Of a stretch of DNA of 64,000 bases, positions 1-64,000 are shown piece after piece. The stretch spans positions 352,001 to 416,000 of the forward strand of contig CAWDVR010000002.1 in assembly GCA_963805975.1 (NCBI GenBank), in the 5' to 3' direction. The notes beneath the pieces were generated by a model. It did no database searches and was not told the origin of the DNA. It was given only the letters and a program-made list of their open reading frames with translations. Positions within the stretch are counted from its first letter, which is position 1. Each line of letters begins with the position of its first letter. This DNA is from an uncultured Acidobacteriota bacterium. GTDB lineage: Bacteria; Acidobacteriota; Thermoanaerobaculia; Multivoradales; SZUA-115. The position numbers and the translations under genes were made by a program.

Positions 1-1005
1 CCCCACTTCTACCTCGGCAAGGCTCTCTTCGAGCTGGGCGACTGCCCGGCGGCGCTCGCCGCCTGGGCCGAGTCCGAGCGCCAGGGGGTGGTGCAGAAGT
101 TCGAGGAGAAGGCGGAGCTCGAGCGGGACCGCGCTGCCTGCCGTGACCGGCTGGCCACGGCGGCGGCGGCCGACGAGGGCCTCGCCGAGGCGCGGCGGCG
201 GCTGGCGCGCGCCGAGGAAGCCGCCCGCCGGGTGAGCCAGCTCGCCGGCCGCCCGGAGCTGGCCGCCGCCTGGCAGCAAGGCGAGCCCTCGCTCGCGGCG
301 CAGGAGAACGAGGCGGCTGGCCTCCTCGCCGGCGCACGCGCCGGGATGCCGCCCGCCGGCGGCCCTGCCGAGCTCCCGCGCATCCGTGCCGCCGGCGATC
401 TCGCCGGCCAGGCCCTCGCCCGCTTCGAAGCCATCGAACGGGAGGCGCAGCGCTTCGGCCAGACGGTCGAGGCCGAGCGCCGGACGGCCGCCGAGCGGCT
501 GAGCGCCGCGCTCGCCGGCGCGCGCGAGCTGCTGGCTTCGCAGCGCGAGCTCGAGCCCTATCCCCGCGAGGTGGCCCGCCGCCGCGCCGACCTCGAGGCG
601 GCGATCGCCGCGGCGGAGCCGGCGGGCTCCCCGGCCGAGGTCGAGAGCGCGCTCGCCGCCCTCGACGCGGCGGCGGGCCGGCTCCGGAAGGCCGTGGCGC
701 CGCCACCCGAGGCCTTGACCCGTGCCGCCGAAGCCTTCTTCCGGGGCGACTACGAGCGCGTGGTCAAGCTGCTCGAGGGCGCCCGCTTCGCCGAGGCGCG
801 CGCCGCCGCCCACGCGGCCCTCTTCCGCGCCGCGGCGCGCTTCGCGCTCTTCGTGACCGGAGGCGAGGGCGACGCGGCGCTCCTCGGCTTGGCGCGCGCC
901 GACGTCGCCGCCTGCCGCGCCGCCGATCCCGCGCTGGCCCCGCTCCCGAGCGCCTTCTCCCCGCGGTTCGTCGAGCTCTTCCGCGCCGAGGCCGGCGCGG
1001 ACTGA
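1..1005 (+). CDS. TPR-like / alanine-rich helical protein, 5'-truncated by the window edge
   Basis: Frame 1 is open from base 1 (PHFYLGKALFELGDCPAALAAW, TPR-like) to TGA at 1005. Confidence 0.7.
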   Translation, partial: PHFYLGKALFELGDCPAALAAWAESERQGVVQKFEEKAELERDRAACRDRLATAAAADEGLAEARRRLARAEEAARRVSQLAGRPELAAAWQQGEPSLAAQENEAAGLLAGARAGMPPAGGPAELPRIRAAGDLAGQALARFEAIEREAQRFGQTVEAERRTAAERLSAALAGARELLASQRELEPYPREVARRRADLEAAIAAAEPAGSPAEVESALAALDAAAGRLRKAVAPPPEALTRAAEAFFRGDYERVVKLLEGARFAEARAAAHAALFRAAARFALFVTGGEGDAALLGLARADVAACRAADPALAPLPSAFSPRFVELFRAEAGAD

Positions 1006-1116
1006 GCCAGCAATTGAACCAGTAGGGGCCACGCGGGTACTCACCGTGGGCAGGGCGCGGACCAGCCTACCCATCGCGGCCGGGCGGCTACCGTAGAATC
1101 ACGCGCGAGGACTTGC

Positions 1117-1350
1117 TTGCATCCCCCACCGCCTGCGCCGCCGGCCCCACTCGCTCGACGGGCCCGCGCTCTGCTCTCCCTCGCCGGCGTCCTCGGTGCG
1201 GTCCTCGGGCCCCGACCCGCCGTCGCCCTCGACCCTGGCCGTGCGATCGCCGACTGCGTGCACCAGACCTGGGGCGCGGACGAGGGCCTGCCGCAGGGCG
1301 TGGTGCAGGAGATCCTCGAGACCCGCGACGGCTACCTGTGGTTCGGCGGT
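1117..1350 (+). pseudogene. Remnant N-terminus of a two-component regulator beta-propeller sensor
   Basis: Signal-like segment then ALDPGRAIADCVHQTWGADEGLPQGVVQEILETRDGYLWFG, a typical first propeller blade; similarity ends abruptly near 1350. Confidence 0.6.
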
Positions 1351-1532
1351 GGGGCCTCGGCCCGTGGGCCGGTGCCCTGGCATGCCGGGGAACCGCCGAG
1401 GCTCCGTTGTGTCGTGCCCTGCCTCCACCGGGCGAAGGCGGCGAGACCTACTGACCGGCGCTCCTGCACCGGAGCCACGAGACCCAGACCGGCCTCTCGA
1501 CGGCGGGCAGCGCCGCGGGCGAGAATCCGCTC

Positions 1533-2243
1533 ATGTACCGCCAGCTCGAGCCGGCCAAGATCGACCACACCGTCACTCTTCTCGCACAGCGGGTCGAGGA
1601 GCGCTTCCCGGGCTCGGGGCTCGGCCGCGTGTGCCGCGAGCTCGAGGCGGTGATCCGCGACACCGAGCAGCGCTGCCGCTGGATCGCCGAGCCCAAGCGC
1701 TGGCTGCGCTGGGCGATCGGGCTCTTCATCCTGCTCCTGGTCGCGATCCTGGGAGTCTCGCTCGCCGGCTTGAGCTTCTCGACCGCCCGGCTCACCTGGA
1801 TCGAGCTGGTGACCGGGATCGAGGCGGCGATGAACGACGTCATCCTGATCGGGCTGGCTCTCGTCTTCCTGATCAGCGTCGAGAACCGGATCAAGCGCAA
1901 GAAGGCCTTGAAGGGCCTGCACGAGCTGCGGTCCCTGGCGCACGTGATCGACATGCACCAGCTCACCAAGGACCCGGAGCGGGCGGCCTCGCCGGAGCTC
2001 GACACCGCCTCCTCGCCCCAGCGGCGCCTGACGCCCTTCCAGATGACGCGCTACCTCGACTACTGCTCCGAGATGCTGGCCTTGATCGGCAAAGCCGCGG
2101 CCCTCTACGGCCAGCACCTGGACGATCCGGTGATCCTCGCCTCGATCACCGAGATCGAGAACCTGGCGACCAACCTGTCGCAGAAGATCTGGCAGAAGAT
2201 CCAGACCGTGGAGCTGTACCGTCGGCCGGTCGCCGAACCCTGA
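1533..2243 (+). CDS. Hypothetical membrane protein (2 predicted TM segments)
   Basis: 236-aa ORF with natural composition and two hydrophobic stretches; convergent with polA. Confidence 0.75.
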   Translation: MYRQLEPAKIDHTVTLLAQRVEERFPGSGLGRVCRELEAVIRDTEQRCRWIAEPKRWLRWAIGLFILLLVAILGVSLAGLSFSTARLTWIELVTGIEAAMNDVILIGLALVFLISVENRIKRKKALKGLHELRSLAHVIDMHQLTKDPERAASPELDTASSPQRRLTPFQMTRYLDYCSEMLALIGKAAALYGQHLDDPVILASITEIENLATNLSQKIWQKIQTVELYRRPVAEP

Positions 2244-2249
2244 GGCTCG

Positions 2250-4874
2250 CTACCCCTTGGCCTCGTACCAGCTCCGGCCCGCCGCGGCGTCGGCGACCAG
2301 GGGGACGGTGAGCTCCGCCACGCCCTCCATCTGCGCCTTGACGAGCTCGCCGACCCGGCCGGCGTCGGCCTCGGGCACCTCGAGCACCAGCTCGTCGTGC
2401 ACGGTGAGGAGCAGCCGCGAGCCCGGGTGGTCGGCGCGCAGCCGGCAGTCGACGGCGATCATCGCCTTCTTCATCAGGTCCGCGGCCGTGCCCTGGATGC
2501 GGGCGTTGATCGCCACCCGGCGGGAGTTCTCGCGCAGGTTCCAGTTGGGCGAGTTGATGTCCGGCAGGTAGCGCACCCGGCCGTAGAGGGTCTCGACCTT
2601 GCCCTCGCGCCTGGCGCTGGCCTCGGTCTCCTCCACGTAGCGCCGCACGCCGGGGTAGCGGTCGAGATAGGCGCGGATGAACTTCTCCGCTTCCTTCGGC
2701 GAGATGCCGCCCAGGTTCTGCGCCAGGCCGAAGCCGCTGATGCCGTAGACGATGCCGAAGTTGATCGTCTTGGCGGCGCGCCGCATCTCGGCGGAGACCA
2801 GGTCCGGCGCCACGCCGAAGACGGTGGCGGCGGTCGTGCGGTGGATGTCGTCGCCGCGGCGGAAGGCCTCGATCATCTCCTGCTCCTGGGCGATGTGGGC
2901 CAGGACCCGGAGCTCGATCTGACTGTAGTCGGCGACCAGCAGCAGCCTGCCGGCAGGTGCCACGAAGGCGCGGCGGATGCGCTGGCCGAGCTCGGTGCGG
3001 ATGGGGATGTTCTGCAGGTTGGGGTTGGCCGAGGAGAGGCGCCCGGTGGCCGCCACGGCCTGGTTGAAGCGGGTGTGGAGGCGGCCGTCCTTACCGACCA
3101 GCGAGGGCAGAGCGTCCACGTAGGTGCCCTTGAGCTTGGTCATCTCGCGGTAGCGCAGCAGCCGCTCCGGCAGCGGGTAGCCCTTGACCGCCAGCTCCTC
3201 GAGCACCTCGGCGCCGGTGGCGTAGCTCTTCGTCTTCCGGGTCTTCTTGCCCGCCGGGTATCCCAGCTTCTCGAACAGGATCGTCCCGAGCTGCTGCGGC
3301 GAGTTGATGTTGAACGGCTCGCCCGCCAGGTCGTGGATCTCGCTCTCGAGGCGCGCCAGGTCGGCGGCGAGCTCGCGAGACATGCCGGCGAGGAACTCCA
3401 CGTCGAGGAGGATGCCCGCCTCCTCCAGGCCCAGAAGCACCGGGACGAGGGGCAGCTCGAGGTCGCGGTAGATGGCCGCGAGCGGCCCCGCACCGAGGTC
3501 GCTCTCGAGCATCGGCAGGAGACGCCGCACCAGGCTCACCCGCTCGCCCGCGAAGGCGAGGAGCCCCGCGCCTCCCAGCGGCGGCTCCTCGCCGCGGTTC
3601 CAGCCCGCGTCCTTGGGCCGCAGAGGGTTTGCCTGCAGGCGGTCGGCGGCGATCTCCTCCAGGCTGTGGCCGTGGGCCGGCCGCAGCACGTAGGAGAGCA
3701 GCATCAGGTCCGCGAGGTGCGGCCAGCACTCGTCCGCGCCGCGCGGTGAGAGGCGGAGCGCCTCCTTGAGATCGTGGCCGGCCAGCCTGCCCCGGGGCTC
3801 GCGGAGGGCGGACTCGAGGCTGGCAACCGCCGCCTCCCGCATGCCGGGGCGGCGGAAATCGGCATAGAAGACCGGGCCTTCCGCCCCGGCCGCGGCCAGG
3901 CCCAGCGGCTCGCCCTCGCCCAGGGCGGCGACGAAGCGGTCGCCCAGAGCTGCCATGGCCCGCTCCCACTCCTCCGGGGTCTCGATCTCGCGCGCCGGCT
4001 CCTCGCCCTGGGTGGCAGCCGGGGCCGCTCCCAGCTCTTCGAGCAGGCTCTTGAGCTCGAGCTCCGCGTAGAGGAGGCGCAGGGCGTCGGTGTCCGGCGG
4101 GTCGAGGTGCAGGGCCGCCACGTCGAGCTCGAGCGGCAGGTCGGTGTAGATGGTCACCAGCTCGCGCGACAGCTCGGCCTGGTCGCGGTGCTGAATGAGA
4201 CCCTCGCGGTACGCCTTGCGCGGCACCTCCTGGGCGCGCTCGAGCAGGGCGTCGAGCGAGCCGTATTCCTGGATCAGGCCCTTGGCGCCTTTCTCGCCGA
4301 TGCCCGGCACGCCGGGCACGTTGTCCGAGGCGTCGCCCATCAGCGCCAACACGTCGACCACCTTCTCGGGCGGCACGCCGAAGTCCTCGGTGACGCCGGC
4401 CGCGTCGTAGAGCTTGTCGCGGCCCGTGTGGTACAGCGAGATCCCCGGCCCCACGAGCTGCATCAGATCCTTGTCGGCGGACACCAGCACCACCTCGTAG
4501 CCGGCCGCGGCTGCCTTCTTCGCCAGCGTGCCGAGCACATCGTCCGCCTCGTAGCTCTCCTGCTCGAGGATCGGGATGCCGAAGGCCTCGATCACCGCAC
4601 GGATGGCCGGGATCTGCACCCTGAGGTCGTCGGGCATCGGCGCCCGGTTGGCCTTGTACTCGGCGAACCGTTCGCTCCTCACCGTGCGGCGCGACACGTC
4701 GAGCGCCACGCCCACCAGCTCGGGCGTGTGGTCGCGCAACAGCTTGCGCAGGATCTGGATGAAGCCGAAGACCGCGTTGGTGGGCGTGCCCTTCGAGCTC
4801 GACAGGTTCCGGATCGCGTAGAAGGCGCGGAAGATGTTCGAGTAGCCGTCGATCAAGAACAGTCGCTGGGGCAT
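2250..4874 (-). CDS. polA: DNA polymerase I
   Basis: 5'-3' exonuclease N-terminus (LIDGY, YKANR, EADD, GDASDNVPGV) and polymerase motifs TGRLSS, DYSQIELR, KTINFGIVYG, VHDEL. Confidence 0.98.
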   Translation of the reverse strand: MPQRLFLIDGYSNIFRAFYAIRNLSSSKGTPTNAVFGFIQILRKLLRDHTPELVGVALDVSRRTVRSERFAEYKANRAPMPDDLRVQIPAIRAVIEAFGIPILEQESYEADDVLGTLAKKAAAAGYEVVLVSADKDLMQLVGPGISLYHTGRDKLYDAAGVTEDFGVPPEKVVDVLALMGDASDNVPGVPGIGEKGAKGLIQEYGSLDALLERAQEVPRKAYREGLIQHRDQAELSRELVTIYTDLPLELDVAALHLDPPDTDALRLLYAELELKSLLEELGAAPAATQGEEPAREIETPEEWERAMAALGDRFVAALGEGEPLGLAAAGAEGPVFYADFRRPGMREAAVASLESALREPRGRLAGHDLKEALRLSPRGADECWPHLADLMLLSYVLRPAHGHSLEEIAADRLQANPLRPKDAGWNRGEEPPLGGAGLLAFAGERVSLVRRLLPMLESDLGAGPLAAIYRDLELPLVPVLLGLEEAGILLDVEFLAGMSRELAADLARLESEIHDLAGEPFNINSPQQLGTILFEKLGYPAGKKTRKTKSYATGAEVLEELAVKGYPLPERLLRYREMTKLKGTYVDALPSLVGKDGRLHTRFNQAVAATGRLSSANPNLQNIPIRTELGQRIRRAFVAPAGRLLLVADYSQIELRVLAHIAQEQEMIEAFRRGDDIHRTTAATVFGVAPDLVSAEMRRAAKTINFGIVYGISGFGLAQNLGGISPKEAEKFIRAYLDRYPGVRRYVEETEASARREGKVETLYGRVRYLPDINSPNWNLRENSRRVAINARIQGTAADLMKKAMIAVDCRLRADHPGSRLLLTVHDELVLEVPEADAGRVGELVKAQMEGVAELTVPLVADAAAGRSWYEAKG

Positions 4875-5140
4875 GAGGCGGCCATTCTAGCCCGTGCCCG
4901 GGCGAACCTTCCCGCATGCGACGAGCTGCCTGTCGAGCCGCCGATACCATCCTGACACCCTGCTGTTTCCTCAGGCTGTCCCCCTCAAAAGCTCACCTGA
5001 CACTACATCTGTTGATGTTAGTTTTTGGAAATTGGACTGTGTGGATCTTTAAAGTACAAGCTATTCTGCCTTCCGGATTAGAGACCTCCCCGGCCCGCGA
5101 GCGCCGGGCTTCGTCAACCGCCTGTTGAAAGGAGCACTCG

Positions 5141-5779
5141 ATGAAGAAGCGTAGTTGGCTGTTGTTCGCCGCGGTGGCCCTCGTGACCGCCGCCCTCTCC
5201 GTCACCCTGCTGCCGCCTCCCCAGGAAGCGGAAGCGCAGACCGGCTTCCACAGCTACGCCGCCAAGTTCGTCTGCGGGTGGAACCGTTCGAACGTCGGCT
5301 TCGTGGATCCCACCGTGGCCCCCGCGGGCGAGGCGACCGTCAAGCTCGGCAACTACGCCACCGAGGTCAACATCTTCAACCCGCAGCAGGTGAGCCAGGA
5401 CCTCAAGAAGCGCGTCGTGGTGCTCTATCGCAGCGACACCGTGTTCCCGCCGATCGGCCGCGAGCCCAACGCCATCCCCGAGACCGGCACCGATTCGATC
5501 ACCCTTCCCTTCTTCCACGGCACCATGGACGACTGCAACCGCATCTACCGGCTCGCCGGCATCCCGATCGTCAACCCGCCGGTTCTGGCGATCGGCTACC
5601 TGGTCATCCAGAGCCCGCTGGAGCTCGACGTGACCGCGGTCTACACCGCCGAGCTGTGCTCCGACAAGGGTGTCGGCGGCGGCCCCGCGAACCTCTGCAA
5701 CAACGTCACCGCGGGCACCAACTACAGCGTCTCGCTGTCGATCGACGTGGAGCAGATCGCCGGGAAGTTCATCCAGTAG
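5141..5779 (+). CDS. Secreted hypothetical protein, YAAKFVCG family, copy 1
   Basis: AAGGAG RBS, N-terminal signal peptide, paralog of 5867..6523. Confidence 0.8.
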   Translation: MKKRSWLLFAAVALVTAALSVTLLPPPQEAEAQTGFHSYAAKFVCGWNRSNVGFVDPTVAPAGEATVKLGNYATEVNIFNPQQVSQDLKKRVVVLYRSDTVFPPIGREPNAIPETGTDSITLPFFHGTMDDCNRIYRLAGIPIVNPPVLAIGYLVIQSPLELDVTAVYTAELCSDKGVGGGPANLCNNVTAGTNYSVSLSIDVEQIAGKFIQ

Positions 5780-5801
5780 CAGCAGCGCCCGCCTCGTTCA
5801 C

Positions 5802-5839
5802 AGAGAGCCCTCCGCCGCCCCCGCGCCGGAGGGCTCTCT
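5802..5839 (+). terminator. 13-bp stem-loop between the two paralogs
   Basis: AGAGAGCCCTCCG (5802-5814) / CGGAGGGCTCTCT (5827-5839); weak U-tract. Confidence 0.55.
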
Positions 5840-5866
5840 TCCACGGCTCGACCAAAGGAGCTCACC

Positions 5867-6523
5867 ATGAGAACCCGCCACTGGTTGCTGGTCGCCGCGG
5901 CGACTGCCACCGCCGCCGTCGCCGCCATCCTCTTCCTGCCGGCCGCGCCCCAGGCCGAGGCCCAGGACAAGGGCTTCGTCTACAGCTATGCCGCGAAGTT
6001 CGTCTGCGGCTTCAACTCTTCCAACCTCGGCGTCGGAAAGCCGGGAGAAAAGGGTGGCGAGGCCACGGTCAAGCTCGGCAACTACGCCACCGAGATCAAC
6101 ATCTACAACCCCAACAGCGACACCCATGTGCAGAAGAAGCTCGCGGTGCTCTACGACAGTTCGACCCACTACCCGCCGCAAGGCCGCGAGCCCAACGTGA
6201 TCGACGCGCGGGTCGTGGACGCCATCGGCCTCGGCAACAGCCAGGCCACCATGGACGACTGCAACCGCATCTATCAGCTCTTCTTCGGCGGCCTCCCGGG
6301 GGCGTCCCCGCCGCCGCTCCTCATCGGCTGGCTGGTGATCGAGTCCCAGGTGCCCCTCAACGTCACCGGGGTCTACACCGCCGAGCTGTGCAGCGACTGG
6401 TCCATCGACGGCCTGACGCGCGAGTGGGTCTGCCGCCAGAACGCCGACTTCGCCGACCGTCACTACGGCGTGGGCCTGTCGATCGACGTGGAAGAGGTGA
6501 CAGGGACGCGGATCGGGGGGTAG
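5867..6523 (+). CDS. Secreted hypothetical protein, YAAKFVCG family, copy 2
   Basis: AAGGAG RBS, signal peptide; shares YAAKFVCG, GEATVKLGNYATE, TMDDCNRIY, VYTAELCSD with copy 1. Confidence 0.8.
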   Translation: MRTRHWLLVAAATATAAVAAILFLPAAPQAEAQDKGFVYSYAAKFVCGFNSSNLGVGKPGEKGGEATVKLGNYATEINIYNPNSDTHVQKKLAVLYDSSTHYPPQGREPNVIDARVVDAIGLGNSQATMDDCNRIYQLFFGGLPGASPPPLLIGWLVIESQVPLNVTGVYTAELCSDWSIDGLTREWVCRQNADFADRHYGVGLSIDVEEVTGTRIGG

Positions 6524-6550
6524 GGAGGAAGGTGTGCGGGCTCGTCGCCC

Positions 6551-6985
6551 TCAAGGCCACGGCGCGACGACCCGCACGCGCAGGATCGGCGCGAGGAGCG
6601 CGAAGTCATTCCGGTTCCGGGTGACGATCGTCGCGCCGATCTCGCGCGCACTCGCGGCGATCAGGATGTCGTTGGCAAACCGCCGCTGGGCGAGGCTCGC
6701 TTCGAGGCCTCCACGGCTGCGCAACCGACGATCCACCTCGGCGGCCCTCTCCCAGGTGGGCCGTGTCGGGGCGTGGAGGCGCCGCCTGGCGGCGAACGGC
6801 TCCACCAACCCGCGCCGCAGGGCCTCGGCCTTCTTGGGAGTCTGAGCGCCGACGAGAAGCTCGAAGAGCACCACGGCGCTCAGCACGATCCGCGGCAGCT
6901 CGGCCTCGTGGAAGGCGCGGAAGCCCTCCGCAAAAGCTGCGTCGTTGAAGCTGTCGATGTAGACGTTGGTGTCGAGGAGGAACAT
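6551..6985 (-). CDS. vapC: VapC-family PIN-domain toxin
   Basis: LLDTNV, FELLVG, NDILIAASA, VTRNRNDF PIN motifs; 144 aa. Confidence 0.88.
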   Translation of the reverse strand: MFLLDTNVYIDSFNDAAFAEGFRAFHEAELPRIVLSAVVLFELLVGAQTPKKAEALRRGLVEPFAARRRLHAPTRPTWERAAEVDRRLRSRGGLEASLAQRRFANDILIAASAREIGATIVTRNRNDFALLAPILRVRVVAPWP

Positions 6986-7248
6986 CAGCCGCCGCCGGGA
7001 CGCTCCCCGCTGAAGCGATCGGCGAAACCACCCCGGCCGAGCAGCGAATCCATGCCGCTCCGGACCTCCTGCTGAAAGGCCGCGAAGTCCTCGGCGAGGT
7101 CCAGCGCCCGGTCGATGGCTTCGGTTTCCGTGGCGACCCCGAACGCCTGCTTCGCACGATCGATCTTGCCCTGATCCACGAAGAGGTTCTTGCGCCGGCG
7201 TGCGGATGGGCTCAGCTTCCGGCGGTGTGGATCGAGCGTGAGGGTCAT
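6985..7248 (-). CDS. Putative VapB-like antitoxin
   Basis: GGAGG RBS before ATG 7248; 87 aa with RRKNLFVD..IDRAKQAFGVATETEAIDRAL (RHH-like); stop overlaps the vapC start. Confidence 0.75.
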   Translation of the reverse strand: MTLTLDPHRRKLSPSARRRKNLFVDQGKIDRAKQAFGVATETEAIDRALDLAEDFAAFQQEVRSGMDSLLGRGGFADRFSGERPGGG

Positions 7249-7315
7249 GCCGACCTCCAGTGTCCTGGATCTGTATCTATCACAGAGGCATCTGTATGGC
7301 GCAAGAGGCGGAGCT

Positions 7316-7342
7316 CCCACCGCGGCTCCCGGCGGCGGTGGG
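7316..7342 (-). terminator. GC stem-loop downstream of the CHAT operon
   Basis: CCCACCGC / GCGGTGGG inverted repeat just past the 7356 stop; no clear U-tract. Confidence 0.35.
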
Positions 7343-7355
7343 GGTTGCTCTCGGC

Positions 7356-8372
7356 TCAGGAGGGAGGCTGGAAGAGCATCGGCCCGCAGATCACGCGGTT
7401 GAGGCCGCCGATCACGACGGGCGGCACAAGGGCCGCGCCCGCCACGGCTGGCAGCCGGCTCACCTCCCCGACGACACACGGGAGCGGGTAGTCCTTCTCG
7501 ACATCCCATTGCGCCACCGTCACCTCTCCGCAGTAGGGTCCTTTCAGCGTCTGCGCTCGCCGCTCCCGCAAGTCGAAGAAGCTAAAGAAGTGCCCGTTCC
7601 CAGCCTGTTGGCTGCAGGTCGCCTCACCAACCACGGGCATGTAGTTCCCGATGAGGACGTCGATACTCCGTGACCTTCCCCTGGGGTAGAGCGTCAAAGG
7701 ATCGTCGCAGTCATTGGGATCGCTCAGCGAGCACAACGTGAACTCGACCGGGCCGTTGTTGCTCTGCAACGGGATCTCCAGCAGGACCAGGTCCGCGACC
7801 GCCTGCTTGAGGCCGAAGACCAGCCAGTCATCACGGTCCGCCTTGAAGCTCATCGCGTGGATTACGGTTTCCTCGTCGTCTTCGAAATCCGCAACGCTGT
7901 AGACGCTGGCATCGATCTGGCCGTCGATGAAGACGACGCTCTTCAGGTCGCCGAGGTCTCCCTGACCCAGGAAGTTCTTCCTGATCGCGCCCGTGGTCGT
8001 GGAAAGGAGGCTCATCGTGGGCACCCACGAGAAGTCCGGGAGAGTGGCTGCTGTCGGGACGACTCCGGTGAAGGTGTTGCTCGCCTCGACGTTGGCGATC
8101 TCTCGGGGTGTCCATTCGCCATCCTCCTTGATGCCTTCCAGGCCTACTCTCTTCCCGTCGAGGCTCAGCTGGTCGATCGTGCATGCATTCAGCTCCGCGT
8201 CGTCGTCCTCCAACGAGCGGATTTGAATCAGGTTCTTCCTCTCATAAACCAGCCACGGCGCATGGTGGGTTGCTTCCGGCAACGACACCACGAGCTCGAT
8301 GTTGTTGCCATCCATCGTGACGTTCGGCACCAGGGCCGCGTAGCCCATGATGAACAGCCGCAAGGTCGCCAT
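7356..8372 (-). CDS. Hypothetical protein co-transcribed downstream of the CHAT protease (338 aa, acidic, Cys-containing)
   Basis: AGGAGGG RBS before ATG 8372 (MATLRLFIMG), 35 bp after the CHAT stop. Confidence 0.75.
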   Translation of the reverse strand: MATLRLFIMGYAALVPNVTMDGNNIELVVSLPEATHHAPWLVYERKNLIQIRSLEDDDAELNACTIDQLSLDGKRVGLEGIKEDGEWTPREIANVEASNTFTGVVPTAATLPDFSWVPTMSLLSTTTGAIRKNFLGQGDLGDLKSVVFIDGQIDASVYSVADFEDDEETVIHAMSFKADRDDWLVFGLKQAVADLVLLEIPLQSNNGPVEFTLCSLSDPNDCDDPLTLYPRGRSRSIDVLIGNYMPVVGEATCSQQAGNGHFFSFFDLRERRAQTLKGPYCGEVTVAQWDVEKDYPLPCVVGEVSRLPAVAGAALVPPVVIGGLNRVICGPMLFQPPS

Positions 8373-8407
8373 CGCATCCCTCCTGCCAATAGAAAGCTGC
8401 CTGACCG

Positions 8408-11400
8408 TCAGGCCGCGAGAAGTTGATAGCCGCTCCACGAGCGGACCCGGGAGAGGTCCCGGTCCCGCGATGCGATGCTTCGCCTCTGGGCCTCGGCCAG
8501 CGCCAGCGCGGGATCTCGGTTCTTCGAGAACGCCTCGTGGAACTCGATCGCCAGCCGGGATGCCGCCGAGTCCTCGACCTCCCACAGGGTCGCCACCACG
8601 TGCGGCACGCCCGCGCGCAGGAAGGCGAGCGCGAGGCTCAGGCTGCCTTCCGAGCGCGACAGGCGGCCGGCGGAACCACCACAGGCGTTGAGGAACACCA
8701 AACCGGGCATGGGTCCCCGGAGCCGCGAGATCTCGGCGGCGTAGACCAGGCCTGTCTCGCTGTCCCTCCCGGGCGCGAGCAGGAGGCGTGCGTGGTCAGA
8801 GCGCGAGCGGGCGGGAAGCACATGGGCGGCGACATGGGCGAGCTCGTGGCTGCCCAGCCCGACGGTGAAAGCCTCGGGAGTCGCGAGAGCGCCGGTCAGG
8901 ACCGTGGCACCGGGATAGACGTCACCGACCTGACGGGCCTCCCGTTCGGCGGCGGGCAACGAGCCGAGACCGGGCGTGAGAGCAGGGTCGAAGCTCGGGT
9001 CGCCGACTGCCAGAAGCCTCGGGCGGGCAGTCACCGGGCGGCTCCCGAGGCTGGCCAGGCTCGCAAGATAGAGACGGGAGCTGGGCGCGACGACCAGGCT
9101 CGTAGCCGCTACCAGGTAGTCCGAGGACCGCGAAAGCCAGAGCGCCGCGAAAGGCAGCTCGTGGAGACAGCCATCCGGCACGACGATCGTCACCTCCGAG
9201 GGAGGAAGGAGGGTGGTGTCGGTCCCCAACAGGACCCCGGACAGCTCTACCCCGAGACTGCGGATCTCGGTCTCGTCGTCGCGGTCGATCGCCAGGCGAA
9301 ATGCCGCCACGCGTTCGCAGAGCTCGGACTCTCCCATCTCGCGGATCGCGAAGCTCGTATGCTCGCGGCTCAGGCTCCACACCAGCGTCTTGGCGGGAAA
9401 GACTGCGTACTCCAGCAGGGCAGCACGAGCGGGCAGACGAGCGGCGACCTGGCGGAGACCCAAGCTGGCGAGCGATGCCGGCAGGCCATTCTTCGCACCC
9501 AGCAGATCCTCGGTGACCTGCGCCCGCCCGTCCTCGACGATCCGGAAGGCGCTCTCGGCATCGCCGCCCCTCTCAGCCTCCAGGAGGGCCAGCTCATCGT
9601 AGATATCGACGACGCGATCCAGAAAAGACACTCTCTCCTCGGCAGCCACCGCATACCGCTGCGTCTCGACCTCGGCGACCGCTTCTCGGAGCGTCCTCGC
9701 CTGTTCCTCTTTTCGCCCTGCGGCACCGAGAGCTCGAGCCAGCTCGAGGTAGGTCTCGGGCAGCTGCGGCCCGTACCTCGTGTGCCGGTAGGATTCGACC
9801 GCCGCCGAGAGGCGATCAGCGGCCCTGGTCGGGTCGGAGCGCCCGAGGATCTCTCCTTCGACTCTGGAGAGGTCTGCGAGAAAGTTCAGGCGAGACTCTT
9901 CGTCGTGGATGGCTGCGGCGTTATGGCGAGCCGTCGCTACGTCGGCCAGGGCCTCGTCGTCCAGCCCTGCCCTATGTCGCAGAGATGCCCGCCACATCGA
10001 GGCTGCGGCGACCGCCGTGGGCTGGCCGGCCTGCTCGGCCTCGCGCACGGCAGCGTCCTGGAAGTAGAGAGCGACGCGCGGGTGACCATTGCCCGAGGCG
10101 GCAATGCCGGCTCCTTCGAGGAGGAGCTGACGGCGGCGCGACTCCTGGACCGCACCCAGTCTGCGTATCGCCTCGTAGGCTTCCAGCCAAGCCGCCTGCG
10201 GATCGCCGATGATGTGGTAGTACTCGAAGAGTCCCTGATGTGCAGCGGCGATCCCCTCCTCGTCACGAACAGCTTCCGCAATCCGCAATGCGGATCGATA
10301 GCTCCCCAGAGCGTGGTCGTAGTCTGCCTGGACGAATGCGAGGAGGCCCTCGAGCAGGAGGGCAGAGGCCAGGGAGTGCTTGTAGCACTTTTCTCTCGCG
10401 GTTCCGGTGACAGGGCGCAGGCGCGTCGCCGCCTTACCGTAGGCACCCATTCGAAACGAACAGAGCGCCAGGTGACGTTCGGCTTCGAGAGCCAGAGGGC
10501 TGCCCTGGCGCCGGAGCAGGCGCGCCGCGAGTCGGAGTGAGCTCTCGGCCGCGGCCACCTCGTAGCGATCGAGCTTGCGGAGCCCCGCGAGCAGGTGCTC
10601 GTGGCCTTCCGCCAGAGCGATGAGCGGACCTGGGCCGTCGCTCGAGGTCCCGAGGTTCTCGATCGCGTCGAGAGCCTCCACCAGCAGTCCATCACCCGTG
10701 GCGCGACGAACCGCCGTGGCCAGGGTTCGCGCGGAACGCAGACTTCGTGCGGCCTCGCTCGAATCTCGGCGCAGGACTGCTGCGGCCCAGCCACCGAAGA
10801 GATCCTCCAAGAGGAGCCGCCGAACCCCGGTCGTCCCTGTCGCTTTGTCTGCTGCCGTGAGCTCCAGCTTTTCTTTCGGGAGCCGCCTCCAATCCGGGTC
10901 CGGCTCACGGCTCAGACAGAGGCGCCACGCTTCCGGCTCCTCCCAGACGATCGATGAGCGGCCCATGGCCAGCGCCCGATTGCAGGCGGCGGCCCCGCCT
11001 CCATCCCTGGCGATGGCGTTCTCCGCGGCTGCGAGCCCCGAGAGGTAACCGAGCGGGTCCCCTCTCCGATCGCCTTGCTCCAGATACGCTGCCGCCAGGT
11101 TGCTCCACCACACCCCAGCGTCCGGCTCTTTTTCCGTCGCCTCTTCCAGCAGGGCCACGGCGCCTGGGATGTCGGCCCGGAGAAGGTTGACCAGCGCGGC
11201 GGCATTGAGGTGCTCGCCAGTCCGTTCCCGATTGAGGTCCGCGTCGATCCTGCGTGCTGCCGCGACGCAGCCTGGGCACGCCAAGTCGTACCTCTTCCCG
11301 GGCTCGTAGGGAGCGTACTCGAGGCCCACGAGGCGGCCTTCGGTGGGGCGCACGGGACCAAGAGCTGCGAGCAGATCCTCTAGCGGTGGTCGGCTCGGGG

Positions 11401-11524
11401 GATGGTGGTCGACCGAAATGAGCGCGAGCATCGTGGCGGCAAAGCCCGCGACGCCTAGAGCCGCCGCTATGCCAGCCTGAGACCGCACCCTAGACCCAAC
11501 TCGTCGCTCAGACCCGAGACCCAC
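8408..11524 (-). CDS. Membrane-anchored TPR-CHAT (caspase-like) protease
   Basis: N-terminal TM, TPR-like helices, CHAT motifs IVVPDGCLHELPFAAL, AHVAAH, VFLNAC, VVATLWEVED. Confidence 0.88.
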   Translation of the reverse strand: MGLGSERRVGSRVRSQAGIAAALGVAGFAATMLALISVDHHPPSRPPLEDLLAALGPVRPTEGRLVGLEYAPYEPGKRYDLACPGCVAAARRIDADLNRERTGEHLNAAALVNLLRADIPGAVALLEEATEKEPDAGVWWSNLAAAYLEQGDRRGDPLGYLSGLAAAENAIARDGGGAAACNRALAMGRSSIVWEEPEAWRLCLSREPDPDWRRLPKEKLELTAADKATGTTGVRRLLLEDLFGGWAAAVLRRDSSEAARSLRSARTLATAVRRATGDGLLVEALDAIENLGTSSDGPGPLIALAEGHEHLLAGLRKLDRYEVAAAESSLRLAARLLRRQGSPLALEAERHLALCSFRMGAYGKAATRLRPVTGTAREKCYKHSLASALLLEGLLAFVQADYDHALGSYRSALRIAEAVRDEEGIAAAHQGLFEYYHIIGDPQAAWLEAYEAIRRLGAVQESRRRQLLLEGAGIAASGNGHPRVALYFQDAAVREAEQAGQPTAVAAASMWRASLRHRAGLDDEALADVATARHNAAAIHDEESRLNFLADLSRVEGEILGRSDPTRAADRLSAAVESYRHTRYGPQLPETYLELARALGAAGRKEEQARTLREAVAEVETQRYAVAAEERVSFLDRVVDIYDELALLEAERGGDAESAFRIVEDGRAQVTEDLLGAKNGLPASLASLGLRQVAARLPARAALLEYAVFPAKTLVWSLSREHTSFAIREMGESELCERVAAFRLAIDRDDETEIRSLGVELSGVLLGTDTTLLPPSEVTIVVPDGCLHELPFAALWLSRSSDYLVAATSLVVAPSSRLYLASLASLGSRPVTARPRLLAVGDPSFDPALTPGLGSLPAAEREARQVGDVYPGATVLTGALATPEAFTVGLGSHELAHVAAHVLPARSRSDHARLLLAPGRDSETGLVYAAEISRLRGPMPGLVFLNACGGSAGRLSRSEGSLSLALAFLRAGVPHVVATLWEVEDSAASRLAIEFHEAFSKNRDPALALAEAQRRSIASRDRDLSRVRSWSGYQLLAA

Positions 11525-11719
11525 CCGATGGGGCTCTGAGCCCCGTCACCGTCGCAGGCGCCGTCTTGGCGCCAGGTTAGTTGCAAGATTGACATATGCT
11601 ACCAACCCTGTGACTCCGAAATGGTCGCTGTGGGCCGAGGCCGAGCCAGGAGAGGATTTGGCGCATCCTAGCCCGTTTAGACGGACACCGCCTTCCGCTT
11701 TCCGCCGGAGGCCCAGGCC

Positions 11720-12526
11720 TTGAGCACCGCCCGGCCGGGTGGCGGTCTGCCGCCCAAGACCCCTGAACAGCTTTTCCTGGAGCACCTGCCGCTGGTCGAG
11801 CGCGCGGCGCGGCATGCCTGTTGCCGCTACCACTTCTCGCCGCAGGAGGCCGAGGACTTTCTGTCCGAGGTGAAGCTGAAGCTGATCGACAACGGCTACG
11901 CGGTGCTGCGGAAGTTCGCCCACGGCAGCTCGCTCGGCACGTTCCTCGCCACGGTGGTCCACAATTTCGCCAAGGACTTCGCGAACCATCTGTGGGGCAA
12001 GTGGCGGCCCTGCGCCGAGGCTACGCGGCTCGGCCCGGACGCCGTGCTGCTCGACCGGCTGCTGACCCGCGAGGGGCTGACGCTCGCCGAGGCCACCGCG
12101 ACCATGGTGCACAACTTCAAGGTGGGGCTCACCCCGGCCGCCATCGCCGAGGTCGCCCTGCGGCTGCCGGCCCGCGCGCCCCGCGTCCAGGTGGGAGAAG
12201 AGGCGCTGGGCGCAGAGCCCAGCCGGGAGAGCTCCGGGGTGGACCTCCTCCTGGCAACGGACCGGGCCCGGCTGTTGGACCGTGCGCTGGCCGGATTGCG
12301 GGTCGAGCTTGCGAAGCTGCCGACCGAGGACCGTCTCATTCTGCGGTCCTGGAGCGAAGGGCGGAAGGTCGCGCAGATCGCGCGAACGCTCCGCTGCGAT
12401 CAAAAGCCCCTGTATCCCAGGATCGCCAAGATTTGCGCCAAGCTCAAGGCCGGCCTCCTCGCGCTGGGGATCGGCGAGGCGGAGGTGCGCGAATTGCTAC
12501 GACTGGACGAGGCGGATGGGCGATGA
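11720..12526 (+). CDS. ECF-type sigma-70 factor
   Basis: Region 2-like (AEDFLSEVKLKL..LRKF..SSLGTFLATVV) and region 4-like (LPTEDRLILR..KVAQIARTL); start codon uncertain. Confidence 0.82.
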   Translation: MSTARPGGGLPPKTPEQLFLEHLPLVERAARHACCRYHFSPQEAEDFLSEVKLKLIDNGYAVLRKFAHGSSLGTFLATVVHNFAKDFANHLWGKWRPCAEATRLGPDAVLLDRLLTREGLTLAEATATMVHNFKVGLTPAAIAEVALRLPARAPRVQVGEEALGAEPSRESSGVDLLLATDRARLLDRALAGLRVELAKLPTEDRLILRSWSEGRKVAQIARTLRCDQKPLYPRIAKICAKLKAGLLALGIGEAEVRELLRLDEADGR

Positions 12527-12625
12527 GGATCGAGAGAAAGTTGTTCAGAGCGAGCACGATGGGAAGAGCAATACTCGGCTTCGTGTCCGTCCAATGCCGG
12601 GTAGACATATGGGAATCTCATCGCC

Positions 12626-13672
12626 ATGAAACTCTCTAGAGTGCCGGCGCGCCCCGGCTGCCCCTCCGCCGAGGACCTGGCAGCCTTCGTCGACGGCCGC
12701 CTCCAGGGCCTCCAGCGGGAGCGCATCCTGGAGCACCTCGCCTCCTGCGAGGACTGCTACCAGGTGTTCGCTGGCGTGGTCGACTTCCAGGAGCAGGAGG
12801 GGGAGGATGGAGACTCTGCCGGCGAGCATCAAGGAATGCAGGCGGAGGTCGTCCCCTTTCCGCAGGCGCCGGCAGGCTCGCCGGTGAGGCGACGGTTCCG
12901 TGGCATGCCGGCGCTGCGCTGGGCTGCCTGCCTGTCGGTCGGTGTGGGTGGGGCCCTCCTGAGCTACGCCTACTTCGCGGTGCCTCCCCACCTCACCACC
13001 CGCGGGCTTCTGGCGTCTCGGGAAGCCAGTCCGGCCTCACTCCAGGGCGAATCGTGGCTCGAGAACAACACGGACCGAGGGCCGGGCGCCATTCCTTCGG
13101 GTGGCGCAGCCGCGTTCATGCTCGGGGTCTATTGGACAGATCTCGAGGCGGCCGCGATCTCGGGCGACTTCAGGATGCTGCCCGAGATCGCCAGGAGGAT
13201 CCATGGCCTGGTGGCGGAAACCACGGTGGACGGGAGAGCCGAGGAGGCCCTGGTCTATGGCCTGGACCCCGAGGTGGTCTTGCTGGTGAAGAGGCTCGCG
13301 GAACAGCCCGCCACGCAGTCCGTGCCCGCGCTCCGGCAGGAGCTGGACAAGGCGGAGCGGCGGATCGACACTTTTTCCAAGCGCGAAGAGTGGCCCGAGG
13401 TCACACGGGGCAAGTGGGCCGCGGCCGGCTGGCTGGCGGCCAAGGCCGGGGATGCGGCGTTTTTCGCCGAGTCCAGGAACCGCCGCTACCTTGCATGGCT
13501 GCTTCGCCGGAGCGAGGCGCTCTTTCTCCCCGAGGAGGAGGTGGCGGAGCTGGCGGCGATCCAGACGGCGATCCGCAGTGCGGCGCCCGAGGCGCCTCCT
13601 TACCAGGAGCTCGTGGAGAGGTTCGAGAGGGTCATCAACTACTACGCCAACGACCTGGACGCTCCGTACTGA
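12626..13672 (+). CDS. zf-HC2 (ZAS) anti-sigma factor with TM and extracytoplasmic domain
   Basis: CPSAEDLAAFVDGRL..EHLASCEDC (HxxxCxxC) followed by a TM helix; directly after the sigma gene. Confidence 0.85.
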   Translation: MKLSRVPARPGCPSAEDLAAFVDGRLQGLQRERILEHLASCEDCYQVFAGVVDFQEQEGEDGDSAGEHQGMQAEVVPFPQAPAGSPVRRRFRGMPALRWAACLSVGVGGALLSYAYFAVPPHLTTRGLLASREASPASLQGESWLENNTDRGPGAIPSGGAAAFMLGVYWTDLEAAAISGDFRMLPEIARRIHGLVAETTVDGRAEEALVYGLDPEVVLLVKRLAEQPATQSVPALRQELDKAERRIDTFSKREEWPEVTRGKWAAAGWLAAKAGDAAFFAESRNRRYLAWLLRRSEALFLPEEEVAELAAIQTAIRSAAPEAPPYQELVERFERVINYYANDLDAPY

Positions 13673-13726
13673 ATCGGGCCGCGCCATGAAAGCCGCGGCG
13701 TCCGCCGTCTCCGTTATGATCCCGGC

Positions 13727-13981
13727 ATGCCCCCTCCGACAGGAAACCCGCTCACCGGCTGGCTGATGGGCATGGCGGCGCGGCTGCGCTTTCCGCAGCT
13801 CTTCGGCCTGCTCGCGACGCTCTTCTTCTTCGATCTCCTGATCCCGGACCTGATCCCGTTCGTGGACGAGCTGCTGCTCGGTCTGCTGACGCTCGTCGTC
13901 GGATCCCTGCGCAAGGGCCGCGAGGTGCAGACCCCGGCGGCCGAGCCGCTCGTCAAGAACGTCACCCCGCCGCAGGGCTGA
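13727..13981 (+). CDS. Small membrane protein, DUF6116-like
   Basis: RLRFPQLF..DLLIPDLIPFVDELLLGL motif; 84 aa. Confidence 0.7.
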   Translation: MPPPTGNPLTGWLMGMAARLRFPQLFGLLATLFFFDLLIPDLIPFVDELLLGLLTLVVGSLRKGREVQTPAAEPLVKNVTPPQG

Positions 13982-13983
13982 GC

Positions 13984-15369
13984 ATGGCGAGGCCGGGAGT
14001 CGGCGCGCTACTCGCCTTCTGGATCGTGGCCTGGCCCGCCTCCGCCGAGCGGCTGACGCCCGCGCGGGCGGCCGAGATGGCGCTCGCCACCCACCCCTCG
14101 GTGGCCGCCGCCCGCGCCGAGCGGCAGGCCAGCGCGGCCGAGCACGACGAGTCGCGGGCCCTGTTTCGGCCGGTGGTCCAGCTCGGCGTTGCAGCGACCC
14201 AGTACGAAGAGCCCTCGCTGGCCTCGCCGATCCACGGCTTCCGGCCCGATCTCTTCCCCACCTTCGACACGACCCTCTACCAGCCCTCGGTCCGCGCCAG
14301 CTACACGCTCTTCGACGGCGGTGCGCGCCGCGCCCGCCGGGAGCAGACCGCGGCACAGGTGGAGCGCGCCGGGGCACGCTTGGCGGCCGAGGAACAGGCG
14401 CTCGTCGCCCGCGTGGCGCGGGCCTACCTCCAGGTACTGAGCCTGGCCGAGGTGTTGGCCGCGGACGGCGCACGTCTCGAGGCCCTGGGCCTGGAGCGGG
14501 ACCGCGCCGGCAAGCTCTTCGCGGCAGGCCGGGCGGCGGAGGTGGAAGTGAAACGCGGCGATGCCGCCTTCGCCGCCGCCGAGGCCGAGCGCGCCGCCCG
14601 CGCCGCCCGCCTCGACCAGACGGAGCGCACGCTCGCCCGGCTGATCGGCGTCGAGACCGAAGCCGCCCGCGCTCCCCTGCTTTCACCCGTGACGCTCGGC
14701 GGAGCGCCAGGCGGGCGGCTCGAGGTGGCACTCGCCGGGCCGGCACGCGAGGATCTCGAGCGCCGCGCCCGCGAGGAGAGCTCCAACGCAAGGGCGGCGC
14801 GGGAGAGCGCCGCCGTCGCCGAGGCCGCCGTGGCGCAAGCCACAGCCGCCAGGCGCCCCAGCGTGCAGCTCGTGGGCAACGAGGTGGGCTACGGCAGCGC
14901 GGAAGGCGACTTCACGGCCGAGTGGAGCGCCGGCTTCCAGCTCTCCTTTCCCCTCTTCACCGGCGGCGCCACCGCCGCCCGCCTGGCCCGGGCCGAGGCC
15001 CTCTCGACCGCCGCCCGCGAGCAGGTGCGCGCGGCGGAGCTCGCGGCGCTCTCCGAGCTCGACGCCGCTCTGACCGCCGAGGCCGAAGCCCTGGCCCGAG
15101 CCGCGAGCCTGGCGGCGGCGGTGGCCAGCTTCGCCGAGGTGGCCCGTATCGAGAAGCTCCGTCTCGACGCCGAGGCCGGCACGCAGAGCGATTACCTGGA
15201 CGCCGAGGCCGACCTGCTCGGAGCGCGAGCCGCCTGGGTGGAGGCTCGGTATGCCGCGCTGGCGGCACGGGTGGAGGTGGCCCGGGCCGTCGGCGGGCTC
15301 GACCCGGCCTGGCTGGCGGTGAACCTCCAGGCCGAACCCATCTTGGCTGCTCCGGAGGCCCCGCCGTGA
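13984..15369 (+). CDS. TolC-family outer membrane efflux protein
   Basis: Signal peptide, two OEP repeats (YTLFDGG, FPLFTGG), DYLDAE. Confidence 0.9.
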   Translation: MARPGVGALLAFWIVAWPASAERLTPARAAEMALATHPSVAAARAERQASAAEHDESRALFRPVVQLGVAATQYEEPSLASPIHGFRPDLFPTFDTTLYQPSVRASYTLFDGGARRARREQTAAQVERAGARLAAEEQALVARVARAYLQVLSLAEVLAADGARLEALGLERDRAGKLFAAGRAAEVEVKRGDAAFAAAEAERAARAARLDQTERTLARLIGVETEAARAPLLSPVTLGGAPGGRLEVALAGPAREDLERRAREESSNARAARESAAVAEAAVAQATAARRPSVQLVGNEVGYGSAEGDFTAEWSAGFQLSFPLFTGGATAARLARAEALSTAAREQVRAAELAALSELDAALTAEAEALARAASLAAAVASFAEVARIEKLRLDAEAGTQSDYLDAEADLLGARAAWVEARYAALAARVEVARAVGGLDPAWLAVNLQAEPILAAPEAPP

Positions 15370-16370
15370 AACGACGCCTGCCGATCGTGATCCTGCTTCT
15401 CGCCGTGGCCGGGGCCGCGTACCTCTGGTGGCAGCGGCGACAGGCGGCGGGCGAGGACGACACCGGGCTCGTCGCCTCGGGCACCGTCGAGGCGACCGAG
15501 GCCCAGCTCGGCTTCGAAGCCGGAGGCCGGATCGCGGAGATCCGGGTGCGCGAGGGCGACCAGGTCGCTGCCGGCGAGCAGATCGCGCGCCTCGAAGGCA
15601 GCGAGACGGAGGCACGGCACCGCCAGGCCGAGGCCCAGCTCGAGGCGGCCAGGGCCCGGCTGGCCGAGATCGAGGCCGGCTCCCGCCGCGAGGAAGTGGC
15701 CCAGGCCGCGGCAGCGGTGGACGGAGCGCGGGTGCGGGTGGAGAACGCCGAGAGCGAGCTGGCGCGGGCCGAGCGCCTGCTGGCGGGAGGCGCCATCAGC
15801 CGCGAGGCCTACGACCGCGCGCTCACGGCGCAGAAGGTGGCGGCGAGCGAGGTGGAGCGCGCCGGCGAGCAGCTCGCACTGCTGCGCCGCGGCGCCCGCC
15901 GCGAGACGATCGCCGCACAGGCTGCCCAGGTGGCCCAGGCCGAGGCCGCGCTCGCCGGCACCCAGGCGGTGATCGAGAAGCTGACGCTCGAGGCGCCGTT
16001 CGCCGGCCGGGTCACCGTGCGCCACCGCGAGCCGGGAGAGACCGCGGCGCCGGGGGCGCCGGTGGTCACGCTGCTCGACCCCGCCGACCGCTGGGTGCGG
16101 ATCTACGTGCCCGAGACCCGCATCGGCGCCGTGCACCTGGGCACGCGCGCCGAGATCCTGTCCGACACCTTCCCCGGCAAGCCCTACGCCGGGGAGGTGG
16201 TGTTCATCGCCTCGGAAGCGGAGTTCACGCCGAAGAGCGTGCAGACGCAGGAAGAGCGGGTGCGGCTGGTGTATGCCGCCAAGGTACGGGTGGAGGGCGA
16301 CCCCGCCTTCGAGCTCAAGCCCGGCATGCCGGTCGACGTGCGACTGGCGCTGGCCGGGCCCTCACCGTAG
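15366..16370 (+). CDS. HlyD/YbhG-type periplasmic adaptor subunit
   Basis: GTGA overlap with tolC; ASGTVEA, lipoyl-like GRIAEIRVREGD, AEFTPKSVQT, LKPGMP. Confidence 0.9.
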   Translation: MKRRLPIVILLLAVAGAAYLWWQRRQAAGEDDTGLVASGTVEATEAQLGFEAGGRIAEIRVREGDQVAAGEQIARLEGSETEARHRQAEAQLEAARARLAEIEAGSRREEVAQAAAAVDGARVRVENAESELARAERLLAGGAISREAYDRALTAQKVAASEVERAGEQLALLRRGARRETIAAQAAQVAQAEAALAGTQAVIEKLTLEAPFAGRVTVRHREPGETAAPGAPVVTLLDPADRWVRIYVPETRIGAVHLGTRAEILSDTFPGKPYAGEVVFIASEAEFTPKSVQTQEERVRLVYAAKVRVEGDPAFELKPGMPVDVRLALAGPSP

Positions 16371-16391
16371 GGGCGACCCTCGTGGTCGCCC
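16367..16391 (+). repeat. GTAG-type REP-like palindrome
   Basis: GTAG + GGGCGACC-ctcgt-GGTCGCCC overlapping the adaptor stop codon. Confidence 0.55.
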
Positions 16392-16421
16392 CACCCCCAT
16401 CGATCGGCGGCGGCTTCTCGC

Positions 16422-17351
16422 CTACACCTCGCCCGGCGTCGAGGTGGGGGCGCCGTTGTTGCCGTTGCCGTCGACCCGGTTGTTGCCGAACGAGATGATC
16501 TGCCCGCTACCCACCGCCTGCAGACCGTTGCCGTTGTTGACCGAGGTCACGCCGCTGACGCGCACGATGGCGTTCAGGCCCTCGGAACGCACGCCGGCGT
16601 TGGAGTTGCCCGAGGCGATGGACGATTCGAGGTTCATCTCCACGGCGGCCGAGGTCGAGATCGCGACGAAGCCGTTGGTGGTGGCGCCCGAGGACACGGA
16701 GTTGCTCACCGTCACCTCGGTGCGGTCCTCGACCCGCACGCCGTAGCGGTTGTTGTCGACGTTCACACGGTCGAGGCTGGCGATGAGCGAGCCGGTCGCG
16801 GTCGGCTTGAGCAGTATGCCGCCGCCCGAGACGCCGTTGTTGTTGCGCACCACGGTGTTGACCACGTAGAGCTCCGCGGCGGTGCTCGGCTCGGCGTCGA
16901 TACCGACGCCGGTGAAGCCCTGGATCGCGCAGTTCTCGACGTGCAGCGTCCCGCCGGCGAGGAAGCGGATGCCGTTGATGCCGTTGCCGGCGCCCTCGAT
17001 GACCAGCCCGCGGAGAGTGACGTTGGAGCCGGCCGGGGCGTTGATGATCACGCCGTTGACGAGCGAGGCCAGGATGCCGCCTTCGGAGCCGTCGGCGACG
17101 ATGGAGATCGACTTGGTGATGTTCACCGCGCCGAAACCGCCGGGGTCGAGGACGCTGATCTCACCGCCGGTGGCGGTCTTGGAGATGGCGCCCGCAAAGG
17201 TCTTGCAGGGTGCCGTGCGGCTGCACGGGTTGGCATCGTTGCCGACGCCCGAGACCCAGGTCCGGGTGGCCTGGGCCTGGGCGCCCGAGGCAAAGGCGAG
17301 CAAGGCGAGACCGGCGAGCACAACGGTGAGCAGCTTGGTACGAGAGAGCAT
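16422..17351 (-). CDS. Secreted right-handed beta-helix protein, copy A
   Basis: Signal peptide, QATRTWVSGVG.DANPCSRTAPCKTFAGAISKT, N/G-rich beta-helix repeats. Confidence 0.88.
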   Translation of the reverse strand: MLSRTKLLTVVLAGLALLAFASGAQAQATRTWVSGVGNDANPCSRTAPCKTFAGAISKTATGGEISVLDPGGFGAVNITKSISIVADGSEGGILASLVNGVIINAPAGSNVTLRGLVIEGAGNGINGIRFLAGGTLHVENCAIQGFTGVGIDAEPSTAAELYVVNTVVRNNNGVSGGGILLKPTATGSLIASLDRVNVDNNRYGVRVEDRTEVTVSNSVSSGATTNGFVAISTSAAVEMNLESSIASGNSNAGVRSEGLNAIVRVSGVTSVNNGNGLQAVGSGQIISFGNNRVDGNGNNGAPTSTPGEV

Positions 17352-17451
17352 GGGAACCTCCTTGGGTTGGTTGGGTAGCGGAAGGCCGATACGCGTGGGT
17401 TAGGCCCACGAGGGGCCCATCCGTTACCCGAGAGTGTGAGTGGTTTCTTAC

Positions 17452-18381
17452 CTATACCTCGCCCGGCGTCGAGGTGGGGGCGCCGTTGTTGCCGTTGCCG
17501 TCGACCCGGTTGTTGCCGAACGAGATGATCTGCCCGCTACCCACCGCCTGCAGACCGTTGCCGTTGTTGACCGAGGTCACGCCGCTGACGCGCACGATGG
17601 CATTCAGGCCCTCGGAGCGCACGCCGGCGTTGGCGTTGCCCGAGGCGACGGACGATTCGAGGTTCATCTCCACGGCGGCCGAGGTCGAGATCGCAACGAA
17701 GCCGTTGGTGGTGGCACCCGAGGACACGGAGTTGCTCACCGTCACTTCGGTACGGTCCTCCACCCGCACACCATAGCGGCTGTTGTTGACGTTCACGCGG
17801 TCGAGATGAGCGATCAGCGAGCCGGTCGCGGTCGGTTTCAAGAGGATGGCGCCGCCCGAGGCGCCATTGTTGTTGCGCACCACGGTGTTGACCACGTAGA
17901 GCTCCGCGGCGGTGCTCGGCTGGGCGTCGATGCCCACGCCGTTGAAGCCCTGGATCGCGCAGTTCTCGATGTGCAGCGTCCCGCCGGCGAGGAAGCGGAT
18001 GCCGTTGAGGCCGTTGCCGGCGCCCTCGATGACCAGCCCGCGGAGCGTGACGTTCGTACCGGCCGGGGCGTTGATGATGACGCCGTTGGTGAGCGAGGCC
18101 AGGATGCCGCCCTCGGAGCCGTCGGCGACGATGGAGATCGACTTGGTGATGGTCACCGCACCGAAACCGCCGGGGTCGAGGACGCTGATCTCGCCGCCGG
18201 CGGCGGTCTTGGAGATAGCGCCCGAGAAGGTCTTGCAGGGCGCCGTGCGGCTGCACGGGTTGATGTCGTCGCCCACCCCCGAGACCCAGGTCCGGGTGGC
18301 CTGGGCCTGGGCGCCCGAGGCGAAGGCGAGCAAGGCAAGGCCGGCGAGCACGACGGTGAGCAGCTTGGCGCGAGAGAGCAT
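17452..18381 (-). CDS. Secreted right-handed beta-helix protein, copy B (near-identical to A)
   Basis: Same length (309 aa) and nearly the same sequence as A, offset 1030 bp. Confidence 0.88.
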   Translation of the reverse strand: MLSRAKLLTVVLAGLALLAFASGAQAQATRTWVSGVGDDINPCSRTAPCKTFSGAISKTAAGGEISVLDPGGFGAVTITKSISIVADGSEGGILASLTNGVIINAPAGTNVTLRGLVIEGAGNGLNGIRFLAGGTLHIENCAIQGFNGVGIDAQPSTAAELYVVNTVVRNNNGASGGAILLKPTATGSLIAHLDRVNVNNSRYGVRVEDRTEVTVSNSVSSGATTNGFVAISTSAAVEMNLESSVASGNANAGVRSEGLNAIVRVSGVTSVNNGNGLQAVGSGQIISFGNNRVDGNGNNGAPTSTPGEV

Positions 18382-18601
18382 GGAAGAATCTCCTTGAGTT
18401 TGGTTGCGTAGCGGAAGGCCGGTGCGCCTGGATCAGGCTCGCGCGAGGCCCGGCCGTTACCGAGGAGTGTGGGGCACGCCGAGGAAGGGCGAAACCCTCC
18501 TAAGAGGAGGTAGCCAGCCCCCCCAAAAGGGAGGGCAGAAGAGACCCAACCCCACCCTCGCCCACAAGCGGGAGGAGGGGCGGGAAGGATGGGGGAGCTG
18601 C

Positions 18602-19543
18602 CTAGATCTGCGGAGGCACGAGCGTCGTGGTCGGCGCGCCGTTGTTGACCGTGTTGCCCTGCGACCGGTTGTTGCCGAAGGAGATGATCTGGCTGCCGCC
18701 CACGCTCTGCAGACCGTTCGAGTTGTCGACCGACATCACGTTAGAGATCCGCACGGTGGCCTGCGCGTTCTCGGCGCGCACGCCCGCGGTGCCGTTGTTG
18801 GCGGCCACCGAGCTTTCGAGGTTGAGCTCCACGGCACCGGCCACGGTCGAGATGGCCAGGAAGCCGTTGCCCGAGTTGCCGGCGGCGGTGCTGTTGCGTA
18901 CCGTCACCTTGCTGCGGTCCTCGACCCGCAACCCGAAGCGGTTGTTGTGCATCCGCACGTTGTCGAGAAATGCAGCGGCCGAGCCGGCGAGGCCCGGCTT
19001 GACGAGGATGCCGCCACCCGAGGCGCCGTTGTTGTTGCGCACCACGGTGTCCGTCACGAAGAGCTCGGAGACGCCCGCTGGCTCGAAGTCGATGCCGACT
19101 CCGTTGGTGGCCGTGATCACGCAACCCTCGACGTGGAGGGCGCCGCCGGCGATGAAGCGGACGCCGTTGATGCCGGTGCCGAAGCCTTCGATGATCAGGC
19201 CGCGGATGGTGACGACGTCGTTGACGCCGGCGTTGACGATCACGCCGGTGGTGCCGGCGGACAGAATGCCGCCCTCGTCGCTCGCGGCGACGATCGAGAT
19301 CGACTTGGTGACGGTCACGCCTCCGAAGCCGCCGGGGTCGAGGACGCTGATCTCACCGCCGGCGGCGGTCTTGGAGATCGCGCCCGCGAAGGTCTTGCAG
19401 GGCGCCGTGCGGCTGCACGGGTTGGCGTCGTCGCCCACGCCCGAGACCCAGGTGCGGGAGGCCTGGGCCTGGGCGCCCGAGGCGAAGGCGAGCAGTGCGA
19501 GCACGGCCAGCAGAGTGGTGAACAGCGTCGAACGGGTACGCAT
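18602..19543 (-). CDS. Secreted right-handed beta-helix protein, copy C (more diverged)
   Basis: AAGGAGG RBS before ATG 19543; same N-terminal Cys motif. Confidence 0.88.
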   Translation of the reverse strand: MRTRSTLFTTLLAVLALLAFASGAQAQASRTWVSGVGDDANPCSRTAPCKTFAGAISKTAAGGEISVLDPGGFGGVTVTKSISIVAASDEGGILSAGTTGVIVNAGVNDVVTIRGLIIEGFGTGINGVRFIAGGALHVEGCVITATNGVGIDFEPAGVSELFVTDTVVRNNNGASGGGILVKPGLAGSAAAFLDNVRMHNNRFGLRVEDRSKVTVRNSTAAGNSGNGFLAISTVAGAVELNLESSVAANNGTAGVRAENAQATVRISNVMSVDNSNGLQSVGGSQIISFGNNRSQGNTVNNGAPTTTLVPPQI

Positions 19544-19772
19544 GGGGACCTCCTTCAGGTTGCAGTCGTATCGGGTGGACGTTCTGGTACCGGCCCCGAG
19601 CCGGTTTGAAGCCGCCTGCCGGCGGCGAGTACACAGAGGGCGGCAAGAAAGATGCTCGATCCTCCCGTGGGATCCCCCTAAGCTGCCACAGCGTAGGTCC
19701 GGCGTCAAGGGATATTCGCGGCCCGTTCCGGCCGAGAAGGGTGGGGGACGCCCGCTGCTAGGCTAGCCCGCC

Positions 19773-20702
19773 ATGTCCCCGGCAGTCCGCGTCCAGGGCC
19801 TCACCCGCCGCTTCGGTGCGCAAGCGGCCGTCGACGGCCTCGACTTCGAGGTGGCGCCGGGCGAGCTCTTCGGCCTGGTGGGGCCGGACGGCGCCGGCAA
19901 GACGACCACCCTGCGCATGCTCGCCGGCGTGCTCTCCCCCACCGCCGGCGACGCCCATTTGGCAGGTACGAGCGTGGCGCGCGACCCGGAGGGTGTGAAG
20001 CCGCGGATCGCCTACATGTCGCAGCGCTTCGGCCTCTATGCCGACCTCACGGTGGCCGAGAACCTCGCCTTCTACGCCGACCTCTACCGGGTACCCCGTG
20101 CCGAACGGGCCGAACGGCTCGAGCGCCTCTACCGCTTCTCGAACCTCGATCCCTTCCGCGACCGCCTGGCGGGCAAGCTCTCGGGGGGCATGAAGCAGAA
20201 GCTCGGCCTCTCCTGCGCCCTGATCCACCAGCCGCAGATCCTGCTGCTCGACGAGCCCACTTTCGGGGTCGACCCGGTGTCGCGCCGCGACCTGTGGCTG
20301 ATCCTGCACGAGCGGGTGGCGCAGGGGGTGACGGCGATCGTCTCCACCGCCTACATGGACGAGGCCGAGCGTTTCGACCGCCTGGCCTTCCTCCACCGCG
20401 GTCGGATCCTGGCCCTGGATCGGCCGCAGGCCTTGCAGGCGGCGTTTCCCGGCGAGCTGGTGGCGGTCTCCACCCCAGACCCCCACCGGGCCAAGGGGGT
20501 GGCCCTGGCGGTGCCGGGAGTGCGCCGGGCGGCGGTGTTCGGCGACCGGCTCCATCTCACACTGGAAGCCGGCGGGGGGGCCGGCGGCGAGATCGCCGGG
20601 GCATTCGAGAGCGCCGGCCTCCCCCGGCCCGCCGTCGAGCGCCGGAAGCCGTCGCTCGAGGACGTGTTCATCGAGCTCGCCGCCGGTGCGGAGGGCGCAT
20701 GA
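19773..20702 (+). CDS. ABC transporter ATP-binding protein (YbhF N-half-like)
   Basis: GPDGAGKTT, LSGGMKQKL, LLLDEPT. Confidence 0.93.
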   Translation: MSPAVRVQGLTRRFGAQAAVDGLDFEVAPGELFGLVGPDGAGKTTTLRMLAGVLSPTAGDAHLAGTSVARDPEGVKPRIAYMSQRFGLYADLTVAENLAFYADLYRVPRAERAERLERLYRFSNLDPFRDRLAGKLSGGMKQKLGLSCALIHQPQILLLDEPTFGVDPVSRRDLWLILHERVAQGVTAIVSTAYMDEAERFDRLAFLHRGRILALDRPQALQAAFPGELVAVSTPDPHRAKGVALAVPGVRRAAVFGDRLHLTLEAGGGAGGEIAGAFESAGLPRPAVERRKPSLEDVFIELAAGAEGA

Positions 20703-21643
20703 CGGAGGCGGCTGCCGTCGAGGTACACGACCTCACCCGCCGCTTCGGCGAGTTCACGGCCGTCGACGCCGTGACCTTCCGCGTCGAGCGTGGCGAGGTC
20801 TTCGGCTTCCTGGGTCCCAACGGCGCCGGCAAGACGACCACCATCAAGATGCTCACCGGCCTCCTCGCTCCGACCTCCGGCCGCGGGCGGGTGGCGGGCT
20901 TCGACCTCGCCACCGAGACGCAGCAGATCAAATCGCAGATCGGCTACATGTCGCAGCTCTTCTCGCTCTATGCCGATCTCACGGTCGAGGAGAACATCGC
21001 CTTCTTCTCCGGCTTGAACGGTGTGCCGCGCACCCGGCGAGAGGAACGAAAGCGCTGGGTGCTCGAGATGGCGGGCCTCGAGGGCGAGCGCCGGCAGCGG
21101 ACCGGCGAGCTGCCGCTGGGCTGGAAGCAGCGCCTGGCGCTGGGCTGCGCCGTGCTCCACGAGCCGCCCATCCTGTTCCTCGACGAGCCGACCTCGGGCG
21201 TGGACCCGATCTCCCGGCGGCGCTTCTGGGACCTGATCTACGACCTGACGGCCGGTGGCACCACGGTCTTCGTCACCACCCACTACATGGAGGAGGCCGA
21301 GCACTGTCACCGGCTCGCGCTGATGAACCGCGGTCGCCTCATCGCCCTCGACCGCCCGGCCGTGCTCAAGCGCCAGGCTCTGGAGCCGCTGTTCGAGGTG
21401 GAGGCGGACGATCTCGTCCACGCCGTCGAGGTGCTGCAGGAGGCGCCGGGCATCGTACGCGCCGGCATGTTCGGTCGCCTCCTCCATGTCACGGCCGAGC
21501 GTGCCGAGGGCGCCCCCGAGCGCATCCGCCAGGCGCTGGCCGCGGAGGGCGTCGAGGCGCGAGCGATCCGGGCGATCGAGCCTTCGCTCGAGGACGTGTT
21601 CATCGCGCTGGTGGCCAAGGCCGGCGGCGCGGTGGTGGACTGA
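20699..21643 (+). CDS. ABC transporter ATP-binding protein (YbhF C-half-like)
   Basis: ATGA overlap; GPNGAGKTT, LPLGWKQRL, FLDEPTSG, TTHYMEEAE. Confidence 0.93.
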   Translation: MTEAAAVEVHDLTRRFGEFTAVDAVTFRVERGEVFGFLGPNGAGKTTTIKMLTGLLAPTSGRGRVAGFDLATETQQIKSQIGYMSQLFSLYADLTVEENIAFFSGLNGVPRTRREERKRWVLEMAGLEGERRQRTGELPLGWKQRLALGCAVLHEPPILFLDEPTSGVDPISRRRFWDLIYDLTAGGTTVFVTTHYMEEAEHCHRLALMNRGRLIALDRPAVLKRQALEPLFEVEADDLVHAVEVLQEAPGIVRAGMFGRLLHVTAERAEGAPERIRQALAAEGVEARAIRAIEPSLEDVFIALVAKAGGAVVD

Positions 21644-21645
21644 CC

Positions 21646-22770
21646 ATGAGCCTGACCCGCCTTCTCGCCATCGCCAGGAAGGAGGTTCTACAGCTCCGGC
21701 GCGACCCGGGGAGCCTCGCCATGGGCTTCCTGATGCCGGCGCTCCTGCTGGTGCTCTTCGGCTACGCCATCTCCTGGGACGTGGCGAACATCGAGACCGC
21801 GGTGCTCGACCAGAGCCGCTCGCCGGCCAGCCGCCAGGTGCTCGACGCCTTCCGGGCGTCCGGTTACTTCGCCGCGCTGCGCCACCTCGAGAGCCCCGCC
21901 GAGATAGAGGCCGTGCTCGACCGCGGCGCGGCGCAGCTCGTGCTCGTCTTCCCGCCCGACTTCGCCGCCCATCTCGCCGACCCGGCGGGCACGGGGCCGG
22001 CCCGCCTGCAGGCGATCGTCGACGGCAGCGACGCCAACACGGCGACCATCGTGCTCGCCTACTCCCAGGCCATCGTGCAGACGTGGGCGAGCCGGGTGGT
22101 GCTCGAGGGCCGGACCTTCACGCCGCCGATCACGGCCCGCTCGCGCGTCTGGTACAACGAGGAGCTCAAGAGCCGCAACATGATCGTGCCCGGCCTGGTG
22201 GCGGTGGTGATGACGGTGATCGCGGCCATGCTCACCTCGCTCACCATCGCCCGCGAGTGGGAGCGCGGCACGCTCGAGCAGCTCGCCTCCACCCCCGTCA
22301 CCCGCGCCGAGGTGGTGCTCGGCAAACTCCTCCCCTACCTCGGGATCGGCCTGGTGGACGTGGCGGTGGCGACCGCCATCGGAGTTTTCCTCTTCGACGT
22401 GCCGTTCCGCGGCTCGATCCTGCTCCTCGCCGTGCTCTCGACCTTCTTCCTGGTCGGCGCCCTGGGCCTGGGGATCTTCATCTCGGCGGTGGCCCGCTCG
22501 CAGCTTCTCGCGAGCCAGATGGCGATGCTCTCGACCTTCCTCCCCGCCTACCTGCTGTCGGGCTTCATGTTCGCCATCGAGGTGATGCCGGCGCCTTTGC
22601 GTGCCCTCACCTACCTGGTGCCGGCGCGCTACTTCCTGGTGGTGACGCGCGGCATCTTTCTCAAAGGCGTCGGGCTCGAGGTGCTCTACGTGCAGGCGGG
22701 GCTGATGGCCCTCTTCGGAGCGGCCGGCCTTGTTCTCGCGGTGCGCGCTTTCAAGAAGGAGATCGGGTGA
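21646..22770 (+). CDS. ABC-2 permease (YbhS-like)
   Basis: IARKE..RRD, WYNEELKS, AREWERGTLEQL. Confidence 0.92.
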   Translation: MSLTRLLAIARKEVLQLRRDPGSLAMGFLMPALLLVLFGYAISWDVANIETAVLDQSRSPASRQVLDAFRASGYFAALRHLESPAEIEAVLDRGAAQLVLVFPPDFAAHLADPAGTGPARLQAIVDGSDANTATIVLAYSQAIVQTWASRVVLEGRTFTPPITARSRVWYNEELKSRNMIVPGLVAVVMTVIAAMLTSLTIAREWERGTLEQLASTPVTRAEVVLGKLLPYLGIGLVDVAVATAIGVFLFDVPFRGSILLLAVLSTFFLVGALGLGIFISAVARSQLLASQMAMLSTFLPAYLLSGFMFAIEVMPAPLRALTYLVPARYFLVVTRGIFLKGVGLEVLYVQAGLMALFGAAGLVLAVRAFKKEIG

Positions 22771-23900
22771 GCGCCGGAGGGGGCTGGCGCGCGAGCGCCG
22801 CGCGCATCGGCGAGCTGGTGAAAAAGGAGCTGCTGCAGGTGTTCCGCGACTCGCGGCTGGTGCGGGTGATCTTCCTGGCACCCACCATCCAGTTGATCGC
22901 CTTCGGCTACGCGGTGTCGACCGACGTGCGCGACACCGCCACCCTGGTCCTCGACCACGACCGCAGCCAGACCTCGCGGGAGCTCGTCTCCTCGCTCACC
23001 GCCTCGGGCCATTTCCGGGTCGTCGGTCACGCCGAGCACCCGCGCGAGCTGGTTGCGGCGCTCGACCATCGGACGGCGGTGGTCGCGGTCGAGATCCCCG
23101 CCGGCTTCGCGGCCGACCTCGCCGCCGGCCGAGGCACCAGTGTGCAGCTCCTCTTCGACGGCACCAACTCCAACCTGGCGACCGTGGCGCGCGGCTATGC
23201 CGAGCGCATCGTGCAGGGCTTCGGCGCCCGCACCGCGGCCCTGGCCGTACCCGCCTCTCCGCTCGAGCTCACCGAGCGGGCGTGGTTCAACCCGGACCTC
23301 AAGAGCCGCAACTACAACGTGCCGGCGGTGGTGGGCGTCATTCTCATGCTGATCTGCCTGCTCCTGACCTCGCTCGCGGTGGTGCGCGAGCGCGAGATCG
23401 GCACCCTGGAGCAGCTCCTGGTGAGCCCGCTCAGGCCCTGGGAGCTGCTGGTGGGAAAGACCATCCCCTTCGCCCTCCTCGGCCTCTTGGACCTGGCGAT
23501 CGTCACTGCCGTGGCGCTCTTGTGGTTCGAGGTGCCCTTCCGCGGCAGCTTCACGCTGATGATGCTGGCGAGCGTGCTCTACCTGCTCTCAGCCCTTGGG
23601 CTGGGCCTCCTGGTGTCGACCCTCGCCAACACCCAGCAGGAGGCCTTCATGAGCACCTTCCTGCTCTTCATGCCGGCGATGCTGCTCTCGGGCTTCCTCT
23701 TCCCGGTGAGCAGCATGCCCGCGCTCTTCCAGTGGCTGACGATCGCGAACCCGATGCGCCACTACCTGGAGATCGTGCGGGCGGTGTTCCTCAAAGGCGC
23801 TGGGCTCGAAGCGCTGGGGCAGCAGTTCGCCGCCCTTCTCGTTCTGGGAGCCGTGATCTTCGGCGCCGCGGTGTGGCGCTTCCGTGCCCGAGCCCGCTGA
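22767..23900 (+). CDS. ABC-2 permease (YbhR-like)
   Basis: GTGA overlap; KELLQVFRD, WFNPDLKS, VREREIGTLEQL. Confidence 0.92.
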   Translation: MSAGGGWRASAARIGELVKKELLQVFRDSRLVRVIFLAPTIQLIAFGYAVSTDVRDTATLVLDHDRSQTSRELVSSLTASGHFRVVGHAEHPRELVAALDHRTAVVAVEIPAGFAADLAAGRGTSVQLLFDGTNSNLATVARGYAERIVQGFGARTAALAVPASPLELTERAWFNPDLKSRNYNVPAVVGVILMLICLLLTSLAVVREREIGTLEQLLVSPLRPWELLVGKTIPFALLGLLDLAIVTAVALLWFEVPFRGSFTLMMLASVLYLLSALGLGLLVSTLANTQQEAFMSTFLLFMPAMLLSGFLFPVSSMPALFQWLTIANPMRHYLEIVRAVFLKGAGLEALGQQFAALLVLGAVIFGAAVWRFRARAR

Positions 23901-23918
23901 GAGAAGACGCCGTCCCCG

Positions 23919-24956
<1,038 letters not shown>

Positions 24957-25197
24957 GAGGGTGACCTCCTGACCTTGGGCTCGGGAGATTCCGAGAGCCT
25001 CGTCGCGTGCCAGTATCCACACCGCAGATTACAGCGCCGTGACCAGGCGGGAGGACAGGGTGCTGGCCGGGATGGCGCCTCCGGCTCCCTGGCCGGAGCG
25101 CAGCGTTACCCGCAGGGGGCGTCGAGCACCGGACCAGGGAGCCGGAGGCGCCATAGCCGGCCGGGCGCTGGTAGGCTCTGGGGGAGAGGAGCACCCG

Positions 25198-25722
25198 ATG
25201 GACCTTCGCTACCCGATCGGCCCCATGGTTCTCGAGAACAACCCCACGCCCGAGATGGTGCAAGCCTGGATCGCCGACGTCGAGGCCGCGCCGGCGGCGC
25301 TGCGCGCGGCGGTGGGGGACCTGGCGGCCGAGCAGCTCGACACCCGCTACCGGCCGGGGGGCTGGACCGTGCGCCAGCTCGTCCACCACCTGCCGGACAG
25401 CCACATGAACGCCTACGTGCGCTTCAAGCTGGCGCTGACCGAGGACACGCCCACCATCAAGCCGTACGAGGAAGCGCGCTGGGCCGAGCTGGCCGACTCC
25501 TTCGACACCCCGGTCGAAGCTTCCCTGACCCTGCTCGAGGTTCTGCACCAGCGCTGGGTGGTGCTGCTCAAGTCCCTGGCGGCGATCGACTTCGACCGCG
25601 CCTACTTCCACCCCGCGCTCGACCAGAAAGTGGCGCTCAAGACCGCGCTCGGCATGTACGCCTGGCACGGCAGGCACCACGTGGCCCACGTCACCACGCT
25701 GCGCGAGCGGATGGAGTGGTGA
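25198..25722 (+). CDS. YfiT/DinB-family thiol transferase / metal-dependent hydrolase
   Basis: MDLRYPIG, YRPGGWTVRQLVHHLPDSH, WHGRHH. Confidence 0.9.
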   Translation: MDLRYPIGPMVLENNPTPEMVQAWIADVEAAPAALRAAVGDLAAEQLDTRYRPGGWTVRQLVHHLPDSHMNAYVRFKLALTEDTPTIKPYEEARWAELADSFDTPVEASLTLLEVLHQRWVVLLKSLAAIDFDRAYFHPALDQKVALKTALGMYAWHGRHHVAHVTTLRERMEW

Positions 25723-26141
25723 GCAGGGCCCCGGTTCCCATCCTCTCCGCGCTGGTCGAGGTAGCGCGCAGCCGGATCGACGGCCGTGGCCTCTTCGCCC
25801 GGCGGAAGATCGGCAGCCGGCGCAAGATCGGCGAGCTCGAGGGCGAGCGCATCAGCCTCTGGGAGGCACGCCGCCGCGCCAAGACCCGGAAGCGCATCGC
25901 CATCGTGGAGCTCGACGACGGCTCGGCCATCGACGCCTCGGTGGGCGGCAACGAGCTCGCCTACATCAACCACTCCTGCACGGGCAATGTGCGGATGAAG
26001 GTCTACGAGACCTGGGTCGGCTTCTACGCCCGGCGCGATATCCGCAAGGGCGAGGAGCTGACCTGCGACTACGGCGAGAGCCATCACGAGGGCAAGCTCT
26101 CCTGCCGCTGCGGGAGCCCGGAGTGCAGAGGCCGGATTTAG
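25719..26141 (+). CDS. SET-domain lysine methyltransferase with post-SET motif
   Basis: GTGA overlap; GRGLFA, YINHSC, ELTCDY, CRCGSPECRG. Confidence 0.9.
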   Translation: MSRAPVPILSALVEVARSRIDGRGLFARRKIGSRRKIGELEGERISLWEARRRAKTRKRIAIVELDDGSAIDASVGGNELAYINHSCTGNVRMKVYETWVGFYARRDIRKGEELTCDYGESHHEGKLSCRCGSPECRGRI

Positions 26142-26169
26142 GCCCGCCCTCGGCTAGGATACGCGCCGC

Positions 26170-27147
26170 ATGACGGCCCTTCCCCTCCGAGGAAAGATCC
26201 TGGTGACCGGCGCCCTGGGCCAGATCGGCTCGGAGCTGGTGGTCGCCCTGCGGCAGCGCCACGGCGCCGGGGCGGTGGTGGCCTCGGACGTGCGTATCCC
26301 GCAGCCGGACCAGGCGGTGGGCGACGGCCCGTTCGAGTTCGTCGACTGCACCAACCAGCGCCAGATCGAGGAAGCGGTCCGCCGCCACGACGTGGCGACG
26401 ATCTACCACCTGGCCGCGCTGCTCTCCGCCACCGCCGAGGCCAAGCCGCAGATCGCCTGGGACGTCAACATGGGGAGCCTCTACCGGGTGCTCGAGGTGG
26501 CCCGCCAGTGCCGCTCGGCGGTGTTCTTCCCGAGCTCGATCGGGGCCTTCGGACCGAGCACGCCACGGGTGGGAACGCCGCAGGACACCCTCCAACGGCC
26601 GACCACCATGTACGGGGTCACCAAGGTGGCGGGCGAGCTGCTGTGCGACTACTACTGCCGGCGCTTCGGGGTCGACACCCGCGGCCTGCGCTTTCCCGGC
26701 CTGATCTCCCACGGCACGCCGCCGGGCGGCGGCACCACCGACTACGCGGTCGAGATCTTCCACGCGGCGCTCCGCCACCGCTACTACACCTGCTTCCTCT
26801 CCGCCGGCACCCGGCTCGACATGATGTACATGCCGGACGCGGTCAAGGCGGTGCTCGACCTGATGGCGGCGGACCCGGCCCGCCTCGCGCACCGCAACGC
26901 CTTCAATGTCACCGGTATGAACTTCACCCCGGAGGAGCTCGCGGCCGAGATCCGGCGCCACATTCCCGGTTTCCGCATCGACTACCGCGTGGACCCGGTG
27001 CGGCAGAAGATCGCCGACAGCTGGCCCCAGAGCCTGGACGACAGCGCGGCGCGCGAGGAGTGGGGCTGGCACCCGGACTTCGACCTCCCCGCCATGGTGC
27101 GCGACATGCTCGAGAACCTCGAGGCGAAGCTCGCCGCCCATTCCTAG
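26170..27147 (+). CDS. L-threonine 3-dehydrogenase (SDR/epimerase type)
   Basis: GALGQIG, SSIGAFG, YGVTK, GGGTTDY; adjacent to kbl. Confidence 0.87.
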   Translation: MTALPLRGKILVTGALGQIGSELVVALRQRHGAGAVVASDVRIPQPDQAVGDGPFEFVDCTNQRQIEEAVRRHDVATIYHLAALLSATAEAKPQIAWDVNMGSLYRVLEVARQCRSAVFFPSSIGAFGPSTPRVGTPQDTLQRPTTMYGVTKVAGELLCDYYCRRFGVDTRGLRFPGLISHGTPPGGGTTDYAVEIFHAALRHRYYTCFLSAGTRLDMMYMPDAVKAVLDLMAADPARLAHRNAFNVTGMNFTPEELAAEIRRHIPGFRIDYRVDPVRQKIADSWPQSLDDSAAREEWGWHPDFDLPAMVRDMLENLEAKLAAHS

Positions 27148-27170
27148 CGGCCTTGCCCACGGAGCCCCCT

Positions 27171-28403
27171 ATGCCTTTCGATCGCCTGCACGCCGCCCTC
27201 TCCGCCGACCTCGCCGAACGCGGCGGCAAGGGCATTCTCAAGGGCGAGGAGTCGGTGATCACCGCCGTGGTGCCCGGCGACGGGCGCCGCGGGCCGCGCT
27301 ACAAGCTGGCCGGCACCGGTGACCAGCTCTTCCTCAAGATGAATTCCAACAACTACCTCGGCATGTCGCTGCGGCCGGAGGTGATCGCCGCCGAGGAAGA
27401 GGCCTGCCAGGCGTTTGGCGTGGGCCCGGGCGCGGTGCGCTTCATCAGCGGCACCTACCGCCAGCACGTGGAGCTCGAGGAGCGCCTCGCCGCCTTCCAC
27501 GGCCGCGAGGCAGCGATGATCTTCTCCTGCGCCTACGCCACGGTGCTCGGCGTGCTGGTGCCGCTCACCACGCCGGAGACCGCGGTGGTGAGCGACGAGC
27601 TCAACCACAACTGCATCATCAACGCGCAGCGGCTGGCGCGGCCCAAAGAAAAGTACATCTACCGCCACCTGGACATGGCCGAGCTCGAGGCGCGGATCGA
27701 GCAGGCGGCCACCGCCGGCTGCCGGCGGGCGCTGATCGTCACCGACGGCATCTTCTCGATGCGCGGCGACCACGCTCCGATGCCGGCCATCGTGGAGCTC
27801 GCGCGGCGCTTCGACGGCCGGTTCGCGGAGGGCGCCTTCGTGGTGATGGACGACTCGCACGGCGTGGGCGCCTGTGGCGCCACCGGCCGCGGCACCGAGG
27901 AGGCGACCGGCGCCCTCGGCATCGACGTCCTGGTGGGCACCCTGGGCAAGGCGTTCGGGGTCAACGGCGGCTACGTGGCGGGCTCGAGCACCTTGATCCG
28001 CTTCCTCCGCGAGTCGGCCGCCACCTACATCTACTCGAACCCGATCACCATGGGCGAGGCGGCGGCGGCGAAGAGGGCCGTGGACATCCTCGACAGCGCC
28101 GAGGGCCTGGCCCTCCTCGCCCATCTCCGGGTGATGACCTCGCGCTTCGCCGAGGGCCTGCTGAAGCTGGGCTACGAGACCCTGCCCGGCGAGCACCCGG
28201 TGACGCCGCTCATGGTACGCGACACGCCGCGGACCTCGGAGCTGGTGCGCCACCTCAAGGCCGGCGGCGTGCTCGCCACCGGCCTCAACTACCCGGTGGT
28301 ACCCAAGGGCGACGAGAGCATTCGCTTCCAGATCTCGGCCGACCACACGGCCGAGGACATCGATTTCGCGCTCCAGGTGCTGGCCGACTTCCCTGCGAGG
28401 TGA
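27171..28403 (+). CDS. kbl: 2-amino-3-ketobutyrate CoA ligase (glycine C-acetyltransferase)
   Basis: NNYLG, VRFISGT, SDELNH, DDSH, GTLGKA (PLP lysine); paired with threonine dehydrogenase. Confidence 0.85.
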   Translation: MPFDRLHAALSADLAERGGKGILKGEESVITAVVPGDGRRGPRYKLAGTGDQLFLKMNSNNYLGMSLRPEVIAAEEEACQAFGVGPGAVRFISGTYRQHVELEERLAAFHGREAAMIFSCAYATVLGVLVPLTTPETAVVSDELNHNCIINAQRLARPKEKYIYRHLDMAELEARIEQAATAGCRRALIVTDGIFSMRGDHAPMPAIVELARRFDGRFAEGAFVVMDDSHGVGACGATGRGTEEATGALGIDVLVGTLGKAFGVNGGYVAGSSTLIRFLRESAATYIYSNPITMGEAAAAKRAVDILDSAEGLALLAHLRVMTSRFAEGLLKLGYETLPGEHPVTPLMVRDTPRTSELVRHLKAGGVLATGLNYPVVPKGDESIRFQISADHTAEDIDFALQVLADFPAR

Positions 28404-28457
28404 GACACGGCCCCCGGGAACCAACTCCATACCCACGAGTATTCAGGAGGTGATGCG

Positions 28458-28847
28458 ATGCGACTTGGCAACTTCTCGGTCAGCCTTGCCGTTCAGGACA
28501 TCGCAAAGTCACGTGCGTTCTACGAGAAGCTCGGCTTCCGGGTGTTTGGCGGCGATCAAGCCAAGAACTGGCTGATCCTCCAGAACGAAACGTCCACGAT
28601 TGGCCTTTTCCAGGGGATGTTCGACAAGAACATCATGACGTTCAATCCAGGCTGGGACCGTTCTGGCAACTCGTTGCCGGACTTTGACGACGTCAGGGAC
28701 ATCCAGAAGACGCTCAAGAATCAGGGCCTCGCGTTGACGACCGAAGCCGATGAGACGACGACAGGCCCCGCAAGCCTGATGCTTCTCGATCCAGACGGAA
28801 ACCCGGTCCTCATTGACCAGCATGTGTCGAAGCCGCAGGAGATGTAG
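28458..28847 (+). CDS. VOC/glyoxalase-family protein
   Basis: SLAVQDIAKSRAFYEKLGF...DPDGNPVLIDQH. Confidence 0.88.
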   Translation: MRLGNFSVSLAVQDIAKSRAFYEKLGFRVFGGDQAKNWLILQNETSTIGLFQGMFDKNIMTFNPGWDRSGNSLPDFDDVRDIQKTLKNQGLALTTEADETTTGPASLMLLDPDGNPVLIDQHVSKPQEM

Positions 28848-28959
28848 AGGGGCACGTTTCTTCGCGCTTCAGCTCGTCGCGCGCAACGGAAGGCACTCAC
28901 GGAATGCAAGGTGCGTCCCAACAGGTGGTGAGTCGGCGGCCTACAGGAAAGAAGACGTC

Positions 28960-29409
28960 ATGAAACGCATCTGGACGATCATCGGCGTAGGCGATGTGCC
29001 GAGTAGCTTCAGATGGTACCAGTCGCTCTTCGGCCAGCCCGAGACACGACCGGACCATGCCGATTTTGGTCAGATCCTTGATTCGGACGGAACTGTCTTG
29101 CTCTGCCTCCACCAATGGGGCGCGCACGAGCATCCGTCGTTGATGAGCCGGGACCAGGCGACACCCGGCAACGGAGTCCTCTTGTTCTTCCGCGTCGACG
29201 ACTTCGATATGTCACTGAAAAGGGCGCGCACTCTCGTCGCCCGACTCGAAGAGGAGCCGCACGCGAACCCGAATACTCGAACAAAGGAGTTCTCGCTTCG
29301 GGACCCGGACGGATACTACGTCACGATTAGTGAGCTCTCTTCGCTCGAGTCCAGGGGCCACGCGGCGCCAAGCTGGCCCTCTATCGCGGCCGGCGCCGGG
29401 TCGGGTTGA
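28960..29409 (+). CDS. VOC/glyoxalase-family protein
   Basis: MKRIWTIIGVGDV..WYQSLFG..FRVDDFD..LRDPDGYYV. Confidence 0.85.
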   Translation: MKRIWTIIGVGDVPSSFRWYQSLFGQPETRPDHADFGQILDSDGTVLLCLHQWGAHEHPSLMSRDQATPGNGVLLFFRVDDFDMSLKRARTLVARLEEEPHANPNTRTKEFSLRDPDGYYVTISELSSLESRGHAAPSWPSIAAGAGSG

Positions 29410-30382
29410 GCCGCCAGTCTCCCGGCTGCCCGTTCTCGGTCCACACCACTCCGGAGGCCGGAAGCATCTCCACCGAGGGCTCCTGGTCGGTGGCCACGAT
29501 CACCACCCACTCGTCCTTTCGGTCGCGGGCCAGCCGGCCCGCCAGGCGGCGGCCGTGCAGGTAGACCCAGCCGTTCAAGGCCAGCGCCGCGGTGACCAGC
29601 ACCACGTAGACGAGGTCACCCAGCTCCAGGCCCTGGAAGGTCTCGCCGCCGGCGATCGCCATCACTAGGCCCAAGACGGTCAATGCGATCAGCAGCAGCA
29701 GGGTGCCGGACGGCGCTCTGAGCCGCACGATGTGCCGCGCCAGCTCCTCCAGCTCGGGCGCGGAAAGCCGCCGTCGCTCGACGACGAGGGATGAGTCGAG
29801 CTTCTCCGCCAGCGCCCGCGACACCGCCAGGCGGACCGGCGCGACCGGGGGCGCCGCAGCCTCGGCCACCGGCACCGCCAGCCAGTCTCGCACCGCCTGC
29901 CCGTCCACCGAGAGGAGCGCCTGCGAGAACGGCAGCACCTCGGCATAGCGGGCCTTGAGCGCCTCGGACGGCGCGTCCCGGCGCTCGCCGAAGCACTCCA
30001 CCTCGCCCCGCGCCAGGTCCCGCCGCAGGTAGTACCAGCGCCGCAGGACGGTGATCGAGCGCAGCAGGCCGCCTCCCAGGAGCACTGCGCCGAGGGCCAG
30101 CGAGCCCGCTCCCAGGGCCGCAGGGGTGGCTCCGCCTCGCCGGTCATGAAAATCGAGGAAGGCCGCGCCAAAGAGAAAGAAGACGAGCGACAGGACCATG
30201 AACAGACCCGGCTTCCACAGCGACCTCAGGAAGCCGCGGGCGAGCCCCGTCAAGCGGGTCCGTTCCTCCGCATCGAGTCGCCGCGAGCCTGTTCTTCGGA
30301 TGCCCAGGCACCAGGCCACGGTGGCGGTGCCGGCCGGCTCCTGAGGCTGCGAGGGCGGGGGGGGCGGGAGAGCGGGCGCCAT
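29381..30382 (-). CDS. Hypothetical membrane protein (about 4 TM, two similar halves)
   Basis: Two repeats of 'RRL..E' + 2 TM + 'L.RD' + 'E.LP.S'. Confidence 0.65.
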   Translation of the reverse strand: MAPALPPPPPSQPQEPAGTATVAWCLGIRRTGSRRLDAEERTRLTGLARGFLRSLWKPGLFMVLSLVFFLFGAAFLDFHDRRGGATPAALGAGSLALGAVLLGGGLLRSITVLRRWYYLRRDLARGEVECFGERRDAPSEALKARYAEVLPFSQALLSVDGQAVRDWLAVPVAEAAAPPVAPVRLAVSRALAEKLDSSLVVERRRLSAPELEELARHIVRLRAPSGTLLLLIALTVLGLVMAIAGGETFQGLELGDLVYVVLVTAALALNGWVYLHGRRLAGRLARDRKDEWVVIVATDQEPSVEMLPASGVVWTENGQPGDWRLNPTRRRPR

Positions 30383-30458
30383 GGGACTCCGGCCGGTGCA
30401 GGAGGTGCGCGGGACCGTGAGGTCATCCTACTGCGCAGCCGGCCGGCGGCAGGCTCTT

Positions 30459-30543
30459 GCAATCCACAAGCCGCAATCCACAGGCCGCAATCTACAAGCC
30501 GCAATCTACAAGCCGCAAACTAGGAGCCGCCAATCCACGAGCC
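30459..30543. repeat. About 6 tandem copies of a 14-bp unit GCAATCYACAAGCC
   Basis: gcaatccacaagcc, gcaatccacaggcc, gcaatctacaagcc x2, then two degenerate copies; no spacers. Confidence 0.85.
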
Positions 30544-30554
30544 CTTCTCAGCAG

Positions 30555-30585
30555 AAAGCGCCCGCCCCCCGGAGGGAGCGGGCGC
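30555..30585 (-). terminator. Probable intrinsic terminator of the protease gene
   Basis: GCGCCCGC / GCGGGCGC stem followed by TTTCT on the - strand. Confidence 0.55.
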
Positions 30586-30622
30586 GAGGAGAGCTGCTCG
30601 AACGTCAGCGATCCGGCTCAGG

Positions 30623-33015
30623 TCAGTAGCTGACCCTCAACTGGTACGTCGTCCGGGTCGACGAGTAGCGGAGCACACGCACGAAGACGTTGGTCGCCGC
30701 GCCGCCGGTGTTGGTCCAGGACGCCTGGTCCGCGGTGGTGCCGCCGGCAGTGGAGCTCGCCACCTGGGTCCCCGCCGCGTTGTAGATATAGAGGTCGTAG
30801 TCGACCGACAGGCCGTTGAGCAGGCCGGTCACCGTCCGGCCCGCTGGCAGGCTCAGGCGGAAGTAGTCGTTCTGCTGTGAGACCGAGTCGTTCAGGAACG
30901 TCCCCGAGATCTGGTTGCAGGTGCCGGAGATGGCCTGCGGCGCAGCGGTGCTGTCGTTGGGCTCCACGTCCGAGATGGCGTTGCAGGTCGGGCCGGTCGC
31001 ATAGCTGCCGACCAGCGTCAGGCCCGAGTACGCCGAGTACCCGTGGAGCATCACGTGCCAGGTGCCCGCCGCCGGGCTGGGGAAGGTGCAGGTCTCGTTG
31101 TTGCCGCCCAGGTACGGCCGGCAGTCGTACGTGCCGGTGGTGGGCGCCGAGCCGAAGCGCACGTAGAGGTCCGCGTCGCCGGTGCCGCCCGAGGTCTGGA
31201 ACTGCAGGTTGGACGCGCCCGCGGGCACGGTCATGGTCCAGAACTGCTGGCTGCCGGTCGCCCCGGAGATGCCGGACACCGGGACGCCGTTCGCGAGCAC
31301 GTTGCCGGTGCAGGCCGAGGTCGTGGCCTGCGCCTGGGCCGAGTTGCCGGAGCTGCAGGTGCCGTTCGAGGCCGTCACCACGTAGTAGTAGGTCGTGTTG
31401 CAGGACAGGCCGGTGTTGGAGAACGAGGTGGTGGCGGAGGTGCCCACCGAGCTGTAGGGCCCGCCGCTGGTCGCGGAGCGCAGGACGGTGTACGAGGTGG
31501 CGCCGGCAGAGGCGCTCCAGGAGAGGTTGATCTGACTCTGCGACGCGGCGCTGGCGGAGACCCCGGTGGGCGCCGCCGGCGGCGTGCAGCCGCCACTGCC
31601 GTTGATGCCGCTGACGGTGGTGGCGCCGGTGCTCCCGGCGTCGAGCCAGTTGGAGAGGCGGGTGCTGTTGGTGCCGCCGCCGGTCCAGGAGACGCTGAAG
31701 CGCCCGTAGTAGTCCGAGAGATTGTTGCCGGTGGCGCCGCAGGAGGACGGCCCGCCGTGGAGCTGGCCGACGAAGCGGCCGGCGTCGTTGTAGAGCGGCG
31801 AGCCGGACGAGCCCGGCTCGGTCACGCCCGGGATGGTGTACGGGCCGGGAGGATCGGTGGCCCAGCGGGCCCACAGGTGGGTGCCGTCACCCGGTGAGGT
31901 GGTGCCGCTGTAGCTCGTGCTCTGCATGACGGTGGTGACGTAGGTGATGCGCTTCTCGTCGGTCGACGGGTGGTGGATCGAGGCGCAAGGCACCGTGGCG
32001 CTGCACGAGTGGTTGCCGGTCGAGCGGTCCCAGCCGGCCCAGTGATGGTTGTAGGCGGTGACCGGCGGGTCGTCCAGCTCCACGAGAGTCACGTCGGAGG
32101 GAGAGTGCGCGGCGCGGAAGAACGAGCCGGTGTGGAACTGAGAGAGCGAGCCGTCGCCGGCCTGCCCGCTCTGGGCGCTGCCGGGCGCCCGGCAGAAGGA
32201 GTTCTGATAGTTCCAGTAGACCACCAGCGAGGCCGCGTTGCCCGAGTTGATCGAGCAATGGTTGGCGGTGATGAAGTACATCTTGCGGTCGCCGGCCGTG
32301 TCGTTGACGCAGCGATCCGGTGCAGAACGTCGAGCCGCCGGTCGAGATCACGCCCACGGCCCGCATCTCGTCGCGCCAGGTATCGCCGGCAGGCAGGCAC
32401 TCGACGTCCAGATTGCAGCTCCCGGACTTTTCGTAGGCGCCGGCCGGGGTGGTACCGAAGCCGCGGTAGCCCTGGTTGATCCAGCCGAGCTCGAGCTCCA
32501 CCGCCCGCGCCTCGCGCTTCGGCACGGTGAGCTCCACGATCAGGTCGTCGGTGGTGACGACCGGCGTCCACAGCTCGCCGTGCTTCTCGTTGTCCGCCGA
32601 CGGTGAAGGGCCGCGAGACCTGGGTGCCGTCCGTCGCGTAGAGCAGCAGGCGTGCCCCTTCCGGCAACCGGAAGCGGGTGAAGCCGAGGTTCAGGGACGT
32701 GGCGCCCTCGCGGCCCAGGACGCGCAGCCGCCAGAGCATCTGGCCGTTGCCGAGGTCTTCCCAGGTGCCGTCGAGCGCGGGGGTGATCGACACCCGCTCC
32801 GGCACGGCGAAGCGCGGCGGCAGCCCGATCCGGTCCCGCTCCAGATCCTCTTCCCCGAGCCTCGCCAGATCCATCTGGGTGGCGACGAAGGAACCCAACT
32901 GGTTCACGTCGCGCAGCGCGAAGCCGGCGGCCGTGGGTACGGCGGCGTCCGAGGCGGCATGGGCCACGCCGCCGAAGGCGAGCAACATTAGCCAAGCGAG
33001 CTTACGGCTCATCAT
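30623..33015 (-). pseudogene. Lysyl endopeptidase (Achromobacter protease I)-like serine protease with FN3 and two PPC domains, interrupted by two +1 frameshifts
   Basis: Signal/pro-region, SGSCNLDVEC, CTGSL|VND, TANHC, SDVTL, GVTEPGSSGSP; frames join if single bases near 32601 and 32309 are removed. Confidence 0.85.
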
Positions 33016-33172
33016 TCTTCTCCTCCGGTTGGAAAGCTTCGAATCGCGTCAGGACTGACGCACTTAGAGGGGGGTGCTGCTCGGGGACTGCCAGGGGACA
33101 TCCGGCAACGACAGGAGAAGCTTCGCTTCGCGGTAGAGTAGCGGCAATCCTCACCTTGGCGAGCGAGCAGCG

Positions 33173-36127
33173 ATGAACCCCGAGGGCCACGCTCCGGGCA
33201 CCACCCGTGGCGACCGCACCGACTTCGGCGACTGGCTGCGCGGCGTGCCGAAGGCGTCGCCTGGCGGCCTCGCGCCCGGCCCCGGCATGGCCTGGGGCCG
33301 CTATCGGCTCGAGGGCCTGCTGGGCGAGGGCGGCATGGGCCGGGTTTTCGCCGCCTTCGACCCCCGTCTCGAGCGCCGCGTGGCCCTGAAGCTGCTGCGC
33401 GGCGACGACCCGGTGCTCGCCCTCCGCTTCCTGGCCGAGGCACGAGCCCAGGCGCGGGTCGAGCACGAGCACGTATGCCGGGTGTACGAGGTCGGCGAGG
33501 TCGAGGGGCACCCGTACATCGCCATGCAGCTCGTCGAGGGGCCGACGCTGCGCGAGGTGCCCCCTGGCATGTCGCTCACCGAGCGCACCGAGGTGATGCG
33601 GCGGGTGGCGGAGGCGGTCCACGCCGCGCACCGCACGGGCCTGATCCACCGCGACGTCAAGCCGGGCAACATCCTGCTCGAGGCCACCGAGGCCGGCGCC
33701 TGGCGGCCCTACGTGGCGGATTTCGGCATCGCCCGCGCGGTGGACGCGGCGGGCCTCACGCGGCCCGGCGCGGTGGTCGGAACCCTCGAGTACATGGCGC
33801 CGGAGCAGGCTTTCGCCGAGGGGACGGAGCCGGACCGCCGAGTGGACGTCTACGGCCTCGGGGCGACGCTCTACGAGCTGCTCTGCGGCCAGCCGCCGGT
33901 CTCCGGCGCGAGCGAGGGCGAGGTGCTGATGAGGCTCCTGACCGGCGAGCCGGAGCGGCTGTCGAAACGCCGGCCGGGCCTGCCCGTCGATCTCGAGACC
34001 ATCGTCATGAAGTGCCTGGAGCGGGATCCGAAGCGGCGCTACGAGTCGGCCCGGGCTCTCGCCGAGGACCTCGCCCGCTTCCTCGACGGCGAGCCCATCC
34101 TCGCCCGCCCCACCTCCTGGACCTACCGCCTGGCCAAGCGCGTGCAGAAGAACCGCGGTATCGCCGCCCTGCTCGCCGCCGCGGCCCTGGGGATCCTCGT
34201 TTCGGCGGGGCTCTGGCTGCACACGCGGTGGCAGGCAGGCAGGCAGGCGGCGCTCGCCCAGCGCTTCGGCGAAGAGGTGCAGGCGATCGAGAGCCAGTTG
34301 AAAATCGCCCAGCTCCTGCCGCTCCACGACACGGCCCCGGAGCGGGCCGCGGTGCGGCGGCGCATGGCAGCCCTCGAAGAGCAGGCGAAGCACGGCGGCA
34401 GGCCGGCGCTCGGGCCGGGCTCCTATGCCCTGGGCCGCGGTCACTTGGCGCTCGCCGAGCCGGAAGCCGCCCGCGCCGCGCTCGAACGCGCCCAGGACGC
34501 GGGCTACCGCACGCCGGACGTTTCCTACGCGCTCGGGCTGGCGCTCGGCGGCCTGTACCAGAAGGCGCTCGAGCGCGCGGACTCGCTGGCGGACCGGCGG
34601 CAGCGGGATCTCGAGCGGGCACGGGCCGAGCGCGGTCTGCGCGACCCGGCCCTCGCCTACCTGCGGGCCGCGGGCAGCGCCCGCCACGACCCGGCCTACG
34701 TCGAGGGGCTGATCGCACTCTACGACCGCCGCTTCGACGAGGCCCTGGCCAAGGCGCGCCAGGCGTTTGCCGCCGCGCCGGCGCTCTACGAGGCGCGGCA
34801 GCTCGAAGGGGAGGTGTTGATGGCCGAGGGCACGCGGCTCGCCGAACGGGGCGCCTACGACGCGGCCCTCGCGCGCTACCACGAGGCGGAGGATGCCTTC
34901 GCCGGCGCGCTCGCGATCGGCCGCAGCGACGCCATGCTGCTGCGTAGCGAGTGCCTGCGGCGCCTCAAGGTGCTGGAGATCGACATCGTGCGCGGCGGCA
35001 GGGCCGAAGGCAGCTTCGCCGCCACGCGCCAGGCTTGCGAGACCGCGCTCGCCGCCAACTCCGAGCTCGGCCCTGCCTACGACCTGCTCTCCTCCGCCCA
35101 CTGGCACTATGGCGACTTCTTGATGGACCGCGGCGGAGATCCGCGGGCGATCCTCACGCGCGCCGAGGAGCTGGCCGCCAAGGCCCTGGAGCTGTCCCCC
35201 GCCAACGCCGCAGCGGCCTCGCACGCCGGCACCGCGGCGGTGCTCGCCGCCGAGCACGAGACCGACGCCGGGCTCGATCCGCGCGCCTCCCTGGAGCGCG
35301 CCATCGCGAGCTTCGACCGTGCCCTGGCCCTCGACCCCGACCTCGTCCTGGCCTACAACGAGAAGGGCCTCGCGCACTTCGCCCGCGGGCGCTACGAGAT
35401 GCTGGCCGGGCTCGACGCGCGCGCCAGCTTCGCGCGCGCCGTGGAGGCGTACGAAGCGGCCATCGCGCGCGACCCGGAGTACGCCAACGCCATCCACAAC
35501 CTCGGCCTGGCGCTCGACAACGCCGCCGACTACGAAGCCGCCACCGGCAACGACCCGAAGCCTTTTCGGCAGCGGTCGATCGAGAGCTATCGCCGCGCCA
35601 TCGTGCTCAACCCCCACCGCGCGCTCTTCCTCTCCAACCTGGGAGGCGGCTACGTCAAGCTCGGCGACTGGGAGATGTCGCAGGGGGTTGTACCGGACGC
35701 CGCCCTGGCCGGCGCGATCGAGGCGCTGGATGCGGCGCGCGCCGCCGACCCCGGCCTGGCGATCGCGACCACCAACCTCTCGAACGCCTACCTGCTGCGG
35801 GCGGAGCACCAGCGCAAGACCGGCGGCGACCCGCGGGCGGCGATCGAGCGCTGCATCGCCTTGAACGCCGAGGTGCTCGCCCTCCAACCGGGCAACGCCC
35901 TCGCCCTCGGCACCCAGGGGCAGGCTTGGGTGTCGCGTGCCCACTACGAGCTCGACTCGGGGCTCGACGCGTCCCGCTCCATCGCGCGCGCCGAGCAGGC
36001 GCTGGCCGAGACCCTGCGTGCCAATCCGCTGTTCGAAAACGCCCTCGCGCCGACGCGGGCCGATCTCGCGGCCTTGCGGGCGCGGCAGGCGGAGCGCTCC
36101 CGGCCGGCCTCCCGTTCTACGAGATAG
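33173..36127 (+). CDS. Hanks-type Ser/Thr kinase with TM and TPR region
   Basis: GEGGMG, VALK, HRDVKPGN, DFG, YMAPEQ; TM; TPR repeats. Confidence 0.93.
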   Translation: MNPEGHAPGTTRGDRTDFGDWLRGVPKASPGGLAPGPGMAWGRYRLEGLLGEGGMGRVFAAFDPRLERRVALKLLRGDDPVLALRFLAEARAQARVEHEHVCRVYEVGEVEGHPYIAMQLVEGPTLREVPPGMSLTERTEVMRRVAEAVHAAHRTGLIHRDVKPGNILLEATEAGAWRPYVADFGIARAVDAAGLTRPGAVVGTLEYMAPEQAFAEGTEPDRRVDVYGLGATLYELLCGQPPVSGASEGEVLMRLLTGEPERLSKRRPGLPVDLETIVMKCLERDPKRRYESARALAEDLARFLDGEPILARPTSWTYRLAKRVQKNRGIAALLAAAALGILVSAGLWLHTRWQAGRQAALAQRFGEEVQAIESQLKIAQLLPLHDTAPERAAVRRRMAALEEQAKHGGRPALGPGSYALGRGHLALAEPEAARAALERAQDAGYRTPDVSYALGLALGGLYQKALERADSLADRRQRDLERARAERGLRDPALAYLRAAGSARHDPAYVEGLIALYDRRFDEALAKARQAFAAAPALYEARQLEGEVLMAEGTRLAERGAYDAALARYHEAEDAFAGALAIGRSDAMLLRSECLRRLKVLEIDIVRGGRAEGSFAATRQACETALAANSELGPAYDLLSSAHWHYGDFLMDRGGDPRAILTRAEELAAKALELSPANAAAASHAGTAAVLAAEHETDAGLDPRASLERAIASFDRALALDPDLVLAYNEKGLAHFARGRYEMLAGLDARASFARAVEAYEAAIARDPEYANAIHNLGLALDNAADYEAATGNDPKPFRQRSIESYRRAIVLNPHRALFLSNLGGGYVKLGDWEMSQGVVPDAALAGAIEALDAARAADPGLAIATTNLSNAYLLRAEHQRKTGGDPRAAIERCIALNAEVLALQPGNALALGTQGQAWVSRAHYELDSGLDASRSIARAEQALAETLRANPLFENALAPTRADLAALRARQAERSRPASRSTR

Positions 36128-37310
36128 CCTGGAGCACGCCGAGGACGCGCGAGCGTGCCAGCTCCGCGGCCGGCACGGGCTTCGAGAAGTAGAAGCCCTG
36201 GGCGTAGTCGATCCCCAGCTCGCGGAGCATCTGCGCGTCCTCGGCCGTCTCCACCGCTTCCATGATGGTGGCGGTGGCGGCGCGCTGTGCCATCTCGGCC
36301 GTCGAGCGGACGATGATCTGCCGCAGCGGGTCGGCAGCCAGGTTGCGGCTGAAGGTGCCGGAGATCTTCAGGAACTCGGGGCGCAGGTCCTTGAACAGGT
36401 TGAGGTTGGAGGAGCCTTCGCCGTAGTCGTCGAGGGCGACGCGGAAGCCCCGCTCGCGCACCGCGCCGAGGGTGGCCGCGAAGGCGCGCGGGTTGACGAT
36501 GGTCTGCTGCTCGGTGAGCTCGAGCACGATGCAGGAGGTGTCGAGCGCCGAGGCGGCCACCGCCTCGAGCAGGCGCGAGGTGAACTCCGGGTTGGTCATC
36601 GACCGCGGCTGCACGTTGACGAACGCCGTGACCTCGCCACCCAGCTCCTCGACCTCGCGGAGCGCGGAACGGATGCAGATCATGTCGGCCTCGAAGAGCA
36701 GCTCTTTGCGCGCCGCGTAGCCGAGGAAGATCGACGGGTCGCCCAGGAGCGTGGTGTGCGGGCCGCGCGCCAGGCACTCGACGCCGAAGAACGAGTACGG
36801 TGCGTCGCCCTGCTCGAGCTTGATCACCGGTTGCAGCAGCGAGCGCACGGTGCCCGCGGCCAGGAACTCCTCGAGCAGCTCGACCTGCTCCACCGGACCA
36901 TCCGGTTCGCTCGCCGGATCGGCTCCGGCTTCGTCACGGGCGAGGGCGTCCCGCCGCGCGAGCAGCAGGCGCCGGAGCTCGGTCAGTCCCGCCGGTTTCT
37001 CCAGCACGCGAGCGGCACCGAGGACCCCGGCCAGCGCCCGCACCTCGTTGTCGACGTGGCCGGAAAGGATGAACACCATGGTGTCCGGGAAATGCGTGGC
37101 CACGAAGCGCACCAGCCTCATTCCCTCGAGCCCGCCGAGGCGGGAGAGCGAGAGATCGGTCACCAGAACGTCGAACGGGAACGCGGCCAGCAGCACCTCC
37201 GCGGCCTCGATCTCGCGACAGGTGGTGAGATGGATGCCCGGCGCGCGAAGACACAGCGCCAGCGTCTCCAGCACCAGTGGCTCGTCGTCAAGCAGCAGGG
37301 CTCGCAGCAC
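36117..37310 (-). CDS. Response regulator receiver + EAL c-di-GMP phosphodiesterase
   Basis: REC (LLLDDE, VTD, EKP); EAL-domain motifs ECL, FVN, ELTE, DDYGEG, EAVE, QGFYF. Confidence 0.9.
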   Translation of the reverse strand: MLRALLLDDEPLVLETLALCLRAPGIHLTTCREIEAAEVLLAAFPFDVLVTDLSLSRLGGLEGMRLVRFVATHFPDTMVFILSGHVDNEVRALAGVLGAARVLEKPAGLTELRRLLLARRDALARDEAGADPASEPDGPVEQVELLEEFLAAGTVRSLLQPVIKLEQGDAPYSFFGVECLARGPHTTLLGDPSIFLGYAARKELLFEADMICIRSALREVEELGGEVTAFVNVQPRSMTNPEFTSRLLEAVAASALDTSCIVLELTEQQTIVNPRAFAATLGAVRERGFRVALDDYGEGSSNLNLFKDLRPEFLKISGTFSRNLAADPLRQIIVRSTAEMAQRAATATIMEAVETAEDAQMLRELGIDYAQGFYFSKPVPAAELARSRVLGVLQAIS

Positions 37311-37578
37311 GATGGGCGCAGTATAGCGAACGCGGTGTCGAGGCTGGAATTGTCGTGCGATTGAGCTAGCAAAAGCGTTTGCAAAGGGCGCTACCAGGAG
37401 TTAAAAAAGCCAGTTCCTCGCTGTCGGATTGAAAGCTGCCTTACGTCTTGACGCACGTACGACCACTCCTGTAGCTTGCCGGCCTTGGTCGCTCCGGCGC
37501 AGGTTTCTGCGCCGGTCTTCTGGCAACAATCCATTTTTTGAGAGGCGGCAGCAGAGCCTGCCGGCCGAGGGAGGCAGC

Positions 37579-37794
37579 ATGAAGGTTGGAAGTGTGAGCG
37601 GCATCACGGAGTTCCACGCGCGGTTGTTCTCGACGACGGAGCAGGACGGTCTGTTTGCCGCCCTGCGCAAGCTCGCCCAGCTCGAGAGCCCGCGGCGGTT
37701 CTCCGAGCTCGAGGAGCCCATGGACGGCTGGTACGCCTGGTACGACGACCGCGAAGAGAGCATGGCTCTCGCCCTTGCCCCCCAGCCGGTCTGA
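37579..37794 (+). CDS. 71-aa peptide, candidate ComX-like precursor (W51, W54)
   Basis: GAGGGAGG RBS before ATG 37579, GC3-rich codons, DGWYAWYDD; upstream of the prenyltransferase. Confidence 0.6.
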   Translation: MKVGSVSGITEFHARLFSTTEQDGLFAALRKLAQLESPRRFSELEEPMDGWYAWYDDREESMALALAPQPV

Positions 37795-37952
37795 GAAGCT
37801 CCGGCACGCCGCGGCAACAAACTCCCCCGTCAGACGTACTCCAGTTTCGCCACCGTAGTTTCGCCACCGTGCGCCGGTGCCTTCATGGCCGCGCACGGCG
37901 GCCCCATGTCCAGAGGCCGCGTTTCCTCTGCCGGTAAGACGCCGGCGCGGCA

Positions 37953-37981
37953 TGGACCGCGCACCATCCTTCTGCTATAAC
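37953..37981 (+). promoter_or_regulatory. Sigma70-type promoter for the prenyltransferase-kinase pair
   Basis: TGGACC-17bp-TATAAC with an extended -10 TGn. Confidence 0.5.
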
Positions 37982-38017
37982 GGAGATCAATCCGCGTCCC
38001 GGCCTCACCTTGAGAGC

Positions 38018-38971
38018 ATGCATCTCGCGCTGATCCAACAGCGGCTGCTTACCCTGCCGGAGGTCGCCCAGTGGGCGGACCTTCGCGCTCTCCTCGAGCG
38101 GCCGGCCCGGCAGCGGGCAACCTCCGTGTGGGAGTACCCGGCTCTCGCCTGCCAGGCGGTGGGCGGCGCGCCGGAGGCCGCCCTCCCCGCGGTGACCGCC
38201 GTGTACACCTCGCTGCTCGCCATCCATCTCGTGGACGACCTGCTCGACGACGATCCGCGCGGCCTCTATCGCCGGCTGGGCGCCGGCACCGCCGCCAACC
38301 TCGCGCTGGCGCTCCAGGCCGCCGGCCATCGCGAGCTGGATCGGGTGCCCGCCACGGCCGAGACGCGTGCCCTCCTGCACGGCAGCCTGGCGCGCATGTC
38401 TTTCGCGACCGCCTACGGCCAGAGCCTGGACAGCCACCAGGTCACGAACGAAGAGGAGTACTGGCGGGTGGTCGGCGCCAAGACGCCGCCGCTTTTCGGC
38501 GCGGCTTTTTTTCTCGGCGCGGTGCTCGGCGGCGCGGGCGCGGACCTGGCGGAGAGCCTCGAGCAGGTGGGCGGCGTCCTGGGTCGGCTGGTCCAGGTCA
38601 GCGACGACCTGGGCGATGCGATGCAGGAGCCGGCCGGCGCCGACTGGCAGCGCCCCGGTAACAATCTCGCCCTGCTCTACGCCCTGGTGAGCGACCATGA
38701 CGAGCGCGAGGCTTTCCGCCGTGCGGCAGGTGCCGCCCACGAGCCCGCCTGCCTCTCGGAGGCGCAGCAGATCCTGCTCCGCTCTGGCGCGGTCAGCTAC
38801 TGCGCCTACCGGCTGCTCGAGCTGGCCCATCAGGCGAGGAGCCTCCTCTCGCGCCTCTCACTGGCCGATCCGCTGCCTCTCTCGAGGCTCGTCGACGAGC
38901 ATCTGCGGCCGCTGTCCCAGCTTCTGCGTACCGTCGGCGCCGAGCTACCGGAACCCGTGGTCGCGAGCTAG
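38018..38971 (+). CDS. Class I isoprenoid-synthase-fold (polyprenyl synthetase family) protein, ComQ-like
   Basis: FARM VDDLLD, GQSLD, KT, SARM SDDLGD; lacks the N-terminal GKxxR and post-FARM RRG motifs. Confidence 0.82.
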   Translation: MHLALIQQRLLTLPEVAQWADLRALLERPARQRATSVWEYPALACQAVGGAPEAALPAVTAVYTSLLAIHLVDDLLDDDPRGLYRRLGAGTAANLALALQAAGHRELDRVPATAETRALLHGSLARMSFATAYGQSLDSHQVTNEEEYWRVVGAKTPPLFGAAFFLGAVLGGAGADLAESLEQVGGVLGRLVQVSDDLGDAMQEPAGADWQRPGNNLALLYALVSDHDEREAFRRAAGAAHEPACLSEAQQILLRSGAVSYCAYRLLELAHQARSLLSRLSLADPLPLSRLVDEHLRPLSQLLRTVGAELPEPVVAS

Positions 38972-38977
38972 CCGGCC

Positions 38978-41803
38978 ATGGTGAGCGAGCATCCGTTTGC
39001 GCTGCGCCGGGCCGATCTGATCTGGCTCGTCGCCTCGGTGCTCGCCCTCGTCCCCTGCCTCTACTACCCCTATCGCTCGGTCGTCCCCCATCTCGGCTTC
39101 ACGCTGGCTCACGACTGGTCGGTGCGCGGCACGGAGCCCTGCCCGGCCGGGGAGAGCTGCCTCCAGGTGGGAGACCGCGTGCTCTCGATCGGCAGCGTGA
39201 GCCTCGAGCAGTTCTCGGCGAGCCGCACCCTGAGCCCGTTCGGCGCCTTCGAGAAGCCGGGCACGGTCGAGGTCCGGGTGCTGCGCGACGGCCGCGAGCA
39301 GGACCTCGAGCTCAAGACCCACCCCAGCCTGGCCGGCCTGCAGCGCATCGACGCCCTGATCGTGCTCTTCCCGTTCGTCTTCTGGCTGATGGGCACGGTG
39401 GTGATCATCTTCCTGCGGCCGAGGGACGAGCGCTGGCTGGTGCTGATGCTCTTCCACTACGTGACGGCGGTGTGGTTCGCCGCCGGGCTCGCGTCGTCCC
39501 GCCAGCTCGGCGGGGCCGGCCTCGTCTTCCACCTCTTCGTCTGGTTCTTTCCGCCGCTCGCCGTCCACCTGCACCTGATCCTGCCCGCGCCCCTGGTCTG
39601 GAGCCGCCGCTGGCGGGTGCTGGCGCCGCTCTACGCGGCGTCCGTGGTCTTCGCCGCGCTCGACCTGCTGCAGCTCCTGGGCGAGCTGCGCTACCTCTAC
39701 GTGCTGTGGTTCCTGGCCGGGCTGACGCTCGCCTTCGGCCTGCTCGTGGCACGCCTCTTCGTGCCCGCCTCGCCGGCGGCGCGCACCGCCACCCGCATCA
39801 TGCTCTACGGCGTGGCCGTCGGCTTCGGCCCGGTGCTCGTGTTCCTGATCCCCGCGACCCTGGCGCCGGACCTCCTGGCGGCGCGGCCGGACCTGGCCTC
39901 GGTCTGGCCTCTGTCGCTCGCCATCTCGCTGGTCGCGATCCCCATCCTGCCGCTGTCGTACTTCTACGCCATCTACAAGCACCATCTCGGCGCGCTCGAG
40001 TTCCGGGCCAACCGTCTGCTCGGTGTCTACAGCTTCTTCTCGCTCTACATCGCCTTCTACGTGGTGGCCCTGTTCCTGGCCCTCCGGAACTGGGGAGCGG
40101 TCGACAGCCGCGCGCTGGGCGCGACCCTCGCCATCTCGCTGGTCTTCGTGTCCGTGGCGCCCTTCCTGCGCAACCGCTTCCAGGCCCTGGTGGACCGCCA
40201 CGTGTTCGGCATCCGTCACAGCCCGGAGGAGGTGGTGCGGCTGGTGGCCTCGAAGATCCCCACCGCGTTCAACCGCGCGGTCCTGGCGCAGGTGGTGGTC
40301 GAGGAGATTCTGCCCACGCTCCTCATTCGGCAGTCGGCCCTCCATCTGTTCACCGACGACGACACCGAGACCCTCTACGAGCAGGGGCTGGCGGAGGAGA
40401 CGAGACGACCTACGCCGGAGGAGCTGCGGCTGCTGCTCCACCGGGCGGGCCGCTACCTGCCGCCGGCGCAGGCCGTGGCCTCCCAGCCCTGGGCGCGGCT
40501 CGCGATCCCACTCGGCATCCAGGCCGAGGCGATCGGCGTCTGGCTCTTCGGGCGGCGCGACCCGGACGACCACTACCCGGCGGCCGACATCCAGCTCCTC
40601 TCGACCGTCGCCAACCAGATCGCGCCCATGCTCGAAAACATCCGGCTCTACGAGCGGGCGCAGCAGGAGATCGCCCAGCGGCGAGCCGCCGAGGAGGAGA
40701 TCCGGGCGAGCCGCGAGCGCTACCGCAACCTCTTCGAGGCCACGCTCGAGGGCATCGCCATCGTCAAGAACGGAGTCATCCTGGAGGTCAACCAGGCGCT
40801 GCTCGGGATCTTCGGCTACGCCCCCTACGACCTCACCGGGCGGGCGCTCTCGACGCTGCTGGCGACCGACGAGGCGACCCTCACCGCCGAGCCCAGGGAG
40901 GGCACCGGGGAGAAGCGGGACGGCAGCTCGGTGACGCTCGAGATCGCGGCCCAGAAGTACGTCTTCCAGGGCGAGGACGTGACCGTGGTGGCGGTGCGCG
41001 ACATCGAGCGCCGCAAGCGCAACGAGGAAGAGAACCGCCACCTCCAGCGCCAGCTCCTCCACTCGCAGAAGATGGAGGCCATCGGCCGGCTGTCGGCGGG
41101 GGTCGCCCACGACTTCAACAACTGCCTGCTCGCCATCTTTGGCTTCAGCGATTTCCTGCTGGCGCGCGCCGGCAACGACGAGCTCCTGCTGCGCGGCCTC
41201 TCCGGCATCCGCGAGGCGGGCGAGAAGGCCGCGGCGCTCACCAAGCAGCTCCTGGTCTTCACCCGCCAGCAGCCCATGGAGCCGCAGGTGATGAGCTTGA
41301 ACGCCGTGGTCTCCGGCGTCGAGAAGATGGTGCGTGGCGTGCTGGGCGAGAAGGTGGACCTCGTCACCCGCCTGGCCCCGGACCTGCCCGACGTGCGCAT
41401 CGACCCGGTGCAGGTCGAGCAGGTGATCCTCAACCTGGCCGTCAACGCCCACGACGCCATGCCGCGCGGCGGCCGGCTGACCGTCGAGACCGAGCCGGTG
41501 GACCTGGCGGCCGGCACCACGCCCCACCCGGACCTCGCTCCCGGCCGCTACGCCCAGCTCACGGTTGCCGACACCGGAGAGGGGATGGACTTCGACATCC
41601 AGGGCCGGGTCTTCGAGCCTTTCTTCAGCACCAAGAAGCTGGGGGAGGGAACGGGCCTGGGGCTCTCGACCGCCTACGGCATCGTGCACCAGAGCGGCGG
41701 CCACATCACCGTGGCGAGCGCCCCGGGGCGGGGCGCCACGTTCACCATCTACCTGCCGGCGGCGGGCGGCGGGCTCATCCCAGCGCCAGCCGTGGCCCGG
41801 TGA
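38978..41803 (+). CDS. Membrane sensor histidine kinase: TM-PDZ-multiTM-GAF-PAS-HisKA-HATPase
   Basis: LQVGDRVLSI..VLRDG (PDZ-like), about 8-9 TM, HDFNN H-box, NLAVNA, DTGEG, FFSTK, GTGLGL; no receiver domain. Confidence 0.9.
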   Translation: MVSEHPFALRRADLIWLVASVLALVPCLYYPYRSVVPHLGFTLAHDWSVRGTEPCPAGESCLQVGDRVLSIGSVSLEQFSASRTLSPFGAFEKPGTVEVRVLRDGREQDLELKTHPSLAGLQRIDALIVLFPFVFWLMGTVVIIFLRPRDERWLVLMLFHYVTAVWFAAGLASSRQLGGAGLVFHLFVWFFPPLAVHLHLILPAPLVWSRRWRVLAPLYAASVVFAALDLLQLLGELRYLYVLWFLAGLTLAFGLLVARLFVPASPAARTATRIMLYGVAVGFGPVLVFLIPATLAPDLLAARPDLASVWPLSLAISLVAIPILPLSYFYAIYKHHLGALEFRANRLLGVYSFFSLYIAFYVVALFLALRNWGAVDSRALGATLAISLVFVSVAPFLRNRFQALVDRHVFGIRHSPEEVVRLVASKIPTAFNRAVLAQVVVEEILPTLLIRQSALHLFTDDDTETLYEQGLAEETRRPTPEELRLLLHRAGRYLPPAQAVASQPWARLAIPLGIQAEAIGVWLFGRRDPDDHYPAADIQLLSTVANQIAPMLENIRLYERAQQEIAQRRAAEEEIRASRERYRNLFEATLEGIAIVKNGVILEVNQALLGIFGYAPYDLTGRALSTLLATDEATLTAEPREGTGEKRDGSSVTLEIAAQKYVFQGEDVTVVAVRDIERRKRNEEENRHLQRQLLHSQKMEAIGRLSAGVAHDFNNCLLAIFGFSDFLLARAGNDELLLRGLSGIREAGEKAAALTKQLLVFTRQQPMEPQVMSLNAVVSGVEKMVRGVLGEKVDLVTRLAPDLPDVRIDPVQVEQVILNLAVNAHDAMPRGGRLTVETEPVDLAAGTTPHPDLAPGRYAQLTVADTGEGMDFDIQGRVFEPFFSTKKLGEGTGLGLSTAYGIVHQSGGHITVASAPGRGATFTIYLPAAGGGLIPAPAVAR

Positions 41804-42077
41804 TCCGCTCGCTCCGGCACTCGGGGCAGCGGCTCGGCGGGTGCAGGTGACGGGCCGCGCGCTCGCGAAACACGAAGCCGCACTCGGCGCACGCCGCGGG
41901 CTCGACCGTGAGCTTCCTGCCACTGCCCCGCGCGCTCTTCTCGAGGTGCCGCAGGTCCTCCGCCAGGAGCCCCACCGGCACCGCCAGCTCCCGCCGCAGC
42001 TCCTCGAACCCCCACAAGCCCATGGCGAGCATCTCGGCAATCTGCTGCCGGCGGGTGGAGGAGTCGGAGGTGGGCAT
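41775..42077 (-). CDS. HTH + Zn-ribbon predicted transcriptional regulator (COG3357-like)
   Basis: TRRQQI..L, DLRHLEKS, CAECGF..RCPECRSERI. Confidence 0.75.
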   Translation of the reverse strand: MPTSDSSTRRQQIAEMLAMGLWGFEELRRELAVPVGLLAEDLRHLEKSARGSGRKLTVEPAACAECGFVFRERAARHLHPPSRCPECRSERITGPRLALG

Positions 42078-42100
42078 GACGTGCAGCAGGAGAAGAGTGG

Positions 42101-42514
42101 CTAAACGCTTCCCCGTTCGACCACCCATTCCACAGGTTGGCGAGTGACCGAGGCGATGAGGTCGAAATCGCGGTCGTAGTGCAGGACGGTCAGGGCAGCC
42201 TGCTCACCGGCCGCCGCAATCAGCAGATCGTTGATCGGGACTCGGTGGTGGCCCGTCTTCGCGAGCTCCCGTTGGACCGAGAGTGCCCGCTCGAAGGTGC
42301 CCTCAGTCAAGGGGACCGACCTGTAGGCGAACTTCCGCCTCTGGCGGATGGCGTCGTAGTCGGCCAGGTTTCGGGCGCTGAAGAGAACCTCCAGGTCGAT
42401 CACCGCGCAGGTCGCCACCTGGCCGGTCTCGATCAGCGGTGCCAACCGCGCTTCGACCGCCGGAATCGTCATCCGCGCCAGGGCGCTCTTGTCCAGCAGG
42501 TACCTGGCGGTCAT
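42101..42514 (-). CDS. vapC: VapC-family PIN-domain toxin
   Basis: YLLDKSA, LEVLFSAR, NDLLIAA, LHYDRDFD. Confidence 0.88.
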   Translation of the reverse strand: MTARYLLDKSALARMTIPAVEARLAPLIETGQVATCAVIDLEVLFSARNLADYDAIRQRRKFAYRSVPLTEGTFERALSVQRELAKTGHHRVPINDLLIAAAGEQAALTVLHYDRDFDLIASVTRQPVEWVVERGSV

Positions 42515-42726
42515 CGCCGCCAGGCACCAGCCATCACCTCGGGGTCCGCGAGGTCCATGCCTCGCATCTCCTTGAGCGCTTCCACCTCGGCACGCCGGGC
42601 TTCCTGCCTCACCACCGCCAGGAAGGCCTCGTTGATCGTGTCTTTGATGCTTCCCGTGGTGAGGATTCGTTGAGCCTCGGCTAGCAGGTTCTCGTCGATC
42701 TCTACACTGGTCTTGCGAATGGCCAT
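42511..42726 (-). CDS. vapB: VapB-family antitoxin
   Basis: KTSVEIDENLLAEAQRIL.T..KDTINEA; ATGA overlap with the toxin. Confidence 0.85.
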   Translation of the reverse strand: MAIRKTSVEIDENLLAEAQRILTTGSIKDTINEAFLAVVRQEARRAEVEALKEMRGMDLADPEVMAGAWRR

Positions 42727-42822
42727 AGCGTCTCCGTTCCAGCGCCAGGATATCGCAGATCGTCACGCCGAGATATCGAGAGTGGCCGGATAGCGGCAAA
42801 GCCTCAGAGCACCGACTCTCTC

Positions 42823-45270
42823 CTACTCGCTCTTCAACGTAACCGCCGGGTCGACTCTCGTCGCCCGGTGGGCCGGAATGAAGCAGGCGACGAAGGCCAC
42901 GGCGAGGAGGAGACCGGCCACCGCGGCGTAGGTCGCCGGGTCGGTGGGGGCGACCTCGAAGAGCACTGTCCCGATGAGCTTCCTCGCCGCGAACGCGCCG
43001 GCGAGGCCCAGGGCCAGGCCGCAGGCAACGAGCGCGAGCCCCCGCGAGATGACCAGCTTGAAAACGCCGCCGGGCCGCGAGCCGAGTGCCATGCGCACCC
43101 CCACCTCGTGCCGGCGCTCTTCGACGGAGTAGGACAGCACACCGTAGGTGCCCACCGCCGCGAGGAGCAGGGCCACGGCGCCGAAGACGGCGACCAGGAG
43201 GGTCAGCAGGCGCGGATCGGAGACCGAGTCGGCTACCGCGTTCTCGAGCGTTTGCAGGTCCGCCACCGGGAGGGTCGGGTCGAGCTTCGCCACCTCAGCG
43301 CGCGCCGCGGCGGCGAGCTGCAACGGGTCACCCTGGGTGCGCACCACCACGTTGCGCGTGCGAAGAGAGAAACCGACCAGAGCCTGGGACTGCTCAGCAG
43401 AGAGATAGATCTCGGTTCCCGCCGGCCGCTGGATACCACCCTGCTTGACGTCGGCCACCACGCCGACCACCGTGAACCAGGGCGTATCGTCGCTGAACTC
43501 CGGCTGCAGCCGCTTGCCGAGCGGGTTCTCCCCCGGCCAGAAGACCTGCGCCAGGCGCTGGTTGACTACCACCACGGGGGTCGTCGACTGCGCGTCCTGG
43601 CGCTCCAGCACGCGGCCGGAGAGCAGGCGGATCTTCATCGTCTCGAAGTATTGCTGCGAGGCGAACTGGTAGTAGTCCACGTTCTGGATCGGGCCGTCCG
43701 GCGGGCCGGGCACGCCCTCGAAATTGGTGTCGTTGGCGTCCATGTCGCGCACCGGCGGCAGGCCGCTCATCGCCGCCGCCGCTTCCACCCCCGGCAGCGC
43801 CCGCAGGTTCTCGAGCAGCCGGTCGTAGAAGGCACGGGTGGCCACGCCATCGGCGTAAGACGATTGCGGCAGCGAGAGCTGGAAGGTGAGTGCCCCCTTG
43901 GGCTCGAAACCCGGATCGACCTGCTGCAAGGTCCAGAAGCTCTTGAGCAGCAGGCCGGCGCCGATCACCAGCACGAAGGCGAGCGCCACTTCCGCCACCA
44001 CCAGCCCGGCGCGGAACAGGCGCCGGCCGCGGCCGGCGGTCGAGCGCGTGCCTGCCTTCAGGCTGACGAAAAAAGTCCGCGCCCGCGCGTGGAGGGCCGG
44101 GGCCAGGCCGAAGAGCAGGCCGGTCGCGATCGCCACCGCCAGGGTGTAGGCGAGGAGCGGCAGGTCGAGGCCGACCGAGCTCACCCGCACCACGCTGCCG
44201 GGGTTGCCGGCCAGCACGGCGTTGACGCCCCACACGGCGACCACCACGCCGAGCGCCCCGCCGGCGAGCGAGAGCAGCACGCTCTCGGTCAGGAACTGCC
44301 GCGCCAGGCGCCCGCGGCCGGCGCCGAGCGCGGTGCGCACGGCCACCTCGCGCTGGCGCGCCTCGGCGCGGGCGAGGAGCAGGTTCGCCACGTTGGCGCA
44401 GGCGATCAGCAGCACCAGGCAGACGGCTCCCGCGAGGAGCAGCATCTTCGGCCGCGCGGCGCCGACCAGGTCCTCCTTGAGCGGCTGGAGGACCAGCGGA
44501 TGGTTCTCGGGGCTCGGCACGTGGGTGTCCGGCAAGTCGTCCCGCCAGCGCCGGACCAGACCGGCCAGCTCCTCTTTCGCCTGCGCCACCGAGACTCCCG
44601 GCCGCAGGCGGCCGATCAGGTAGAGGTAATGACTGCCGCGCCCGCCGGGGTTGGCCGGGTCGAGGGCGAGCGGCACCCAGGCTTCGACCCGTGCGTCCTC
44701 GACGTCGAAGCTCGCCGGCATGATGCCGACCACCGTGCGCGCCGTGCCGTCCACCTCGACCGTGCGGCCCACGAGGCCGGGGTCGGCGGCGAAGGACCGG
44801 CGCCACAGGTTCTCGCCGAGCACCACCACCGGCGGCGCGTTCGGTAGATCCTCCTCGGCGTTGTAGGGCCGGCCGGCCACGGGCTTGGCGCCCAGCGCCG
44901 TGAAGAGGCTCGCGGAGGCGATCGCGGAGCGCACCCGCAACGGCTCCTCGCGGGCGCCGATGTTGGCGGCGCCGGTGCGGTAGGCGCCGATCTCGAGGAA
45001 GGACTTGTTCCAGCGCCGGAGCTCGTCGTACTCCGGCGGCGAGATCCAGAAGTGAGTGAACTTCATGGTCGGGAACTGGCTGAAGATCGCCACCAGGCGC
45101 TCCGGCTGCGGGTAGGGTAAGGGCCGCAGCAGCACGGCGTGGACGACGCTGGCGATGGCGGCGTTGGCGCCCACCCCGATCGCCAGGGTGAGCACGATCA
45201 GCAGCGCCACGCCCGGGCGCCGAGCCCAGTGACGGAGGGCATAACGGACGTCTTGCAGCAGGTCGTTCAT
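42823..45270 (-). CDS. ADOP-type duplicated ABC permease (MacB-PCD/FtsX x2)
   Basis: LQDVRYALR, LLIACANVANLLLAR..R.RE, duplicated architecture, no ATPase neighbour. Confidence 0.9.
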   Translation of the reverse strand: MNDLLQDVRYALRHWARRPGVALLIVLTLAIGVGANAAIASVVHAVLLRPLPYPQPERLVAIFSQFPTMKFTHFWISPPEYDELRRWNKSFLEIGAYRTGAANIGAREEPLRVRSAIASASLFTALGAKPVAGRPYNAEEDLPNAPPVVVLGENLWRRSFAADPGLVGRTVEVDGTARTVVGIMPASFDVEDARVEAWVPLALDPANPGGRGSHYLYLIGRLRPGVSVAQAKEELAGLVRRWRDDLPDTHVPSPENHPLVLQPLKEDLVGAARPKMLLLAGAVCLVLLIACANVANLLLARAEARQREVAVRTALGAGRGRLARQFLTESVLLSLAGGALGVVVAVWGVNAVLAGNPGSVVRVSSVGLDLPLLAYTLAVAIATGLLFGLAPALHARARTFFVSLKAGTRSTAGRGRRLFRAGLVVAEVALAFVLVIGAGLLLKSFWTLQQVDPGFEPKGALTFQLSLPQSSYADGVATRAFYDRLLENLRALPGVEAAAAMSGLPPVRDMDANDTNFEGVPGPPDGPIQNVDYYQFASQQYFETMKIRLLSGRVLERQDAQSTTPVVVVNQRLAQVFWPGENPLGKRLQPEFSDDTPWFTVVGVVADVKQGGIQRPAGTEIYLSAEQSQALVGFSLRTRNVVVRTQGDPLQLAAAARAEVAKLDPTLPVADLQTLENAVADSVSDPRLLTLLVAVFGAVALLLAAVGTYGVLSYSVEERRHEVGVRMALGSRPGGVFKLVISRGLALVACGLALGLAGAFAARKLIGTVLFEVAPTDPATYAAVAGLLLAVAFVACFIPAHRATRVDPAVTLKSE

Positions 45271-45342
45271 CGGTCTCCGCTCCTGGGCGCCCACGGCGCG
45301 AGGGACTGTTTACCTCTTCAACGAATCAGGTAGTCGAAGGTT

Positions 45343-47814
45343 TCAACCCTCGCGCAGCGCCGCCAGCGGGTCCAGCCGAGCCGCGCGGCGGGCCGGCACC
45401 AGGTTGGCGACGAAGGCCACCGCGGCGAGCAGGGCCGCCGCTCCCAGGTACACCTGCGCTTCCACGGCGCCGAGGCCGAAGAAGACCTTCGACAGGGCCA
45501 TGGTGGCGCCCACCGCGGCCAGGAGGCCGATCCCCAGGCCGATGGCCACCAGCTTCAGGCCCTGGCCGAGCACCATGCGCACGAGGTCCGCGGGGCGGGC
45601 CCCCATCGCCTGCCGGATGCCGATCTCGCGCGTGCGGCGGCCCACGGCATAGGAGACCACCCCGTAGAGGCCCAGCGCCGCGAGCAGCAGGGCGAGCGCG
45701 CCGAAGCTGCCAAAGAGCACCGAGCCGAGGCGGGCCGGCGTCACCGTGTGGGCGATCGACCCCTCCATGCTCTGCGACTCCAGGATCAAGAGCTGCGGCT
45801 CGACCGCCAGCACCGCCTTGCGCAGGGTGGCGGCCAGCGTCAGGCCGTCGCCCCGGCCGCGCGCCACCAGGCTCGCCGAGGGCGTGTAGCGGCGGTCGCG
45901 CACGAAGTGGACGAAGGGCCGCGGCGGCTCCCCCACCGTGCGCACCTTGTGGTTGGCGGCGACCCCCACCACCTCGTAGAAGGGGCCCGCGGGCCCGAGG
46001 GTGGAGAAGCGCTTGCCGAGCGCCTCCTCGCCGGGCCAGAACTTCTCGGCGAAGGTCTGGTTCACCACGACTACCCGCTGGTCCTCGGCCACGATGTCGC
46101 GGCCGTAGAGGAGCGGCACGCCCAGGGTCTCGAAGTAGCCGGGGCTGACGTTGGTCACGTCGACGGAGACCCCGTCATCGTCGGGACCGGACGACTGGCC
46201 CTCGATGAACACTGCGGTCATGTGGTTGTTGAAGGTGAACGGCAGGCGCTCGGAGTAGGAAGCCGCCTCGACCTCGGGCAACGCCCGCACGCGCTCGATC
46301 AGGGTGCGGTAGAAGGCCTTGCCCTGCTCCTCGGTGTAGCGCACCGAGCCGAGGTCGAAGGTGACGAAGGCCAGCTTCTCCGGGCGGAAGCCCAAGTCGG
46401 CCGCGAGCGAGCGGCCCATGCTCCGGAGCAGCAGGCCCGCGAGCACGAGCAGGAACAGCGTCACCGCCACCTGCCCCACCACCAGCGCGTCGCGCAGCGC
46501 GAACCTGCGGCCCGCCTCGGCGGCGGCGCCCTCGGACTTGAGGCTCGCCACCAGGTTGGGCCGCGTGGCGCGGAGCGCCGGCGCCAGGCCGAAGAGCACC
46601 GCCGCCACGGCCGAGACCCCGAGCGTGAATAGGAACGCGGAAAGATCGAGCTGAAGGTCCAGCGCCAGCTTCACCGGGACCGGCGGCTGCCAGGCGCCGA
46701 GCGCCTCGTTCGCCCAGTAGGCCGCGAGCAGGGCGACCGCTCCCGCCGCCAGGGAGAGCAGCAGGCTCTCGGTCAGGAGCTGGCGCACCAGACGGCTGCG
46801 CGAGGCGCCGATCGCCAGCCTCACGCCGATCTCCTTGCGCCGCGCCGTGGCGCGCGCCAGGAGCATGTTGGCGACGTTGGCACACGCCACCAGCAGCACC
46901 AGCGCCACCACGGCCATCAGCACCGCGCCGGCCGGGCCGAGGCTCGAGTCCAGGGCGGGATGGATGCGCACTTTGTTGGTGGGGATCACGCTCACCCGGC
47001 GGCCCTCGTTGGTGGCCGGGTGCTCGCGTTCGAGGCGCGCCATCACCAGTCCGAGGTTGGCCCGCGCCTCCTCTGCCGTCACCCCGGGCTCGAGGCGGCC
47101 GGTGAGGAACATCCAGCGCCGGCCGCGCTGTTCGCGGCGGGTCTTGCCGGGCTCCGCCCCGGTCACGTCCTGCATGCCCACCGGCTCGACCTCCTCCACC
47201 ATCGCGCTCGGCACCCAGAGGTCGGGAGCGGCGCCGGCGGTCATGCCGTGGAAGCCTCGCGGAGCGACGCCCACGATGGTGAAGTCCATGCCGCGCAGGC
47301 GGAGCGCCTTGCCCACCGCGGCCGGGTCCGCGCCGTAGCGCCGGGTCCAGAAGCCGTGGGAGAGGATCACCACCGGCCGCTCCTTCTCGACCGTGTCCTC
47401 CTCCGCCAGGAAGGCGCGGCCCAGCACCGGCCGCACCCCCAGCACGTCGAAGTAGTTGGCCGTCACCACCTCGCCGAAGGCGAGCTCCGAGGCGTCGTCG
47501 CGCGACAGCGCCGCGAACATCAGGCTGTGGCCGGCCAGGCCCCGGAGCACGCCGTTGCCGGCCTGGAGGTCCAGGTAGTCGAGGTAGGAGGTGGTGGAGT
47601 AGGCGCTGCTCTGGCCGTCGTTGGTGTAGATCGATACCAGCTCGTTCGGCTTCTCGACCGGCAGCGGCCGCAGGAGCACGGAGTTGACCAGGCCGAAGAT
47701 CACCGTGTTGAGGCCGATGCCGAGCACCAGAGACGCCACGGCCGCGGCGGTGAAGCCCGGCCGATCCCGAAAGCCCCGCAGGGCATACCGCAAGTCCTTG
47801 AGCAGGGTCTCCAT
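45343..47814 (-). CDS. ADOP-type duplicated ABC permease
   Basis: LKDLRYALR, LVACANVANMLLAR..RRKEIGVR, RRTREIGIR. Confidence 0.9.
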   Translation of the reverse strand: METLLKDLRYALRGFRDRPGFTAAAVASLVLGIGLNTVIFGLVNSVLLRPLPVEKPNELVSIYTNDGQSSAYSTTSYLDYLDLQAGNGVLRGLAGHSLMFAALSRDDASELAFGEVVTANYFDVLGVRPVLGRAFLAEEDTVEKERPVVILSHGFWTRRYGADPAAVGKALRLRGMDFTIVGVAPRGFHGMTAGAAPDLWVPSAMVEEVEPVGMQDVTGAEPGKTRREQRGRRWMFLTGRLEPGVTAEEARANLGLVMARLEREHPATNEGRRVSVIPTNKVRIHPALDSSLGPAGAVLMAVVALVLLVACANVANMLLARATARRKEIGVRLAIGASRSRLVRQLLTESLLLSLAAGAVALLAAYWANEALGAWQPPVPVKLALDLQLDLSAFLFTLGVSAVAAVLFGLAPALRATRPNLVASLKSEGAAAEAGRRFALRDALVVGQVAVTLFLLVLAGLLLRSMGRSLAADLGFRPEKLAFVTFDLGSVRYTEEQGKAFYRTLIERVRALPEVEAASYSERLPFTFNNHMTAVFIEGQSSGPDDDGVSVDVTNVSPGYFETLGVPLLYGRDIVAEDQRVVVVNQTFAEKFWPGEEALGKRFSTLGPAGPFYEVVGVAANHKVRTVGEPPRPFVHFVRDRRYTPSASLVARGRGDGLTLAATLRKAVLAVEPQLLILESQSMEGSIAHTVTPARLGSVLFGSFGALALLLAALGLYGVVSYAVGRRTREIGIRQAMGARPADLVRMVLGQGLKLVAIGLGIGLLAAVGATMALSKVFFGLGAVEAQVYLGAAALLAAVAFVANLVPARRAARLDPLAALREG

Positions 47815-47878
47815 GTCCTCGCCGCCTTTCGAGTCGTTGCCCGCCCTACGGCGGCGGGGGGCGGCGGGTTTCAGGCGG

Positions 47879-48481
47879 CTACGGCGGCGAGCCCAGGTCG
47901 ATCTCTTTCAAGGCCTGCAAAGCCCGCTGCAAGCGCTCGATCTCGGCGAGCTTGGCGGCGAGGTCCTTGGAGAGGGTGGCGACCCGCGAGCGCAGGCTGG
48001 CGAGCTCGAGGGTGAGCTTCTCGCCGTTGGTGTCCGCGGTCTCGGCCTTTTCGCCCGCGGTGGCGATCCGCTGCTCGAGCTCGGCCAGGGCGCGCTCGCG
48101 GTCGGCCGCCGTGCCGCGTGCCGATTCGAGCTCGGCTTCGAGCCCGGTGAGCTCGGTTTCGTGCTCGAGGAGCACCCGGGCCGGCACGGCGTAGGGGCTC
48201 CGGGGAAAGCCCCAGAGCAGACGCTCGAGATAGCGCCGGGCCGCGGCCCGATCCTCGATGCCGGAGCCGGTGAGCGAGCGGCAGGCGGCGAGCCGGAAGA
48301 GCACGGCGTCGAGGTCCGGGACGCGCTTCACCTCTTGCAGCAACCGCTCGTAGGCGGCGACCGCGGACTTGCAGTCGCCCGCGGCGAGCGCCTGGTCCCC
48401 CTGCCGCGAGAGGGGGGTCGAAGCGCAGGCCAGGGCGCCGAAGGACAGGACCATGAGCACGGCCTGCGCGGCCGCCCTCAC
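47879..48481 (-). CDS. Lipoprotein with TPR and coiled coil (QseG/YfhG-like)
   Basis: GTGA overlap with the kinase; lipobox GALAC; C-terminal LQRALQALKEIDL. Confidence 0.68.
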   Translation of the reverse strand: MRAAAQAVLMVLSFGALACASTPLSRQGDQALAAGDCKSAVAAYERLLQEVKRVPDLDAVLFRLAACRSLTGSGIEDRAAARRYLERLLWGFPRSPYAVPARVLLEHETELTGLEAELESARGTAADRERALAELEQRIATAGEKAETADTNGEKLTLELASLRSRVATLSKDLAAKLAEIERLQRALQALKEIDLGSPP

Positions 48482-50034
48482 GCCCTGGCCTCGCCCAGGG
48501 CGCGCAAGCGCTCGGGCCCCTTTGCGGCCTCGGCCGCGGGCACCGGCAATGCCACGGAGAACACGCTGCCCCCTCCCGGACGGTCCGTCACCCAGATCGC
48601 TCCGTCGTGGGCTTCGACGAGCTCGCGGCAGATCGCGAGCCCCAGTCCCACCCCGCCGCCGTTGGTCCGCGGATTGTGCCCCACCTGGTGGAACTTGCGG
48701 AAGATGGCTTCCTTCTGCTCGTCGGGGACGCCCGGCCCGCGATCGGCCACCGACAGCCACGCGAAACGCCTGCCGCCTCCCCCGAGCTTCTCGGCCACCC
48801 GCCGCGGCGGGCGGGGGGGCAGCGGCCCGGCGGGCCGCACCCCGACCTCGATGGCCGATCCCTTGGGCGAGAACTTGAGCGCGTTGTCGACCAGGTTCTC
48901 GAGCACCTGGATCAGCCGGTCCCGGTCGGCCGGGGCGACTACCGGAGGCGGCTCCGAGGGCAGCTCGAGGACCAGGCCGATCTTGCGCTCGGCGGCCCGG
49001 GCCTCGTACTCGGAGACGGCGAAGCGGGCGATCTCCGAGAGATCCTCCGGCTTGAACTCGTAGCTCATGGCCCCGGCCTCGAGGCTCGACAGATCGAGCA
49101 GGTTCGAGAGCATGGCCGACAGGCGCCGGCCGCTCTCGATGTTGAGCTCGAGGAGGCGCTGCTGCTTGTCGTTGAGCGGCCCGGCGAGCTCGTCGACCAG
49201 GAGCTGGTTGGTCTCCTGCATGGCGACCAGGGGGTTCTTGAGCTCGTGGGAGACGTGGGCGACGAAGTCCTTCTTCATCTGGTCGAGCTCGGAGAGGCGC
49301 CGGACCATGGCGTTGAAGGAGGCGGCGAGGCGCGAGAACTCCTCGTCCTTGCCGAGGTCGAGCCGGTAGTCGAACTGCCCGCCAGCCACCGCACGCGTGC
49401 CCTCCACCAGCCGCCGCAGCGGCACGTTGATCGAGCGCACGGTCCAGGTGACGATCAGCGCGCAGAGCGCCAGGGCGACGAGGAGCGCCCTACCGGACAG
49501 CTTCTCCACGTCCTCTTTCGAGATCGACGATTTCTGCACCTGGGTCTCGGCCTCGATCTGGGCCGCGTCGAGCATGACCGAGGCCTTGGCACGCACCTCC
49601 GCGAGCTTGTCGAACACCGGGGACCAGGTCCTGAGGTCCCATGCCCCGCCGCTCGATGCCTGGCTCTCGACGGCGTCGAAGGTCCGGCCGAGCTCGGCCG
49701 CGAGCTCGGAGAGGAGCGCCACCTGCTGGCGGTGCTCCTGCGTGGTGCCCAGGCCGGCGAGCTTCGCCAGGCCCTGCTCCAAGCTGGCCTGCTGCTCGCG
49801 GACGCTTCGCGCATAGTTCGGGTCCTGCACGACGAGCAGGCGCCGGGTCCGGTCCCTCAGCGTGTCGAGAGTGGCGAGCTGGGCGGCGAGCTCGGACGCC
49901 ACCGGGACCTTGTTCGAGAGATCACGGTTGAGCGGCTCGTTCTGCCGGCCGAGGTTGACGTAATAGGCCAGCACGCCGGCGAAGAGCAGCACCACCAGGC
50001 CCAGGCCGGTCGAGATCTTGGTGGCGACGCGCAT
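48478..50034 (-). CDS. HAMP sensor histidine kinase (QseE/GlrK-like)
   Basis: 2 TM, HAMP, HVSHELKNP, NALKF, DRGPG, GVGLGL. Confidence 0.92.
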   Translation of the reverse strand: MRVATKISTGLGLVVLLFAGVLAYYVNLGRQNEPLNRDLSNKVPVASELAAQLATLDTLRDRTRRLLVVQDPNYARSVREQQASLEQGLAKLAGLGTTQEHRQQVALLSELAAELGRTFDAVESQASSGGAWDLRTWSPVFDKLAEVRAKASVMLDAAQIEAETQVQKSSISKEDVEKLSGRALLVALALCALIVTWTVRSINVPLRRLVEGTRAVAGGQFDYRLDLGKDEEFSRLAASFNAMVRRLSELDQMKKDFVAHVSHELKNPLVAMQETNQLLVDELAGPLNDKQQRLLELNIESGRRLSAMLSNLLDLSSLEAGAMSYEFKPEDLSEIARFAVSEYEARAAERKIGLVLELPSEPPPVVAPADRDRLIQVLENLVDNALKFSPKGSAIEVGVRPAGPLPPRPPRRVAEKLGGGGRRFAWLSVADRGPGVPDEQKEAIFRKFHQVGHNPRTNGGGVGLGLAICRELVEAHDGAIWVTDRPGGGSVFSVALPVPAAEAAKGPERLRALGEARA

Positions 50035-50046
50035 CGCCCCGCCACT

Positions 50047-51411
<1,365 letters not shown>

Positions 51412-51478
51412 GCCGAGATGGCCCACCAGGGGCACCGTCCACCGACGCACCCTCTCCCCAAGCTTAACTTGCATGGGC

Positions 51479-52567
51479 TCAGTGGACCGAGAGCGTGGCC
51501 GGCCAGGGGAACCTGGGCCCGACCTCGCCCTCGTCCCCACCCCCGCTCGGGGCCGGCGCCAGGTCGAAGGTGCCACCCCGGCCGCCGGCCAGGTGCCGCG
51601 CCAACCGCTGCTCCAGCTCCCAGCGCGGCAGGCGCTGGAAGAGGAGCACGGGCGCCTCGCCCGCCGGGGAGCCGGCGAGCTCCTCGCAGAGCACGCGCGC
51701 GCCCGCGGGCCCGGCGAAGATCAACCGCTGCTCCGCCCCGGGCTCGCCGCTCGCCGTCAGCTCCTGGCGCTCGATCTCGAGCACGTGGTCCGACCACACG
51801 AGATCGAGCCAGCGGGCGAGCGGCGGCGCCAGGAAGTAGGCCGCGCCACGCGGCTCGAGAAGCTCGGCCGCGACCATCGCCGTGAGCAGTGAGCGGCTCT
51901 CGTCGCAGCCATCTGCAAGGCCGCCCAGGAGGTTGATCAACCGTTCCTCGGTGAGCGGCTCACCGACGGCGCGGCCCTGCTTCTTCCACAGCGCGGTCAG
52001 CAGCTCGAAGACCTCGGGCAGGAGCGCCAGGGCCTCGAGCTGCGGCGCGATGTGCGAGGCGTCGAGCTGGTCGGCCAGCGCGCTCCGCAGCGCCGGGAGA
52101 CGGAGCGGCTCGGAGAGACGGAAGCCCTCGGGGTCGCTCTCGCCGGCGACCGCGAGCCGGCCGCGCAGGAAGAGCTGAAGAACCTTGGGCGGACGATAAG
52201 GCTCGGCGATCGCGATGCGCAGCCGCGCCTCAGGGCGCTCGAGCACCGCCAGGGCCTGACCGAGCGGCGACAGGCGCAGGCGCTGGGCCACCAGGCGCGC
52301 GCCGGAGCGGAAAGGATCGCTCGCCAAGAGGCGAGCGCCGGCCCGCTGCCGCTCGGCGGCCGAGCACCAGGGCTCGGGGCCGGAGAAGGGGGCGAGCGGC
52401 GAGCTCTCGCCAGGCCGGAAGTAGCCGCCATCGGCGAGCCAGGCGAGGCTGGCGGTGGAAAGCAGGCGGGTGCGTAGCCTCAGGAGGTCGACGGCGGCGG
52501 GGCGGGACTCGGGAGCGGAGAGAACCTTTGCCGATTCGTGCAGGGAGCCCAGACCATGTTCGGTCAC
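51479..52567 (-). CDS. Hypothetical protein at the head of the two-component operon
   Basis: AGGAG RBS before GTG 52567; 362 aa; no recognisable motif. Confidence 0.6.
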   Translation of the reverse strand: MTEHGLGSLHESAKVLSAPESRPAAVDLLRLRTRLLSTASLAWLADGGYFRPGESSPLAPFSGPEPWCSAAERQRAGARLLASDPFRSGARLVAQRLRLSPLGQALAVLERPEARLRIAIAEPYRPPKVLQLFLRGRLAVAGESDPEGFRLSEPLRLPALRSALADQLDASHIAPQLEALALLPEVFELLTALWKKQGRAVGEPLTEERLINLLGGLADGCDESRSLLTAMVAAELLEPRGAAYFLAPPLARWLDLVWSDHVLEIERQELTASGEPGAEQRLIFAGPAGARVLCEELAGSPAGEAPVLLFQRLPRWELEQRLARHLAGGRGGTFDLAPAPSGGGDEGEVGPRFPWPATLSVH

Positions 52568-52639
52568 AGATGTGTCTCCTCGGGTGAAAGCCTCGGTTGT
52601 GTCGGCAAGGCGGAGAAGGCTCCGCCCGCCCTATCGAGC

Positions 52640-52655
52640 AGCAACCTCCATACCA
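52640..52655 (-). promoter_or_regulatory. Sigma54 -24/-12 promoter
   Basis: - strand TGGTAT-GGAGG-TTGCT, exact GG-N10-GC spacing, about 70 bp upstream of the 52567 start. Confidence 0.7.
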
Positions 52656-52742
52656 CTCCCGGCCTGCGCCCATATCCTCAATCCCATCTTCGCTTTAGGT
52701 CCAACGAACTGACTACCGACCGAAACGACGACACTGGCATTC

Positions 52743-52757
52743 CGGGAAAAAATTCCC
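52743..52757. promoter_or_regulatory. Palindromic candidate upstream activator site
   Basis: CGGGAAAAATTCCCG about 90 bp upstream of the -24 box. Confidence 0.45.
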
Positions 52758-52914
52758 GACACCCCAGCATCCGGTGCGATTCGAGGATATGGAACGGGGG
52801 AGGCCAACGCCGCTCCGGCGACGTGACAAGAGCACTTTCCGTTGTTCTTCGGAGCAGCGGCCCAAAGCCGCCAGGCAATCGGGGAGCAAACTCTGTCGAT
52901 GGTCAGACGCTGGA

Positions 52915-53175
52915 TCACGCCAGCGGCGCGATCTTGCCCGGCGCCTGCTGGTTCCTGGCCTTCTGCCAGCAAGCTCGGAGCTCGGTCTGGTGGAGTGCGG
53001 CCCACTCCATGACGAGACCCAGCGCCCGCGCGGGGAGGCTGCCTGCGATGAGTGCCAGGCTGTCGATCTCGATCACTACCCGGTCGGCGCCGTACTCGGC
53101 GTGAAAATGCGGTGGGTTGTGGTCATCGAAATACATTCTGATGACGATGCCGAAGAAGCGGCTGAGCTCAGGCAA
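52915..53175 (-). CDS. DUF4160 protein (putative toxin)
   Basis: (M)PELSRFFGIVIRMYFDDHNPPHFHAEYG..EWAALHQ..W; TTG start with GGAGG RBS. Confidence 0.85.
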   Translation of the reverse strand: MPELSRFFGIVIRMYFDDHNPPHFHAEYGADRVVIEIDSLALIAGSLPARALGLVMEWAALHQTELRACWQKARNQQAPGKIAPLA

Positions 53176-53452
53176 GCACCTGCCTCCGTGCAAGAGCAGG
53201 GAACAACTGTTCCGGGCTCTCCCCGGTGAGCCTCAGGTACACGCTGTCCGGGCAGAGCTCCACCTCGTCGGACCACGCGATGGCTCCGCCGGGTCCGAGA
53301 TGCACTTTCCGAAACGCGCTCTCGTCGTTCCACAACGAGAACACCCCACGGCCTGCGAGGTCGGAAAGATCCACCTCGCCTTGCGTTCCGTCAGAGTAGC
53401 GGAGCCAGATCTTGTAGCCGGCGAGCGCCTTGACTTCGAGCGGCGTGAGCAT
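53168..53452 (-). CDS. DUF2442 protein (putative antitoxin)
   Basis: VKALAGYKIWLRYSDG..GEVDL..F..V..GAIAW..ELCPDSVY. Confidence 0.85.
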   Translation of the reverse strand: MLTPLEVKALAGYKIWLRYSDGTQGEVDLSDLAGRGVFSLWNDESAFRKVHLGPGGAIAWSDEVELCPDSVYLRLTGESPEQLFPALARRQVLA

Positions 53453-53475
53453 CGACGTTCGTTCCTCGCGACCTG

Positions 53476-53515
53476 GCACCGCGGGACCGGGCTTACCTCC
53501 CGGGTCCCGCGGTGC
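53476..53515 (-). terminator. 13-bp stem-loop after the TonB-dependent receptor
   Basis: GCACCGCGGGACC / GGTCCCGCGGTGC. Confidence 0.55.
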
Positions 53516-53541
53516 TCTCAGTCATCCTACTATCGCGCCTC

Positions 53542-56500
53542 CTACCAGGTCACACGCAGACCGAGCTGGAACTGGCGCGGGTCGCCGGCGCCGCTCCTCA
53601 CCGTGCCGTCGAAGTTGTTGGCGAGGTTGGTCACCTGCGGGCGGACGAAGTTGTCCGAGTCGAGCAGGTTGAAGACCTCGAAGCTCGGCTGGAGGGTGAG
53701 GTTGCCGACCGCGAAGTCCTTCGACAGCCGGAGGTCGAGGGAGCTGTACTTGTTGTCCTTGCGGCCCAGGTTGCGGCGTGTCACCGAGCCATCCGGGTTG
53801 ATGCGGTCGGCCGGAGTGGCGGCGTCCGTGCCGTCGGCCTTGATCGACTTCGGCTGCGCCGAGCGGTAGGAGTAGCGCGTGTTCAGGTCCAGCTCCCAGG
53901 GCAGGCGGAAGAGGGCCCAGGCGTTGATGCGATGGCGCTGGTCGCGGTCCGAGTAGCTGAACTCGCGGTCGAGCTGAGTGATGTCGGCGTAGCGGAAGGT
54001 GAAGGGGTCGCGCTCGTTGTCGTCGTCCGACTCGTCCTTCGACCAGGTGTAGTAGACCTGGTACTCGTAATTCTTGGCCCAGCGCTTGTTGATCCCCAGC
54101 GTCACGCCCTGGTAGCGGCTCTTGGCCGTGGACTCGACGGTGGTGAGCGTGGTGATGCCGTTGCCTCCTCCGGGCGGCAGCCCCGCCGACCAGGGCGAGC
54201 CCAGGCGCGGGTCATTGCGGTTGACGAAGCGGGTGATGTGGTCGGTCTTGGCGTAGTTGAGCTTCAGCAGCACCGCGTGGTCGACGATCACCTCGCGCTC
54301 GTACGACAGGCTGTAGGAGTAGGTGCGCGGGGTCCGCCAGTCCTCGTCGTAGACGAAGACGTCGGGAAAGAAGACCGGCAGTCCCTGGGTGTTGATCAGC
54401 GTACGGTAGTCGGGCGGCGGCGGCAGGATGCCGATCGAGCCCAGGAAGCTGTTGCGGAAAAGGGTCTGGGCGAGGGTGCCGTTGGTCGAGCGCGTGGAGG
54501 CGAGGTTCAAGGCCGGCAGCCGGGCGTGGAAGATGCCGGCCGTGCCGCGCACCACAGACTTCTCCTCCGGTACCCAGGAGATGCCCAGCCGCGGCTGCCA
54601 CATCTCGTAGTCGTCCGGGATGTCGCCGTCGGATGGGAAGGTCTGGGGTCCGGCGGCGGTGGTCACCGTCTGGCCGATGAACGGTGCGAAGAACACTTCG
54701 CTGGGCGGTGTGCGCACGTCCGGGTTGTCGAGCGCCTCCCAGCGCAGGCCGTACTGCACGGTCAGGTTGGCGGTGGGCCGCCACTCGTCCTGCAGGAAGA
54801 TCGCCGGCTCCCGCTGCTTGATGGTCTGGGTGCCGGCCTCCTCGGCCGTGGTGTTGCCCGCGCCCGCCTGCTGCAGGTAGAGCAGCACCGGCCCCACCAC
54901 CGAGGTGCCGCCAGGGCAGAGGCCGGTCTGCGAGCCGATGATCGGCGCTCCGGGGCCGGCCTGGCACTCCACGTAATTGGGGTTGTTGTAAAAGTTGATG
55001 AAGCCGTCGACGCTCGAGAAGATGAACCGCCCGTTGGCGAAGCCGACGAAGGTCTGGGACGAGGCGACCTCGTTGTACTCCACGCCCGCCTTGAACGAGT
55101 GATCGCCGCGCAGCCACGACAGGTTGTCGGTGAGCTGGATGCGGTCGTCGTCGTACTGCACGGGCAGAAAGAACGGCATGCCGAAGCGGTTGCCGTTGGA
55201 GTTGATGGCGGTGTCGGGGAAGGCACGGTCCTGGCCCGGGATGTCGGGGCCGTCGTAGGGGCGCGGGCGCCACTCCTTGGCGTACTGGGCGCGGAGCTCG
55301 TTCAGCAGGTTGGGAGAGAGGGTGCTGATCCAGGTCGCGGTGCCGGCGCTCGAGTAGTCGCGCTCGATGCCGTTGGCGGAGGCGCCCCACGGGTCGACGT
55401 CGAAGGTGCCGTTCTCCTGCTCGGAGTTGGTGTACGAGTAGCGCAGCGTCAGCACGTTCTTGTCCGAAGCGTGCCAGTCGAGCTTGACCAGGGCGACCTC
55501 GGCGTCGTCGCTCCTGGTGATCGGCGCGTTGTCGTTCGGGATGCCGATCGAGTCGAGGAAGGCCACGAGCTGCGGGTCCATGCGGCCCGGGTCGGTCTGC
55601 TTGGTGCGCTCGCCGCGCTGCAGATCGGCGGCGAGGAAGTAGAAGAGCCGGTCCTGCCGCAGGGGGCCGCCCAGGGTGAACCCGGCCTGGGTCTGGTCGA
55701 AGTTCCCTTCCTCGGCCGAGCTGCCGTCCGGGTTCTTGGGCGTGCCGGAGAGGCTGTCGTCCTTGTAGAAGGCGTGCGCGCTGCCGTGCATCTCGTTGGT
55801 GCCGGACTTGGTGACCACGTTGACGAAGCCGCCGGCCGAGCGGCCGAACTCGGCCGGTGCGCCGTCGGCCACCACCACCACCTCCTGAACCGCGTCGAGG
55901 TTGAAGGTGAAGGGCGGGCGCTGGCCGCCGCGCTGCTCGCCGAAGAACGGGTTGTTGAAGTCCGCGCCGTCGACCGAGATGTTGTTGGCGATGCCCTTCT
56001 GGCCGTTGATCGACAGCTCGTCGCCGTCCGGGCCCTGGACGATGGTGACGCCCGGCGTGAGCTTGGTGTAGTCGAGGAAGTTGCGGCCGTTGTTGGGCAA
56101 CCCTTCGATGGCGGCCTGGTCGATGCGCGTCGCGCCCTCGGTGCGGCTGGCCTCGATGAGCGGCGCCTCCTCCGTCACCGTGATCTCCTGGGCGATCGCC
56201 GACACCGACATGCCGAGGGTGAGCGACACCGTCTGGCCGAGGGCGAGCTCGATCCCCTCGCGCACCAGGGTCGAGAAACCCTCGAGGCTCGCCGTCACGC
56301 GGTAGGGGCCCAGCGGCAGCAGGGCGCCGCGGAAGCGGCCCCGGCTGTCGGTGGTCAGCGTTTGCTCGAAGTTGGTGGCCGTGTTGCGGATCACCACCGT
56401 CACTCCCGGCAGCACCCCACCGGTCTCGTCCACCGCCGTGCCCTCGATGACGCCGGTGGTGGCCTGGGACTGGGCGTCGAGGGCGGCGGGGGCCGCGAGG

Positions 56501-56580
56501 AAGAAGGCAAGGCAGAGAAACGGCAGTGCGAGACTCAAGCCCGACATCGTGGCGCCTGACATCCTGGGATGTCGCAGCAT
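53542..56580 (-). CDS. TonB-dependent receptor (Oar-like, N-terminal carboxypeptidase-regulatory-like domain)
   Basis: Signal, GVLPGVTV, LPNNGRNF, AEFGRSAGGFVNVVTKSGTN, C-terminal RQFQLGLRVTW; start may be 56547. Confidence 0.92.
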   Translation of the reverse strand: MLRHPRMSGATMSGLSLALPFLCLAFFLAAPAALDAQSQATTGVIEGTAVDETGGVLPGVTVVIRNTATNFEQTLTTDSRGRFRGALLPLGPYRVTASLEGFSTLVREGIELALGQTVSLTLGMSVSAIAQEITVTEEAPLIEASRTEGATRIDQAAIEGLPNNGRNFLDYTKLTPGVTIVQGPDGDELSINGQKGIANNISVDGADFNNPFFGEQRGGQRPPFTFNLDAVQEVVVVADGAPAEFGRSAGGFVNVVTKSGTNEMHGSAHAFYKDDSLSGTPKNPDGSSAEEGNFDQTQAGFTLGGPLRQDRLFYFLAADLQRGERTKQTDPGRMDPQLVAFLDSIGIPNDNAPITRSDDAEVALVKLDWHASDKNVLTLRYSYTNSEQENGTFDVDPWGASANGIERDYSSAGTATWISTLSPNLLNELRAQYAKEWRPRPYDGPDIPGQDRAFPDTAINSNGNRFGMPFFLPVQYDDDRIQLTDNLSWLRGDHSFKAGVEYNEVASSQTFVGFANGRFIFSSVDGFINFYNNPNYVECQAGPGAPIIGSQTGLCPGGTSVVGPVLLYLQQAGAGNTTAEEAGTQTIKQREPAIFLQDEWRPTANLTVQYGLRWEALDNPDVRTPPSEVFFAPFIGQTVTTAAGPQTFPSDGDIPDDYEMWQPRLGISWVPEEKSVVRGTAGIFHARLPALNLASTRSTNGTLAQTLFRNSFLGSIGILPPPPDYRTLINTQGLPVFFPDVFVYDEDWRTPRTYSYSLSYEREVIVDHAVLLKLNYAKTDHITRFVNRNDPRLGSPWSAGLPPGGGNGITTLTTVESTAKSRYQGVTLGINKRWAKNYEYQVYYTWSKDESDDDNERDPFTFRYADITQLDREFSYSDRDQRHRINAWALFRLPWELDLNTRYSYRSAQPKSIKADGTDAATPADRINPDGSVTRRNLGRKDNKYSSLDLRLSKDFAVGNLTLQPSFEVFNLLDSDNFVRPQVTNLANNFDGTVRSGAGDPRQFQLGLRVTW

Positions 56581-56765
56581 CTTCGATCTCCTTCATCGCC
56601 CCGGCTCGAGGCGGTATGTGGCAGTGAATGCGCTGTTGGGATCTTACAGAGGCGGGGCCGTCTCAGCTAGAGCCTGGGACCGGAGAGGCGTCACGGCATC
56701 GGCAGCCTCCCGTAGTACCCTATTCCGGCTTGCTCGCATCCAATCTTGCACGCAGGATCTGAACC

Positions 56766-57302
56766 TTGGAGATCCAGACCCCGTATCCGGACGAGGAGCT
56801 GGCGAGGCTGCGCTCCGCCCTGGCCCGGGCGGTGGTCCGGGTCTGCCCCCGCTGGCTGGCCGACCAGGCGGACGACCTGGTGCAGGTTGCCATGCTGCGC
56901 CTGCTGGAAATCCGGCGCCGCGCTGAGGGAAAGGTCGAGTTCAAGTCGTTCTATTTGCGCAAGGTGGCCTACTCGGCCCTGATCGACGAGATCCGGCGGC
57001 GCCGGCGGCGGCACGAGGTGGCGCTGCCGGAGGGTGAGTGGACGATCGAGCCGCAGACCACGGCCGCGAGCTCGAATCCCGAGCGCAACCGCGCGGCGAG
57101 CGAGATCGGCCGCGCCATCCGCGACTGCCTGGGCCGGCTGATCCGGCCGCGGCGGTTGGCCGCCACATTGCACTTGCAAGGGCACAGCGTGCCCGAGGTG
57201 AGCCAGCTCATGGGCTGGACCGTGAAAAAGGCCGAGAACCTGGTCTATCGCGGTCTGGCGGACTTGCGCGAGTGCCTGGTGGAAAACGGGGTGACACCAT
57301 GA
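56766..57302 (+). CDS. ECF sigma factor
   Basis: ADDLVQ, AYSALIDEIRR, region 4 SVPEVSQLMGW..ENLVYRGLADLR. Confidence 0.88.
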   Translation: MEIQTPYPDEELARLRSALARAVVRVCPRWLADQADDLVQVAMLRLLEIRRRAEGKVEFKSFYLRKVAYSALIDEIRRRRRRHEVALPEGEWTIEPQTTAASSNPERNRAASEIGRAIRDCLGRLIRPRRLAATLHLQGHSVPEVSQLMGWTVKKAENLVYRGLADLRECLVENGVTP

Positions 57303-57961
57303 AGAGCGATACCGGCGACCTTGCTGCTCTGCGGGCGGGCTTTCAGGCCGTAGGCGAGCCGGCCGCGAACAACGAGAGCTGCCCGCAGGCGGAGGCGATC
57401 CTGCAGGCGGTCGAGGGCGAACTCTCGCCTACCGAGCTCCGCACCGTGGTCGAGCACACCGCGAGCTGCGCCGCCTGCGCCGAGGACTGGCGGATCGCCG
57501 CCGCCTACGTTCGCGAGCTGGGTGCGCAAACAGCAGCTCCACGGGCGGCGACCTCGGGCTGGCGGCGCTGGGCCCTGCCTGCCGCGGCGGCCGTGGCGCT
57601 GGTCGCGGTCGGTCTCGCCTGGTTCGACGGCCCCCACCCGGCCGATCGCGACCCGGTCTATCGCGACCAGCGCCCCGCCGTCCTCCGCTCCCTGGTGGCG
57701 GAAGGTACGACCCTGCCCGCCGACGCCTTCGTCCTGCGCTGGGAAGCGGTGCCGGGCGCCACCGCCTACGAGGTGCAGATCCTGACCGAGGCGCTCGACC
57801 CGGTGACCTCGGCGAAGGAGCTGGCGGCTCCCGAGCTCCGGATCCCCGCCTCCTCCCTGGCCGCACTGCCCTCCGGCAGCCTGCTCTACTGGCAGGTCAC
57901 CGCCCGGCAGGGCGACGGCAGCCGCCTCGTCTCTCCCACCTTCGCGGTCCGTTTGCGCTAG
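57299..57961 (+). CDS. zf-HC2 anti-sigma factor with TM and FN3/Ig-like C-terminus
   Basis: ATGA overlap; EHTASCAAC; TM; LRWEAVPGATAYEV..YWQVTA. Confidence 0.85.
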   Translation: MKSDTGDLAALRAGFQAVGEPAANNESCPQAEAILQAVEGELSPTELRTVVEHTASCAACAEDWRIAAAYVRELGAQTAAPRAATSGWRRWALPAAAAVALVAVGLAWFDGPHPADRDPVYRDQRPAVLRSLVAEGTTLPADAFVLRWEAVPGATAYEVQILTEALDPVTSAKELAAPELRIPASSLAALPSGSLLYWQVTARQGDGSRLVSPTFAVRLR

Positions 57962-58073
57962 CTAGCCGGTTTTCCCACCGGTTGCGCTTAACCCTCCGAC
58001 AGACTGGCCGTGGCGGGGCTTCTCCCGCCGGCCGAGCAAGCGGCTTCGGTCATCCGAAGCGGGAGGCGATCTC

Positions 58074-58253
58074 ATGATCTCTCGACGTTCTACAGCCAAG
58101 CGCAAGCCCAGCTCCACCCTTCGCAAGCCAGCGCGCAACCGGACCGCAAAGCTCGGGGTCAAGCCCGCGAAGCACGGGCGGAAGCTCTCGAGCGGCATGC
58201 GCCTCAAGAGCAACACGCCCGAGGTGACGAACCCCGATCCGCCGCGTCCCTAG
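58074..58253 (+). CDS. 59-aa K/R-rich small protein (below the ORF-track cutoff)
   Basis: GGGAGG RBS 7 nt before ATG; MISRRSTAKRKPSSTLRKPARNRTAKLGVKPAKHGRKLSSGMRLKSNTPEVTNPDPPRP. Confidence 0.5.
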   Translation: MISRRSTAKRKPSSTLRKPARNRTAKLGVKPAKHGRKLSSGMRLKSNTPEVTNPDPPRP

Positions 58254-58342
58254 CCAGATGACTCGGGGGGTCGCTCGCAGCCGGGCGGCAGCGGCAGCGC
58301 CGCCCGGCGACGAGCGCGGGCTTATGATCCGGTCACGGTCTC

Positions 58343-60928
58343 ATGAGCCCAGCCACCGGAGCGATCATCCTGCGTCTGCTCCTGGCGCTCCCGGCAGCCA
58401 GCGTCGGGGCCGAGGACGACGGCCTCCTCGGTTGCGAGGCTCTGCTCCGGCAAGCGCCGGATGCGGAGGCCGGGCCGAAGTGCCTCTTCGAGCTGGCGGT
58501 GAGCCAGGAGCCGGGCTCGCGGTCCGCAGCCCAACGTCTTTCGGATCTGCAGCGGCGGCAGCCGGAGAACCCGTGGCCTAGCCTCTATCTCGGCCGCTGG
58601 CGTTGGAACCAGCGCTCGCCCGACGTCGAAAGGATCTTCCGCCAGGCAGCCGAGGCCGCCGCGCGCCGGCACGAGGCACGGGTAGAAGTTCCGGCGCGGG
58701 AGGGGCTCGTCCGCCTGCTCCGCGGCCAGGGCCGCGTCGCCGAGGCAGGCCGCGAGCGGGCGCTCGCCCGGGCTGCAGCTCAGCGGAGCGGCGACCCCGC
58801 GCTCCTCGCCCGCGCTGCGATGCTCGACGCGCAGGAGTCCCTCGACGCCGGGAGGGACCTCGAGCGGGCCTGGCAGTCCTTGGTGCGCCTGGACGATAGG
58901 GCCCTCACCGAGCCGGCCGCCTGGCGCGAGTGCCAGCGCCTCCGGGCGCACCTCGCCTACCAGACCGGGAGGTACGACGAGGGTCGGAAGGTGCTCCGCG
59001 AGCTCGCGGAGCAGGCGGCGGCCGAGGGCAACAGCGGCTGGGCCGCGGCCGCGCTCCTCTTGAAAGCGAACTTCTTCCTCGACGAGCAGCGGGAGCTGCC
59101 GACGGCGGGCGGCCGGGAGGAGCTCCTGTCCCAGGCCAGGGAGGCGGCTGCGGCCGCGGCGCTGGCCCAGCGGCCCGAGACCGAGGCCGGGGCCCTCTGG
59201 CTGGCCGGGTCGGCGGCAGGCGGTGAGGCGGGCCGGCCCTCTCTCGAGCGCTGCCTGGAGCTGACCCGCACGGACTCGTTGAGGAGCTCCTGCGCTTCCG
59301 CCCTGGCGCTGGCGCTGGCCGAATCCGATCCCGCCCGAGCCACGGCCGAGCTCGACGAGGCAATGGCTCGGGCAGCGCGCTCGGGTCAGGTGTTGCCGCG
59401 GATCAGCGCCTGGCTGGCGCGCATGCACGTCTCCTGGGCCATCTCCCCCCGCGAGCGAGCGCTCGCCGACTCGCGAGCCGCCCTGGACGAGATCGAGGCC
59501 CTGCGCGACCGGCAGGCGGGCACCGCGAGCCAGCCGGGCCTCTTCTCCACCTGGACCGAGGACTACTACTGGCTCTCCGGCCACCTGCTCGAAGGAGAGC
59601 ATCCCGAGGCGCTGGAGCAGGGCTTCGCGGTCCTCGAGCGCATGCGCTCCCGCACCCTGATGGACGCGCTCGGGCTCGCCCGCTCCGGAGCGGACACCGA
59701 CTTCGTTTCGCTCGCAGAGCTCCGCCGGGAGCTCGCTTCCGACGAAGCTCTGCTCTCGTTCCAGGTGGCACCCTGGCGGGACTGGACCGGCGATTTCGGC
59801 GGTGGCACTTGGCTCGTCGCGTCTACGCAGGAGGGGACTCGACGCTACCGCCTGACGGGAGATCGTACGTGGCTGCGGCCGGCAGCCAGCACCTTCGCGG
59901 GTCTGGTCGCGAAGCGCGACGGCGCGGAGGCCGGCGCCGCCGGCGTCCTCTATCAGAAGCTCCTCGCTGGAGCCCTGGCCGATCTGCCGCCCGGTGTCGA
60001 GCGGCTGACGCTGATCCCGGACGACGCTCTCCACCGGCTGCCGTTTGCCGCACTCTCCAACGAGGGCCAGCCGCTCGCCGCCCGCTACCGGCTGACTCTG
60101 GTGCCCTCCGCCACCCTCTGGTTGCGGCTGCGCCGGGCGCCGGAACGGCCGGCCGCCGTTCGCGCCCTGGCGCTGGCGGACCCTGCTCTCGTCATGGAAA
60201 GCTCTCAACCCGGCGAGTCGCGCCCGTTGCCGGAGCTGCCCTTCGCCCGCCGGGAAGCCAGATCGGTGGTTCGGCTGCTGGGCGGCGGCAGCGTGCTCGG
60301 GCTCGATGAGGAGGCTTCCGAGGCCCTGGTGAAGGCGGCGCCCGCCGGCCGCTACGGCCTGCTCCACTTCGCCACCCACGCGGTGGTCGACGCCGTGGAG
60401 CCCGAGCGCTCGTACGTGCTGCTCGCTCCCGGCGGCCCCGCCGAGGACGGGCGGCTCACGGTGCGGGAGATCGTCGATCTCGACCTCGCGGGCCGCGTGG
60501 TGGTCCTCTCTTCGTGCTCGACCGCCGCCGGCGCCGTGCTCCGGGGCGAAGGCGTGATGAGCCTCGCCCGCGCCTTCTTCCAGGCCGGCGCCACGACCGT
60601 TGTGGCGACCCTCTGGCCGCTGCGCGACGACGACGGCGCCGCCCTCTTCGAGCGCTTCTACGCCCACCTGGCGCGCGGCGAGACCGTGGCCGGCGCCCTC
60701 CAGGCGGCGCAGCGCGACCGCATCGCGGACGGCGCCCCGGCCGAGGCCTGGGCCGGCGCCGTGGTGCTGGGCCACGGCGACGTCGTGCCGCTTCCGGGCG
60801 GGCGGCCCTGGTGGGTGCGTCACGGCCGCGGGCTGCTGCTCGGCCTCGCCGGTCTGCTCGCGCTCCTGGGGCTGGTGGCTACAGCGCGAAGTGCCAGCCG
60901 AGGGCCCGCGACAGCTCGGCCAGGATGA
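58343..60928 (+). CDS. Exported TPR-like/CHAT protease with C-terminal TM anchor
   Basis: Signal peptide; LIPDDALHRLPFAAL, LHFATHA, VVLSSC, VVATLWPLRD; hydrophobic C-terminus. Confidence 0.88.
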   Translation: MSPATGAIILRLLLALPAASVGAEDDGLLGCEALLRQAPDAEAGPKCLFELAVSQEPGSRSAAQRLSDLQRRQPENPWPSLYLGRWRWNQRSPDVERIFRQAAEAAARRHEARVEVPAREGLVRLLRGQGRVAEAGRERALARAAAQRSGDPALLARAAMLDAQESLDAGRDLERAWQSLVRLDDRALTEPAAWRECQRLRAHLAYQTGRYDEGRKVLRELAEQAAAEGNSGWAAAALLLKANFFLDEQRELPTAGGREELLSQAREAAAAAALAQRPETEAGALWLAGSAAGGEAGRPSLERCLELTRTDSLRSSCASALALALAESDPARATAELDEAMARAARSGQVLPRISAWLARMHVSWAISPRERALADSRAALDEIEALRDRQAGTASQPGLFSTWTEDYYWLSGHLLEGEHPEALEQGFAVLERMRSRTLMDALGLARSGADTDFVSLAELRRELASDEALLSFQVAPWRDWTGDFGGGTWLVASTQEGTRRYRLTGDRTWLRPAASTFAGLVAKRDGAEAGAAGVLYQKLLAGALADLPPGVERLTLIPDDALHRLPFAALSNEGQPLAARYRLTLVPSATLWLRLRRAPERPAAVRALALADPALVMESSQPGESRPLPELPFARREARSVVRLLGGGSVLGLDEEASEALVKAAPAGRYGLLHFATHAVVDAVEPERSYVLLAPGGPAEDGRLTVREIVDLDLAGRVVVLSSCSTAAGAVLRGEGVMSLARAFFQAGATTVVATLWPLRDDDGAALFERFYAHLARGETVAGALQAAQRDRIADGAPAEAWAGAVVLGHGDVVPLPGGRPWWVRHGRGLLLGLAGLLALLGLVATARSASRGPATARPG

Positions 60929-61829
60929 GATGGCCGCGGACGCTGCCGCCCTTGGCGTTGACCCGCGGCGAGGAGACGGCAAGGCCGGCGCGGCCGGTGG
61001 CCACGGCCACGATCACCCCGGACACCCCGCTCTTGGCCGGCAGGCCGGTCGCCAGGAGATGCGAGCCGGATTCGTCGTACATGCCGCAGGTGGCCATCAG
61101 GGACACGACACAGCTCGCCGTTCGCGGGGAGAGCAGCGCCTCGCCCGTGCCCGGCGCGACGCCGCCGGTGGCGAGCACCGCCGCCAGGCGCGAGGCGGCG
61201 CCAGCCCCGGCCTCGAACGAACAGAGGGAGAAATAGGTCTCGAGCGTCTCCGGCACCTCGGAGAGCAGGCTGCCCAGGCTCTTCAAGTACCAGGCGATGG
61301 CGCGGTTGCGGTCGCCGGTGCGCCGTTCCGAGTCGAGCACCCGCTGGTTGATCGCCAGCCGCTCGCCGTAGAGCCGCTCCATCCACCGCCCAAGCCAGGC
61401 GAGCTTGGCTTCGAGGTCGCCGGGGACCAGCGAGGAGAGAGCGATGGCGCCGGCGTTGACCAGCGGGTTCGCCGGCTGCGGGCCGTGGGTCTCGAGGCGC
61501 GCGATCGAGGAGAACGAGGCCCCGGAGGGCTCGGCGCCGACGCGGGAGAACACGCGCTCCTCGCCCTGCTCTTCGAGCAGGCCGGCCAAGAGCACCAGCT
61601 TGGCCGAGCTCTGGAGGGTGAACCGGTGGCGCGCCGCATCGCCGGCCTCGATCCGGGTGCCGTCCGCGAGCGTGACGGCGGCGCTCGTCTGCTCCAGGTC
61701 GATGTTGGCGAGCTCCGGGATGTAGGCCGCGGGTGCCCCGGAAGCGTCTCGGCGCGCTCCTTCCACCGCCGCCTCGAGAACGGCGGCGACGCGGGCGGGG
61801 TCGGGCGGATGCGATGAGAGCTGGCTCAA
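60879..61829 (-). CDS. glsA: Glutaminase
   Basis: AYIPELA, FTLQSSAK (SxxK), NPLVNAGA, CGMYD, GLPAKSGVSG; TTG start overlapping the upstream stop. Confidence 0.9.
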   Translation of the reverse strand: MSQLSSHPPDPARVAAVLEAAVEGARRDASGAPAAYIPELANIDLEQTSAAVTLADGTRIEAGDAARHRFTLQSSAKLVLLAGLLEEQGEERVFSRVGAEPSGASFSSIARLETHGPQPANPLVNAGAIALSSLVPGDLEAKLAWLGRWMERLYGERLAINQRVLDSERRTGDRNRAIAWYLKSLGSLLSEVPETLETYFSLCSFEAGAGAASRLAAVLATGGVAPGTGEALLSPRTASCVVSLMATCGMYDESGSHLLATGLPAKSGVSGVIVAVATGRAGLAVSSPRVNAKGGSVRGHLILAELSRALGWHFAL

Positions 61830-63049
61830 ATCACTTTCCACCAGGGCGCAGCGAGCACCCCGTCTGCGATCCACTCGATCTCCTCTCCGGTGTGGAGGAG
61901 CAGGCCCGCGCGAGCTCCTTGCTCCCGGAGAAAGAGGGCCAGCGACTTGGCCTGCTGGATCGACGGCCGGGGCGTGGACTTGATCTCCACGGGCAGGATC
62001 TCGCCCTTCCACTCGACGACCAGGTCCACCTCGTCGCCCGTCGCGGTGCGCCAATGGTAGACCTCGGGCCGGCGGACCTCGCTCGACTGCCAGGCCAGCA
62101 GGTCGGCGAGAATCAAATTCTCGAGATGCTCACCTCGAGGCTGGCTCTCTCCCGAGAGAAAGAGTGCCAGACCGGTGTCCACCCAATAGATCTTCGGCGC
62201 CTTGATCAGCCGCTTGGTTCGGTTGGCGAAGTAGGCCGGTACGCGAACGAGCTGATAGGAGGTTTCGAGCAGCGACAGGTGGCGCCCCACGGTCGGTTGG
62301 GTGATGCCGAGATCGCGGGCCATCTCCGTCTGGTTGGCGAACGTCCCCAGCCGCAGGCAGGCAGCCCGCATGAGCTGCCGGAACTCGACCAGGGAGGTCA
62401 CTGAGGAGAGGTCTCTCAAGTCGCGCTCGAGGTAGGTCTGGGTATAACCGGCGAACCACAGCTCGCGCTCTTCGTCCGTTCGCAGGTGATGCGCCGGCAC
62501 GGGATAGCCGCCGCGGACCGCCAGCGCGCGCCAGTCCGCTTTCGCCTCCGGCCGGTTCCGCAGCACCTCCGGCCAGCTCTCCTCCGGAGTGGCGAACAGC
62601 TCCCGCCACGCTCCCGGCCGCGCTGCGCCAGCCAGCTCGCCGCGGGTCATGGGCCCGAGCGTGAGGTAGACGGCCCGGCCGGCCAGGCTGTCGGCGATCC
62701 GCTTCATGAGCAGCAGGTTGGCGGAGCCGGTCAGCAGATAGCGGCCGGCGACGCGCCCGTCGTCCACCGCGCGCTTGACCGCCAGCAGGAGATCTGGCGA
62801 GCGCTGGACCTCGTCGAAGGTCAGACGGCCCCCGCTCCGCACCAGCGCGTCGGGCTCACGCCGCGCACGCTCCAGAACCTCGAGGTCGTCCAGGCTGTAG
62901 TAAGTCCGATCGCCGTCCTCTACGAGCCGGCGAGCCAGCGTGCTCTTGCCGGTCTGGCGCGCGCCCGTGACCACGACCACAGGAAAGGAAGCCAGGGCGC
63001 GTTCTACGGCTGGTTCCAGCAAACGGGCGACAGGGTGGGGCTCAGCCAT
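61826..63049 (-). CDS. AAA+ ATPase with DUF4143 domain
   Basis: GARQTGKST, DEVQR, LTGS, GGYP, KAPKIYWVDTG, EVDLV..VEIK. Confidence 0.9.
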   Translation of the reverse strand: MAEPHPVARLLEPAVERALASFPVVVVTGARQTGKSTLARRLVEDGDRTYYSLDDLEVLERARREPDALVRSGGRLTFDEVQRSPDLLLAVKRAVDDGRVAGRYLLTGSANLLLMKRIADSLAGRAVYLTLGPMTRGELAGAARPGAWRELFATPEESWPEVLRNRPEAKADWRALAVRGGYPVPAHHLRTDEERELWFAGYTQTYLERDLRDLSSVTSLVEFRQLMRAACLRLGTFANQTEMARDLGITQPTVGRHLSLLETSYQLVRVPAYFANRTKRLIKAPKIYWVDTGLALFLSGESQPRGEHLENLILADLLAWQSSEVRRPEVYHWRTATGDEVDLVVEWKGEILPVEIKSTPRPSIQQAKSLALFLREQGARAGLLLHTGEEIEWIADGVLAAPWWKVI

Positions 63050-63168
63050 TCGGATAGCTCGCTCTCGATGCATTCCATGCATCGGATGCATGATTATCAT
63101 GCGTGACGCGCATGATTTGCAAACAGGGCGGGCGCAGGTACACAGCGGGAGAAACATAAGATCCCCTC

Positions 63169-64000
63169 ATGTCCCCCGTCTCCGCCGCGCGTCTGTCGCT
63201 CCTCGTGGGCATCGCGGTGCTGGGGCTCAAGTGGCTGGCCTGGTGGCTCACCGGGTCGGTAGCGCTCTATTCCGATGCCCTCGAGTCGGTGGTCAACGTG
63301 GTGGCCGCCGGCGTGGCGCTCGCCGCTGTCACCGTCGCGCGCCGGCCGGCCGATGCCACGCACGCCTTCGGCCACACCAAGGCGGAGTACTTCTCGGCGG
63401 TGCTCGAGGGCGTGCTGATCGTGCTGGCGGCGCTCGCCATCGGCCGCGAGGCCTGGCACGGCCTCGCCGACCCGCGGCCGGTCGCGGGACTGGACCGTGG
63501 CCTCGCCGTGTCGCTCGCCGCCTCGGTGGCGAACGGCGCCCTGGCCTGGTACCTGGTGCGGCTCGGCAGGCGGCAGCACTCCCCGGCCCTGCGGGCGGAC
63601 GGCATCCATCTGGCCACCGACGTGGTGACCTCGGTGGGCGTCGTGGCCGGCATCGGTCTCGCCGCCGCCACCGGCTACTGGGTGCTCGACCCGCTGCTGG
63701 CGCTGGTGGTGGCGCTCAATATTCTCTGGGCCGCGTGGAGGCTGATGCAGGAGTCCCTCTCGGGCCTGATGGACGCAGCCCTGCCGCCGGCCGAGCTCGC
63801 TCGCCTCACCAGCCTGCTCGGCCAGGCACCGCCCGGCGTGCTCGAGGTCCACGACGTGAAGACCCGGCGTGCAGGCCACGCCACCTTCGTGCAGTTCCAC
63901 CTGGTGGTCGCCGGCACGATGGCGGTGGACGAGGCCCACCGGATCTGCGATCGCCTCGAAAGCGAGGTCCACCAGCTCGTTCCCGGCGCGCAGGTGGTGA
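63169..64000 (+). CDS. Cation diffusion facilitator (FieF-like), 3'-truncated by the window edge
   Basis: Not in the ORF track; reads MSPVSAARLSLLVG..GSVALYSDALESVVN..PADATHAFGHTKAEY..ADGIHLATD. Confidence 0.9.
   Translation, partial: MSPVSAARLSLLVGIAVLGLKWLAWWLTGSVALYSDALESVVNVVAAGVALAAVTVARRPADATHAFGHTKAEYFSAVLEGVLIVLAALAIGREAWHGLADPRPVAGLDRGLAVSLAASVANGALAWYLVRLGRRQHSPALRADGIHLATDVVTSVGVVAGIGLAAATGYWVLDPLLALVVALNILWAAWRLMQESLSGLMDAALPPAELARLTSLLGQAPPGVLEVHDVKTRRAGHATFVQFHLVVAGTMAVDEAHRICDRLESEVHQLVPGAQVV

Follow-up and report, generated by a model that had tools for sequence, protein, structure and literature searches.

To our knowledge, prenylated peptide pheromones have been characterised as signals only in Bacillus. 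The system found there, ComQXPA, is defined by four adjacent co-oriented genes in the order Q-X-P-A, and its ComX precursor has 52-73 residues, belongs to PF05952 and carries a tryptophan 5-10 residues from the C-terminus (excerpts of PMC4008528). The receptor ComP consists of TM1, a PDZ domain (residues 30-108) and ten TM helices to residue 387 (excerpts of PMC9620489). The nearest characterised enzymes to the one presented here, set by their descriptions, are StheQ, PalQ and ChrPC. StheQ of Sphaerobacter thermophilus is a synthase-fold peptide tryptophan prenyltransferase outside the Firmicutes; the preprint brings Chloroflexota into the range of this enzyme type but assigns it neither a receptor nor a role, and its main text describes no receptor or output (bioRxiv 10.64898/2026.08.29.745113). 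The PalQ/PalX/PalP cluster of Paenibacillus alvei unites a kinase, a leader-bearing precursor and a prenyltransferase, as does the locus described below (excerpts of PMC10853753). The P domain of ChrPC is also synthase-like and prenylates an internal tryptophan with C10-C20 donors, but ChrPC has a fused cyclase domain, whereas our enzyme is a single domain of 317 residues (excerpts of PMC13290415). Likeness to ComQ/ComP, PalQ and StheQ is judged throughout by published descriptions and layout.

Locus layout and the peptide family

The window, that is the whole stretch of 64,000 nucleotides that was analysed, contains the following features.

36117..37310, minus strand: REC-EAL response regulator, predicted c-di-GMP phosphodiesterase (P0004, 397 aa; PF00072 E 1e-13, PF00563 E 6e-47)
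37311..37578, no strand: divergent intergenic region of 268 bp (58% GC against 70% for the window)
37567-37574, plus strand: ribosome-binding site GAGGGAGG, ahead of the peptide ORF
37579..37794, plus strand: precursor peptide X (P0001, 71 aa; family alignment)
37863..37902, plus strand: G+C-rich hairpin between the peptide and enzyme genes (RNA folding z-scores)
38018..38971, plus strand: trans-isoprenyl-synthase-fold enzyme Q (P0002, 317 aa; PF00348 E 2e-13)
38978..41803, plus strand: receptor kinase P (P0003, 941 aa; Pfam domains, structure model, hydropathy)

All four open reading frames claimed by the first-pass annotation are present, and so are the 71-residue ORF with its ribosome-binding site and DGWYAWYDD segment, the kinase start 6 bp past the enzyme stop and the REC-EAL gene divergent across an AT-rich gap. 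The order X-Q-P and the divergent REC-EAL gene of the window distinguish it from ComQXPA as excerpted. A sigma-70 consensus and terminator scan of the intergenic region and an Rfam search of it gave no match. A -10-like motif of the TG-extended type precedes the enzyme gene both here and in the related locus L001; it occurs in only 6 of 94 loci and was dropped as a candidate. The folding z-score in the window is -2.3 for positions 37860-37960 and only -0.8 for 37795-37920, while the peptide-enzyme spacers of relatives have z < -2 in 58 of 76 cases against 3 of 76 coding controls. The hairpin possibly stabilises the peptide mRNA.

The 71-residue product belongs to an unnamed peptide family with a leader and a WxxW core. 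It consists of a conserved helical leader (about residues 6-38), a variable linker, the core with W51 (at 37729) and W54 (at 37738), and a tail of 17 residues. F12 and W54 are invariant in the family alignment (A2), and L29 and W51 are conserved to at least 90%. The expectation that homologous loci would carry a small tryptophan-conserving ORF was borne out: a peptide gene lies within 700 bp upstream of the enzyme in 73 of 80 related loci with enough flank, and in 45 of 51 after clustering of the enzymes at 70% identity. A leader-only profile with tryptophan masked retrieved 99 distinct peptides, of which all have a tail tryptophan and 87 have WxxW; the corresponding values for 7,705 background ORF tails are 43% and 3%. 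Six-frame translation of 669 kb of loci gave 113 peptide-profile hits, all on the strand of the enzyme and 112 of them either up to 0.5 kb ahead of the enzyme gene or 0.3-0.9 kb past it. With this bias in position and strand, the peptide ORF is not a chance frame. There are exceptions: enzyme and receptor were seen and no peptide was found in two genomes (L115 and L116; 15 kb scanned for one), and no receptor accompanies three distant enzymes that do have a WxxW peptide.

The family is diverse. Its matches form 609 clusters at 50% identity, WxxW occurs in 146 of 149 library representatives among those listed, and these 146 have 131 different core hexamers. Recognition in an ESM atlas query with the peptide was below threshold. 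The length of 71 residues fits ComX, but the WxxW core, the tails of up to about 25 residues and the lack of a PF05952 match do not (0 of 76 family peptides at E 0.5; a genome-level search, which gave no match in any control genome either, is uninformative). Loci often have two or three peptides, and the hosts lie outside the Firmicutes and include diderms, which again departs from ComQXPA in the excerpts. The 69-residue StheX is similar in its ordered N-terminal part and tryptophan-bearing tail, and its Chloroflexota hosts overlap with ours; however, it lies downstream of its enzyme and has adjacent tryptophans at -2/-3. PalX, a Firmicutes peptide, has an NHLP leader and a strictly C-terminal tryptophan in the excerpts, whereas the tryptophan of our peptides is mostly internal (terminal in 9 of 110) and NHLP models gave no match to 76 family peptides, with one Nif11 hit at E 0.11.

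Active site and relatives of the enzyme

The AlphaFold model of P0002 (pLDDT 91) matches trans-isoprenyl diphosphate synthases and, with the PF00348 match, upholds the fold first assigned. The FARM (D73-D77), GQxxD (134-138), K155 and the SARM residues Q193, D196, D197 and D200 are kept in P0002, and the FARM, the GQ, K155 and the four SARM residues are present in 210 of 210 family enzymes. The same set has W38 in 202, P80 in 201 and Ser, Ala or Gly at position 68 in 207. In P0002, GKxxR is replaced by SxWxxP, the His upstream of the FARM by a small residue and the RRG after it by PxG; we take all three to be IPP-site residues. GKxxR and RRG are retained in the three ordinary synthases of the genome and in 12 from five other genomes. 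Judged by these residues, the prenyl-donor site is kept and the IPP-acceptor residues are lost.

It is extremely improbable that P0002 is an ordinary chain-elongating synthase in an incidental neighbourhood. The homologues are often automatically named 'geranylgeranyl pyrophosphate synthase' and the two DDxxD motifs look canonical, but GKxxR, the His and RRG are lost across 210 sequences, ordinary synthases are encoded elsewhere in the genome, and the family forms a separate clade (support 99) with fixed neighbours. The tree is a quick-search tree, from which row X_L142 was disregarded (wrong frame). PDB searches by sequence and by fold matched only ordinary synthases and Ord1 (9v4j, E 3e-13), which did not rank above them, and no StheQ, ComQ or PalQ chain was among the matches. 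A plasmid collection searched with the enzyme gave no match.

The small tryptophan peptide and the PF00348-fold enzyme with a DDxxD FARM are shared with ComQXPA as excerpted. The second motif is of the PalQ-like form QxxDxxxD, and the spacing Q193/D196/D200 equals that of Q197/D200/D204 in PalQ, a proven tryptophan prenyltransferase (excerpts of PMC10853753). The Gln before the SARM was rejected as a tryptophan marker, since ordinary synthases have it too. At the position of the pseudo-SARM Asn of ComQ (NDxxx, in excerpts) and StheQ, all 210 family enzymes have Asp. The substitution of this Asn by Asp costs StheQ 98% of its activity (N215D; bioRxiv 10.64898/2026.08.29.745113) and ComQ about 90%, so the Asp-bearing family must position the indole differently. 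StheQ itself, with a DExxD FARM and a pseudo-SARM ND, corresponds in these motifs to a sister family (locus L145) with QxxND in 119 of 120 members, and not to ours. W-x-x-P in place of GKxxRP is common to both families. In a sister cassette whose enzyme is of the ComQ/StheQ type (DEWQD, QVWND), the sensor is homologous (E 2e-33), and unrelated small ORFs that likewise end near a tryptophan accompany this type of receptor in sister cassettes.

P0002 thus fits the trans-IDS-like peptide tryptophan prenyltransferases in its apparent donor site, its remodelled IPP site and the adjacent tryptophan-bearing precursor, and it is predicted to be a peptide tryptophan prenyltransferase. Alternatively, the enzyme could make a small terpenoid or prenylate free indole; the small protein would then be a subunit with a regulatory or structural role, and the receptor would sense the small molecule. 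The intact Asp-rich motifs, the ordinary synthases at the top of the structural matches, the peptide-less enzyme-receptor pairs and Ord1, which has the same fold and farnesylates free tryptophan (excerpts of PMC13290415), speak for this. We consider it highly improbable: a conserved leader, a hypervariable core, an invariant tryptophan and several paralogues per locus are unlike a subunit, and the small ORFs of the sister cassettes also argue against it.

Receptor kinase, conservation and outputs

P0003 has TM1, a PDZ-like loop (about residues 34-122), nine more TM helices (to about residue 408), GAF, PAS, HisKA and HATPase, and no receiver domain. The earlier count of 8-9 TM helices has to be corrected to ten, by ten hydropathy peaks and ten membrane-length helical segments in the structure model. 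The proposed GAF/PAS kinase core of HDFNN type is retained, with HDFNN at H711 (CckA-like) and Pfam matches to PAS and HATPase; GAF and HisKA are under the cut-off. The layout also fits an extracytoplasmic PDZ-like loop, with a weak match (PDZ_2 E 0.003, under the cut-off), DegS/DegP PDZ domains in Foldseek at E 0.2-0.5 and atlas clusters with PDZ. The sensor model has no PDB match at E 0.001, and the GPCR rows among its matches were taken as generic helical-bundle noise. P0003 is like ComP in its TM1-PDZ-nine TM arrangement, with homology judged by layout, and unlike the excerpted ComP in having a HisKA/PAS core rather than HisKA_3 (PF07730). PDZ-TM-GAF kinases also exist without peptides, one of them in the same genome (C5, E 5e-12).

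The cassette is confirmed as real and conserved across phyla. Dozens of Acidobacteria and Chloroflexi have it; Thermoanaerobaculia (Acidobacteriota) and Anaerolineae are the carriers, and Entotheonella has peptide-enzyme pairs. Where both flanks are available, the sensor module is present in 52 of 60 loci; L009, L010 and L083 have no sensor nearby. Across a sample of 301 genomes from the class, the genomes with strong enzyme hits (E < 1e-90) are the same 12 that have strong sensor hits (E < 1e-55), and the two are adjacent in every one. One orphan enzyme and one orphan receptor were seen. Well-supported splits of the enzyme tree recur in the sensor tree in 18 of 24 cases (49 loci).

Mean identity over 13 loci is 36% for the peptide, 37% for the PDZ loop, 51% for the sensor and 57% for the enzyme, against 69% for GAF, 73% for the kinase core and 75% for EAL. 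A variable peptide, enzyme and sensor beside a conserved kinase core are also found in ComQXPA as excerpted, and the pattern resembles that of comQX-P'. Peptide identity, however, correlates better with EAL (rho 0.69) than with the sensor (rho 0.38) in these loci, so peptide-receptor co-evolution is inseparable from shared descent. The predicted association of a tryptophan ORF with a PDZ-multiTM kinase stands as co-occurrence.

Acidobacteriota possess an outer membrane, and the PDZ loop would thus be periplasmic. No conserved protease or exporter was found beside the cassette. Both points would suit a lipopeptide that is prenylated and sensed but remains in the inner membrane or the periplasm of its producer, informing that cell about its supply of prenyl diphosphate or the state of its envelope and not about population density. 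This is unlikely in our estimate, because the core diversity, the fast-changing PDZ loop and the two or three peptides in each of 20 loci fit strain-specific signals, and because ComQ and ComX yield active ComX in E. coli without a dedicated exporter (excerpts of PMC4008528).

P0004 has the receiver residues D8/D9, D52, S83 and K105 and the presumed EAL metal and catalytic residues E178, N232, E264, D294, D295, K315, E351 and Q371. They are kept in 27 distinct relatives wherever covered, bar one X position. P0004 is accordingly predicted to be an active EAL phosphodiesterase with a phosphorylatable receiver, but its level of activity is uncertain because loop 6 reads D(Y/F)GEGSSNL and not DFGTGYSS or DFG(T/A)GYSS.

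The REC-EAL gene takes the place of ComA (REC-LuxR, in excerpts) beside the window cassette, as first noted. Such a replacement is not general in the family, because other members use HisKA_3 with REC-LuxR, as ComP and ComA do in the excerpts, or a fused HD domain. Anaerolineae-type members have HisKA_3 kinases of about 755 residues with REC-LuxR; HisKA_3 is weak, under or near the cut-off, in L013, L084 and L099, and the REC-LuxR cluster occurs in 14 other loci. In two loci the sensor is fused straight to an HD domain with an HHExxDGxGYP motif (HD-GYP), and further members combine a hybrid kinase with REC-EAL. Of 67 loci, 28 have a REC-EAL gene nearby. It is co-directional in 27 and divergent only in L001 and the window; the c-di-GMP link is that of one lineage. 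The genome has 11 GG(D/E)EF frames, which fits a c-di-GMP output.

It is possible that the peptide, enzyme and receptor work together while REC-EAL is a mere neighbour or transcriptional target and the kinase partner is encoded elsewhere. REC-EAL is absent from 39 of 67 loci, 20 of 23 complete related kinases are hybrids with their own receiver, and the genome offers 54 receiver-bearing frames. We find this improbable, since REC-EAL stayed adjacent through the inversion in the window and L001, the same two loci where the kinase lost its receiver; other members have fused HD-GYP outputs; and close orthologues occur only alongside the cassette. Among the 301 genomes, orthologues of at least 59% identity are confined to seven cassette-bearing genomes, this one and six others (59-68%), all adjoining the cassette. 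Five of the 12 cassette genomes have no REC-EAL orthologue, and two cassette-free genomes have relatives of 45-49%.

Proposed mechanism and its meaning

The whole reading, a prenyl-peptide cassette acting through a ten-helix kinase on REC-EAL and c-di-GMP, is given a probability of about 0.6. The enzyme would bind the peptide leader and prenylate a WxxW tryptophan with geranyl or farnesyl; a leader also improves PalQ turnover of PalX (excerpts of PMC10853753). The kinase would sense the trimmed lipopeptide through its PDZ/ten-helix domain, phosphorylate the neighbouring REC-EAL protein and so change c-di-GMP. Prenylation of the peptide is very probable, sensing by P0003 is probable, and tryptophan C3 chemistry as in ComQ, PalQ and StheQ is somewhat favoured. 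For cell-to-cell action, and for direct phosphotransfer to REC-EAL in this genome, the balance is only slightly positive. W54 is the likelier modified residue over W51 because it is the invariant tryptophan. Its position counts against the reading: 17 residues separate it from the C-terminus, more than the 5-10 known for ComX, and C-terminal extensions are not accepted by PalQ (excerpts of PMC10853753).

The ComQXP-like reading first proposed draws strong support from conservation, active-site anatomy and receptor layout; the enzyme is not of ComQ type and the c-di-GMP link is lineage-specific. By analogy, the cassette would work like ComQXPA, yet it is not a member, and it would be the Gram-negative counterpart to the ComX pheromone system of Bacillus. 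A bolder version is improbable: a new class of cell-to-cell lipopeptides of Gram-negative soil bacteria with new chemistry, in which the enzyme, its two metal motifs being intact, modifies both WxxW indoles (by double prenylation or one stapling isoprenoid), with hundreds of dialects and a portable receptor wired to kinases, hybrid kinases or c-di-GMP hydrolysis.

Literature searches gave no description of this WxxW peptide-enzyme-receptor family, of which the supplementary sequence networks for StheQ, PalQ and ChrPC may include members, and it is not described in the excerpts of PMC8895600, PMC12715784 and PMC13083261. Nor was described peptide signalling found in the literature for Thermoanaerobaculia, Anaerolineae or Entotheonella. 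The predicted leader-guided, internal-tryptophan prenyltransferase may be of use for peptide lipidation, and the family offers hundreds of natural peptide-enzyme-receptor sets for specificity studies. It points to a way in which a peptide signal could reach c-di-GMP, and it is predicted to provide complete signal-enzyme-receptor-output sets in the abundant, mostly uncultured Acidobacteriota and Anaerolineae.

Gene layout and distribution of the cassette

The four genes described in the first-pass annotation are all present in the window (G000:C2:352001-416000):

36117-37310, minus strand, REC-EAL protein
37579-37794, 71-residue precursor peptide
38018-38971, prenyl enzyme
38978-41803, receptor kinase

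The closest named relative among the matches listed is L001, a locus of a Thermoanaerobaculia MAG, with identities of 70% for the enzyme, 79% for the kinase and 53% for the peptide; this favours an origin of the window in Acidobacteriota. Relatives of the enzyme were found in named genomes (Thermoanaerobaculia, Entotheonella and Anaerolineae, among the matches listed), in at least 76 metagenome loci and in further genome samples. The analysis covered 110 of 121 loci, leaving out duplicates (L100-104, L111), the window's own entries (L018, L105), ordinary synthases (L017, L019) and the unpublished locus L118 of genome G546. The distribution of the enzyme family is patchy: it occurs in 15 of 301 genomes of the host class at E 1e-40 (12 strong and 3 weak matches, G546 being one of the weak), in 5 of 401 genomes of the phylum searched with a single protein, and in 6 of 401 sampled from the phylum of genome G402. 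Because related loci are not independent, counts were repeated after clustering.

The final 11 bp of a Ser/Thr kinase gene with TPR repeats (33173-36127, plus strand), stop included, overlap the 3' end of REC-EAL; the kinase gene was not found among the conserved neighbours of the cassette in the locus comparison. A gene for a PF0610-like zinc ribbon, a family of archaeal type, overlaps the end of the receptor kinase (41775-42726, minus strand) and is followed by a VapBC pair. The gene at 30623-33015 (minus strand) codes for a secreted lysyl-endopeptidase-like protease with an FN3/PPC-like tail, judged by eye; it seems to be broken into two frames near 32281-32476, which may be a frameshift or an assembly error.

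Precursor peptide and predicted prenyl enzyme

A profile iterated from the window peptide across all six frames of 669 kb of related loci gave 113 matches, every one on the strand of the enzyme, lying between -488 and -5 or between +1289 and +1869 relative to the enzyme start, with a single outlier at +4421. The small Trp-containing ORF expected in homologous loci was indeed found, upstream in 73 of the 80 loci having 700 bp of upstream flank (67/74 and 45/51 after clustering of the enzymes at 90% and 70%), and 20 loci have two or three peptides. Among the seven loci without an upstream match, L113 has its peptide downstream, L117, L119 and L121 contain a diverged WxxW ORF spotted by eye, L120 is an orphan enzyme, and no peptide was found in L115 and L116. 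The only match in the window's genome is the window locus.

All 110 distinct peptides have Trp beyond residue 25, and 97 have WxxW. A leader-only profile with W masked, built against circularity in this test, gave a tail Trp in 99 of 99 peptides and WxxW in 87, while the background in 7,705 ORF tails is 43% and 3%, respectively. In a set of 1.84 billion sequences the profile matches 609 representatives clustered at 50% identity; among the matches listed (149 besides the window peptide), Trp lies beyond residue 25 in 147 and WxxW is present in 146. No meaningful match to ComX, NHLP or Nif11 was found among 76 peptides scanned. Hairpin-forming spacers follow the peptide gene in 58 of 76 loci versus 3 of 76 controls; in the window a modest hairpin lies between peptide and enzyme, with z -2.3 over one stretch and z -0.8 over a second. 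Precursors with repeated cores are seen in P0254 (four WxxW units plus repeated leader pieces), P0227 (two WxxW units) and locus L047.

The model of the enzyme has a trans-isoprenyl synthase fold (pLDDT 91, best TM about 0.75-0.80), and in a quick tree the family is a single clade with support 99, separate from ordinary synthases. Residues D73, D74, D77, G134, Q135, K155, Q193, D196, D197 and D200 are invariant in 210 distinct enzymes. In the same set GKxxR is replaced by SxWxxP, the His before the first Asp-rich motif by Ser, Ala or Gly, and the RR after it by PxG; these three make up the IPP-binding set. GKxxR and RRG are kept in the genome's three other synthases and in 12 from five further genomes. 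Since the donor residues are invariant and the IPP-binding set is replaced, the enzyme probably retains the ability to ionise a prenyl diphosphate but uses an acceptor other than IPP.

In StheQ, N215D loses 98% of activity (bioRxiv 10.64898/2026.08.29.745113); the family has Asp at the corresponding site, 196, which counts against the label ComQ. The second motif of PalQ, given as Q197/D200/D204 in the accessible text of PMC10853753, has the same spacing as in the family enzyme, and this counts for a predicted Trp prenyltransferase. Trp is the target of all characterised enzymes of such type, according to the available part of a 2026 review (PMC13290415).

Receptor kinase and proposed c-di-GMP output

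The kinase had been credited with 8-9 membrane helices; ten are predicted, arranged as TM1, a beta-rich PDZ-like loop, nine further helices and then GAF. The PDZ assignment of the loop is weak in each tool by itself. The same layout is reported for ComP, with PDZ at 30-108 and ten TMs up to 387 (PMC9620489, in the part available). As anticipated, this sensor co-occurs with the enzyme: of 60 loci having both flanks, 52 have the two side by side, and strong matches to the two occur in the same 12 of 301 genomes. Over all loci the sensor lies downstream in 64 and divergently upstream in 18. A second, distant PDZ-TM-GAF-PAS histidine kinase is encoded in the window's genome (G000:C5:659978-662815).

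Mean identities over 13 complete loci are 36% for the peptide, 37% for the PDZ loop, 51% for the sensor and 57% for the enzyme, while GAF, kinase core and EAL are slower (69-75%). Of 24 supported splits, 18 are common to the enzyme tree and the sensor tree. Peptide identity correlates better with EAL than with the sensor (13 loci), and rapid evolution is frequent in membrane and extracellular domains. For these last two reasons, the divergence pattern and shared splits are no more than suggestive. ComQXPA has the same pattern, comQ, comX and 5' comP being described as fast-diverging in the accessible portion of PMC4008528.

The sensor-GAF module is constant across loci and the downstream domains differ. 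Most Thermoanaerobaculia loci continue with PAS-HisKA-HATPase-REC, and 20 of 23 complete HisKA-type kinases have their own REC. Anaerolineae-type loci (a 14-locus cluster, L145 included) have a HisKA_3 kinase plus a REC-LuxR gene; HisKA_2 is found in L061, and HD with the GYP motif in two loci:

L062:7942-10743, sensor fused to GAF-HD-GYP
L063:5447-8203, sensor fused to GAF-HD-GYP

These fusions are possibly one-component, peptide-gated c-di-GMP phosphodiesterases.

An upstream REC-EAL gene accompanies 28 of the 67 loci (counted as clusters, 15 of 43), and 27 of these genes are co-directional. The receiver and EAL residues of REC-EAL are intact, with an atypical loop 6. Of the 301 genomes, 7 encode an orthologue of at least 59% identity, and each of these has the cassette. 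Five further genomes have the cassette but no such orthologue, and two cassette-free genomes have relatives at 45-49%. In the window and in L001 alike, REC-EAL is inverted and the kinase has lost its receiver, which makes direct phosphotransfer to REC-EAL plausible in these two. From the REC-EAL distribution and the HD-GYP fusions, the proposed c-di-GMP wiring appears to be conserved within one lineage and to recur by the HD-GYP route; it is not universal.

Proposed mechanism and wider family

In the most likely chain of events, W54 (or W51) would be prenylated under guidance of the leader, and the peptide would be trimmed at both ends, cross the inner membrane and bind the PDZ/TM domain of the receptor. 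The receptor would then autophosphorylate at H711 and pass the phosphoryl group to D52 of REC-EAL, altering c-di-GMP hydrolysis. No conserved protease or exporter was found near the cassette in the neighbour comparison across loci. ComX exit works in E. coli, its route likewise not being known according to the text available (PMC4008528).

The thirteenth, weak sensor match among the 301 genomes (G620) is a sister cassette with a full set of parts like those of ComQXPA:

L145:5394-10681 (G620:C3), REC-LuxR, Rce1/CAAX-like protease, peptide, enzyme, PDZ-TM-GAF-HisKA_3 kinase

Its peptide of 79 residues ends in DWGRRG, its enzyme has the motifs DEWQD and QVWND, and the protease is a candidate for the processing step. 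Sister-family enzymes number at least 120, some from named Anaerolineae; QxxND is present in 119 of 120, and the sister family aligns with the enzyme family of the window across 269 columns (probability 99%). Genome G401 (Chloroflexota) has four different divergent prenyl enzymes (L163, L169, L170, L167), three of which adjoin a PDZ/TM-type receptor; a small Trp-tailed ORF lies beside two of the three enzyme-sensor pairs and at least three of the four enzymes.

More distant enzymes in L142-L144 (genomes G562 and G498) have a diverged leader-WxxW peptide overlapping the enzyme start, with no receptor found nearby; L144 adjoins a GMC oxidoreductase, LanM and an ABC transporter. In L146 a weak Rce1-like gene (11440-13353) lies directly 3' of the receptor, and the peptide was not found within 15 kb.

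The accessible part of a 2014 census places comQXPA in Firmicutes only (PMC4008528). Precedents are StheQ (bioRxiv 10.64898/2026.08.29.745113) and, from the portions available, PalQ (PMC10853753) and ChrPC via the review (PMC13290415). The literature searched contained no description of the window's cassette family, though subscription papers or supplements may hold one. The ComQXP-like reading stands for the predicted mode of action, which resembles ComQXPA; membership in ComQXPA does not. The sister cassette and the G401 pairs place the window family as one branch among wider cassettes of peptide, prenyl enzyme and PDZ/TM receptor. Some branches of this wider set carry the ComQ/StheQ signature, which is the strongest argument, though an indirect one, that the cassette is related to ComQXPA.
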